Shown: piece after piece, positions 1 to 64,000 of the stretch
How positions within the stretch are numbered: the stretch's first letter is position 1
Layout: the number at the start of each line of letters is the position of its first letter
Assembly (NCBI GenBank): GCA_035221665.1
Contig: CM069147.1
Coordinates: 17,794,001-17,858,000 of the forward strand
Reading direction: 5' to 3'
DNA: 64,000 nt
Source: Okamejei kenojei
Taxonomy: Eukaryota
The notes under the pieces: model-generated
Seen by the model: the letters and a program-made list of their open reading frames with translations, nothing else
Told to the model about the DNA's origin: nothing
The model's database searches: none
Program-made: the position numbers and the translations under genes

Positions 1-1313
1 TATACTGAGTCTTGGAAGCCCATCCAGTGCTTTGATCTGTTCCCCTGAAGGTACAGTGGTTGCATTAACAAGGCCTCATAGCTATGGAGCTGGAGCATGT
101 GGGTCTTTAAGGCAAGGTTTGCAGCACCTGGGATGCTGTAAGTGTTTTCTTAGCAGAATTTCCTGTTGAAGCTTTAGCCTGCAAAATTCATTTTAAAATG
201 TTCGCTTTTGTAAACATTCTGAGATAAAACATACAAAACCTTGCAAGATATAAGATTGAATATGAACTGAAGGCTGTGATTAATTTTTTTTATAGCATAA
301 TGTCCCTCATTTCATACATGCAGGGAGTGCATAATTAAACTCAGTAAAGGTATGGACTGGAATAACTTTTTTTTAATCAACTTGAATACCATGAAAGCAC
401 AGATTTTGGAAATTTGTTAAATAGACTCATAGAGAATTTGTATCTGGTGAACCAAGATTACTAGAACTTGATCCAAACTACAGAAATACTTATTGCCTAA
501 GATATCTTTCTGTGTTGCACCGTGTATAACACAGACACCCAACTAAATTTCCTACAAAATACATGGAATTGGTCAATGAAATGGGAGCTCTGGAGGTTTA
601 CATCCAGAATCGTGCACTAAAATGGAACTTGTACAGTTTCCGACCTAACACAATCTCTGACATTTGCCTGGAGACCTAAGAAGGGAATCAGCACTTGAAG
701 ACACACTCCCCTCGACAGACTTAGGGCAGCAACATGGATGCTGGCTACAATGCTGCAGAGAGACAAGTCCTAGGTCAAATGAAAGCAAGTTGGGGTTCTC
801 ATCAGAGAGAAAGTCTGGTGAGCCTGAGCCAAGGAGATACCAACCAGAGGTGGCTCCCCCTCCCCTATGGGAAACCCCACTCAGCAATAAACTCAGTGTC
901 CGCACTTGGCTTCTCCAGGCTGAACCGCACACCTCTGCAAACTGTCCCAGTGAGCCATTTCAGTAACTGGAACAGGGACTCATTCACTGATGTATCAACG
1001 GTCAGCACAGTGCTTCCAGAAAGGAGGGTGTGAGTAATTATAGGGCATCGACTGAGCTCATGCGATTAACTTCTGGTGATACTGGAATATCACGTTCTGA
1101 CTGACGTTGCTTGACTGACGTTGCATTAATGACGTTGCATTACGTCCAAGATGTTTTTCAAGAAGAGCAAACAGAATCACTCAAGGAGTCCCTTATTGTC
1201 GCATAGCCAGTGTCCTCCTGTCCTTTGGTGGCTTTCTGCTGGCACATACCTCAACACCGTCCATGCCCTCATGCTCCTGGTGTCCCTCAGCTCTCCGGCT
1301 GCTCTCCCTCATT

Positions 1314-1589
1314 CATCAGCGCCAGAGACTCAAGTTTGATCCTGAATATGGATGCTGTCTGTGTGGAGTTTGTACGTTCTCCCTGGGACGGTGTGGGTTT
1401 TCCCTGGTGCTCCGGTTTCCTCCAAAAAGGTTCAGGTTTGTAGGTTCATTGGCTATGGTAAAAATGGCAAATTGTTCCTAATGTGTAGGATGGGGATAGT
1501 GTGCGGCGATCGCTGGTTGGTGTGGATCCAATGGGCCGATGGGTCTGTTTCAATGCTGTATCTCTAAACTAAACTAAACGAAACTAAAG
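1314..1589 (+). mobile_element. V-SINE (HE1-like)
   Basis: V-domain gctgtctgtgtggagtttgtacgttctccc...ctccggtttcctcc and a (ctaaa)n tail. Confidence 0.8.
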
Positions 1590-2665
1590 TAATCTAAATC
1601 CTTTATCTAAACTACTCCTTTGTCTCATCATTCATGTGCCAGCTTTTTGATAAGCCTATCCAATCAGTGACACTGTGCAATCTCCCTGTGGTCCAGCTTT
1701 TTATTTCCCTTCCAGTAGAAATCCAATTCTCCCTTGAATCTTCCCGCAATCCGCATTCAGACAGTAAGATCCTGATCACAAAAAATTTGTCTCGTGAAAA
1801 AATTGTCGTGAAAAAACAACCCCACTGCTTGTTTTTTTTGCCAATAAAACAGATGGGTTGGTAAACATCAGCTGTCACCATAAACCATTCCAGGTCCAAA
1901 AGACAACCTTACTGAAATATCAAAAGTTGTTATTAATGGGAAAATTCCCTTTGGGCAAATTGATTATCCTAATTTGGTGAAATCACTAGAAAGGTTGCTA
2001 GATCATACAACCTGAACAATTGCCTGCAAAGCTGAAATGTGGCTTTTAATTGACCATTGACCATTGACCTTAAACACTCACAGTACTTGCTATATGCACA
2101 AAACCTGCATATTCATTTTTATGAACATATCTATTTTAATGGTCCTGTCCATTGTTTAATTGGATTTCCTTAAACGAACTTGTCATACTTCAATTCCCTG
2201 CTTTTATTTGATAATTTGATTTTCCACTGGGGTCCAGTTGAGTTAAACAAACCAGAAAATTGTCAATTAAAAGCCACATTTCAGCTTTTCAGGCAATTGT
2301 TCAGGTTGTATGATCTAGCAAAGCCAAAGGCACCTGCTAGGTTTCCTCATTGGATTAAAATTTAGACCTTTGCACAATTTAGCTTATTCCTCCTGTTGTA
2401 GTATTATCTGTATTTGCTCCATGAAGATGTGTATTGTACCTCTTAGTTTTAAAAGATGCATGATGTGGTATCATATATAATAGTCTTGAAATCCTTTTTT
2501 CTAAAGCACATTTTTAAAATATAAATTCCTTCCTGTTGTGGAAAGAATATATTGGTCATGGCCGATTTTCTAGCGATTTCACAAAATTAGGAGAATCAAT
2601 TTTCCCAAACGGAATTTTTCCATCAATAACAACTTTTGATGTTGGTTTTCTTTTTTTATTGATAA

Positions 2666-2920
2666 AAACAGGCCCTTCAGCTCAACAAGTTCACGATGAG
2701 CCTTGATCACATCCATTCACTCTGTTATCTATATTATCCCACTTTCTGATCCACTTCTTACACAGTGGGGGCAATTTGCAACAGCCAATTAACCTACAAA
2801 TCTTTGGGAGGTGGGAGGAAAGCGAAGCACCCAGATGAAACCAACACAGTCACAGGGAGAATATCTAAATTTCACTCAGCCAGCACCCGAGGTCACGATT
2901 GAATCTGGGTTTCTCTGGCA
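2666..2920 (-). mobile_element. V-SINE (HE1-like)
   Basis: Reverse-complement V-domain (gtgggaggaa...cacagggagaa). Confidence 0.75.
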
Positions 2921-5900
2921 TTTACATTTCATGGAATAGAACTGGTGGGATAATACATTTTGCTTTGAAGCAGAATCTTGACCCGAAACGTCACCTATTC
3001 CTTCTCTCCAGAGATGTGGCCTGTCCCGTTGAGTTACTCCAGCTTTTTGTGTCTATCTTCGGTTTAAACCAGTATCTGCAGTTCCTTCCTACATATTTCC
3101 CTTTGATCAATTATATGTATTAGGGTTGGCGAATCCAATAGTTCTTGCAGCAGACCCTTCAACCCACCAGATCCATGCCAATCTTCAAGTTCCTTGCCAC
3201 AATAATCCCATTTTCCAACACTTGTTCAGTAACCTTCTGTGCTTTGGCAGAATACAAATCTCTTGCACATCAACCAGAGCTCGTGTTGGGCGCAGGGGGC
3301 TTACTCACATGAACCAGAGGCCGGGGTCTAAACCTGCTGGTGACAGCGCGCACTGGGCCAGATTAAGCAGGGAAAGGGGATGTTACCAGGGTGGTGCCCG
3401 CAACACTGAACGTCTCAGAACTCTAGTAAACCCAGCCTGTAGAAGTATAAGGTATCTATACTTACCCTGGGCCAGGACTGCAGCCTGTCCTTGACATCAC
3501 CATGGCAATGGTCCTTGGGCCTCACCTTGTTGGGTATGGCTGCTGCCATTTCAACAGCCGTCATGAAGTGGATATCCCAGCCTGAGTCTGGCCTTTGCCA
3601 ACATGGTTCCTCCCTGAAAGCTAACAGCAAACTGGTCTCTCTCAGTCCCAGGTGACTCTCCTGAACCAGGTACAGATAGTGAAACCCGATCCCAGTTTCC
3701 CACAGTTAAACCCCACCCCAGTTTAAAGAGTGAAAAGACTCCTTTCAGAAAAAATGATTGGAACTTGGTTCTTGATGAACTTTAGCTTCACGAAATATAT
3801 GAGGAAGCTTTGTTCCAATGTTCCAGTTAACTCTGTGCCTATTTCTATTTCCCTCTATTTGTTCTGCACTGTCCCATGGAAATGGTTACTTCCTGCTGCT
3901 TTGACCTTCACGCACTTGCTGAGGTTGAGTTGCTTCCCTCACTAGTTCTCTGTCCCCGATGTCCGCTCAAGAACTCACTGGCTGTCGACTGTCTTTCTCA
4001 CATAATGTGCAAACAATGTAATTTGCTTAAACCTCAGTGAAGTTTGTGCAGTGATCTGTCAGTAAACACACCACTTCATTCCGTGGCTCATTCCATCCTA
4101 ATGTTGGATAATCTCTGATTTAGTACATAGTTAGATTTTTATTTGCTCCAATTTTTTCCAGAGGAATATGTCACTTAATTTTGCCTTCAAAGCATTTGAA
4201 AGTGATGTTTGGTGTAATTCCTCAATAAATGTCTGTTTGGCATTAGTCAAGAGGATGTGCTCCAGGCATCAAGTTCAAATTTCCCAAAGTACGGTGCAAT
4301 CCTTCACCATGCCTTCACTAACGGAGGATCAGCAGGGGCCTTTCTGGATTAGATTCTGCTGTATGGAAGGCAGCGAGGGTTTTTACGACAGCCTCTTTTA
4401 TCCCTCTCTTAATCTAATCTTCCAACTTTATTTCAAAGATTTTGTATGCACTTGTGAGTGTGTGTGCAAGTACACATATATGTGTGTATGAGAATGTGTG
4501 CACATGTGTGTGTGCGCTCACACGTGAATATATGCACGTGTGTGTGTATGTGAGCGTGTGAGTCTATGCACACATGGTTGTGTGCTAAAAATATTGATGA
4601 CAGCTTTTAACCTGTTGCTTTGAACCTTTTCCTCTGTATCTAAATGAATGCTGAGCAGCTGCGAGTCAAGCAAGAAATTCATGCCTTTGAAGTTCTCTGA
4701 CAACTTTGTTCAAAGCTTTCAAACCTGTAAAACTTCATGCCATTTTAACTTGAATTGCAACTATTACACCTGCATTAAATGTACAAATTAGTGAGGTCGA
4801 GGATCGCTGATCCACAAGAAGAGAAACTAAAGGGTTTACAATGGTGACCTTCCTTTGACTTTAGTTTGGACCTGATGGTGCAGCAGTGCAGATGAACATC
4901 TTGCTCAGCTCTGTGCAGGTTTCCCTCGGCATCTGAACCTGTTGCCCGGGGATGGTGGTGGAGGTGAGGTTCGAGGGAAAGCTGTAGTGTCGACGGGATC
5001 AATGTCTCAGGCTGCATTACTGGTGTCTCTCTGCTGATTGCCCTGGGCAACAGACCCAAAGATTGCTTTTAGCGCATCAGTAATTATGATCACCCTATAA
5101 CCAAGTTTAAAATTGCATGAATTTTTCCAGGTTTGAACAAAGTTGCCAAGGAGCAGTAAGGGGTGCAAACGGTACTGGACCATTTTACACGTGGAATGGT
5201 TATTAATTGATACAAGATGAGCGCTTCATCTAATGCTGCAATTGATGGAGATACCTTAGGTGTAGATGTATCCGTTTTTACCAGTCCATTCTCTTGGATG
5301 GTGGGACATTAGTCCAACCTCCTACTTGAGGATGGTGTGTCCTGCTATTCAAAGGAGATCATGTGTAAGATGTGTGAGAATCATGAGTGCAATAGAGTCA
5401 TAGAGAGTCATACACAATTAAAACAGGTCCTTCGGCCCAACTTGCCAATGCCGACCAAGATTTCCCATCTACACATGTTCCACCCGCTTGTGTTTGGCTC
5501 ATATCCCTCTAAACCTTGCCTGTCCATGTACCTGTTCAAATGTTGTTATAATAAATGCCTTAGCTACCTCCCCTGCAAGCTTATTCCATATGCCCACAAC
5601 CCTCTGTGTGACCCACAATCCACTTAATCTCCATTTAATCAGGTCCCTGCGCAGGGACTGTGGGCAAGAATTACACTGGGAAAGTGCAAGGACAGAGAGC
5701 TAGTGCACTGGTGTGAGTGAAGCTATTATAACGATGGATCATTTTCAGCACCCTTGCACAGTGTAGCCAAATAAATATTTTTGAAAGTGTAGTCACTATT
5801 ATAATGTAGCGTATTATCTGCTGCTCTCCAAGAGGTCTGTTCCCCTCCATTCTGTCCCCTTTGCACTGCATCAGATATATTTACAACACCATTGGCGACT

Positions 5901-6584
5901 GTGCCTTCAGCTGCTTAAGGGTCAGGTGTAAGAGATTCATTCGCCCCTTAACCTGCCTACTGTCCTCACGCTGTCTCCTCCTTTCAGACACCCACCTCGT
6001 TAACCAAGTCAGTCCTGCACAATTCCACAGTCCTGCTCAATGTTAAGTGCTGCTGGGTAACCTTCCCTATAACTGTCTTGTTATCTTACATAGAACATAG
6101 AGTAGTACAATAAAGGACCAGGCCCTTTGGCCCACCACGTCTGTTCTAAAACAGATGCCAAGATAATCTCAGTTTGTACGCAATTCATATCCCACCATTC
6201 CCTGCATATTTATCTGCCTATCAGTAGAACAACTGACACATACACAAAGTAAAAATCCAACAGGTTTATTGGCATGTAATAAAGTTACAGAGCATGTTGG
6301 CATCACTGTGTCTGCATCACGACTGGCAGCTTGTGTCAGGAGCCGTTAGTATGAATGGTACCGGTATGATGAAAACATTCTTAAATGCCACTTTCGCATC
6401 TGCCTCTGCTGCTACCACTGGCAGTATTAAAGATGCTAACAAATATACATTTTTGTTGCTGTCTGCAAGTCCAACCAGTCCATCCTGAGCTGCTTTGGTC
6501 TTCTTTCTACACTGACTGTTGTACCCAACACAGTTATGCTGTATAATATTATTATAATATATCATTATATTACATATTATAGTA

Positions 6585-6878
6585 GGACAGCATTGTGGCG
6601 CAGCTGGTAGAGCTGCTACTCTTACAACAGAGACCCGGGTTCAATCTTGTCCTCGGTTGCTGTCTGTGTGGAGTTTGCACCTTCTCTCTGTGACTGCTGG
6701 GTGCTCCAGTTTCCTCCCACATCTTAAAGACGTGCAGATTAATTAGCCTCTGTAAATTGCCCCTAGTGTATAACGAGTGGATGTGAAAGTGGGATAACAT
6801 AGAACTAGTGTGAACGGGTGATCGATGATCATAGTGGACCTGGTCGTCCAAAGGGCCTGTTTACATGCTGTACCTCTA
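6585..6878 (+). mobile_element. tRNA-derived V-SINE (HE1-like), near full length
   Basis: A box tggcgcagctgg, B box gggttcaatc, V-domain ctgtgtggagtttgca...gtttcctcccacatc, and a LINE-like tail aagggcctgtt..atgctgta. Confidence 0.85.
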
Positions 6879-7822
6879 AGTTAACAACATCTTCTGAAAA
6901 TTGGGACCAGAGAGGCCTCTGTTTTACTCTACAATTTGTTTTCAAGTTCACTGTTGATTGATGCCAGAGATGACAAGCCTTTAGTTTACACAAGAATCAT
7001 TTGATGGAAAATTCATATTATCAAGTAATCCAGTGATTAGCTGGAGTTTGCTGTATCGGAAGATGAACTCAGGATAGTTGCCGGGAGTGTGTAAGTGGCG
7101 GGGGGGGGGGGGGGAGGGGGTCACGGGGTTTGTCTTCACTGCTCCCATTTTCTCTCACGTTTCCGTGTGATCTTTGAGTGTTTCTCTCATTCTTACAGTG
7201 GACCTGGTGGACCAGCCCATTGTTCCCACTTTGTAACAGACATTTACAACATTCACAACATTGTGGCTACAATAGATCTCCTATTAAATCATGGTTAGAC
7301 TCTTTCTACCTGCAAATGAACAAACATTCACAATACGGCCTGTGGTTGATGCTAGTCCTTATGGACCAGCAGGTCCAAGATTGATCTTGAGTTAGTGGTG
7401 TTCCTTCTGGAGGTTTGTTCTAACTGCCACCTGGGTCATAATTCTCTTGTCTGGCTCTTTGTGGATGAGTTCTGGAGGGTTACCTCCAATCATTGGAACA
7501 ACCCTAGCTGAGCTTGTTGAAGAGCATTGGCATAATGTGGGCAGACAAGGAACTGCAGATGCTGAAATTCTGAGTAAAATACAAAGTGTTGGAATAATTC
7601 AGTAGGTAGGGCAGCATCTGTGGAGGGAAATGGATAAGTGACGTGTCAGGTGGGGACCCTTCTTCAGATCGACAAGCATCATGGGATTGGCTTGTTGCTC
7701 TTCCTTCCCACGGCCAAGTGAGATCGGTGCTGTGGTTTCCCACAGTGTGATTGACTTTTTGCTCCCCCTTGCTGATCCACTTTGTTGCTGTCTCTCTCTG
7801 ACGGGTTTTTCTTTCTCCCCAG

Positions 7823-7983
7823 GCTGATGCCAAGATGGTGTGCGATGTCGTGGGCCGAATGGAGGACACGGAACCATTCTCCCCGGAGCTGCTGAGCGCC
7901 ATGAAGCGACTCTGGGCCGATTCCGGGATGGTGGAATGCTTCAGCCGCGCCCGTGAATACCAGCTCAATGACTCGGCGCAATA
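7823..7983 (+). CDS. GNAO1: G protein G(o) subunit alpha, common exon 4 (161 bp)
   Basis: Acceptor tttttctttctccccAG and donor GTgagt. Translates [53 protein letters not shown](Y), the helical domain of Gao. Length and phases (0/2) match vertebrate GNAO1 exon 4. Confidence 0.97.
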
Positions 7984-10299
7984 GTGAGTGCACTCTCAAT
8001 GTGTGTGTCACCTTTGATCGGGGATGTGTGGGATACTGTGCTGGGTCAAAGCAATGTTGAGCCTGTCGTGCACAAGCAGAGTGAGGTGCAATGTCGATTG
8101 TCGTGCACAATACTGTCAATATGGTCACGCACAAGTACAGGGCGATATGATGCAAATCATGCTTGCAGCAACATCACAGGAACACAGACCCAGACAACGC
8201 ACAAAAATATTAGTGATACTTAAAAATTCTACAAGAGAGTAAAAAGGAAAAAAGACTGTGCAGAAAAACAAGACAGAATTAGAAAGTGCCGTTAGCATCA
8301 TACCCAGAGAATGAAGATACTTCATCCCACTAAGGCAACTTCGCCCTCACATCACAACATGGGAAGCATGGAAAAGCGAGGAATCATTAAAAGGAGATGT
8401 GAGGGGTCCCACCCAGGCTGGAGGAACTTGGTAATAAAATCAATGGAAAGTTTTAGTTAAGAGGTCAGGAACTTTTGAGGAGCTGACAGGCACGTGTGGC
8501 CAGAGACCGCAGTGGTTTTAGGAGTCGACGCGGAGTACCATAAGGGAACCCCGTTGGCTCGCATGGGAATGGAAGTGTTGACGGTCATTTCATGAGCAGG
8601 GGGGCTGGAGTGATGGCAGGAACATAACGGCAGAGACTTGAGGGAGGCTCACGAGGACTGCACCCCGTCAACAGAGTGCAGAGATGGCAAATGGAATGGA
8701 TTCAAGCTAAAACTGAATGTCCTCACCTCTCCCCCTCATTGAGACCAGAGTTCAATTCACATACAGGGGGAAGGAGTGGGTGATGGAGTAAGCGTGGAGA
8801 AGTGAGGACCTTCTGGTCGCAAGGCTCAGGGCACTTGCCCGGCTGGAATTTGGAGGACGTGACTGTTGCAAGGTCGTTGGTGGGAATTGTGTCCAGCGGA
8901 ATTCCTGAACTGTTGTATTGTAGATGGAAAGGCATGGAGTATGAGGAGGGGAGAAACTTTTGCAGCATTTCAGAAATAAATTCAAGCAATATTGTGCAGC
9001 TGCAGAGTTAGAATGGAAGTGCTGGGTCGCTGTGTGTTGTACCGTGCATTAAGTCAAGGACTTTTGCTGATAGAATATAGAGCAGTTCAAATAACGGAGC
9101 ATAAGAGTCATTAAAGGGCATTCTAGACAGGGGATACCCCGAGCCTACAGGTTAGAGTTATACAGACCCTCAGCAGCCTCCAGCAGAACTGGGAGATTGC
9201 ATGGGTGCTCAGACGAGGGAATAGATGGTGTGTTTGTAATTAATTTGTAAAAGGAGCTGAATAGGTGAAAGCAACAACCTGTAGAATGCTGGTAACCAGC
9301 AGAGGGATCCCAATCAAAGAGAAGTGGGGAGAAGATACGCAGTGGGAAGATTTTAGAAATGCGAAACTGTCCACTATAACTCCAGAATTCTGGACCTGTG
9401 GCTACAATAATGCAAGGCTTTGGGGCCTGGTGACATCTCGGTTCAATCTCATTCCTGGTTTTCACCATTCACTTGTGTTTAGTGGTGACATTTACAGCCG
9501 TTTCGTATTTGCTGTCGAAGAGGCAAATCTAGGAAACACGGCGCTCTTAAATCAAACTCCAAATCAATCACAAGTGGTTCTTGACCTTCTGTGACGGTAA
9601 AACAGGCGACTATGAGTGGGCAGCCATTTGGTATCTCTTCCATTTGTAGGCAGTGATGCAAAATGGGTCAGAGCCTAGTTGTCGTCCAGTGTGTCTGGGA
9701 TTGGCTTGTCAGCCTCCTGCAGTGTCCGGGTGTTGCCACCAGATGTATCTGCTGAGCTGCGATAGTGGTGTGGGGGACTCTGCTGGCAGAAGTTTAGTCC
9801 TGCAACGCCACTTCTCTCATTTTCAACTACTCACCAGCCTCAGAAGCAAAATACTGCGGAAACTGGAAATATTAACTGAAAATAAGAAGTGCTAGAAATA
9901 CTCCACAGTTCAGGAAACACACACACCCAGGGGGAGAGCGTTAACATTCGCCAGATTCTGATGAAAGATTATTGACCCAAAACATCAACTCTGGTTAAAA
10001 ATAGTTAAAATAAACTCCTGCTGCAATAATCGCATTGCAGGGGCTCCAGTTTGTGCTTTAGTTACTGAGTGCAAAAGTGGAACAGATGTGCTCTGATGAT
10101 GTCATCTAACAGGATCCCCCGCAACACTGTTGACAAGCGCTGGCGTTGAGGGCATGCAGTCAGTTTGTGGGTTTATTTTCTTAATTATATCGTAGATTCT
10201 TCATGTTTGCTCTGTTTAACAATTCCACTCAGATTACGTGTAACTTTGTGTTAATCTGGGCCTCAGCATGTGATGAGGCTGGAATACATCCCAAGGAGC

Positions 10300-10815
10300 C
10301 ACAAGAGACAGCAGATGCTGGAATCTTGATCAATGCACAAAGTGCTGGAGGAACTATGTGGGTCAGGCGGCATCTGTGGAGGGAATGAATAGGCAATGTT
10401 TCAGATCAAGACCCTTGTTAAGGTGTGAAGGTGTGAAGGACGGTCCCAACCCAAAACATCACCTGTCCATTCTGTCCAGAGATGCTACCTGAATTCCTCA
10501 GACACTTTGTGTATGGATCAAAAATTTCCTTTTGCTGTAGAAGAGTCAAATCTAGGAAACACTACGCTCTAAATCAAACTCTAAATCAACCACCGAAGAT
10601 AGACAGAAAATGCTGAGTAAATCAGAGGGTATCTCTGGAGAAATGGAATAGGTGACGTTTCAGATCAGAACCCATTTGGGTCGGAAAGCAAGAAGGGTCC
10701 CAACCCAAAACGTCACCTATTCCTTTTCTCCAGAAATGCTGCCTGACCTACTGAGTTACTTCAGCACTTAGTGATTATCTTCAGTATAAAGCAGCATCTG
10801 CCGTTCCTTCGTACA
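10300..10815. mobile_element. Two adjacent PLE-derived inverted dimers (10300-10513; 10595-10815)
   Basis: Each has a minus-strand pLTR end followed by a plus-strand pLTR end. Other short copies occur at about 2965-3093, 7545-7668, 9840-9995, 15300-15420, 21555-21690, 22535-22670, 31785-31893, 33145-33237, 38620-38830, 43770-43855, 47190-47290, 53955-54120 and 54498-54622. Confidence 0.7.
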
Positions 10816-11359
10816 CCACTGGACAGGGAGACACGCAAGTCGCTCATCAAGGTTGCGGCTCCATTGGACACTGTGACACACCCACCAAGCAATGCCGAGT
10901 GCATGAAGTCGTTGTACTCAGCCACTGAGCTGGCCTGTAACATTGAGGCTTGAAAGCGGATTTTTTTTAATTATTAATTCAAGGGATGTGAGTTTCACAG
11001 GCGAAGCCAGCATTGAATGGTCCATCAATATTTGCCCTTGGGAAGGTGAAGGTGAGCTGCTTTCTTGAACCGCTGCAATCGTTGAGGTGTGGATACACAC
11101 ACAATGCTGCCAGGGAGAGAGTTACAGGACTTTGACACAGTGATAGTGAAGGAAAGGTCATGTGTTTCCGAGTCAGGATGGTTTGCGGCTTGGAGGGCAA
11201 CTTCCAGGTGATGTTGTTCCCATTCTTTTACTGCACCCTTGTTTCACTAGCTGGCAGTGGGTTTAGAAGGTGCTGTGAACTAATCCAAACACTCACCAGG
11301 CCCATATCACCCAGAGCTAAGGATCTTATATCACATATTTGCTGAATTTTACCTGTTAT

Positions 11360-11662
11360 ACTTTAGAAATACAGCGTGGAAACAGGGCCTTCGGTCCACC
11401 AAGTCCATGCTGACCAATGTTTACCCGTACAGTAGTTCTATACTACACACTAGGGATAATTTTACCGAAGCCAATTAACCTATAAGTAGGTTTACAACCT
11501 GTACGTCTTTGAAGTGTGGGAGGAAACTGTAGCATCCGGAGAAACCCACGCGGTCACAGGCAGAACGCACAATCTCCATACAGACAGCCCCCATAGTCAG
11601 GATTGAACCCGGGTCTCTAGTACTTTAAGGCAGCAATCTACTGCTGTGTCACTGTGCCTCCC
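11360..11662 (-). mobile_element. V-SINE (HE1-like)
   Basis: Reverse-complement V-domain and tRNA head (gattgaacccgggtc...cactgtgcc). Confidence 0.8.
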
Positions 11663-11839
11663 TAATAGTAACGAGAGTTTCGCATCTCTCTGGTTCTCAA
11701 GGTTAATAGGGGTGCCGGTGGAATGGATAGGTTGAATTCTTTAAATGTGTAGTTTGTCTAAAGCGGTGAATACACAGAGTAACAGCTATAAAAGCACCCA
11801 TGGATCACCCAATATGGACTGCCCGTAGTGAACCAATGG

Positions 11840-12456
11840 CCAAGAAAGCACACCAACTCCTCTACTTCCTTAGAAGGCTTAGGAAGTTTGGCATGTCCCC
11901 AACAACTCTCACCAACTTCTACAGATGTGCCGTATAAAGTATTTTATTGGGAAGCATCACAGCTTGGTTTGGGGACAGCTCCACCCAAGACCGCAAGAAA
12001 GTCACACAAACCAATCTCCCTTCCATTGATTCCATTTATACCTCACATTTCCTCGGCAAGCCCACCAACATAATCAAGGAGAAGCAGCACCCTAGCCACT
12101 CCCTCATCTCCCCTCTCCCATCGGGCAAAAGAAGTGTGAAAATGCACACCTCCAGATTCAAGGACAGTAACGTCCCAGCTGTTATCAGGGAACTGAACCA
12201 TCCTACCCCAACTAGAGTGCAGTCCTGAATTATATCTACCTCATTGGAGACCTCAAACTATCTTTGATTAGACATGACTGGCTTTATCTTGAACTAAACG
12301 TTATTCAAGTTATTCCCTTTATCATGTGTTTGTACTCTCTGGATGGCTCAATTGTAATCATGTATTGTCTTTCCGCTGGCATCTCTGTGGTTAGCACACA
12401 ACAAAAGCTTTTCACTGTACCACGGTACACGTGACAATAAACTAAACTCAAACTCA
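11840..12456 (+). mobile_element. Rex1/Babar-type LINE 3' fragment
   Basis: YFLRRLRKFGMSPTTLTNFYRCAV*SILLGSITAWFG...HPSHSLISPLPSGKR..TSRFKDS, ending in a tandem tail (aaactaaactcaaactca). Related 3' tails at ~8095-8270, 23700-23975 and 33515-33790 (-), and 43140-43290 (+). Confidence 0.8.
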
Positions 12457-12919
12457 GAAAACCTTGAGGCTCTTAAGTTCTAAGGGATATTTCCTGCTTC
12501 CATGTTGTAGCCTGCAAAACCCCTGAGCTTTGGTTCCAATGGCTGAGATCTTGTCAAGCAACAGGATCCAGGCACTCTGAGGTTTTCATTCACCTTCCTT
12601 TAAATGACAGACCAACATTGGCACGCACCCCGACCCCTGACCTCCGAATCGGCCTGGCTTCTCCTCCCATCCTGGTTCAAGGTTGTCCAACATCAGACCA
12701 GGCCTGACCCAGACCCAGCCCTCTCGGCTGTTAAGCACCCCCTTCCCAGGTCCTGACTGAGCACTGTGAGTCCACAGTCCACCCTCCCCGTACCAATGGC
12801 AGGAATATGGGGAGAACAGGCGAAGGAGAAAACAGATGGAGTTATGGAAAAAGTGATGTCAGCCAGCAGAGACACGACGCGGTGAAATTACTTTAACTTT
12901 GTGAGAACATTTGGAAATG

Positions 12920-13143
12920 GCCATCCCAGTTTCCTTTATCATCGTTACTTTTTTGCTTTCATTCATTATTTGTTATCTCTCTACATCATCGTCTATATCT
13001 CTTGTTTCCCTTCCCGCGACTTTCAGTCTGAAGAAGGGTCTCGACCCGAAGAGTCACCCATTCCTTCTCTCCAGAGATGCTGCCTGTCCCGCTTTTTGTG
13101 TCTATTTCATTTTAAACCACGCATCTGCAGTTCCTTCCTACAC
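12920..13143 (+). mobile_element. Penelope-like pLTR fragment
   Basis: ctttatcatcgttacttttttgc...cagtctgaagaagggtctcgacccgaagagtcacc...catctgcagttccttcctaca. Confidence 0.78.
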
Positions 13144-13224
13144 ATCCCAGATGGGTATTCCTTTCTACCCAGAGGATAAGCAAACAAGAAGCACTTCAGT
13201 AGAAGGACACAGGCACATCGTAAC

Positions 13225-13540
13225 TCTGCAGAGAAACAGGCCCATTGATTCTGCGCTGACTATCATCTGCCCATTTACACCAATCCCATATTGTCCTCCC
13301 CACATTCCCACCAACTCCCCCCAGATTCCACCTTCTCCCCCCAGATACCACCTCCCACACACTGGCGGCAACTAGATGACCAACCTCCACGGCTTTAGGG
13401 TGTGGGCGGGAAGTGAAGCACCCCGAGGAAATCCATCTGATTACAGAGAGAACGTGTAATCTCCACTCATACGGCACCAGAGGTTAGGTTGCTGGAGCTG
13501 TTAGACAGCAGCTCTACCGCTGAGCTACTGTGCTGTCTGC
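13225..13540 (-). mobile_element. V-SINE (HE1-like)
   Basis: Reverse-complement V-domain and head (cagcagctctaccgctgagctactgtgctg). Confidence 0.72.
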
Positions 13541-14195
13541 TGTAAGAGATAGTCAAAGTCATTCTACCAGGCAAAAGGAATTCTGGAAAATATGCCACGT
13601 AGAATGAAAACATTTAAAGTTGTCCTCACAACAATTTGGCAAGACCTGGAGGCACTGGACAGTCCGAGCACACAAGCGGGAGCTGGTCTGCCTCCTATGT
13701 GATATATTTATATTTAGTGCACGTGTTCCGGGTGTTTGAATGAACCAATGCATCCGGCCCCAATCATGGAGACATTTCAGCGGATCCCAGAATTTGGAGA
13801 TACCCAATGTTCTTTCCAATTCTTCCAGTAGGACATTCTGTTTGATGTCTTGCCAAGAGAAATCTTTCTACAATTTCCCTCCTTTAATTCCCTAACTTAT
13901 TTGTTGTCAGGCTGTGAGGACCAGCAGTGTGTCAGCACCGACTCTCCGACCCCAGCTGCCCTGGAGATGTTGACAGTGTGCCTCCATCGGCTCACATTAC
14001 AAAGGTCTCACAACAGCGCAGTCGGAGTTCCACTATGTTGGCACAGTGACAAGGAAGGAGTGCCGAAAGCTCGGCAAATTTTGATGAAGCCTGCTGAATA
14101 TTCTGGCTGTGATCCAACATCCCCTCATTTATTATGGATTGTGAATCGTTCTTCCAAAATCAGGAATCAGATTATTTTCCTATCAGATCCAATTA

Positions 14196-14343
14196 ATTGG
14201 TCCCAGCAGTAGTGAAATGTCCCCGTGTACTCTCTCATTGGTCCCAGCAATGGTGAGGTATCCCCCTTTACTCTCCCATTGGTCCCAGCAGTGATGTGTC
14301 CCCTGTACTCTCGCATTGGTCCCAGCAGTGATGTATCTTTACT
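14196..14343. repeat. Minisatellite, ~41-bp unit x3.6 (attggtcccagca...gtactctc.c)
   Basis: Units start at 14196, 14237, 14278 and 14315. Confidence 0.85.
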
Positions 14344-14624
14344 TTCTGTCTTTTGATAGTTGATCTATTTTTAATTTGACACAAAGGAAAACTCTATTTC
14401 TCAAAATGATCTGACAACTGTGTTTTGGCAAAAGTTGATAGTCATGTCTCACTCTTGCCATGCACACACTGTATAATGTATTTCATTGCTGTTGGACTAT
14501 CTTGTGCCTTCCTGTATATAAGGGCACTCTAATACAGAGGTGGAAATTCTCTCCACTTGGCGCTACCTGAGATGAAGGGAGGAATTGAGTGTGCTAATCC
14601 CTCTAAATGGCAGCCGCATTACCT

Positions 14625-15095
14625 TAATGGGGTAGACAGTCAGAATCTATTTCCCAGGGTGGAAATATCAAATACTAGAGCACCTAGCTTGAAGGTGAGA
14701 GGGGCAATGTTTAAAGGAGATGTGCGGGGCAAGTTTTTTTACACAGAGGGTGGTGAATGCCTGGAACACACTGCCAGGGGAGGTGGTGGAGCAGATACGA
14801 TAGTGGCATTTAAGAGATTTTTGGGTAAGCACATAGATATGGAGGGATATGGATTATGGGCAGCTAGATAGGGGTTGGACTCACTAGGCAATAGGTGCAG
14901 GAGTAGGCCATTCGACCCTTCGAGCCAGCACCGCCATTCAATGTGATCATGGCTGATCATCCTCAATCAATACCCCGTTCCTGCCTTCTCCCCATGTCCC
15001 CTGACTCTGCTATCTTAAGACTTGGCATCATGTTTGGCACATTGTGGGCCAAAGGGTCTGTTCCTGTGCTGTACGGTTTTAGGTTCTATGTTCTA
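14625..15095 (+). mobile_element. CR1-type LINE 3' end, interrupted by an antisense CR1 3' tail (~14890-15018)
   Basis: GVDSQNLFPRVEISNTRA..LKVRG..FKGDVRGKFF plus a (ttcta)n tail. The nested fragment begins aataggtgcaggagtaggccattcg. Confidence 0.8.
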
Positions 15096-15639
15096 ATGAT
15101 AAAATGATCATCTGATGCTGTCCTTGCTTTGCAAATTGGCTGGAATAGTAATGTACAACAGATTGCAACTAATCTCAGTGTGTTGACTCAAACACAGAGT
15201 GTTGGTGAGATTGCAGAAAGGCAGGGGAGAATCACACGAGGAAGGAAAGAATGGAAGGCTTGAGTTTATATGAAGCCTTACAAATCTCATAATAAAACGC
15301 AAAAAAAACTACAGATGCTGTAAATCTGAAATGAAAACAGGAAATTCTGGAACCACTCTGCAGGTCAGGCAGCATCTATGGAAAGACAAACAGTGAACTT
15401 CCCAGTGAACTTTCATCAGAAATGTTTTTATTTTTTAACAATTTCATTGATTAGTATGGGTGTCAGGGGTTACGGGGAGAAGGCAAGTGAATGGGGTTAA
15501 GAGGGCAGGATAGATCAGCCATGATTGAATGGTGGAATAGACTTGATGGGCCAAATGGCCTAATTATGCTCCTATTACTTATGAACATGATGCCCCAAAA
15601 TGTTTCAGATAATCATGTAATTTTAAAGTGTGATCATTG

Positions 15640-15935
15640 CTTGAGTGTAGGAAATGCTAACGGCCAGTCATCTCTCATTCTTTCATGATATTGGATGGGG
15701 ATTAAATATCGAATGGGACATTGGGATAAATTCACAATCTCCTCTTTGAATGGAGCCATGGTTTCCCATGTGGCAAACAGAGAAGGCCTCAGTTGTATCT
15801 CTCATTAAGAAGGTAGTATCTCCAGAAGGTTGCATCTCTTTCCCTCGGCACTAGACTGCAGATTTAACCTGGATAAACTAGTCATGCAACCCGGGTTAAA
15901 CCATCAGATCCCACTCAGTACAACCACTGAGCCAT
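15640..15935 (-). mobile_element. Old Deu-domain SINE (AmnSINE/SacSINE-like); second copy ~52790-53055
   Basis: Recalled similarity to the reverse-complement Deu domain: taaatattggccaggacacc..ggagaact...gccatgg...ggcctc.gttta..tctcat..gaaag... Confidence 0.5.
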
Positions 15936-16477
15936 GTGTTTGATAATGTTGGGTATCTGTGCAACCTGCACTTGGCGGGACAAATGATACTCTCAGCGTA
16001 CGCAGGCAAGGGACCTGTTTCCAGATGGTTATATGATTGGATTTTATGTTTAATAGAGAAAATAAAAATCTAAATGCCAGCAGCTCTCATGTCAGTACAA
16101 GAGTCATTGGCGCAAATTGTCCCAATCAGTGGCAAATGGTGCACGACACTGATTCCCCAGAAAGAACTAACGTTCTTTATAGCGTTTGGCTTCATCTTTT
16201 CCATGTTGATTGGTATCAAATCTCAGCCTTAGGGCCCTTTTGAGATCCAGCAATGGTGATATTATCCACAGACTGAACGGCCAATCCTATGGAAGGATTC
16301 TCACCTGTAAACCAGGGAAGTAAAAACTTCAACTACTGAGTATTAAATAAAGACTTGTGTGCACATGCATTGTTAAGCTAGAAGTTTTTTTTTAATGTAA
16401 TTTTTATTAAAGGAATGTTGAAATAATTGTGAGGCTGCGACAATCAACACAGATAAAACATGTTAAGATGAGGGAGG

Positions 16478-16577
16478 GCACACAAGAAGCTGGAAGAATT
16501 CAGCGGGTGCAGCAGCATCTAAGGAGCGAAGGAGATAGGCCGAAACCCTTCTTCAGACTGATCTGAAGAAGGGTTTC
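16478..16577 (-). mobile_element. Short PLE-derived insertion with 14-bp TSD taagatgagggagg
   Basis: TSD at 16464-16477 and 16578-16591. Ends in a perfect 16-bp hairpin, gaaacccttcttcaga/tctgaagaagggtttc. Confidence 0.85.
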
Positions 16578-17139
16578 TAAGATGAGGGAGGTTGTTAAGC
16601 AGTAATTACAACATGGTATGCCAAAAATTCACATGCCTTATGCAACAACATGTAACATTTATGGGGGAGACAGAATTTTCAATGCCAAAAATACTTTGTA
16701 AGTACCCAAAACACTCATTATTCTGTTGAATTTTGATGATTATACGGGAGAGGCCTGCAAGGCAGAGTACCCCACAGAGAAACAGTGAATATCTGGCAAC
16801 AATATTTGGATTTCCATGCCTCATTACGAGGTCACATATTCCAGAGGTTGCTGTCAGAATTGCACCATTAAAACTGCAACCACTAATCTCGCACTGCTGT
16901 TCCTCCTGGCTATCTCCTGGCAATCATTCTCTAACAGAATGATGTCCAGGCACTGTTAATGGCGGTGAATATTCCAACTGTACCATTAGTACAGGCCGTG
17001 AGGACACGTGGTGTTCCAATTTAAAATATAATTGAGAAAACCATGCAGATTAACAACTGATGAGGAATGTCCAAGGACTGCAGAATCAACAAGGCAGACG
17101 ACTCTGATGCAATAACATGGTGAACTGTGTAGATATAAA

Positions 17140-17700
17140 ATCTTACACTACGGAAAATCCCTTTAGGCCATTGAATCTGTGCCAGTCATCAAGAATCTTC
17201 AGTGATAATCCTATCCTTCCCACATTAATGGCAATTATCACCAGACTCTCTGCCTCACCTGCACATTAGGGCAATTTACAGTGAGTGACCAGTTAGCCTA
17301 CCAACCTTTCGGATGTGAGGGCAAACCAGTGAGAGCGTTTTCCCCTGATGCTTAGATTTCCCCCCTCATCTCAAAGATGTGTAGAAAGGTAGGTCAATTA
17401 GACTTTAGGAGGAAACCAGAACACCCAGAAAAAACCCACGTGGTTACAGGGAGAACTTACAAATTCCATACAGACAGCACCTGTAGTCAGTATCGAACCC
17501 TGGTCTCTGGCTCTGTGAGGCAGCAACTCTACAGCTGCACCACCTTGCCGCAATTGACCGCTGTAAATTAACTCCAGAGTTATGAGAATGTGGAGAAAAT
17601 GTAAAAAATAGGATTACTGTAGGATTAGTGTAAATAGATGCTTGACGGTTGGCAGGGACTCAGTGTGCTGAAAGGCCCGTTTCCATGTTATATCTCTGCG
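17140..17700. mobile_element. Cluster of V-SINE fragments in both orientations
   Basis: Minus-strand fragments at 17140-17330 and 17400-17552. Plus-strand tail at 17555-17700. Confidence 0.65.
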
Positions 17701-20700
17701 ATTCTACAATAAGTCATCTCACAGACCTGCACCAGCCAGTTTATTATATTGCAACTATAAGCCAAGAAGTGACGAGTCAGGTAAAAATGAGACTTATTTC
17801 AGTGATCAGTAAATTAGAGAGGGAAAGGCCGGGGGAAAGAAAGGAAGAGAAAGGGGAGAAGCGAAAGAATACTTGGTAGTAGCTGCACCTGAAAGACAGC
17901 AGTGTTGTTGTTAATCCCTGATCTCTCGTCCCTGAGGTGAAAATATTCAGCAGGTTATCAGGTTCTTATTTCACAATCCCTCCCCCCCCCCCCCCTAAAA
18001 ATAGTCACAGAGCTCACACAGTTGGTGAGTTCACTGGGCTTCCAACCTCCTGAGCAGGCTCAGGGGATTACAATAAAGTGGCACATCAATCTCATTTAAT
18101 GGATTGTTATCATATTAATTGAGCTTTTGAGGCTGTTTTGGAATTGTAATGTCTACGGGCAATGGCTCATTTGTGATAGCTTGCCTGACGTTTGGTGGGA
18201 CACAGATTTAGAGTGTAATTTAAGTGCACTTCAGTGATCTGCTGTTTGTTACCCCCTCACCCATAACACGTTAGGGGGATAATTACCCAGGGTAATGTGG
18301 AAATGTTGTATAATGAATTAACCTTGGACAAGATGAGAATTGGGCCTCTGTAGGGCCCAGCCATACAAGTGTGTTTCTCAACAGTGTTTATCGTGGCCAT
18401 TATGATGTGGTGGGGAAACTGGGACCTTAACTATTCAAATATCACCAGATTTGAAGGAAAATGTGATAATGCAATGAAAAGGACTTTTAATTCTGGTTTA
18501 GCCATGGCAACAGTGAATTCGCAAAGAAAATTAATTAGGGCATTTGACCACTACACCGAGTGCAAAGTGTGGTCGTCTCACTGGCGGGCCCAGTTGTGTT
18601 TGTACCAAAAACATTTCTATTTAGACACCTGATTCTGACATTGAATTACGTTTTTAGCGCTGGGGGGAGTTTGCCCATTCTCCTGCTATTCCGCTATTCC
18701 TCACTCATGAGATGGAATCAGCTTGCTGGTAAATGAGCTCCAACTAATTCTTCCTCTGCTCGAAGTAACTTGTGACTTACTACTTTGGGGCTAATGCACT
18801 TCCCATTCATATCTATAGGTCTGATTGGGTTAAATATCTCCAAACAGTCAGCTCCAGCTGCAAAGTTTGTTCTATATGATAGGTTAAGCCGATTAACATC
18901 TTCCTTTTACAGATAGTGGGATCACCTTTTTCCCCCTTTATGAGGTATATTGTTCCATTCCTCATATTTGTGTTACCTGGGCAAGAGGGAGATGAATGAT
19001 CCTCCCCCACAGCTCAGCCATCCTGAAGACGGGTATGGTGATGGGACCAACCCTTTTAATATATCTCTTCACTCCCCACAAGAGAACTCTCAAGCTTTGC
19101 TCAATACATGTCCAGGGCAATAATGCTGTTGGTGGTGGGCCAGGATGCTGATTTTAACACTGTGGCACTAACTACTCATTTAGGAACACCACATACAAAG
19201 TTATTCTGTGTTGTTTCAGAGGCTCCAAAGTTGGTACTGGTTTCCATATCACCATCTTGGCAATGTGCTTTGAATTTTTCATAACTACAGCAATGACAAT
19301 GTATTGAGCTGTGCTCGGTGCTGCTTCCACATTAATTCTCCTCAAGTCCAATAGATTGGACGTGTTTAGTGGAAAGATGGTTTGTGATGGCCACATCAGA
19401 ATACTGTACATTGGAATGTTTCCATAGTAGAATAATTAGCCTCGTTGAGGAAAGTCTGCTGCAGATATGATTGTGTATGAATCTTTTAATAAAATGCCAG
19501 GAATCAGCATGCCAGGTACTTTCTCAAAAAGCCTGTGCGTATTGTAAGTCAATGCAAGATAGAACACATCTTGTCCACACTGTAACCTAACTCTATTTAC
19601 GGTTCTGAGAGGATGCTGCAAACAGCACAGGTTGATTGATGTGTGCACACTGAAAGCTCTTAGAGATAAGTAGCAATTCACCTGTGAAATAAAGAGCAGC
19701 AGTGTAAGTAGATTCCTCCTCTCCAACGGCAGCCCTGCAGTGTAAGGCTCTGGAATAATTAATGCTCATAGCAGAGTAAATGAGTAATTTACTGTTGATG
19801 TCACTCAGTGATAACATTGTGCTATCAGGTGAAAGATAGAACTACATCCGAGTGAAATCTTACTGGGATCTTTGGTTCAACATGATTAAGAATTGTACTT
19901 AGCAAGCTCTTTCTGACTCTATTGTGGAATCTGGACGTGGTCTGTTGGGATGAAGACTGGATGAGAGCTTTATGAATGTTATAGAATGTACAGCACAGGA
20001 GCAGGCCATGGCATTATGGAATTGTACAGTGCAGATTCTGGCTCAGAATAAAGCCCATATCTCATTGATGAACATGAAAGATGACAGAGTACGGTCAGTC
20101 AATCAATAATGCAACATCCTTAAAGGAGAATCAAGTTAGCCCATTCCCGGGGTCTCTTCTCACAGTCCCTAATCTTCTCTTCACCCACATTTATTCAATT
20201 TACTTGCAAAAGTTAGTATTCAATCTCTGCCCACAAACAAACCAAATTGTGCAATCCAAAGCCTTTCCATTTGTTTTTTTTAAATCCTCACAAAGTCAAG
20301 GATTTCATAATCTTGTCAATTGCTCTGTTAACTTACTCTACAACTTTCGAGGACAGTCATTATTATTCCTGTTCTTGCATCCCCATTCATATTGTATTTA
20401 CTACCATCTCCACATACTTCCTGATAAGACACCGCAGTTCAACAGGTCGACATAAACATTTACACTCCACTCAAGTCTTCTCACATTCTATTTCATCCAA
20501 ATCTGTTTGATTTTCAAGGGACAGCTATCATCGTCCTGTCTCCCTCAAATGTTGACCTCACTTTACTATAAATGCAAGCTACTCACCTCAACCACAACCT
20601 GCGATAACATCTCCTTACGACAACAAAGGAGGCCCTTTGCTTCAATGGGCCCATTAATCCCATTAATCCCGGTCCCCCATCTCCTCAGTTCTCTCTTGCA

Positions 20701-21054
20701 CATGCCTATCAGCTCCCTTTTGATTGTTTTTGCCATTAAACTGCAGTAAAGGGTAATTTGCAGCAGCTAATTAACCATCTTTTGAATGTGGGAGGAAATT
20801 GAAGTGCCTGGAAGGTATCCACAGGATCACAGAATATGCAAACTCTGCACAGACATCAGCCAGATCCCTGGAGCAGTGAGGCAGCAGAGCTACATGCTGC
20901 ACCCACCAGTTGCGATTTTAACCATTCTCCACTCAGATAACTTTCTCCTGAATTCCCCTTGGATTTATTAGTATTTAGCTTGTTTTTATGCCCTTTAGTT
21001 TTGGATTGCCTCCACTGATAAATTCTTGTCCTCTGTGCATGCTACTTTCAGTAC

Positions 21055-21245
21055 AGTGGTGGCGCAGTGGTTAAGTTACCAGACTAGTTCAGAGACCTAT
21101 TCAAATCCCAGCATACCAGCTGTGGAATTTAAACTCGATTAATAATCTGCGATTGCAAATTCAAAAACTCATTAGGAATAATGACCTAGATCCACTCGAT
21201 TGTGATTAAAAACCCACCTAGTTCCCTTGGGAAGGAAACCTGCAG
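21055..21245 (+). mobile_element. Second tRNA-derived SINE family (related decayed copies ~22680-22900 and ~55040-55250 on the - strand)
   Basis: gtggcgcagtggt A box, ttcaaatccc B box, and ...aaaacccacctagttcccttgggaaggaaacctgc. Confidence 0.55.
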
Positions 21246-21774
21246 CGTACTGAATTCTATCTATCTCCTACTCTCCCACATACACACACGCATTCACGGA
21301 AACCTACAAATGTGTACACAAACACACATGGGAATTGGTGACTTTATTTGGCTTCCATCCTCTTGAACATGCTCGTGGAATTTCAATAAAGTGGCACAGA
21401 AATCTCATTCCAATAGATTATTATTATACTGATAGTGTTTTTGATGCTGTTTTGGAATTGTATTTTTTCCGAAGTGAAAACATGAATTGGAATAGCTTGG
21501 TGTGGATTAATGATATAGTCTTTCACTTGGGTAAGGGATATGCATTCTTATCTGTGTAGGAAGGAACAGCAGATGCTGTTTTATACTGGAAGTAACAGCA
21601 TGCTGGTTGCAGATCTCCTGTCGGGGAAAACTTTTCGTTTTCTCCAGGGATGCTGCATGACCTGCTGAGTTACTCCAGCATTTTATGTCTGCATTCTCAT
21701 CCAGTTTATACGTGACTCCAATCCCACAGCAATGGACAAGTGATAAAGAACTAAAGTTGTTTTTTTGAGATTTG

Positions 21775-22490
21775 GTCTGTCCCACTTAGGCGACTTTTTA
21801 GAGGACTGCTGGAGACTATGCAGTTGCCATATGGTCGCCACATGTTCGCGAGTGGTTGCCGGCGAGTCGCCTTCATGGCCGTGAGGAGTTCCCGCATTCT
21901 GGGATCTAGACGTGGCCTCATTATGGTCACCGTGAATTTTTCAACATGTTGAAAAATTAGCAGCGACCAAAATTAAGCCGCCATGGAGAGTAGCGAGAAT
22001 TCACGTACCGTAGGTAGGTCGCCAAGAGGTCCTACTGGGTTGCCAGGAGGTCAAAGGTTCTCGTAGGTTGTTTCCCAACGAGCCAATGACCAGTGAATTT
22101 CATTGGCTCGTTGAGAAAATAAACAAAAGCAGTAGTTTTCAGAACCAAGGATAACCGACCGGTTATGTTAAATGTCCACCGTGCTTCACAGCCGTGTATC
22201 TCTGGCTTCTTAAAAGTATCTCTGGCTTCTTAAGTTGTCTCCACTCCTTCTCTCTCCTCTCCACCGTTCTCCCCCACTTTCCCCCTCTTTTAAAGGACTT
22301 ACCGTACACTGTGTCTTTAGCCATCTTAATTACAGCGCCAACCTTCCTGTTCATCTTGGTGTGTGTCTATATCTCCTTGGCTTTGCACCGTGTGAATTTC
22401 ACTCAGACAGCGCTTCCCCCGCTGGCCCTGTCCCCCACCTGATAACGGGCTGGTGAAGGAAGCGATGTTTGTGTGTGTTCTGCGACTGTC
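21775..22490. mobile_element. Probable non-autonomous DNA transposon (PIF/Harbinger-like), one end recognisable
   Basis: Begins ggtctgtcccactt, is CpG-rich relative to its flanks, and contains a perfect 24-bp palindrome at 21935-21958. The right TIR was not found. Confidence 0.4.
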
Positions 22491-25400
22491 GCAACTCAGA
22501 AGGTCAGGTATGAATTCTGGAGATCATAGAGTGGTGATGTTTCAGGTTGAGACCATTCTTCAGTCTCAACACAAAACATCACCTATCCATGTTCTTCTGC
22601 TGCTCTGCTGAGTTGTTCGAGACTTTGTGTCCTTTAATGTATTCACCAGCATCTGCAGTTCTTTGTTTCTGCAGTCCTGAGTGGGTGAGAGGACGGACGA
22701 CCTGCCTGAAGGGTCTTAGTGAACCAGAATAGGTTTTACAGCAATTTGGCAGTTTTTGGTCATTGTTAATGATGAGTAGTTTTATATTAGATTCCAGATG
22801 ATTAATTGAATGCAAATTCCACAGCTGTCACACTGGGACTTAAACCCTTGTCCTGGCCTCTCAGTTATTAGTCCCTTTAATTTAACCTCTGCACCACTAG
22901 ACGTATCTGTTCCCAATTATGAAAACCCACACTGGTCGCAACCTCTGACTTCATCACTCTCCCTGGCCACAGTCTGAGGCTGAACTTGTCACGAACTTGG
23001 TATCACAATGAACTTCCCAGCATGGCCACTGGCAAACGGCACATCATGCATGGATTTGATGCATATATAGCTGCTCTCTTTTCCCCAGTCTTACAATGCT
23101 GCAGTCAAGACCAAATCTATCTGACAAGCAGTTAATAAAGATATCATTGACTCCCTTTAGTGTTTCTGCATATTTATTGCTTGTGGTCTTTTCTTCTCCT
23201 TTTGTCAAACTCTCTCTCCTCCGACAGTCTTATTTGGTCTCTGACCTTTTTCCCCTAATTTTCACTCTGCATGTTGGTCTCTCTTTCTCTCCTATCTCCT
23301 AATTTCTAAGTTTTCTCCTTATCTTACCACCATCTCCGTTGACCGTTCAGCCATTTCTGAATTGTCTGTAGGTTGAAGAGATAAAGATTCGCTCCAACCA
23401 ACTGATGGGAAGATGAAGCTGTGTCCCACAAAAGATTCTGGTCCCTAGTCACAGTTCCTCTCACTCTCCCTATAGCTGTCAGAGCTGAGCCATGCTCATG
23501 ACCTTGTGTTCATAATTGACCCCAAAGTTAGATTCTGGTTTCAAACAAGTTCCTTCACTAAGGATATATACTTACACCCCCATTGCTATTTCCACCCTTT
23601 CCTCATGTCTTGCCCATGTTTCAGTGCTGGCCTGGCTACCCATTTTCCAGCTCTCTTCCAGAACTATAGATTTCCATACAAGTGGTGATGTTAAATGGTG
23701 AGGTTAAATTGCATTAACGTTCAAGATAGGTTAAATGTCAAATGTACAGAAACGTAACAGTGAAATTCTTACTTTCAGCAACATAACAAGTCTGCAGATA
23801 ACAACAAACACAAAAAACAGTTCAATAATTTTTAAAAAAACTGCTAGTTCAAAAAGTACAATAGCTCAAAATCTCTATGCAACCAAAACAGTTTGTAGTT
23901 CAAAGTTTAGTTGTTTTTGTACTGTTCAATGGACTGATGGTTATTGGGAAGAACCTGATCCTGAACCCAGAGGTCACTGTTTTGCATAAACGATGGAGAA
24001 TTACTGGATGAACAAGTATTTGTTGATGCTAAACCTCCATACATGGTTGGACTAAGCCTTAAAGCACAGAAGTGATTCCACGTTACAGCACCCTTAGTGG
24101 GGAACAAGTGACACACTGTAAATGGTTAGAGCATAACGCATGATTTTCTGTCCACCGGAATTAACAGAGAAAATGAAGGGCTACAAACTCATTTGTTTGT
24201 CTTCCGTGTGAAGGATTATGGATTGCATTTGCATTCATGGAGTGAAATCATATTACCTTCCCTGACAAGTTCTGCGGGGAAGGGCTTATACTTTTATTAA
24301 TTTCCATCCAGTGTAATAAAATTATTCTTAATATAGCTATATTTTTTGAAAATATTTTGCCATTAATTCTCAAAAGTATAGTCTACAATATTGTCCAGTT
24401 TTATTTATGAAAGCTCTCTTACATCTATCCTGCACAGCCATTTAGATTAGTTGGTTTCATTTTACTGTCCTGGATTTATTGAAGCATGGGCAAGGTTAGG
24501 CACGACTCCGGATCATGGGAAAGGCTGGAATGTGAGATTTTACATTGGAGATGTGTCACTGCATTTTGCAGAGAAGTTCTGAAGGGAATAAGTTTCGTAT
24601 TTCACAATGCTTTCACTGTGAAACCAGATCCACTGGCATTCCAGGGAAAATACACGACATCCTTGATAATAGGAGATTTAAATGTCAGAGAAAAATGTTC
24701 CCATAGAAAGGTGATAGGTGACAAAATAAAATATTATTTGGTAGGCATGGTCAGAAATACCCCGAGGCACGTTAACCGGTGGGGTCCCCCGACCCAGTAC
24801 AATAACACCTTGAAATCAAAACCGTCACATGATTTTACCCCTGGGATTATTACCCCATTCACAACATCATCCTGGAATAGCACTTTAATCATGCACACCA
24901 ACACATGTTTTCACCCTGAGATCATAGCTCCTGTAAGGTCAAACCAAAATCTGACCTACATGCATAATCAGAACTTCCTGAGCATTCTCAGCCTGTGTTG
25001 CACACTGACCCACAGAATCACACAGCCATGAGAAGCCGCATACCCACATACCTTTTACACTCTGTCATTGCAGCATCATGCAGATCGCAAGGTGAGGGCA
25101 CACCGCTGCACAAAATCACAACCAGAGGTCAAGAACCCCACCATCAATCACGTCCTAAGGTCATCTCACCAAGCACAATCAAACCTGATATTGCAACCAC
25201 ATGCAATCAATCACTCGTACAGAATGTACGTCACAGATCCAACAATGTCTTCAATTAGCTAATGGCGAGTTAACCACCACATGCCATTGCATATGATGCA
25301 AGGGAATCTTTAAATGAGTGTGATTAGATTCGACATGGAAAAATCTTTTAAGGGGTCAAAAATCACGAGTCAAGAGTATTTAGTTGTCATATCTGTGTGG

Positions 25401-27139
25401 CGGGAGACGAATTGTAGTGTGGATCCATTCCTGATTGCATAATCTAAGACATCATACCCGCACTACTTATTATGACCGCATTTTGTTAGACTTGAATGTA
25501 AGAGATCTGGTCCTCGGTAAATTGAGGACCTCCTGCTGCAACCAAGGCATCCAAGAGTGTGACTGGGCTGGATACGAGGGAATTATTGAATGATTATTGA
25601 GCTGGGAGTAAATCGTCATGATTAGTGGAGATGGTGAAGGAATTAGCAAATTAATATGATAGGTGTGAATTGATCATTGGGCATCAAACAAAATTGATGG
25701 GAGTGGATTGTCTTTGATCCACCTCTCTCCTCCCCCATGTGGCACACTACCCCCAGGACCATGGTTACCTTTTGCAGCCTAACCGATTCAATCATCTCCA
25801 GGCTTTAAGAAACAAGTGACAACTGAGCCTTAGGTCCCAGAACCTGAGACGCCACCTCCAGATTACCCTAATGGCATTTTGACAACTTTTGCTACCACTA
25901 GCCATTTAATTGCTATTTAATATCCCTAATGATCAAAAATATTTATAAATGGTCCCAAAGGATTAAAATACCTAAAAGAAAAATTAAAAGCAAATGTACT
26001 TGTGAACACAATGATATAAATTCATTAAAAACATTACCATTGAGTAAAAGATAAAAGGAAAAGCAAGCCAATTATATACGATATAATAGAACGATAGAAT
26101 ATGCACATGCCTTTTCAGTCATGTGACTGGTATAAAACTGAGGAGCCAGGAATGAGATGTAAGCATTCTCGTCAGTTTACACCATTGGGTTCCGCACTGA
26201 GATTGGGAATTAGATATTCCAGGACCTGACCTCCTCCATTGTGGTAGAATGTACAGACATGGAAGTAAAGGACATGTTGCCCTCAAAGTACATCTTGTCA
26301 TCTTTCTTTATCAAGCTACCAGCAAGGAATAACTGTGTTCCACCAAAGAGTCTGATTTGATCAGATGTGAATGAACTATTGGATGACTGATTCATTTTGT
26401 CATGATAGATTGAGCATTCTTGTATGTTTGAATAGCATTAGTTGGAAAGGATATGCATCTTACTGGTATTTGTCTCGGTGTACCCAATGGTTACACCGCT
26501 TCGTGGAATTGTCTGGGAATAGCCAAACATTTACTGACTTTGCATCAATAAATCTATCAAGGTTAGTGTGAAATATACATGTTACTTCCTTTAATATTGT
26601 GTTTCTACAACTTAAATCATATCTACTGCTAGTGCAGGGTATGTAAAATAAATTACATAGAATCTATGCACAGCATAATGAACACATAATTGAAATCTTC
26701 GCAGCACAATACCTATTGTCATTTAAAAATGTCTCACCGTGGCCTCGTCAGACTTTCAGTGACAATAAGAGCAATTCTTTTTGACGTGCGAAAATAGGTA
26801 GATGCTTCCTCTATAGAAAGGTGGAAAGATCTTGCCAGGAAAATATCCTCATTGAGTTCATTGTGTGTGGTTAAATAGTACCCCCGTCCAATCTGAGAAG
26901 GTAATTATTGTTATTCACAGATGGCACACTGAGATCAATGGGGAGTTAATTGGCCTTAAATATAGAAAGCAACCTCCACCCCTGTGGTGACCATGCAGAT
27001 GAACATTTCCACTTGCAGCGAGAGAGTTCATCTCCCCTGCATCTGCCTGCGCTGCAGAAAATAAAAAAACATATATGCATGCCTAACCTGCAGTTTCCCC
27101 ATAAACATTGAAGGCCCAGAAGTGAAAGCTTTTCTTAAA

Positions 27140-27735
27140 GTGATAGCTGGAGTAAATCAGCAGGTGGGGCAGCATCTCGGGAGAAAAGGAATAGGTGACA
27201 TTTTGGGTGAGGACCCTTCTTCAGACTAACAGTCAGGGGGAAGGGGAAAAAGAGATACAGACGGTGATGTAGAGAGATATAGAACAAATGAATGAAAGAT
27301 ATGCAAAAAAGTAATGATGATCAAGTAAAGGTGGAGCCCACAATGGTCCATTGTTAGCTGTGGGCTAGGTGATAACGAGTTATATAGACAATGAAACTCA
27401 ACATGATGGCAGTGAAACTAGTATGACGACTAGGGTGGGGGAGGGATGTAGCGAGAGAGGGTGCAAGGGTTGCTTGAAGTTAGAGAAATGAATATTCATA
27501 CTGCTGGGTTGTAAGCTGCCCAAGCAAATTATGAGGTGCAGTTCCTCTAATTTGCCTCACTTTGACAATAGAGGAGCCCCAGGACAGAAAGGTCAGTATG
27601 GGATTGGGAAGGGAAGTTAAAGTGTTTGGCAACCGGGAAATCACATAAGCTAAGACAGACGGATCGAAAATGCTCAGCAAAACAATCGCCCAGTCTATGC
27701 TTGGTTCAGTGAAACGATCGCCCAAATGGCTATCA
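27140..27735 (-). mobile_element. Penelope-like element (Neptune-like) 3' fragment: GIY-YIG C-terminus plus pLTR
   Basis: The minus strand gives LGDRF..., PVAKHFNFPSQSHTDLSVLGLLYCQSE..KLEELHLIICLGSLQPSSMNI. This is followed by a pyrimidine-rich UTR and the ctgaagaagggtc...aaaatgtcacc motif. Confidence 0.8.
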
Positions 27736-28208
27736 GTTTTAGAACATAGAACAGTATAGCACAGAAACAAGCCCATCAGCCCATCATGTCTGCACTGATC
27801 ATGTTGCCAATTCTAACTCATCCAATAAGGCTGCACATGGTTCCTATCCCTCCATTCCCTGCCTGTCTAAATCCTTCGTAAATGGTGTTAACGAGTCTGG
27901 TATTTTTATACCATTCAATCAACACAGAGTGCATGTGACCCTCACAACAAAATGGGAAACTCATCTTTACAATGGTTGGAAAGAACTCGCTAAACACTCT
28001 GCGTTTCACTATTTCTGTTAGCCAGTTGAATGTTTTAAATCAATGTTTATGTTAATTACATTGTTAGGAGCAACTCTCTAGTGAAAAGCATATTATTCAT
28101 AATAGAATTCCAATTATAGGCACTTCTCTGGAGATATTTCATCACTTTGTATGCGTCCTTGAACTGTCTTTCACTTACAGTGCAGTTGAGGAATCCTTGT
28201 AACGTTGA

Positions 28209-28355
<147 letters not shown>

Positions 28356-28579
28356 TGAGCCTAGTTACTAGTTACTACTCTAGTCCAGTGTGAAGACACA
28401 TAGTGGTTTCTTCCTGTCATATCAATGGCACTATAACCAGCTAGGAGTAGATATGAGGGAATCATAGACTGTGAATATACCTAACATGAAGAATATAATT
28501 AATACAAAACGCATCTGTAATAGGAGCGGCTTTCGCTGTTACCTTGGTAGTACTATATAGTACTTCATGCTGACCTAAC

Positions 28580-30170
28580 AGCTGGCAAAGAATTCCACAG
28601 ATTCACCATCCTCTGACTAAATAAATTATTGCTCATCTCCTTCTTAAAGAACGTCCTTTAATTCTGAAGCTATGACCTGTAGTCCTAGACTTTCCCACTA
28701 GTGGAAACATCCTCTCCACATCCACTCTATCCAAGCCTTTCATTATTCTGTTTGTTTCAATGAGGTACCCCCTCATTCTTCTAAACTCCAGCGAGTACAG
28801 GCCCAGTGCCGTCAACGCTCATCATATGTTAACCTACTCATTCCTGGGATCATTCTTGTAAACCTTCTCTGGACCCTCTCCAGAGCCAGCACATCCTTCC
28901 TCAGATATGGTGCCCAGAATTGTTCACAATATTCTAAATGCGGCCTGACCAGCGCCTTGTAGAGTCTCAGCATTACATCCCTAACTTACTCTCCTCTCTT
29001 ACCTCCCTTTGTATTGTCAGCACATTTGACTACTATACACTGAGTGCCTTCATCTCCGTCATTCATAGAGATCGTAAATAATGAATGCCCCAGCACTAAC
29101 CTGGCACCCCACCAGTTGCGGTCTACAAATCTGAAAATGACCCATTTATCCTGACTTTCTGATTTCTGTTCATGGCCAAGCCACTTTCTGTGCTAATATA
29201 TTGCCTTGAGCTCTAACCTTACATGATTACCTTTATACAACACCTTAATTAATGCCTTCTGGGATGCAAGAATATTACATCTGCTGGTGGTTTAACTCAG
29301 CATGCCCATTACATTCTCCAAGAATGCTAATAAACCTGATAGACCTGATTTTCCCTTTCCTAAAACCGTTGACTTTGTTTGATCATGTTATAATTTTCAA
29401 AATATACCGCAAATACTTCTATTATAATAGATTCCAGCATTCTCACAATGATAGATATTAGACTGTCCGGCCTATCATTTCCAGCTTTCCGTCTCTGACC
29501 TTTCTTCAATAAGGATGTTACATTTTTGACTCTCTGAAACTTTCTGGAATCTGGAGGATTTTGGAAAATCAGACCCGATGAAGCCGCTGTGTCCACAGCC
29601 CCTTTTTGTCAGCCTGAGATGCAAGTCTTCATACCGTCATTTTGCCCACTGATTGTGTCTCCAATGAGTATGATTGCCCTCCTTTTCTGTTTCAAAATCA
29701 ACTCCTAGTATTGGGATGATTTTATTGTCTTCTATCCATAAAGACAGATACAAAATATTTGGTCAAAGTCTCTATCATCTTTTTTATTTCTCATTATTAA
29801 TTCCCCAATTTCAACTTCTGAGAGACCAAAGTTCACTTTTAGAACTCTCTTACTTTTTATCTACTTGTGGAAATTCCTACTGTCCATTTTCATATTTCTT
29901 TCTCACTTACTCACTAATTAGTTTCTATCTTCTTTGTATTGGTTTCATCATCAGGCTTTTTGGCTATTTTCTAATTCTTCTAAATCTTTTGGTTTTCCAC
30001 TAATGTTTGCGATTTGTTATGCCTTTTGTTTCGATTTTATATCGCCTGCAGCATTCGTAACTTGACTATCCTTCTCATAGAGTCTTTATTTATTTATTTG
30101 AGAAGTATGAAATAACTCCTCAAATGTCTGCCACCCCTTCACCTTTTAAACTGGATTATTACATGCAATG
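28580..30170 (-). mobile_element. CR1 LINE fragments (younger 28580-28985; older RT fragment to ~30170)
   Basis: ALGLYSLEFRRMRGYLIE...LDRVDVERMFPLVGKSRTTGHS; NVTSLLKKGQRRKAGNDRPDSLISII..MLESII. Confidence 0.85.
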
Positions 30171-30580
30171 GAGGGATTTCAGCTCTAGCCAGTACCTTAT
30201 CATTGTATCTACCTGGGCTCTATATTGCAGAACAGTGGGAGAACCAGCACCTTGTATCTTGTAGAACTGCTTCACGTAGGAGCTGATCAGTTGAACACAC
30301 AAGATAATGGAAGTGTCAGACCATTCAGATGTTCTCTGGAGATGGAGGGGCTCACAAAGGGGCTGGTGTGTCAGACTTTTCCATTCCCCAGGGTCTGATT
30401 CGCATCTCAAAAGATTTTTCATTTCATTAAGTGATTTATTTTAAAGATGCGATTACGTAGTTTTCTGAGAGACAGTTTAGATGCCTGGTCACTGGAAATG
30501 ATGCACCTCATGGGAGTTGTTAGCTGGAGAATTTCAGTAATTAGCCTCTACGGGCACAGTCAGACCACAGAGTTTTGATT

Positions 30581-30760
30581 AGGAAAAAACTGCAGATGCT
30601 GGTTTAAATCAAAGGTAGACACAAAATGCTGGAGTAACTCAGCGGTACAGGCAGCATCTCTGGAGAGAAAGAATGGGCGACATTTCAGAACGTTGCCCAT
30701 CCTTTCTCTCCAGAGATGCTGCCTGACCCGCTGAGTTACTCCAGCATTTTGTGTCTACAA
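30581..30760. mobile_element. PLE-derived inverted-dimer (hairpin) element with 10-bp TSD agttttgatt
   Basis: Arms 30615-30682 and 30691-30758 are ~68-bp reverse complements with ~5 mismatches. TSD at 30571-30580 and 30761-30770. Confidence 0.85.
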
Positions 30761-31997
30761 AGTTTTGATTGTTAATCTTTTAAAATGTTACCAATGATTT
30801 AATATAAAAGATCAATATTTACATTTTGAAACAACATTTTTTCCCATTAGAAAAGATAATTGTAAATCGAGGGAGATAAATTTAACTGGTGTATACAAAT
30901 TCTGCACTTCCATACACAGTTTGAAATACAGTTGTATTAGACCATTATTAACAAGGAGTTACTGTACATTATGTGCCCAGACCAGAATGTAATATTCTCT
31001 GCCTGTGCTAGTTCCCTCAAATCTGGACTTACACTAATACTCCCTCTTAACATAAAAAAACGTTTGTGCCCTCAATTTTGTACCCACTCTAATCCTGTGA
31101 CCAACAACCACCATTTAACTTGAGATTAGTGTACAGTTCATGCCCATATCTGGTCATCTGATTAAGACCCACAAGCTTGTACCCAAATCTGTAAGCAGTA
31201 TTTTAACACTATGTTATTGGCAGTGTACCTGGCACTCATGGTTGTCACCCTGAGCCATTACATGAGTGACTGTATATTGAGTAAACAGCATACTGCTGTT
31301 CATTCCATTCCATATATATAACCATTGGAGTGAAATATTTGGAAGTACTATTCCATTACCACTGCCCCAGTGCAACTCACACCCTCCGTACCCAATGAAC
31401 GACTAGAGTGCCAGGCTCCGTCTGTGTTTTTTTTTATCAGTAAAGAACTCTAAACCATTAATAAACCTCTTTAAAACCTGTAATTTGTGAAGAGACATTG
31501 GTTTGTCTAAAAGAGATACAGCTGGAATCAACAGCACAGTGGAAGGACACGCCACCCATCTGATCCACATGTGTGTCAATGTTTCTCACAAGCCTCTCCC
31601 TTTTCTGTCAACCCATTCAGCGCTGACTTATCATCTGATCTCCACTTAAATGTATCTCAACTATTCTATATCCACCCAAATTCAAACCACATTCTGGGTA
31701 AAGATGTTTACATATTAATGACCCTTAGTTTTTGGATTCCCCCCACATCCATATTGCTCTGCCCAGTAAAACCCTACACATGTTCTGAAGAATGGTCTAA
31801 AGAAAGGTCCCAACCTGAAACGTCACCCATTCTTTTTCTCCAGCAATCTGCCTGACCCGCTGAGTTACTCCAGCACTTTGTGTCTATCCTCGGTATGTTC
31901 AGCTCGTTCCCAAGGCTGGGCTACAACTATTTGCAAAATGCTTAAAAGTGAAGGCAGCCACTGCATCCCATTAAAGAAAGTGATTACTTTTTTCCAG

Positions 31998-32127
31998 GCT
32001 GTTTGATGTGGGAGGTCAAAGATCAGAGAGAAAGAAGTGGATCCATTGCTTTGAAGATGTGACCGCGATTATTTTCTGCGTGGCACTGAGTGGCTACGAC
32101 CAAGTGCTTCATGAGGATGAGACCACG
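31998..32127 (+). CDS. GNAO1: G(o) alpha common exon 6 (130 bp), Switch II/III
   Basis: Acceptor ctttttTccAG and donor GTgagt. Translates [43 protein letters not shown], with the G3 motif DVGGQ. Confidence 0.98.
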
Positions 32128-35100
32128 GTGAGTAGGGCTGAGGAAGTAATGCCAAACTGATGCCCAATGTGTGGCCTGGCAGATCATGGGATGTCAATGT
32201 GCATCCTATCAGGCACCTGGATTAGTACCCAGGTATAATCATGGGTTCGCTGATGTGTATGTATGTGTGTGTGAGTGTGTATGAGCAGTACATCAATGTT
32301 CTCAAGTAGTAATGTGATTAAAATCGTAGGAGTGAAACTTAAATTATATTGCCTCTTTGTGTAGAGGGCCTGATGACTTTTTTTGAGAAACTTAATAGAA
32401 GGGGGGATGGAATAGTGATTCCTCTTAATTTATTGCATTTTAACAGTATAATTTGCATTTAATACATTACATTTAAAAATGGTGAAAGTCCTGTGAGATG
32501 TGGATTGCTGCCTCTGCTGTTGTCCGTGAGATACCGAGTACACGTAATGCTGTTTATCTTGTGTTTTTAATGTTATCCATCTCTCAGGATTGTGCTGCCT
32601 CAGGTTTGACTACTTTATTTCTGGTTAAATACATTGTTCTTCACCTAGTGATGTTAAGGAAAATCTTTAGTTTTTCTTGATGCACTGCTGATCAGTATTT
32701 TCTCTTGAAAGTTTTTCACATTTTTAATGTAATGATGAAAATGGCAAAAAAAAAGAAAGAAAATAATGGATTTTATATTACGTTTTAAAATAGAGCTTCA
32801 TGTAGTCAGTGTTGTTGAGTTGTACAGGCATCTGTTTAGTGGCTCTTGCACCTATTATAATTCTGTTCCAAGACCCTCAAACCTATCCAATCAAATCTTC
32901 ACTCATTTAACAAGAAATTATTGCCTGAAAAAAAGTTGTACTTTTGTAAATACGCTTGCAGGATTTTGAAAGCAGCTGACAAGAAAGAGTAGTTAAGACA
33001 ATCATGAAAAAATGATATTACCATCTAATTTCCACTTTATTTCTCTGCCTTTAAAACACTTCTGTAATATGAACTGAGTATTAAGATTCTAGGAGTTGTA
33101 AACTAACAGTTTTGCTTCCTGGGTGAAAGTAGAAGTTTCATTGGAAATAGACAAAAAGCTGGAGTAATTCAGCGGGACAGGCAGCATCTCTGGAGAGAAG
33201 GAATGGGAGGTGTTTTGTAATAGTCCTTCTTCCAGACATAATCGAAAGCTGGCAATGGTTGCTGCCAGATTGCCCAAAATGATTCCCACACACAAACTGG
33301 ACTGTATAATGAGTTATTGATGCATTGTAGAGTTTCCCTCCAGAAGACAGGACACAACTTCATGTTACCATTCTGCGCCCTATCTTGAAATTATGATCAA
33401 AGCACAGAAATCCAGTGATTTTCACTCATTCATTGTGACTGTCAGCTATGCCTTTTTAACTAGATGCTGTGCGCTCCCTATACAAGTTGAATCTAACCAC
33501 CACATAGGACAACATTTTCAAGTCAAGAGTCAAGAGAGTTTATTGTCATGTGTCCCAGATAGGACAATGAAATTCTTGCTTGCTGCAGCACAACAGAATA
33601 TAATAGGCATAAATACAGATCAGATCAGTGTGTCCATATACCATAGAATATATATATACACACACACATAAATAAACAGATAAAGTGCAATAGCTGTTAT
33701 AGTTCCGAGTTTGTTTGAATTTGTGTTTAATAGTTGATGGCTGTGGGGAAGAAGCTGTTCCTGAACTTGGAAGTTGCAGATTTCAAGATGTTTCAATGGA
33801 AGAGTATTTTGGGGATGGTGATTGCAACTCCATAAGTTTTAAGATTGTTTTGAATAGGATGTGTGGACCTTGTGGGGAGGTAAGGCAAATTATAACGTTG
33901 TGAGGCAGGTGCTCAGAAGGGTACATTGGTAGCAGTTGTTAATGGCTAAGTCCACATCTGACAGGTGAGAATCATTTAAAGGCCTGTTGATCAAAGTTCA
34001 TGTCCGACATGTCCCAGTAAGGAGGAGGGATAAGGACGAGTTTCTTTATTTAACACAAAATAAAGGAAATCTTTTATTTCAGATTTGGTCAAAATCTGAA
34101 ATAAAATTATAGAAAGATCCAAGAGGTTGTGTTTATTAAGAATGCTCCCTGAAATGTTTTATGCATTGAAACTATAAGGTAGCAAACTGGATGTCTGTGA
34201 CATTGTTTATTTGCTGCAAAACAGCCATGTAGTGTATCTCGTATCCATTCCGGTTCACAACAGGAATACCGAGCATGCCCATGCTTACCGGTAAATTTAA
34301 AGAAACATGACAAAGTAGTGCTCCTTCATCAGGAGGGTGTGATCATGGCATTTTGTTTAAGTATAATTCCTACCAGAAAAGTATTTAGCACTGCAGGTAA
34401 TAGGGGGAATTCTGACAAAGTTATCTTTATGCACACTTACTGATTGCATTCAGTGCTTCCTGCATGGGTCTGCTTGAAATATTCAAATGATCTCTGTGAA
34501 CATGCTGTTCAAATCCTATCTCCTCTGACTATGTGATTCTTCTGTCCAAATGCATGTGTGATATCAGTCGGGGTTGTAACAAGGATTTCCAGCTTCATCT
34601 CCTCTTAAAGGCAATGTTGGTATGTAAAATAGCAAATAGATGCAAAATGGACTTTTGCACCATTCAAGTACAACGTGGTGAAGTAGAATGGGATTATTTT
34701 GAAACACGTTAATTTTATGGTGTAAGTTGCATTACTCCAGAAGTAAAATGTAATCAAAGTATGATCCTTGTTTGAACATTCAGTGGTTTCTGCCTAAATT
34801 CCACACAATTCATGATGTAAAGTGACAGCTCTCGGGCACACTGTGCAGGTTATTTTGGATTGCACTGGCGTATCAGTGCGGTGTCGCGAGCTGTGTGACC
34901 ATCCCATGACTGGGTGTGCTTCGTCCTCCTTTTGTCTGCTCTCTGGTATCACGACCCAGGGGAAGGAGGTGACCCTGCAGCTACAGCCTCGTGCTACGGC
35001 CTCTTGACACCGCCCACCACCGGCTGAATGTTGCAGACAAAATGCTAATAATGAGATTTTGAGAGAACAACCCAAATTGGCAGGTATGAAGCTTCTCTTG

Positions 35101-35505
35101 ACCAAGAATTGAAAGCAGCAGTGTGACCTCTGGCCTGGATTTTGTTGGGTACACTTTCCATCACTCTGTCCCCTTCGAAGGCTTGCAGACCTTCACCAAA
35201 TTGGTCATTTACTCTGCCTTACTGCTCGCTCTGTAAAATGGCATGTTCTTATGGGATCACATTTTGGCGAGAGACAAATATCTCTGTGAGCTGATACGGT
35301 GCTATTCAGTCACCTCATAAAAATCTTTGTTCCTTCTCTCCGGCCTATTCTTCACCACTTTCAAGTCAATACCACAACAAAGTTTCAGAGGTCAAGAAGA
35401 GGTTAACCACTGACTGTTTTCAAGTCTAGATTAATTCAAGGATCTCTCGACATCCTGGGTTAATGTATCCAATTAATGTATGCCACTGCGCTCTGGTTAC
35501 AAGTC

Positions 35506-35583
35506 TGCATGGATTTTGAACCTAGAGATAGAGAAAGGCAACAAGTCTTTGGCTTTAGTTTACCAGTACATGCATGATGCATG
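35506..35583 (+). promoter_or_regulatory. Cluster of three TGCATG (Rbfox) motifs upstream of exon 7B
   Basis: TGCATG at 35506, 35571 and 35578, with further copies at 34461 and 34551. Confidence 0.5.
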
Positions 35584-35795
35584 AATTATATTATTTATAA
35601 TTATTTGACTTTAAAAGGAATAAAGTCTTGCAGCATAGCATTGTGTAAAATTTGAAAGTACCATTGACCTTCCATAATTAACGTGCATTTAATGTGTAAT
35701 TGTAAAATTATACCTTTGCTCAGCTGCCAAGATAGAAATGTCGCAGTTTGATTGCAAGCATTTGGCATAACCACGGGTGATTCTTTCTATTGCAG

Positions 35796-35949
35796 AATCG
35801 CATGCAAGAGTCACTGAAGTTATTCGACAGTATCTGTAACAACAAATGGTTTACAGACACTTCCATCATCCTTTTCCTTAACAAGATGGACATATTCGAA
35901 TCAAAAATTAAGAAATCACCACTAACTATCTGCTTCCCCGAATACGCAG
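35796..35949 (+). CDS. GNAO1: G(o) alpha alternative exon 7B (Gao2/GoB isoform, 154 bp)
   Basis: Acceptor ttctttctattgcAG and donor GTaaca. Translates [59 protein letters not shown] and DIFE are diagnostic of isoform B. Confidence 0.96.
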
Positions 35950-36057
35950 GTAACATGACCACAGCCAGATCACTAGGGATGGAATTGGGTGGGCTGGGAG
36001 AACAGAGGTTTTTTTAAATCATTTGTTAATTTATTTGAACTTATTTGGCTTAATGTA

Positions 36058-37637
36058 CAATGCCCTCCATAATGTTGGGGACAGACCCATCATGTATTTA
36101 TTTGCCTCTGTACTCCACAATTTGAGATTTGTAATAAAGAAAATCACGTGGTTAAAGTGCACATTGTCAGATTTTATTAAAGGGTATTTTTATACATTTT
36201 GGTTTCACCATGTAGAAATTACAGCTGTGTTTATACATAGTCCCCCCATTTCAGGGCACCACAATGTTTGGGACACATGGCTTCACAGGCATTTGTAATT
36301 GCTCAGATGTTTTTAATTGCCTCCTTAATGTAGGTAAGAGAGTTCCCAGCACCTAGTCTTTCCTCCAGTCTTTTCATCACCTTTGGAAACTTTTATTGCT
36401 GTTTATCAACATGAGGACCAAAGTTGTGCCAATTAATGTCAAAGAAGCCATTATGAGACTGAAAAACAAGAATAAAACTGTTAGAGACATCAGCCAAATC
36501 TTAGGGTTACGAAAATCAACAGTTTGGAACGTCATTAAGAAGTAAGAGAACACTAGTGAGCTTACTAATCGCAAAGGGACTGGCAGGCCAAGGAAGACCT
36601 TCACAACTGATGACAGAAGAATTCTCTCTTTAATTAAAAAAAATCCCCAAACATCTGTCCGACAGATCAGAAACACTTTTCAGGAGTCAGGTGTGGACGT
36701 GTCAATGACCACTGTCCGCAGAAGACTTCACGAACAGCAATACAGAGGTTACACTGCAAGATGAGAACCACTGGTTAGCCGCAAGATAGGATGGCCGGGG
36801 TACAGTTTGCCAAGAAGTACTTAAAAGAGCAACCACAGTTCTGGAAAAAGGTCTTGTGGACAGATGAGATGGACATTAACTTATATCAGAGTGATGCCAA
36901 GAGCAAAGTATGGAGGAGAGAAGGAACTGCCCAAGATCCAAAGCATACCACTCATCTGTGAAACACGGTGGTGGGGGTGTTATGGCCTGGGCATGTATGG
37001 CTGCTGAAGGTACTGGCTCACTTATCGTCATTGATGATACAACTGCTGATGGTAGTAGCATAATGAATTCTGAAGTGTATAGACACATCCTATCTGCTCA
37101 AGTTCAAACAAATGCCTAAAAACTCATTGGCTGGCGGTTCATTCTACAGCAAGACAATGATCCCAAACATACTGCTAAAGCAACAAAGGAGTTTTTCAAA
37201 GCTAAAAAATGGTCCTTGAGTGGCCAAGTCAATCACCCAATCTGAACCCAATTGAGCTTGACTTTTATACGCTGAAGAGAAAACTGAAGGGGACTGAAGA
37301 AGACACCCAGCAACTGGTGATGCCCATGAATCGCAGACTTCAAGCAGTCATTGCAGGCAAAGGATATGCAACAAAATACTAAAGATGACTACTTTAATTT
37401 ACATGACATTGCTATGTCCCAAACATTATGGTGCCCTGAAATGGGAGGACTATGTATAAATACTGCTGTAATTTCTACATGGTGATGCCAAAATATATAA
37501 AAATGCCTTTATTAACATCTGACAATGTGCACTTTAACCACGTGTGATTTTTTTTCTATTACAAATGTCAAATTGTGGAGTACAGGGGCAAATAAATAAA
37601 TGAAGGGTCTTTGTCCCAAACATTATGGAGGGCACTG
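36058..37637 (+). mobile_element. Tc1/mariner (DD34E, IR/DR type) DNA transposon, decayed
   Basis: TA on both sides (36056-57, 37638-39). ~220-bp TIRs (36058-~36277 and ~37415-37637), each with outer and inner direct repeats (ca[t/c]aatgtt[t/g]gggaca). Encloses a transposase pseudogene. Confidence 0.95.
36411..37382 (+). pseudogene. Tc1 transposase pseudogene
   Basis: MRTKVVPINVKEAIMRL... with an HTH region, GRPRKT, VLWTDE, KHGGGGVMAWAC, QQDNDPKH, WPSQSPNLNPIE and GYATKY*. Several in-frame stops, frameshifts and an internal deletion. D-to-E spacing reconstructs to 34. Confidence 0.93.
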
Positions 37638-37897
37638 TACATTAAGCCAAATAAGTTCAAATAAATTACCAAATGATTAAAAAAAACCTCTGTTCTCCCA
37701 GCCCACCCCAAACATTATGGAGGGCAGTGTACATCCTTTGATTGATAGTGCAAAATATGCCAAGTCATCGTGATCACCCTGTTCAAAAAATTTACTTCAA
37801 AGCAGTTGTGTTAAGGAATAGGACAAAAATATTGTTGGCATATAACCAAGTGGAAATGTCCAAAATAACCAATGAACCCCACGAGTCTATCGATGAT

Positions 37898-38428
37898 TCA
37901 TCCATCTATTTCAACCAGTGCTCCTGCAATTTCTTCTCTCGCCTCCCACAGTGTCCTCGGATATATCTGATCAGGCCCAGGAGATTTATCCACCTTCATA
38001 TGTCGTAGGACGTCGAGCACCTCCTCAACTGTAATACAGACTGTTCTCAAGACATCTCCATTAACTGTTTCAGACTCCCCAGACTTCATGACTTTCTCCA
38101 CAGTAAAAACAGAGGAGAAATAGTCATTGAGGACCTTGCCCGTCTCCTGTGGCTCCACATGGAGATGACCATTTTGGTTTCAGAGGCGTCCTATTCTCTC
38201 GAGTTATACTCTTTCCCATAAAATACATAAAATCTCTTTGGATTTTCTTTAATATTATCTGCCTGAGCTATCTCCTACATCCTTTATGCCTTGATTTCCT
38301 TCTTAAGCCTCCTCCACAGTTTCCGAAACTCCTCCAGGGATACGCTTGATCTCAGCTGCCTATACCTGTCCCATGCCTCCATTTTCCTGACCAGAGCTTC
38401 AATTTCTCTTATCACCCAGGCTTCCTGC
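37898..38428 (-). mobile_element. CR1 LINE ORF2 internal fragment
   Basis: VLNDYFSSVFTVE...VLRHMKVDKSPGPDQIYPRTLWEAREEIAGAL. Confidence 0.88.
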
Positions 38429-38907
38429 TATGTCCTGTGTTCTAACAATCCCAGTGAAAGATTAGGTGAATGCCTTCCTCTGCACCAATACTGTTGATGC
38501 TTTCATTTTCATTTGTGTGTCTGCGAGTGATTTGGTAACAATATTTCTCAGCTTTCGAAGATCCAGGATTAAATAGAGAAATATGTGTTTTCAGATTTTT
38601 TTGACATTGAAATTCAAAAAGCTGAAGAGGGTGCTGGAAATCTGAAATAAAAACAGAAAATATGGAGCAAAGCACACTGTGGAAGGAGATACAAGGTTAA
38701 TGATTCAGATCAAAGACCCTTGATCAGAATTGTTATTAACTCTGCTTCACTTTCCACATACTTACTGTATTTACTGTATGCTGCCGGACTTGCTGAGTTT
38801 TTCCCAGTGTGTTCTGCTTTTATTTCAAAACCTGCAGATTGATCTGAGAGGCTGATGTTTATCACCAGAAAACAATACTGTCGAGAATAAGGAGAATCAT
38901 TTTCAAT

Positions 38908-39440
38908 ATATAGGAAGGAACTGCAGGTGCTGGTTTAAATCGAAGATAGACACAAAATGCTGGAGTAACTCAGCGGGACAGGCAGTATCTCTAGAGAGAA
39001 GGAATGGGCAAAGTTTCGGGTCGAGACCCTCCTTCAGACTGCTGTCAGGAGAGTGGGAGGTATATATATAAGCAATTGTATAGATAGGGAAGTGCAAGGT
39101 GTGAAAACAGGACAATGGAATAGGGATCAAGGAAAATGTAGAATAGATCATTGTTAGTTGGGAGAAGGTAACAACAAAGCAAACAGAAATATAATGTAGT
39201 CGGAGACAGTGGGACTGGTTGGAGAACTGGGAAGGGGGAGTGGGTGGAGAGAGAGGGAAAGCAAGGGGTACTTGAAGTTAGAGAAGTCAATGTTCATACC
39301 GCTGAGGTGTAAGCTGCCCAAGCTAAATATGAGGTGCTATTCCTCCAATTTGCACTGGGCCTCACTCTGACAATGGAGGAGTCCCAGGACAGAACGGTCA
39401 CTATGGGAATTGGAGGGATTTAAAACTGTTTAGCAACCGG
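38908..39440 (-). mobile_element. Penelope-like element 3' fragment (GIY-YIG tail plus pLTR), ending ~80 nt before the 8B acceptor
   Basis: The minus strand gives HSDRSVLGLLHCQSEAQCKLEE*HLIFSLGSLHLSGMNIDFSNFK, then the same terminal sequence as the other copies. Confidence 0.82.
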
Positions 39441-39519
39441 TTAACCGGAAAAAACAATTTTCAATATTGCTGATGCTGTTTTTTCCCTGTGTCTGTGTGT
39501 CTGTCTCTCTCTGTTTCAG

Positions 39520-39707
39520 GTCCTAGCATGTTTGCTGAAGCTGTTTCTTATATTCAGACCCAATATGAGAGCAAGAACAAGTCTGTGAGCAAAGAGATCT
39601 ACACGCACATCACCTGTGCAACCGATACCAATAACATCCAGTTTGTTTTTGATGCAGTAACCGATGTGATTATTGCTAACAATCTGCGAGGGTGCGGACT
39701 GTACTAG
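39520..39707 (+). CDS. GNAO1: G(o) alpha alternative terminal exon 8B coding part (188 bp incl. TAG)
   Basis: Acceptor ctctctctgtttcAG. Translates (G)[61 protein letters not shown]. Contains G5 TCAT, the pertussis-toxin site Cys at -4, and B-type residues (QYESKNK, IYTH, QFVF). Confidence 0.96.
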
Positions 39708-39989
39708 AAACTTCGGATGCAAGAGGATGGCATTTTTGCAGACAGTTCTACCACTGGTTTTACCATAGAAGGAAACAGAGCAACCTATTTTCAAAATCAA
39801 CTTGCAGAGAGAGCGGAATTGGACAGGTTTTATCGTCACTTGCACTTATGGGTCAGGGAGCACGATACATAACCCTTAAGGCACAGTTATACTGCTACTT
39901 TTGCATTGATGATGTAGGTGCCCTTCAGTGCCTAAGTAGCGGTAAAACTCATGAGACCACTGATAGCAGAGGAACCTGGAAGTGGGAGG

Positions 39990-40202
39990 AGACACAAGGA
40001 ACTGCATATGCTGGAATCGAGCAAAAAAAACAAAGTGCTGAAAGAACTGAGTTCAGGCAACATCTGTGGAGGGAAATTATAGACATTGTTTCGGGTCGAG
40101 GCCCTTCTTCAGACTGAAGAAGGATCTTGACCTGAAACATTGTCTGTCCATTTCCCTCCACAGATGCTGCCTAACTTACTGAGTTCCTGCAGCACTTTGT
40201 CG
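39990..40202. mobile_element. PLE-derived inverted dimer in the presumptive GoB 3'UTR
   Basis: ...gtttcgggtcgaggcccttcttcagactgaagaaggatcttgacctgaaac... has dyad symmetry about ~40112, and the flanking arms are complementary. Confidence 0.8.
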
Positions 40203-42067
40203 TTTGGATCCGAGAGGGTGCCTCTCATTTTAGCTGGCTCCTGCATTGAGTGCCATATATTGTTTGCTTAGTGGTGCTGGCCCATTCATTCATACGTAAG
40301 CATTCACATTTTTATCAATGTACACATGTATGCTCAGGTATACATACCTGGCCCCAATATATGAAACACACACATACAGACGCACACACGCACACACACA
40401 TGCGGATTGCATCCTTGTAAATTGTTCTTTGCCGTCTCCTTTGCATGTTCTCATGGTGCGTTCAGTTCAAACACATTTATCCTAGCGTTAATGTTCATCA
40501 TCTTAATTATGTACATTTCAGAATTAAGAACTATACTGCTCACTCACTTCTCAATTTGATGAACAAGCTGATTATTTCACATTTTTGGTGCGACTGCTAA
40601 AACTAAAATTGTGATTTAGTCAGATATTGCTGAGGAAATGGTGAATGATTATCTGGCTCATGCTGTGATTACAAGTAGGCTAGGCTTTGTCAAAACACTA
40701 CTGTCTAGTTGTGTGTTGTCTGGTCCATGAGGATTCATGTTATCTAGTCTTGTGGACCTGTGTTGACTCTCTTGTCTGTCCGACAAGTGAGGAGCCATAT
40801 CATCGGCTTCATGCAGACCTGTATTATCAGGTCAGAAGGAATCACAAAAAGGTTTTATGGCTCAACGAAACAAACAAAGTCAGTACTGGGTCCATGTGTT
40901 AATGTATGTTCAAGTGTCTGCCTTCCTTGGGGTTCACGATTACAGCCAAAGACTTAGGGTCCAGTATTTGAAAATATTTATTGTACTTGTCATGGTTGGT
41001 CAGTTGTTCATTTTCAAGAACTTCGGTAGGAAGACCTGACAGGTAATTGAGTCCATTATATCTGCACCAGCTCTGAGAAAGAGCAAGACGTGCAGATTAT
41101 TTTTTGCCAATTAATTAAACTGCCAACATTTTAACGATGATCCTTTTAAACACTCCATTATTCTAACTGTGTAAATGGTGTGCTTTTCCCTGCATGCGAG
41201 AGGAGATTCATTAATGCTTCATCCTTAATTAGAAGTCACATTATATCTTAAAAGTCACAACGTATATTAGAGACTACAAAAAAGAATATCAGGGTGACTT
41301 AAATCAAAATTATTTAACAGAATTAAAGTAAAATAACTTTATTTCTGCCCCATTTAATGACCTGTTTGTCCTTTCAAAAGAAGCTGTATTTGGAAGATTT
41401 ATTATTACATTGAGTTTTTCTGCGGTGTTCCTCCCTCTCCCCAGGCACAGGACGAGTACTTTGTGGAAGAACTCCAAAACCATAAATAGCATGTTTACAT
41501 TCTGATTGCATGGAAGAGTCTGGGCTATTAATTGCTTGTGGGATGGATAGGTGCAGAATTCACTTTCTTGGGTGTTTTCACAACAGTTGAGTCACAGTCT
41601 GGCTATTTAAACAATTAACAGGACTCAACTCAAAGCTTCAGTGGAAGATTTTGGCATGGAAGTGGCAATAAGTGTTTTTTACATTCGGAACGGAATCAAG
41701 GGATATGGGGAGAAAGCAGGAACAGGGTACTAATTTTGGATTATCAGCCATGATCATATTGAATGCCGGTGCTGGCTTGAAGGGTCGAATAGCCTACTCT
41801 ACACATATTTTCTATGTTTCTATTTTTCTACATTGAGTTTTCTATATTGAGTTATCCCATTTGAGTGATGCAGATAATTGCAGTGGGTGTCCATTTATTC
41901 ACCCAACAAGGTGAGACTTAGCATACCACACGGGTTCACAACTAGCTACCAGTAGGATCAGTGTCTCTGAATCAAACATTGTTTCCGAGAAGGTGACAGA
42001 ATAATCTTTGGTCCTCCAAGATTCCAAAGGCCTTAGTTGTTCACTCCCTCTGACAACATAGGCAATC

Positions 42068-42280
42068 TTTTTTTTTAATTTAAAAATAGACTTTATTCAA
42101 TTAATAAATATATTCAATACAGGAACTGTGCAAAAAAAATCATCCTACATTCTCGGAGGCTATACAAACATTACATACTGTTTACACAAATTACACAAAT
42201 GTATCCCCCACCCTTGCCACTCATGTAGTCCACTGGCGTGGAATCCCTTCCCTTATTTTTGAGGGGTGTCTCCACCACAC
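42068..42280 (-). mobile_element. 5'-truncated poly(A) retroelement (L1/Tx1-like 3' end) with TSD
   Basis: Poly-T head with tttatt on the + strand. Imperfect 11-bp TSD cataggcaatc (42057-67) / catatgcaatc (42281-91). Confidence 0.6.
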
Positions 42281-45200
42281 CATATGCAATCACAACAATA
42301 GGTGGCAGCAAATAACCAACTTGAGCATTAGAGAACGATTCAGCGGATTCTGCTCCTGATATTTTCATCTTCTCTTAGAGAATAATTAAGGCTTCGTCCC
42401 TTGTATCCACATTGTCAGAGAGTGAACTTTTCTTCTCATAGAAAAGCTTTGCCGTGCTTTCCAACTCCCGGACCAGTGCATTGGCTGTAACAGCATCTAA
42501 AAGCAGGAATAGTTTCTGGCACTAAGTTATAGACTTCCTCCCTCCCAAATTCTCTCCCCCACATGCACACACACCTATCCTTTAGCTGAAAGTAATAATT
42601 ACCTTAAATCTGTACACCTTGACTTTTCAGGGAAATTGGCTTCTATTGTAATTCTATACACCCCAACAAACTCTCTCTTCAGCTTCCTCTGTGCCAAAGA
42701 AAACAGTTCCCACCTGATCGATCTCCGTTCCTCCCTAAAATTCTCCAGTTTAGGCAAAAATCTCCATTGTTAATTTCTGTACTCTCTTTAAAATATGGCC
42801 ACTGGAGCCATGCACAATACTGTAATGTGACCCAACCACGTCTTTTTGTACTGTTCTGCCACAACCTCGATATCTTTCTTAACCACTTCATCCATCTGTC
42901 TTGCCACCTTCAGGGAATTGTGAACATGCAGACAAAGGTCCTATTTCTCTATCCTACACAAACGTAATGCCTTATAATTCTACGTATTAACACGTCTTTG
43001 CCATTTTTCTTCTCACCTAACCAGTTTTTTGACAATTTCCTGTAGCGTTAAGCTTTTCTCCTTCCCATCAACCACATGCCTATTATTTTCAATATTTTTT
43101 TCTTACTCTTTTCTTGGTTTTGTTTCCCAGTTGCAGCATTTTCTTGATTTTTGAATGTTGTTTTCTTTTCACTGTTTTATAGAATATATGTATAATTTAT
43201 GTTTTATGTGCTGTCTGAGTCCATATGCCTTTGATGCTGCTGCAAGTAAGCTTTTCATTATACCTGCACTTCACCATACTTGTGTTTATACCCATAAATT
43301 GACGACTTCCTAACTTCTTAATCTTTATACATTTTTAAAAGTCTATATTGACATTTCCTTCATTTCTTTGCCAATAGTTTTTCAGGCTCTCTTTTTATTT
43401 GCCAAAGTTCCTTAAACGTTCAACTTTAAACATTCAACACTCTCTATAGGATTCGGCTCAAGATATCTGACATGTCCTTTTTAGCCTTTTCCTATCTGAA
43501 GATTCTTAATCCTCACCATCAACCAGATGCCTATTATTTTCTGTCTAAATGCCGAATAATATCTCTCAAAAGGCTGTGGACCAATTTTCAAACCCTGGTG
43601 GAAATGGTTGCCCAGTCATTGAAATGCTCATCAAACATTGCTCTTTATTTCCACTGGGCCAATTTTATGTCCACCTTGCAATGTTACTTTGGATCCCATG
43701 GGATTTTGTTTTTCCTATTAGTGTGCCCCAAAACCGCGTCAACTCCATACACACTAAGTATACCATAACACATAAAATGCTGGAAACAATTAACATGACT
43801 GGCAACATCTGTGGAGAGTGAAACAGCATTAACATTTCTGATTGTTGACCCTCAAAAAAGTTAAGCAAGTTGCTCAGATACAACTTTCCCTGAACAAATT
43901 CCTGCTGACTATCCTCAACTGATTTGATCCTATCAACGGGATAATGAATACAGTCACTCGAATTATTTTGCTATTGCTTTGTCTCCCCACCTTATCCAAG
44001 GTTGGACTGACTGAGCCATAATTACTCAGTCTATCGCTTTATTCTTTTTTCTTACAATGGCGCACCAAAGGTACTCCAGGACCATGCTAGTGTCAGAAAG
44101 AATTGTCAAATGGTCAGATTACTACTGTTTCCTCTCTAACAGCAAGAAATGAATTCTTCTAACAGCCTAGAATACATTTCATCCTAATGTGGCAACTTAC
44201 AGTGCTAAACACATTAACAATCCCTTTCTACAAAATCAATATTGTATGTTCCTTCTCAGCCACAATGTCTACTTACAACCATGCACGTTGAACACTCTTC
44301 TGCACGTCCTGCAGTATTGAGCTCACGATACCTGACATAAGTTCTTTTGTTCTCTTTCCCTATCCTGTACACATCCTGCAGGGCCCCAGTTTGAAATCAT
44401 GGGGTAATATTTGCATCAAATTCTCTCCATCTCCTTTTTGAATGCCTTGCATTCTTCCAAAATAGCTGATTCCAGTCACACACATACCACCTAGTCTTTC
44501 CCCAATTGAAGCATTCACCCCAGGCTTTTATTTGATACATTTATCCATGATTACACAAATTTTAACTGGCATTATTGGCTACAAATACTTTTAGTGACAG
44601 ATCAAAGGACCTGTCAACCTACTGATGGAAACCTGCTACAGCAGAATCATGGATAGTGCTTAGATTGTGACTGCATTCATTTACTTCAAATGTTGTACTG
44701 AAGGACACTGTTTATGACTGAGAGTAGAAAATAATGATGCCACAGCATAAGGTTAATAGGTACTGATCCATGTTTTGCATTTTATCTAGGACAGTGATGG
44801 AAGTTGCATAAAGATAGTGTGTATTGGGTGTTGTCCATTTACTGGCAGCTCAATTGCAGCGTACTATGGGCTACAAAGAGAGTTTGGCAAAATGAGAAGA
44901 TTCCTGAAGATGTTATCCATCTTGGAATATTGATGTTCTCTGTGGGAAGTGGATGAAACTTGTGTTGGTGGATGTAGAAAATACAAATCATTTCAAAAGC
45001 CTATCCCAATAGATCTTTCAGCAAAGGAGCATGTTTAATGAATTTGTTACAGGACATACATTTTCCTTTTACTGAAGATGGGACATAAGAATGCAGTACT
45101 TCTGTAGAATGATGATTTAATTTTGTGGTGCTAGGTTATTGCTGCCTCATAGCTGCTCCATATGGGATAGTTATTGAGATAGCTTATACCATTACTTGTG

Positions 45201-45751
45201 ATAGCTTATACCATATAGATCACCAACTGTCAGTATTATTATAGAATAAATCTTATACTATAGGCCATCCACTGGCTTTGAACATCTCATGAAGGTCTGC
45301 CATTTGCTGTAAAGGCTTTGAATGCCAGTTATGCTTATTTAACTCTGAAAAATGTCCATCGACCTAATAATATGGTATTCCCTTCTACAGTTTTAACCAC
45401 AAATTGGGTGATACCTGGTAGTCCAGTGCAATGACATCAGTAGAGGTGTACTGCACACAAGTGAACATTGAGGAACATGGGAGTACATCTTTGTCCAAAA
45501 TCTAGCCGTAATGAAGTCCTCGCTCTCATAGTATGTGCCAATGTTTAGTGCCAATCTCATGGTCATCTCTCTGTGGGGCTATGAACCAAAACATGGTTTA
45601 AGTGACTGCTTAGGCTAATGTAGTATTTTATTGCTAATTACACATAAATGACATAGAACTTACAATACCTTTGTAAGAGGTATGGATCAGTTTTACATTA
45701 GCATGTACTGTTATTTATTTCTGTTGTTAATGTATTTATTAGTAAGATGTC

Positions 45752-45757
45752 AATAAA
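45752..45757 (+). terminator. Candidate polyadenylation signal for GoB (8B) mRNA
   Basis: AATAAA with upstream TGTA and U-rich elements (gcatgtactgttatttatttctgttgttaatgtatttatt) and a downstream GU-rich tract (gtgtatgcatttgtctcctttttgtgtctg). Lies between 8B and 7A. Confidence 0.5.
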
Positions 45758-47785
45758 GTGCCAACTGTTTACTAGTGTATGCATTTGTCTCCTTTTTGTG
45801 TCTGAACTAATGAAGCTGAGCATATTCTTTGTGTCATTTAGACCTGTGATTCTGACGTGAGAGACCCAATTTAGGGTTGCTCCTTCTAATTTTCAAGGAA
45901 GCGAAAATCAGTGAAGTAATCTTAGTCTTTGGAAAGCTTCTGAACATCTTACAGGATTGCTTCACATTATATATTTGTGCCAATAAATGACTGGCTGTCA
46001 TTACTATCTCAATAGGATATTTGGACTGTTGTCTATAGTTTCCATTATCAATGTTAATTACTCACATACAGAGTTTATGATTCTCTCTCAACAAGTATAT
46101 GATTTTAGTTTGCTCAACTGTCTGCTTTTTCCTCTTATTTAACTGACGTTTTACAGGATAATGTAAGACAACGAGTAGAATAACTGAATGCAGGTGTAAA
46201 CCTAGTGTAATTTCAGATGATGAAACCTAGTGTAATTTCAGATAATTTCGGTAATGTTATTAACTTCAAGAAACCTACGGAAAAAAATATTTTCAAATGG
46301 ATGGATAGATTTGTTCAATTGGTTGGTCAATGCAACTGAAACCATTGCAGGTCTTATTAAATTGTTATTTACAACCAATTACAGCATCCAGTGAAGATTG
46401 TAACATTGCATCTGTAATGATATGGCAGAAAACAATGAGAATGTATTTCCTTCTGTGAATGTAGTCATTGCCTACAAACCTTTTGGACAGTAGTTGGGGA
46501 GAGGGTTTGATGGAGCATATGATCCAGCACAAATCTCATATCAATGCGTCAGAACCGTCAACAGAGAATGTTGTAGTTTACCGTCTCACTGTTTGACTGC
46601 GTGCGGCCTGATGTGTTTCATACCAATGCCATAGTACTCAAGGCATGTTTCTTCATGGAAGGAAGTGATATGATTGAGTTGTATACCTTGGGTTTAAATC
46701 TGCCCAAGCCAATTAATCTCTTGGCTGACCTTCCAGTTTAGACAAAGAAGCTATTGAGCAACTTCTGCTTCTTCTGCTTCTGCTTGCTACTGCACAACCG
46801 CCAACAGCTAGGCTATCTTGTGCAGGTTACGCTGGCATGGGCACTGGTTGCAAAAGGGTTATTTAGATTTTTATGTGGGCAAGTTTGGTGAGATGATCCA
46901 AGTCCTGGTTGACGAGCTGTGACTTGAAGAGTGACAAGATTGGTGCACATCTGGTAGTGTCAGGAAGGACATTCCACTCTCGGATAGTCCATGGATATAG
47001 TGACTGTAGTTAGCTATTTTTGTTTGCACCAATTCAACCCTCAATAAATAAAGTGACCTGAGGACTGTCTTGTAGATTTCTGCCAGCAAAACTAAAGAAA
47101 AGCCAGCTATCTTGTTACAGGGGAAACTCTTAGCAAAACCTGATGATAGTGAAGCACTGCATTGTAAATGAAAATACAAAACATTTGCTGATGTTGGAAA
47201 ATAGATAAAACAGAAAATGCCGGGAAGAAATTCTGCAGGTTAGGCAGCAGAAACAGAGTTAATGTGTCAGGTCTAATATTCTGATATAACAATTAGGAAA
47301 GAAAGAAAACTTGTTTTGAGTGTGGAGAAGGTTTGAAAGTGAGAGGTAGAACAAGGGGAATATCTGTATTGTTTATACATGCATTGTGCATTTTGATGTT
47401 GTTTGCAGCAGGTGTGATTCTGTGATTCCCATTCTCCACAGCCCTCACTCAATTAGAATATGATATTTTAACCTGGAAAGATTAATTTTGTATATTATAA
47501 ATGACAACTTTAACAATCTAGAGACATGGTCATAACAATAATGGAGTGAACAAGTTTAAATTTAGTTAAGAATTTAAATGGGGCCTACCGATGTCAACAG
47601 AACAGGGCTAAATTCACATGTTTCTACATAGAGCAAAAAGAGAAGGCTTTATATTTTAGATGTTGTGTGTGTGAGTGTGTATGTGCGTGAGCATATGCAA
47701 AATGTCTCTGCTTCTAAACAATCAATTGCCTGAACTTGGTAGAGTCTTATCTATATCTAATATCTATTTGTCTCATATTTATTAA

Positions 47786-48151
<366 letters not shown>

Positions 48152-49784
48152 TAACCCTTTTCCATGTCATGTTTGTGGGGTCCATACCCTCAGATGTTCC
48201 AGGCTTGCCAATTCCAAATGCGTGTGTGTAAACAGTGATTGTAAAATACACTGGGGCTGGCTGAGCGAAGTTGAGGTGGAAGGGAAAGAGAGTTTAGGTT
48301 GCATACTGCATCAGGGAGGAGGTTTTGCAGATCTGAGGTCTTTCCATATTTTGCAAAGCGTTTGACGAAGCTTTAGCTTTGTGTAAGTATATAAGATGGA
48401 TGACAACCAATGAGCATCACATTTTTTTCACTAACTTCAAGAGAAATGGAAAGCCAGGAGATGTATAACACAGGCTGCCAACGGGTGAATATTGATACTC
48501 TACATTAATGCAGCTTCAGAACTTACCCCCATGATGGTCACAGATTGAGATTCCAATGAAGTAAAAACTGCGAAGAATTCATGAACCTTCAGATATTCTT
48601 CATGTGTATGTTAGAAAATAAAATATGAAAATAGAAAGGGGTTGAAATGCTTGCCAGGTCTGGCCATATCTGGAGAGAAGAGTTCACTTTTCCTCAAAGC
48701 TGGATGGCAATACAATCTGGTCTCTTGCCATTGGTGTACATATCTGTTTATTTAGTCATGTTTCTGTAGTATATTCATGCTTGTTTTGGTACATGTGGAT
48801 CTGGGTGTCCATGCATTTATCTGCTTATTTCAAACTGCAAATTATCTGTCCATTTATGTAAATATCTGGGTGAATGTGTGCATCTGCACATCTGTGACTG
48901 TGCTCATATAGGTGCCCACAGTAAACCTTTACATATTAAAGCCATTACATCTGTCCATTTGTACATGTTTGTGGATTAGGCAGTGGTCAGTGGTACCTGT
49001 CATGGCATGAGCAATGTGACTATCCCTGCGGTGTGCCACTCAGGTGATAATGTCATCTCACAGTTCCCTGCGGCTTGATCAGCAATGTTGTCAAGAGGTC
49101 TTGTGTTTGTCACTCAGGTGAAACCCGGTGCTGGTAATGACAGCAATTTTGTCCGAAGCTGGACTTAAGACATAGGAGGTCACCGCTCTGTGGCATGGGA
49201 TTAAAACATACAGAGACCGTTCTACTGCATGGGCATTAGCACGTAAACAGGTGGCCTAAGGTGCAGGGGCTGACAGCACACACGCACACACACACGCATG
49301 CACGCAACACACTCACACACTAACCACCTACTTCTTTGACCTCCCTTGATCTCCTCCATCTCCAAACCTCTTCTCCTCAGTGACCCTCACTTCTTAAACT
49401 CCTCTGCCCTTTCAGTGCCCTCGTTCCAATCGCATGTCCCCCTCATTCTCATTTCTCTGATCCAATGGAAAGGTTATGCTGTTGACATTGGGTTTATGCC
49501 AGAGCAGAACAATGTGACCGTTTCAGATTCATCAAACAGCAATCCACCCTGACCTAACGCCTGGGACTTCCGCTGGCTCAGGAAATATGTGTCCAGAGTG
49601 CTATTCATGACAGCGACATTAACAGTGCTGAAATGCCCTATGTTAACTTTCCAGCTTGGCTTTCAATCTCATCGGTCTGAAAAATTACTTGTATATTACT
49701 CACAGAACAACCAGTTACTAAATACCATTTCGCCTGAAGGCCAAGCATAAGTACTTTGCAAAATTGAGACACATCAGTTAACCC

Positions 49785-50128
49785 TTGCTGTCTCCTCCCC
49801 TTCCCACCTCTCCCTCAGCCCTCGGGCCGTGGCATTCCCTCTCTCTCCATCTCCCTCCCCCACCCTAGTCGCACCAGCTCCCTCCCCCACCCTAGTCGCA
49901 CCAGCTTCACCACAAACAGCTTACAATGGCTTGTTCCCTTTATCATCGATACTTTTTTGCATATCTTTCATTCATTGTTCTTTATCTCTCCACATCACCG
50001 TCTATATCTCTCGTTTCCCTGATCCCTGACCAGTCTGAAGAAGGGTCTCGACCCGAAACGTCGCCTATCTCCTTCGCTCCTTAGATGCTGCTGCACCCGC
50101 TGAGTTTCTCCAGCCTTTTGTGTACCCT
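49785..50128 (+). mobile_element. Penelope-like pLTR fragment with intact hammerhead-like core (50035-50062)
   Basis: cagt-CTGAAGA-a-gggtc-tc-gaccc-GAAAC-GTC. Upstream UTR is shared with the 12920-13143 and 27140 copies. Internal tandem duplication ctccc..ccaccctagtcgcaccag. Confidence 0.8.
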
Positions 50129-52129
50129 CAGTTTCTTATAACATGCTTTAGCTCAAATAATGCATCATTACACCATGGAACACAACAACACTATTTAATA
50201 GCATATCATATATGAAAATTGTGATCTTATGAGCACTTATAAAAACAGCGTTAACTTGCCCCACAAAAACTGAGTTAACACAGCTAAAATGTAGAAAAGG
50301 CCACGAAGGGAAGCACAAAGTAAAACAAGGACAAACAACACAGATTAATGGTGACGATATGAAGTGTAGTCAGATCATGAAAAGGTTGACTAAATGGGAC
50401 AAGGAGTAATTGAAATTAAAACAAGTAATGAAGGAATGGCTGATGGATAAAGGGAATATGCTTCAATAAAGTGTCCAGGAGGCGACAACTAAAGTTGTGA
50501 CTCGTGGTGCATGATGAATGAGGAAATGTGAACAGAAAATTGGTTGACAGAAAGAATGCAAGTAAATAAGTGTGATTCTGATAGGAGAAAGGTGGATGGG
50601 GAGTAACCTATGAACAGCGACTGAGTTATTTTTAAAACATAGATGAAGAGTGTGGATAACGAGAGTAAAATCTCAATGTTCACTTATTAAGTGATAAGCG
50701 TTTGCCATGGAAAATGTGCTAGAGTGTGTTGAACTTTTATCAATGTTTTAACAGAAAGGATTGAGGAATCCTCCTCATTTAGGTGTGACAGATGAGGGCA
50801 TCAATTTATAATGTGAACAGAGACCTTTGATCTGTCAGGTAATTGAGAGTTACGGCAACAGGCAGGAAAGTGCAGCATAGGCTAAGTTCAGATCAGTCAT
50901 GACCTACCTGACCAGCAAAACAGGCTCAAGAGGCCAAGAAGCCTGTTACTGTGCATAGTTCTTCAGCTGTTATATCGGAATTTATTTATTTGCATGCAAT
51001 GTTGCTGGAATTCTTTATCACAGTGAGTTGTAAAAGCAATAAGCATTACATCTTTTAAGGGAAACTTGGTTAAATATTGGAGGTACAAAAAGACATAGGA
51101 GCATAGAAGAGAATAGGGCAGTCATATATTTGGATTGCACTTAGCTTTGACTCAGTGGGTTGAATTGAAACCCTGTGCTCTGTAAGCTTTTACATATGTA
51201 ATGTAGGAAGATTATGTGAGTAATGTTATATGTAAAAGATTATATAAAACAGGTGATGGCAAGATGGTGGTCTGCTTTGCATCTGTCCTTCCTTTTGTTT
51301 CTATTGAAAACAATGTAACTTGAGCTGCTAATTTACATTTGCCAATATTTCATTGCCACACAAGATAAAGGATTCAGCTTTTTGTGCGCTTGTGAGCTGG
51401 AAGGAAGGAAATGCCACAAGCACATTGAGACTAAGCTTAAAATATTCCTGCAACAGGTATTCTGAGGTCAGGTAGAAAGGATTAATGCCAATAGATGTGA
51501 TTAATGCAAAGCTATGTGTTTACGTCTCAGAACGAGCCTCAGATCACTTCTCACATTGCCCACATAATGCTTTAAAACACTGATCCTTTATAATCTTGAG
51601 AAGAATTAATGTTTGGGAATAAACTACAGTTTAAATCCCACTGTGTTAAGTGTTTTTGGAACTGGTTCTGAGGTTTAAAATAATATTTCCAACATTATTG
51701 ATCAGCAAAATTCAGTATGTTTGAATGTAAATTGTTAATTCATCTTCATATAAGTAAGTGCAGAGGGGTGAGACTGCAGGGGAATGAGCTACACTGACTG
51801 ATAAATTGGAGGTTTGATTCAACCGACAAGTCAGAATATTGCCTGAAATAACTTCCTCTCTTTTTATTTGAAGGAGCATCAATGACATCATGCAGCAAAA
51901 TATTCTCAGGAACTAAAATTATCTCTGACTATTCTGCTAATATACAGTATGTGCCAAGGTTCACAACTTAGATTTTTCTCAGTTCGACATTCCACAATTT
52001 CCATAAGGCATCCTGAAGTTTGGCATTCAAAAACTCCCTGTATTTAGAAGGATTATTTCCAATAACCTCTGCATTGGCTAATGCTCTCTCTCATTAAAAT
52101 ATTTCCAGTCTAGCATAATCACATGTCAT

Positions 52130-52535
52130 CAAATTATAGAGTCTTACATGGGGGAAACGAGCCTTTTGGCCCAACTTGCCCACACTGGCCAATATGTACC
52201 ATCTACACTAGCCCACCTGTCTGCACTTGGCACATATACCTTTAAACCTGTCCAATCCATTTACCTGTCTAAATGTTTCTTAAACGTTGTGATAATACCT
52301 GCCTCAACTACCTTCTCCAGCCATATACCTGCCACCCGTTGCATCAAACATTTTCCCTCAGGTTCCTATTAAATCTTTCCCCCCTCACCTAAAACCTATG
52401 TCCTCTGGTTCTCGATTCCCCTACTCTTGGAAAAAACTCTGTGCATCTACCCGATCTATTCCTCTCATGCATTCGTACAGCTCTATAAGATCACCCCTCA
52501 TCCTCCTGCGCTCCTGCGCTACAGTCCTAGCCTGT
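52130..52535 (-). mobile_element. CR1 LINE 3' end (related tails at ~5385-5605 and 60925-61215 on -, and 15445-15585 and 41685-41825 on +)
   Basis: Characteristic CR1 3'UTR and ORF2 end (aagatcacccctcatcctcctg; RLFKTDVRKNFFTQRVVNLWNSLP at 61001-61300). Confidence 0.8.
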
Positions 52536-55449
52536 GTTTACTGTTTGATTACTCTTTTTTTCCTAATTACTATTCATACAGGGAATGTGGGTATTGCTGA
52601 TGTCAGTGTTTATTCCCCATTCCTGAAAGCTTGGGAAGATTATGATGAGCTAGCTAGCTCTTGGTGCCACTAAAAAAGGATGGATATTCCCCACAGTACT
52701 AGTAGGTGGTGAATGGCAGAATGCTGACTTGCCAGCCATAAAAAAACTGCAATATTCTCTGTCAGGGTTTTGTGTGTGGAGATGCTAAAGTACCAATATG
52801 CTTGGCTGCAAGAATATTGGCCAGAACACCTGGGAGAACTTCTGTGCCCTTCTTCATGATCATGCCTTGGGATATTTCACATCCTCTTGAAAGGGCAGAA
52901 GAAATTATCTTTAGTGACTGATCTAAAGGACAGCGCTTCTACAATGCACTGCAAATGTCCTTAGTCCTGCCCCGCTGAATGTCAACCTTGTACCAGGAGT
53001 AAGTTTCAAATCTACAACCTCCTGCTTTGAACACAAGCATGCTGTTCACTGCCACGGTGAAGAGTCGTCTGTGCTGGCAACATATCGAGTGCCTAAGTAT
53101 TTTCGGTATCAGATTGCCTGTGCATTTGTGTTTTCTATATGTGTGTGTGTATGTGTTAGTATATGTGCATGTTTGTGTGCCCCCCCTTTGTGTGGTGTCT
53201 GGGTATTTAGTACCTGCACATCAGTACTGATGGCTGTCATCATGACTGACATCACGTGAGAACTCTGCATCTTGGCCTTGGTGCAGGGTGTTTCAAAACA
53301 TTGTGAAAGGGATGTTTAAGATGATGGAAATTCAGGAAATATCTTTGGAATTAATAACTTATCAGGAGAAAGCTTCCAATGCTCTGGGCATCTCTACAGG
53401 ACAAAACAGTTATGATTAGAAGTTTGGTTGTTCAGATTATTTTGGTCAAGAACAGAACATCTTAACGGTGGTGTCACACGTAGGTTCCACTGCACTAAAC
53501 TCCTGTCATGAGAAGTCCATTACAAGGAAAGTAGTTATCTGATAGAAATATATAGTAACAAGGCTTGACTGTATTTATCACTGGTTTCAGCAGAAAACTG
53601 ATACGAGGGATCAATTCTGGAGCATATTCACCCTATGCCACTTAAATATGCTGCAGCACATTATAGCCACTGTAGACAACCCTCAGATGCCATATTGGAA
53701 TGTGCCAAGAAAAATATTTCTGACGTTGATGCTGAACAAGCCAATTAACCAGAAGAAAAAATGGGGCAGCTTGTGTTTACCCAGTTAGAGGAGACTTTAC
53801 TGCATGTTAATTAAACTACTTTGAACAGATGCTACATTTATAAGTTACAACAGATGGGCTCAGTCATGCTAAGAAATATAATTTGTATCAGAAATCACAA
53901 AATCTACCTTCTGAAACATATTGTCGTAGTCAGTCAAGCACACATTATTATTACAGAAAATATTGGGGATACTTAGGTCAGGCAGCATCTGTGAAAAATA
54001 AGTTTTTCTCATTTTTCCAGTTCTGATTAAGGAACATCATCCTGAAAAATTAGTCCTGTTTCTCTCTCCTTAAATGTTGCTTGACTGATTCAGCATTTGT
54101 GGCTTTATTTCTGCTTTTCAGCACCAGTAGTTTTTTTTTGTTTCAATTCTTTGTTATTATGATCGCATCCAGTTACAGCTCCATTCCAGTTTACGAATCC
54201 CCAACTTATGTGCACTCTGAATATGAACGAGCATTTGGCAGTCTGGCAGTGTGGATTTACCAGCTGCTGTGAAGTTATAAGCTTATACGGGTGCATTATC
54301 AACTTGTAAACTGTTTGGATTAAAAACGGTACAGTTCTCAGGAATGGAACTCCGTCATAACCTGGGAAGGTTCGGTACACACTCACATTCCCACCTAACC
54401 ATAGAGAGAAATGTTTCACTTTTCCTATTTCTCTTCTTCGAGTGTAATTATTCAGCAGTGAACCCGACCAACTACCAGAGTGCTTAGTCCCATTGTAGAA
54501 ACAAGAAACTGCAGATGTCGGTTTACAAATAAAAGACACAAAGTGGTGGAGTAACTCAGTGGGTCAGGCAGCAAACCTGGAGAACATAGATACGTGATCT
54601 TCGGTCGCGATCCTTCTTCAGTCATATTACCTGTGTTTTGTTCTCTTGATAAATATGATGTAAAAGACTTTGAAATCATGAATGAGCTCTCCAGGCTATT
54701 GTTCCAGGTTCAGCTCATTCAGGATTTCAATGTATTTATGCAGCTCCCTTAATATCTATTAAATAGATTGCCATCCATTTTCCAAGTTCATTTACATCAC
54801 TGGTCCAGTATCAACAATTTCTGCACTCACAACCCATGAGGTTGATGTAGAGCTCTTGAGATTGCCACATAAATTTGCCATCCCACCCCCTTAAATGACA
54901 CTGTAGAGATAGTTCAGTTACTTAAATATTACTGTGTAACAGTAATATGAGATATTGGAGTTAACATTGATCCCTCCTTCAACCAACTAGTGAGTGGCAG
55001 AGCTCTAATTGGGGTGCTTCATTGAAGACCCACAGAATGGTTTGTCATACATTGGGCCAATGCAGGTAAGAACACCAAATTTCCAGCCCAAGAGGACATC
55101 AGTGAACTGTGTGGGGAGGAGTTTAACATAACAATGCTTTCAAGGTCACCATTGCTCCAGTTTTAGTTAATCAATTGTGAGATTATACTCACAATCTTTG
55201 AATTTGTGTCTTTTGACCATTAGTCCAATAACCACTGTTACTGAACACACGAACCAGCTGTCAGTCAATAATTTTCCAGATTAATAACATTGAGGAGTTG
55301 TAAGCGAAATCAATAGATTTATTTTCACAGCTAGACCACTTTTCAAATTGCTCTGCGCCATCAGGTATCACTGAGTGGGAGACAGGACAGTACTAAAATG
55401 CCAGTCTAAGTACTCCAAAAAATAGCTAACATTTGACATATTAAGTATT

Positions 55450-55566
55450 AAAGAAGGAACTGCAGATGCTGGAGAATCAAGGGTTACACAAAAGGCTGGA
55501 GAAACTCAGCGGGTGCAGCAGCATCTAAGGAGCGAAGGAGATAGGCGACGTTTCGGGTCGAGACCC
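55450..55566 (-). mobile_element. Short young PLE-derived insertion with 11-bp TSD tattaagtatt
   Basis: TSD at 55439-55449 and 55567-55577. 83 nt are identical in reverse complement to 50042-50124. Confidence 0.85.
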
Positions 55567-55899
55567 TATTAAGTATTTTGGTTATTATGTTATCAACTAA
55601 TGGTCAGAAAATATCAAGTCAGATCGCATCACAGCGGCTGGGGAGGTTCGACGTGTCCACGCACTGCAGACCAGCTATTACCAAAACAGACAAGATGCCA
55701 GAGAGAGATGCCGTAGCACCAGTGTACAAGTTGGAGGAATGAACTAACTGATGTTAGTTGGTGCACTGACCTCACCGTTGATATTGTGATTCAGTGACTG
55801 CTATAAAGGAATGACAGGGAAGGAAGCTGGATTTTTTCCGAGCATGGACAGTCAGCAGTTTTGTATGGAAAGTCTGTAACGTGCCATTCCTTATGCTGA

Positions 55900-56124
<225 letters not shown>

Positions 56125-56909
56125 CTTTACTGTCTAGAGGCAAATTTGGTGATGATTATTGAATGCAAGTTGGTAAATAAAGGCATAACGTATATAATTC
56201 TTTTTAGTTGTTATCATAAGCTGCCAACAGAACTAGACTCCTGAAACCCGCAGCCTTATCACAAACTTGTATACGATTAACACCTTACTTCACTTTAAGA
56301 GAAATTTTACAAGAATCTTTGAAAAAAATCCCCAAATCCCCGTCACCACCTTCCACCATCACTGGAAGGTGAGCCCTTTTATTGCTATTGTGTCTGCCTG
56401 TTTTTAACACTTGACTGTGCTCTGGAACCCGTCTGCCACTTCACCTTCCAAGCACAAGGCCGAGTTTCCAGTGTTTAGTTCCGTGGCAGCTCTTTGACTA
56501 ATATGTTAGGAAACCTGAGGACGCACAGGACAGCACCATGACAGCTGCATTGAGCCTCCCTCTTCACATGGTGGAATGGAACGGCCCTGAGTTAAGCACA
56601 GCAACAGCCTTGGATCTTTCCACTCCGACCGAGGGAGGAGAGGGGCTTCCGTTTACTAAAAAAGCTTGAAGGTCTACTCTTGCCAGAGAAGTTTTTATTT
56701 TGTTTTCTTTCTTTGACTATCCTTACCAGTGCCAACTTGCCCATCCAGCCCTTTCCTTACCCTTCCCTGTGGTGAGCTTGTGAAAATGGCTTAGCCAAGT
56801 TGGTGACCTGATAAATGTTTCTCCTGCTCCCTCCCCTCAGAGTGTGCATGAAGAATCTATTGCGTGTTTTGTGTGACGGGAAGGTTCCCCCCAGATTCCC
56901 TTTCTGCAG

Positions 56910-57935
56910 ACTGTATAATGGACTATCCTGGTGCCCTTATGTACAGATAGCATGATCTTTGGCCTTTGTGAGACACAGCCTTCCTACACGGTCAATTCAA
57001 CCTTCTGGAAACTGAATGGTGGTTGTGTGTTTCAGTAGAATGCTGTATATCTGGTTTTAGCCCAGTCTTTAAAAGTAGAAGCTAAAATAATAAATTATTT
57101 AAAAAATCAATATCCTGTGCTTTGTAGCTTCAAAAAGTAATTTCCCCCAATTTTTTTTTAAAATTCAAGACATTTTGCAGAGAGGTTGTGTACAACACTT
57201 TGATTAGTTGACCCAAATTAATGTTTTGGATTATACTGTTTCAGCACTGCTTTGATTACTCTTTAGCCACATACTGCATTTGCAACATCTTTACTAGGCC
57301 CGGAGTCCTTCAGCACGCACTATGGACCCTGACTGTCTCTCAAGACAGCGCAACTGTACAGTAACAAGGAAACTCTGCTTAGATTTCTTAGTTCTAATTG
57401 TATTGGGATTAAAAATATAACTAAATTTGTTCACCCTCCAGGTTTGTATAGAAAAGCACAGCTCTCACTGGCCAAGTAGGTGCAGTAAAGATGTCCCCTT
57501 TTACAATATTTGCTATGATAATGTGTAATATATAAGTTAGGCTTTATTTCTTTCTCAGTGAACTTCTGTGCTGCTAATTCATCTTTTTAGTGAATGGTGT
57601 TTTCTCCTGTGGGATGTTAGTGACGCAAACACCTCGAATGTAGTGTTTACATTAAAGCCACAGTTTTCATGACCAATATTGTTTGTCATTTCCTAGTTTG
57701 ATTGAAACAAGGTTGCACCCCACCGTCTCACTCTGAATAACTCGTGACCCTTAAACGCTGACAGTGAACCAGCTTGTAGGAAAAATGGTGGCTGTCTGTG
57801 GTGGAGGCGTTTCTACTTTATTTATTGATTTGTTTCTTCGATCTGGTGTCTGTTCAACGTGGCCAGTCTCTTTTACAGATGATGGAATATTCGTGTGTAG
57901 CTCTTAAATAAAGAGGAAATTTGTCAGTAACACCA
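56910..57935 (+). other. GNAO1: Probable non-coding 3'UTR exon 9 of the GoA transcript (intron 56149-56909)
   Basis: Donor-like tttg|GTgatg 24 nt after the stop codon and acceptor ttccctttctgcAG|actg. Downstream blocks (tagcatgatctttggcctttgtgagacacagcc; gtagaatgctgta; tgtgctttgtagctt) resemble my recollection of the mammalian GNAO1 variant-1 last exon. The region is repeat-free. The 3' end is estimated from the AATAAA. Confidence 0.7.
57907..57912 (+). terminator. Candidate polyadenylation signal for GoA mRNA
   Basis: AATAAA followed by U/GU-rich sequence (ttctgtttatgattttcttttatgtgc...). A proximal AATAAA also lies at 57089-57094. Confidence 0.55.
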
Positions 57936-59060
57936 AGTCTCCTAACCTCTGGTTTTCAGAATTACAAAGTTCCTTCTGTTTATGATTTTCTTTTATGTGC
58001 TTGGTACATTTGTGCAGTCTTTGTTTTTTTTTATTCTCTGTTGAAATGTGTGGGAGCTGCCTGTTATTTAGCATTACCTTGCCCATCGAGTGGTGCTGCT
58101 CACATTTCAGTCCCCACGTGGGATGTTTGGTTGTGATCAGTGACAATAAGCAGTGCAGAGGAACCACAGTCGGTTTCATTTGAACTTAAAGCACACCAAA
58201 AAGTCTTGCGTGATGCCTCATCTACTAAATTCTATAAAAATATGTAGCAAGCTTCTTTCTGTGCCTGACAGATTAAAAGAGTCACAGAAACAGTCTGTTA
58301 TCTTTGAATTTCTGTCAGACTCTTGGTGAAGAATTAGGTTTTAATTCACTCTGGTTTTATCCAATTTAACATTTAGCCTCATTCTTATGTTAAAACACAT
58401 CCTCATTTAAGCACTTGGTGAGCAGACCATTAAGGGCCACTTTGGAATCCAGCAATTCTTGCATGTAGATGCCAGTTTTCTGGGTTCAAAGGCAATGTAG
58501 CAATGAGACCTTTGCTAATTTTAAGGATGAGTTTCACTGATATTGGGAACAACTTTAATTTGGTGAAATGTTTTAAGCATCACATACATGTTATGTTGTT
58601 CATTTGTAGCCTAAAGAATTATTAAACTCAAATGAAATTAATTGTCCCTGTTATTACCTCTATGAAACAGATGCATAGTAACATTAGATACTGGGATGCA
58701 GGGGATGGGTTGGCATGGGTTGATGTAGGGGTAAATCAACAATGAGATTAAATATGCTTACACACACACACATTTTATGACGTTACAAAGTGATTTCTGG
58801 TTTTAAATGAACCTCAATTGGTAGTTTAATTCCAAAGTTAAGTTTCAGCAGACTCCATAAATTCTGCAATGGGAATACGCCATTCAACATTTTCAGTGCT
58901 TTACAGATAGTGTAAGACTGTCAATTAAAACCAACTGATTTCAAATGTTTCCCCAAAAAACATTGTTTCACGCACCTGATCTCCAAAACGGTGATGGTTA
59001 ATGTGAGCCAGACCTGTCCCTGGCAATGAGAATTAATGGATGTAAACTATGTAAGAAAAA

Positions 59061-59407
59061 GGCGGCATTGTGACACAGCTGGTAAAGCTGCTGCCTCACA
59101 TGGCCTGAGACTCAAATTCATTCTGATCTCGGGTGCTGTTTGGGTGGAGTTTGCATGTTTTCCCTGGGACCACATGTGTTTTCTCTGAGTGCTTCAATTT
59201 CCTCCCACATCCCAAAGACATGCAGATTGGTAGGTTAATTGGCCACTATGAATTGTCCCTAGTGTAGGTAAGTGGTAAAATATGAAAGGAGATGATAAAA
59301 ATCTGGAGAAAAAAAAATGGAATTAATATAGAATTAATATAAATGGGTGGTTGATGGTTGGCATGGACTTGTTGGACTAAAGGATCTGTTTTCATGCTAT
59401 ATCTCTG
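59061..59407 (+). mobile_element. V-SINE (HE1-like)
   Basis: Head ggcggcattgtgacacagctgg, V-domain gtggagtttgcatgtt...cctcccacatcccaaagacatgcag, and tail. Confidence 0.8.
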
Positions 59408-62249
59408 TGTAGCTCTATGGACATAGCAATTGATTAGGGACAAGGGAATTAATACTATTAAAGGGACAGTCCTGGAAAGGTAGTCAATATTATCACGGTG
59501 GACTTTTGGAAGGATACAAAGAGTCCTGAATTGGTCTTGGAAGTAATATATTTCTTAAAAAAATTAAACCACCCTGCAAAAACTTGCAATGGTTTCTCTG
59601 TAAAGATATTGCATTATGTGCAATGCCTATGTGACAAAATCTGACCAGGTCCAGGAATGAAAAAATATTATATTATTTAAAATTATGAAAACTATGTTTC
59701 AGTAGAATACTAGCTGTTACCCACACAATCCCAGGAAATGATATTAGACTACATTAAAAAAAAGGGGTGGGATGCTTTGTATCACATTAAATGCAAAACT
59801 AAACATGCCCACTTTAACAGAATCAGATAGCGGGCAAGATGGGCAGATTATCGGAAATTAGTTGCCTATTTAACTTGACTAATGAGATTTATTGGGTTTT
59901 ATTTATAATAAATAGGGCTACAAAAATAGGACGGTCTTGGTGCTCTGTAAAATCGCACATGGAGTAGCGTGAATGGTTTCTAGTCTTCTTATCGAAGAAA
60001 ACATAAATCTGTTTTGGTGTATGTAGATTCAGTATATATATTCATGGGAAGTGTGCGAGTGAGTAATTTTAGCCAACACTATGTGAACTCAGAAGAATCT
60101 GTGAAGATGTAATTCAAACAAGTAAGACACTGGGAGGGATTAATAAGGAAGAAGTTCGTCTATCTTCTACTTTATACCTAATACCCTGTAATCCAGGCAG
60201 CATTCTGGTAAGCATCTTCTGCACTTTCTCCAAACCCTCCACATCCATCCTTTAATACAGTGCCGGAACTCCACACAGTACTACAAAAGGAATATTATAC
60301 TCAATACAACAATTTAACTCTTAATTTCTAAATTCTGGAGAGTGTAGGCCAAGTTGGCTTAATCTCTCCGCAAATGGCGAACCCTGCATCCTGAGAATCA
60401 ACCTGGTGAACTATCACTACACACCCTCAATTGTAAGTATATACTACCTTGGATAGGGAATTCAGGCATCTGCACAATATTCCAGTATATAAATTAATTC
60501 CCCCACCCCCTTCACTACACTGCTGCTTTAGTAACCTGGTATCAAAGTTGGTCATGTGATTGCATGCATCAGAAAATCCATGTCACCACTCAAAAAATAA
60601 GCCTTGATCCTTCCCCAAGAAAATTGAGAGAATAACGAATGTCTCACTTTAGAACTCCCAGCCTCAATAAACCAGATCTGAAGCAATGTTTTAACACCCC
60701 ATCTGAGGAGAGAGAATTCTGGTCGAATTTTGAATGTCCAGCATCTGCAGCTTTTTGATTTTCATCCCGTTAATTGCCCAACCACTGCTTTTCATAGGAA
60801 AGTTATTTTATCCTCCATTTTAGTAAAAAGTGCTTTGTAACTTCCTGCGGAAAGGCCTGATTCTGGTTTCATTTATCCTATGTCATAGACTCGCCAATCA
60901 GTGGAAAACATTTTTTTCCCCATCAAAACATAGAAACATAGAAAATAGGTGCAGGAGGAGACCATTCGGCCCTTCAAGCCAGCACTGCCATTCATTGTGA
61001 TCATGGCTGATCGTCCCCCATCAATAATCCGTGCCTGCCCTCTCCCCATATCCCTTGACCACTAGCCCCTAGAGCTCTATCTAACTCTCTCTTAAATCCA
61101 TCCAGTGATTTGGCTTCCACTGCCCTCTGTGGCAGGGAATTCCATAAATTCACAACTCTCTGGGTGAAAAAGTTTTTTCTCACATCAGTCTTAAATAACC
61201 TCCCCTGTATTCTAAAACCTTTCAAAATCCTAAACAATAAAATCAGCTGAATGTCAAAACTCTTATGATTATAAATATAGTTTATGAAATATCTGCTCAT
61301 AATCTAATCCTTTGAGCCCCTGTAACATCCAGGTGAAACTGTGCTGCACAGTCTTAGATCACCTCAGGCATCTGAAGTTGTCATGGCAAGAACACCAGAC
61401 AGATGTGGCTCACTGTGAAGATCTAGAGTGCAGCAAAGCAATTACAGGTTGTCCCCAGGTTACTAATGTCCAATTTGTGTTATGCCCATACAAGCAAATA
61501 AGTATTTGGGTAACCAGCTAGATGGATTTTCCGACTGCTGTGGGCTGCAGATGACTGGTCTTGCCACTAGCTGAATTTTGCCACATCAAACCCAGGAAGA
61601 CTGAATTCCATTTTAACTAATTGATGTCCATTTTGTGAATCCTATTGAGAGAGACACCTTCCGGTCCAGCTGCAGTGCCCTTTTTAAAGCCACCAAAAGC
61701 ATTTTAAACCTCATCTGCAGTAAAATCACCAACTCTTCGGTCTCATGGGACAACCTACCTATGGAGTCATCATCTGCTGAGCGGGAACTCCAGGCCCATT
61801 TCTGACGTTAACTGTTAGGGTTAGGAACTATTCTCAGTAACCGAATCCTGCAATAACCCAGAATGGACGTCTCTACATTCTAGCTCTCTCTTTAAACCAA
61901 TTAATATTCTATTTGCTTTCCGTCTTTATTTGCTCCTGGCCTTAAATTTACTGTACACAATAGGTTTCATCAAGGTCTGGAATTCAAGATTATTGAAACT
62001 GATTGTGTTAGTCACGCATGGCTGAATTTGCCCACCTGTCCCTGTACTGGTTTTCTTTGTCAGTATTTGCTCCCTAGTAAAGAAAATTATACTAAAAGCC
62101 CATTAATCTGGCATGTTGAAAATTCTAGCCAAGCTAGTAGATTTGCCAGGCTATTGGATGCTATTCTATTCATTCTCCAACAGACATCACACATTTAATT
62201 CCAGTGTCAGGAACCCTAACCCCCCCCCAACATATCTCATCTACCCAGC

Positions 62250-64000
62250 CACACCTCCACCTGCACACACACTTTTTTTTCTTTCTCTCTATCTTTGTTC
62301 ACCCATTTCCTTGTCCCACCCTTCCTACTCAGGGTCCCTCATCCCCCCACTCCAAGCTACCCATCTTCCCTCCCTCTGGTTCTACATTTCACTCCTCGCC
62401 TCACATTCTTATCACATTCCACCCTCTGCACACTTTTGTCTTCAATTTTCACCTCCATTCAATGCTATTATCTCTACTCTTCTCTCATACACCTGATTCC
62501 TCTGTCAATGGACCCCCTCTTCACCAGGATCCACCTATCTCTTGCTAGCCTTTGCTCCACCACTTTCTCCTTTCCACCAGCCCTCTCTACTCGATCAGAA
62601 AAAGCCAATCTGAATCTTTGTCTGTCCATTTCCCTCCACAGATGCCGCCTGACCTGCTAAGTTCCTCCAGCAGTTTGTTTTTATTCAAGATTCCAGCATC
62701 TGCAATCTCCTGTGTCTTGGTCACACATTTAATACACGTTTTCTCAAAATGTTACACTGTAATATAATGTGTTCTTTCCAGTGAAACCAGTGAGATTAAA
62801 GGGAGCAAACCATAAAACGTTGGTGGATCTCAGCAGGTCGAGCAGCATTTGTTGAGTAGTTGGGAGAAACTTGGAAACGAAAGGTGGAAGTGGGACAAAA
62901 CCTGGCAAGTGGCAGGTGGATAAAAGGGAGGGGGAGGAGGGGTTGATTGGCAGATGGGTGATATATATGTGACAAAGACTGGAGATGAAAAGGAGACAAG
63001 GAGAGAAGTGAAAGAGTGAAATGTTAAGCTAAAGGGAGGGGGGATAAAAGAGAACTGAGTCATTTGGGGATGGGAGATAGGAAAATACAAAGGAGGTGAA
63101 AGGCACAGGGTATCGAGGGGGCTGGGAGATTTGGGGAGAAATGTGTGAACACTGAAGTGGGGGGTGGGGGGGTGGGGAGAAGGCGGGATAAAGAGATGGG
63201 GTATAGGGGGAGTATTACTTGGAATTGGAGAATGTGATGTTCGTACCATTGGGTTGTGAGCTTCCCAAGCAGAATATGTGATGGCATTTCTCCAGTTTGC
63301 GTGTAGCCTAACTCTGAAAATGGAGGAGGCCTAGGACAGAAAGGTCAATGTGGGAATGGGAAGGGGAGCTAAAATGGTTAGCAACCGAAAGCTCCGGAGG
63401 GCCTTGGCAGAGCACATGTTCAGCAAAACGGTCATCTAGTCTGCACAGTCTTGGAGGACAAATTCGGGATCACCGTATACAATAGATGAAGTCTGGAAAC
63501 GTTGCTGGGGTCCCTGGATGAAAGTGAGGGAGGAGGTGTGAGCACTGCAGGAAAAGGTTACAGATTGCATCTGCAGGAAAAAGTTGCAGGTTAGGTGGGA
63601 AGAGATGGGTGAAGGAGTTGTGTTTGAAAGGGAGCATGGGAAACAAGGCATCGCTGAGTTCAAAGGGGACTTAAGAAGTAGAATTAGCTGTTCTAGGATT
63701 CCTCAGATTAGCAGAAATTTCATGATTCCAGATCTTAACTAAAAGGCCATCTGGGCCCATGGATAGCAACACAATAACTGGCCAGCAGATGTCACTCCTG
63801 GTCAAGACCAGAATTCAAGTTGCCTTGAAGATAAGACACAAAATGCTGGAGTAACTCAACATTTCTGGAGATAAGGAATGGGTGATGTTTTGGGTTGAGA
63901 CCCTTCTTCGGACTGTTGTCAGGGGAGTGGGCAGTACATAGATAAGAAAGTGTATAGATAATGAAGTGTAAGGTGTGAAAACAGGACAAAGGGAATGGAG
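62250..64000. mobile_element. Cluster of Penelope-like fragments (+ 62250-62720; - 62795-63430 with GIY-YIG tail; - 63825-end)
   Basis: Shared pLTR terminus (cagatgc..cctgacctgct..gttcctccagca). On the minus strand, the GIY-YIG tail (ggttgctaaccattttagc...cttgggaagctcacaaccc) lies at ~63230-63390. Confidence 0.72.

Follow-up and report, generated by a model that had tools for sequence, protein, structure and literature searches.

Template switching at inverted repeats, and the capture or lengthening of sequence at transposon ends, have been described in several systems. According to the available text of a study of DUP-TRP/INV-DUP rearrangements, the first switch takes place by homology at inverted repeats and is followed by NHEJ or MMBIR, which leaves 1-9 bp of microhomology or small insertions (PMC11293582). 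For the transposon Galileo in Drosophila mojavensis, it was proposed that a break in TIR2 was repaired on TIR1 with overshoot, by which the inverted repeat was lengthened (PMC3573991), and structural variation of Galileo was also the subject of another study (PMC4168063). In single-copy Pack-TIRs formed by gap filling, host DNA was found to be placed between the terminal inverted repeats (TIRs) by break repair with template switching (PMC8277862). A four-point template-switch model has been set out as well (PMC5453318); the string 'transpos' does not occur in the main text of that paper. In the portions of PMC8277862 and PMC4168063 that were available, an outward mirror copy of the host flank is not described. 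The literature searched on rearrangements of transposon flanks and TIRs, made up of main texts and covering little of the older P-element and Ac/Ds work, likewise yielded no outward flank mirror-copying at Tc1 TIRs.

The locus described here lies in a window of 64,000 nucleotides from Okamejei kenojei (assembly GCA_035221665.1, contig CM069147.1, positions 17,794,001 to 17,858,000), which contains exons 7 and 8 of a G-alpha gene twice each. The downstream copy of exon 7 (at about 47873) is identical over 50 amino acids to the top G(o)-alpha chain in the PDB, and the copy that adjoins the element is Gi-like; by exclusion, we take the latter to be exon 7B of GNAO1. The last two exons of human GNAO1 are likewise duplicated (PMC7599900). 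Inside the 7B-8B intron, a dead Tc1 copy carries at its right end a mirror copy of its own left host flank (Table 1), and this structure is a real, old, fixed and probably neutral scar. An earlier note on this DNA had claimed that the sequence following the right TIR is the reverse complement of the left flank, and the claim was re-derived as stated, with 69 of 71 bases matching (2 mismatches) and with the inverted copy beginning exactly at the TA. The second tip and the further TA of that note are also present, except that the tip measures 23 bp instead of about 22 bp and overlaps the flank copy by 2 bp. The C-run microhomology proposed for this junction was found as a shared overlap of 2 nt (CC), not of three, in a run of four C's. 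TA dinucleotides stand at 36056-57, 37638-39 and 37730-31, and the flank is present twice, the element body once and the tip alone three times, with a donor-to-acceptor distance of about 1.6 kb. The junction-anchored inverted-flank score of this locus is 128, and a score of 30 was reached by only 6 of 12,000 cross-pairs of unrelated flanks. The inverted arms at 35987-36083 and 37612-37708 extend over 97 nt and are 96% complementary. Together with the TIR pair (about 220 bp each, about 1.1 kb apart) they form a foldback of 295 alignment columns at 91%, with a loop of 1,140 nt, which starts 37 nt past the first intron base (35950), the arm beginning at +38; the foldback of about 290 bp, loop of about 1.1 kb and spacing from the 7B splice site given in the earlier note were thus borne out.

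Table 1. Features of the scarred Tc1 locus, in window coordinates.
Feature	Position	Strand	Remarks
GNAO1 exon 7B, 154 bp	35796..35949	+	Part of the first duplicated terminal exon pair; 5' splice site at 35950
Left host flank and TA	35987..36057	+	Donor of the inverted copy; contains 3 of the 4 G-triplets past the 7B donor; ancestral form in L033
Left TIR	36058..36280	+	Outer and inner direct repeats; private CAATG tip; left-type states at TIR positions 125, 132-133 and 174
Broken Tc1 transposase (stops, frameshifts)	36411..37379	+	HTH_Tnp_Tc3_2 at E=7e-14; weak HTH_SB and DDE_3; 14-18 stops per frame
Right (inner) TIR	37410..37637	-	Right-type states at positions 125, 133 and 174
TA and inverted left-flank copy	37638..37708	-	71 bp, 2 mismatches, one derived base per arm (polarised by L033)
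Second TIR tip, 23 bp	37707..37729	-	Return junction with 2-nt CC overlap; bridged by single contigs
Original right TA and right host flank	37730..37750	+	Directly adjoins the left flank when aligned to the empty site L033

Three of the six translated pieces of the element had protein matches: HTH_Tnp_Tc3_2 above the cutoff, a weak HTH_SB and DDE_3 below the cutoff. The index copy itself is broken, and the DD34E spacing (34 residues from D to E) was read in 21 of 23 readable family copies; TA is found on both sides in 111 of 174. The inner end of the inverted repeat lies at a median of 218 (144 copies), and inner and outer repeats (D2, I6 and I8) were recognized at the index locus. IR/DR is the label that we assume for a Tc1 element with TIRs of about 220 bp and a direct repeat at each TIR end. 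In the whole genome, 3,808 exact CAGTG-type and 240 CAATG-type 27-mer tips were counted, corresponding to roughly 19,000 ends and about 5,000 two-ended copies. Left and right TIRs of the family differ at positions 125, 132-133 and 174, and many mixed haplotypes at these positions hint at conversion between TIRs. It was also observed that, at 37240-37300, the index copy is missing about 60 bp of transposase sequence relative to other family copies (alignment gap at element position 1240-1243). The idea that a CAATG left tip and a CAGTG right tip represented an inherited asymmetry, with the switch at the very tip, was rejected, given that 100 CAATG tips were distributed as 44 left, 43 right and 13 unplaced, and that the partner end was CAATG in 0 of 53 cases; the CAATG tip at the left end of the index element is instead a private mutation.

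A search with the left flank returned three places in the genome, namely the two arms and a locus 478 kb away (L033). The latter is an old duplicate of the boundary where exon 7B gives way to the intron (118 of 148 aligned columns), located inside a short interspersed repeat, and it reads from left flank through a single TA into right flank without interruption; any palindrome around this TA is limited to 3 bp on either side. Therefore, the ancestral site was not palindromic, and the empty site that the earlier note had predicted from the flanks exists in the same genome as a paralogous fragment. Because the outer tip and its TA are properly joined, the element first integrated normally at this non-palindromic TA. 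L033 also polarises the two arm mismatches, one being derived in the left flank and the other in the inverted copy. The fragment itself (L033:1470-1632; G000:C17, about 18308250-18308412) is a piece of about 165 bp, comprising the exon 7B end, the donor site and the intron start, which predates the Tc1 insertion, is 12 bases longer in the G-run region and is likely a templated repair insertion.

Sequencing data were compared for 8 of 22 runs, comprising six genomic-type contig sets (organism labels A twice, B, C, D and E; six studies) and two RNA-type sets. In all six genomic-type runs (X1, X5, X6, X8, X11 and X13), the return junction was contained in a single contig, which ran from the inverted flank across the spare tip into the right flank and extended by over 31 letters to either side of that junction. 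The first junction was bridged less well, since in most contigs the stretches compared included under 31 letters of the inner TIR. Organism E had diverged furthest, with 13 substitutions and 7 gap letters over 276, and the derived base present in the left flank of A-D is missing there, so that the event predates the splits among the five organism labels. The presence of the return junction in one contig in six of six genomic-type runs thus indicates an old and fixed structure and no assembly error. Dating from arm divergence was attempted and discarded as too noisy (2/71 at the index locus and 7/61 at L104, versus 17/208 and 15/213 for the respective TIR pairs). At other loci, contigs of runs X1, X5 and X6 (window 37590-37638) show one TIR tip returning to an earlier TIR position, suggesting that more double-tip copies may exist in relatives; the 20-nt motif of such a double-tip joint, taken from one organism B contig, had no exact match in this genome.

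The recurrence of the structure was evaluated in a family sample drawn from five DNA searches (best 30 loci each), the first 100 of the 240 CAATG tips and 80 of the first 100 of the 3,808 CAGTG tips; five CAGTG-tip loci were left out as partner ends or as already in the sample. Scoring was restricted to unique, two-ended copies with at least 120 bp of flank (n=174). A junction-anchored inverted flank copy was found in 3 of the 174, with scores of 128 (index locus), 87 (L104) and 46 (L159), the next best score being 17. Excluding the index locus, the frequency was 2/173 (95% interval 0.14-4.1%), when 0.06-0.09 cases were expected by chance from the 12,000 cross-pairs (P about 0.004). Since the two further cases both belong to the CAATG-tip subsample (2/61 versus 0/112, Fisher p=0.12), the rate of about 1% may be inflated. 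In addition, all three scarred copies have the CAATG tip (G-to-A at position 3), versus 4 of 65 unselected copies, and either the genome-wide rate may be well under 1% or the tip mutation may be linked to the scar. A rough estimate of the number of such sites for this family is 7-210, or fewer if they are clustered in CAATG-tip copies.

L104 lies in a LINE, and comparison with its homologs L187 and L131 showed that about 77 bp of right flank was exchanged for a 61-bp inverted copy of the left flank. The two TIRs of L104 have two rare variants in common (positions 31 and 35), which is the sole such case in the outer 120 bp among 172 oriented copies, while they retain their left- versus right-type states at 125 and 174. 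The common variants, taken with the type-specific states at 125, place a TIR-to-TIR switch between positions 35 and 125 and are direct evidence of such copying. At L159, comparison with the paralog L365 showed that 33 bp of right flank had given way to a 27-bp inverted copy of the left flank and 11 nt of filler. This short paralogous copy (G000:C7:50608353-50608422 and upstream), 160 kb from L159, keeps its empty site, and such local templated copies, 150-170 bp in length, may be frequent in the genome. The three scars are alike in that the left flank is the donor and the copy lies at the right end, starting at the TA; the spare 23-bp tip is found at the index locus only. Inward TIR extension was found in none of 144 copies, the top three candidates being indel effects. 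Four further loci with high flank scores (L144, L122, L176 and L230) were set aside as not junction-anchored, L144 and L122 proving on inspection to be separate repeat pairs, and a 7-bp symmetric run in the TG/TA-rich target of L233 was left uncounted. Two other irregularities were seen in the family. One copy of the 174 (L340) has a direct duplication of about 58 bp of one flank before the other TIR, which lacks a TA, and orphan TIR tips of about 25 bp (L121:702-727) and about 18 bp (L048:800-818) lie about 700 bp outward of a full TIR that has their orientation, with host DNA between.

The structure is, with good confidence, the scar of a two-step repair, in which a homologous switch to the left TIR was followed by an overshoot into the flank and an end-joined return. 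After insertion, a break or the stalling of a fork within the outer portion of the right TIR would have produced a free 3' end, which would have paired with the left TIR by fold-back or by invasion of the sister. Extension would then have proceeded through the tip and the TA into host DNA, for 71 bp at the index locus and for 27-71 bp over the three cases, and the released strand would have been end-joined to the right-hand fragment. This fragment would have retained 23 bp of TIR at the index locus and would have lost about 77 bp (L104) or 33 bp (L159) of host DNA. The earlier note had proposed a switch from the right to the left TIR, copying past the element end and a microhomology-mediated return (FoSTeS/MMBIR-like or aborted gap repair). 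At the DNA level this reading is supported by the non-palindromic empty site, the independent runs, the two further copies and the rare L104 TIR variants; its first switch, however, is better called homology-driven, from TIR to TIR, with microhomology at the second only. At the index locus, the TIRs have no derived variants in common (8 and 9 are private), and we infer TIR-to-TIR copying there from L104, the only locus at which it is displayed. The inner right TIR retains right-type states at 125, 133 and 174, so that copying from the left TIR, if any, must have started in its outermost 124 bp; the switch at the index locus would have been early or close to the tip.

The order of the repair steps and their trigger are likewise what we infer from the product, whose structure is compatible with fold-back following a break, with gap repair and with template switching at a fork. 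Transposase cutting or post-excision gap repair is a plausible trigger, to which we would give a chance somewhat short of even, and transposase-independent fork collapse, which yields the same product, is a possible one that we hold to be rather less probable. A position-blind break model predicts some inward TIR extension, in contrast with the 0/144 observed. The outward-only copying, together with an arm divergence at L104 that resembles its TIR divergence (7/61 versus 15/213), makes us lean, on small numbers, towards breaks at the element ends while the family was active. A stall at a G-quadruplex was weighed as a possible cause and rejected, given that the copying passed three of the four G-runs, unlike what would be supposed for a stall at their 3' edge.

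Other origins of the structure were weighed against this two-step repair. An artefact of assembly or of fold-back reads is refuted by the junction lying within single short-read contigs in six of six genomic-type runs from six studies, and each arm moreover has one private derived base; its probability is negligible. Insertion at the centre of a pre-existing host palindrome has in its favour that target sites of the family are mildly symmetric (49% match at the third flank position), with 3 bp of symmetry at the index site. However, the empty sites of all three cases (L033 for the index locus, the LINE homologs for L104 and L365 for L159) are non-palindromic, which refutes this reading, and the spare tip would be left unexplained, so that it too is scarcely conceivable. 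In a more elaborate scenario, two insertions would have occurred at one TA, the first copy being lost imprecisely to leave a palindrome and the 23-bp tip, and the second landing at the palindrome centre. An ordinary inner element whose TIRs have no derived variants in common would thereby be accounted for, and orphan tips of 18-25 bp do occur near other copies (L048 and L121). Nevertheless, two hits at one TA are required and a template switch is still needed for the palindrome, the sharing of rare variants at L104 shows TIR-to-TIR copying directly, and the same right-hand junction was present in six of six genomic-type runs, with no intermediate in the stretches compared. This succession of events is therefore regarded as improbable.

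The earlier note had proposed that the foldback could be an ADAR substrate affecting the GoB/GoA choice, a reading for which no support was obtained. In the form considered here, it would be an RNA regulator maintained by selection, its extra arm pairing with the G-triplets past the 7B donor, undergoing ADAR editing and shifting this choice. G-runs can act as intronic splicing enhancers. The arm starts at +38 and covers three of the four G-triplets, the foldback is the tightest of 20 inverted pairs of at least 100 nt in the window, and it was retained across the five organism labels. In addition, the predicted duplex strengthens from -317 kcal/mol for the TIRs alone to -434 with the flank arms (-110 for the flank arms on their own), and the arms differ at 2/71 positions versus 17/208 for the TIRs, a difference that is not significant (p=0.06-0.17). 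On the other hand, the TIR pair alone supplies most of the predicted duplex (-317 of -434 kcal/mol), similar scars occur at unrelated loci (L104 in a LINE, and L159), and clade fixation is expected for any old neutral insertion. The inverted arm has several substitutions and indels in organism E and few in B-D, with no compensatory change seen. Furthermore, the isoform choice is made between two terminal exon pairs, whereas the hairpin sits within the 7B-8B intron. On the unique arms, the RNA-type runs gave two reads in X22 (tip only) and none in X15, a matter of coverage rather than of editing. Pairing of TIRs in RNA has been found to trigger spliceosome-independent excision (PMC12779559, in its available text), which for an intronic copy would have no evident consequence. 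A selected regulatory role is thus unlikely; the product of the index event was most likely neutral, and the scar probably reflects an accident to which such elements are repeatedly prone, and not a means of controlling the gene.

It is an evenly balanced proposition, in our judgement, that Tc1 elements with long TIRs routinely mirror-copy their own host flank, one-end breaks, probably made by transposase, being repaired on the other TIR. In that case, tens to hundreds of sites per genome would gain host-sequence hairpins, lose adjacent host DNA and have their inverted repeats lengthened outward. If true, this would constitute an undescribed and countable footprint class of cut-and-paste transposition, as well as a source of new intronic dsRNA, which here would mask G-runs beside a GNAO1 splice donor. 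The value of the finding lies in the recurrence rather than in GNAO1, with three cases in 174 copies, each having an in-genome empty-site reference. As a fossil record, these loci would document template switching set off by inverted repeats, on a scale a hundredfold below that of human disease rearrangements and with transposon ends as the trigger. If general, TIR elements would make host-sequence hairpins and small deletions beside themselves, which would bear on the evolution of TIR length, on how intronic dsRNA and small-RNA precursors arise, and on the integration-site fidelity of Tc1-type vectors.

As far as the available text of the cited studies allows the comparison, a likeness to DUP-TRP/INV-DUP rearrangements is found at the second junction, which there carries microhomology or a small insertion and here a 2-nt overlap or, at L159, an 11-nt filler. 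The homology of the first switch has its counterpart at L104 in the variants at 31 and 35, whereas no variants are common to the TIRs at the index locus. The repeats involved in those rearrangements are low-copy and 0.9-140 kb in size, while here they are 220-bp TIRs placed 1.1 kb apart, with a copied tract of 27-71 bp. An inverted triplication within duplications is, moreover, absent here, given that the return took place at or beyond the right end, only the 23-bp tip being present three times and the body once. In the four-point template-switch model, the event type 3-2-1-4 places the 2-to-3 fragment as a reverse complement, an order that the present locus fits, with 69 of 71 bases of its arm matching; that model, however, describes short-range switches of tens of bases at one fork, and the jump here covers about 1.6 kb and would be seeded by TIR homology (PMC5453318). 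Single-copy Pack-TIRs resemble the index locus in having captured host DNA without later transposition, the 71 bp being found at three places in the genome, but their capture sits inside the element body, whereas here the element's own opposite flank lies inverted outside a complete right TIR (PMC8277862). In the proposal for Galileo, as in the reading given for this locus, a break in one TIR would be repaired on the other and the tract would overshoot. However, this member of the P superfamily recruits internal sequence and so grows inward, while the Tc1 family studied here extends outward into host DNA (3/174) and inward in 0/144 copies (PMC3573991). By analogy with these systems, the anatomy described here may be viewed as a small-scale variant of inverted-repeat-initiated two-step template switching and as the outward counterpart of the Galileo extension.
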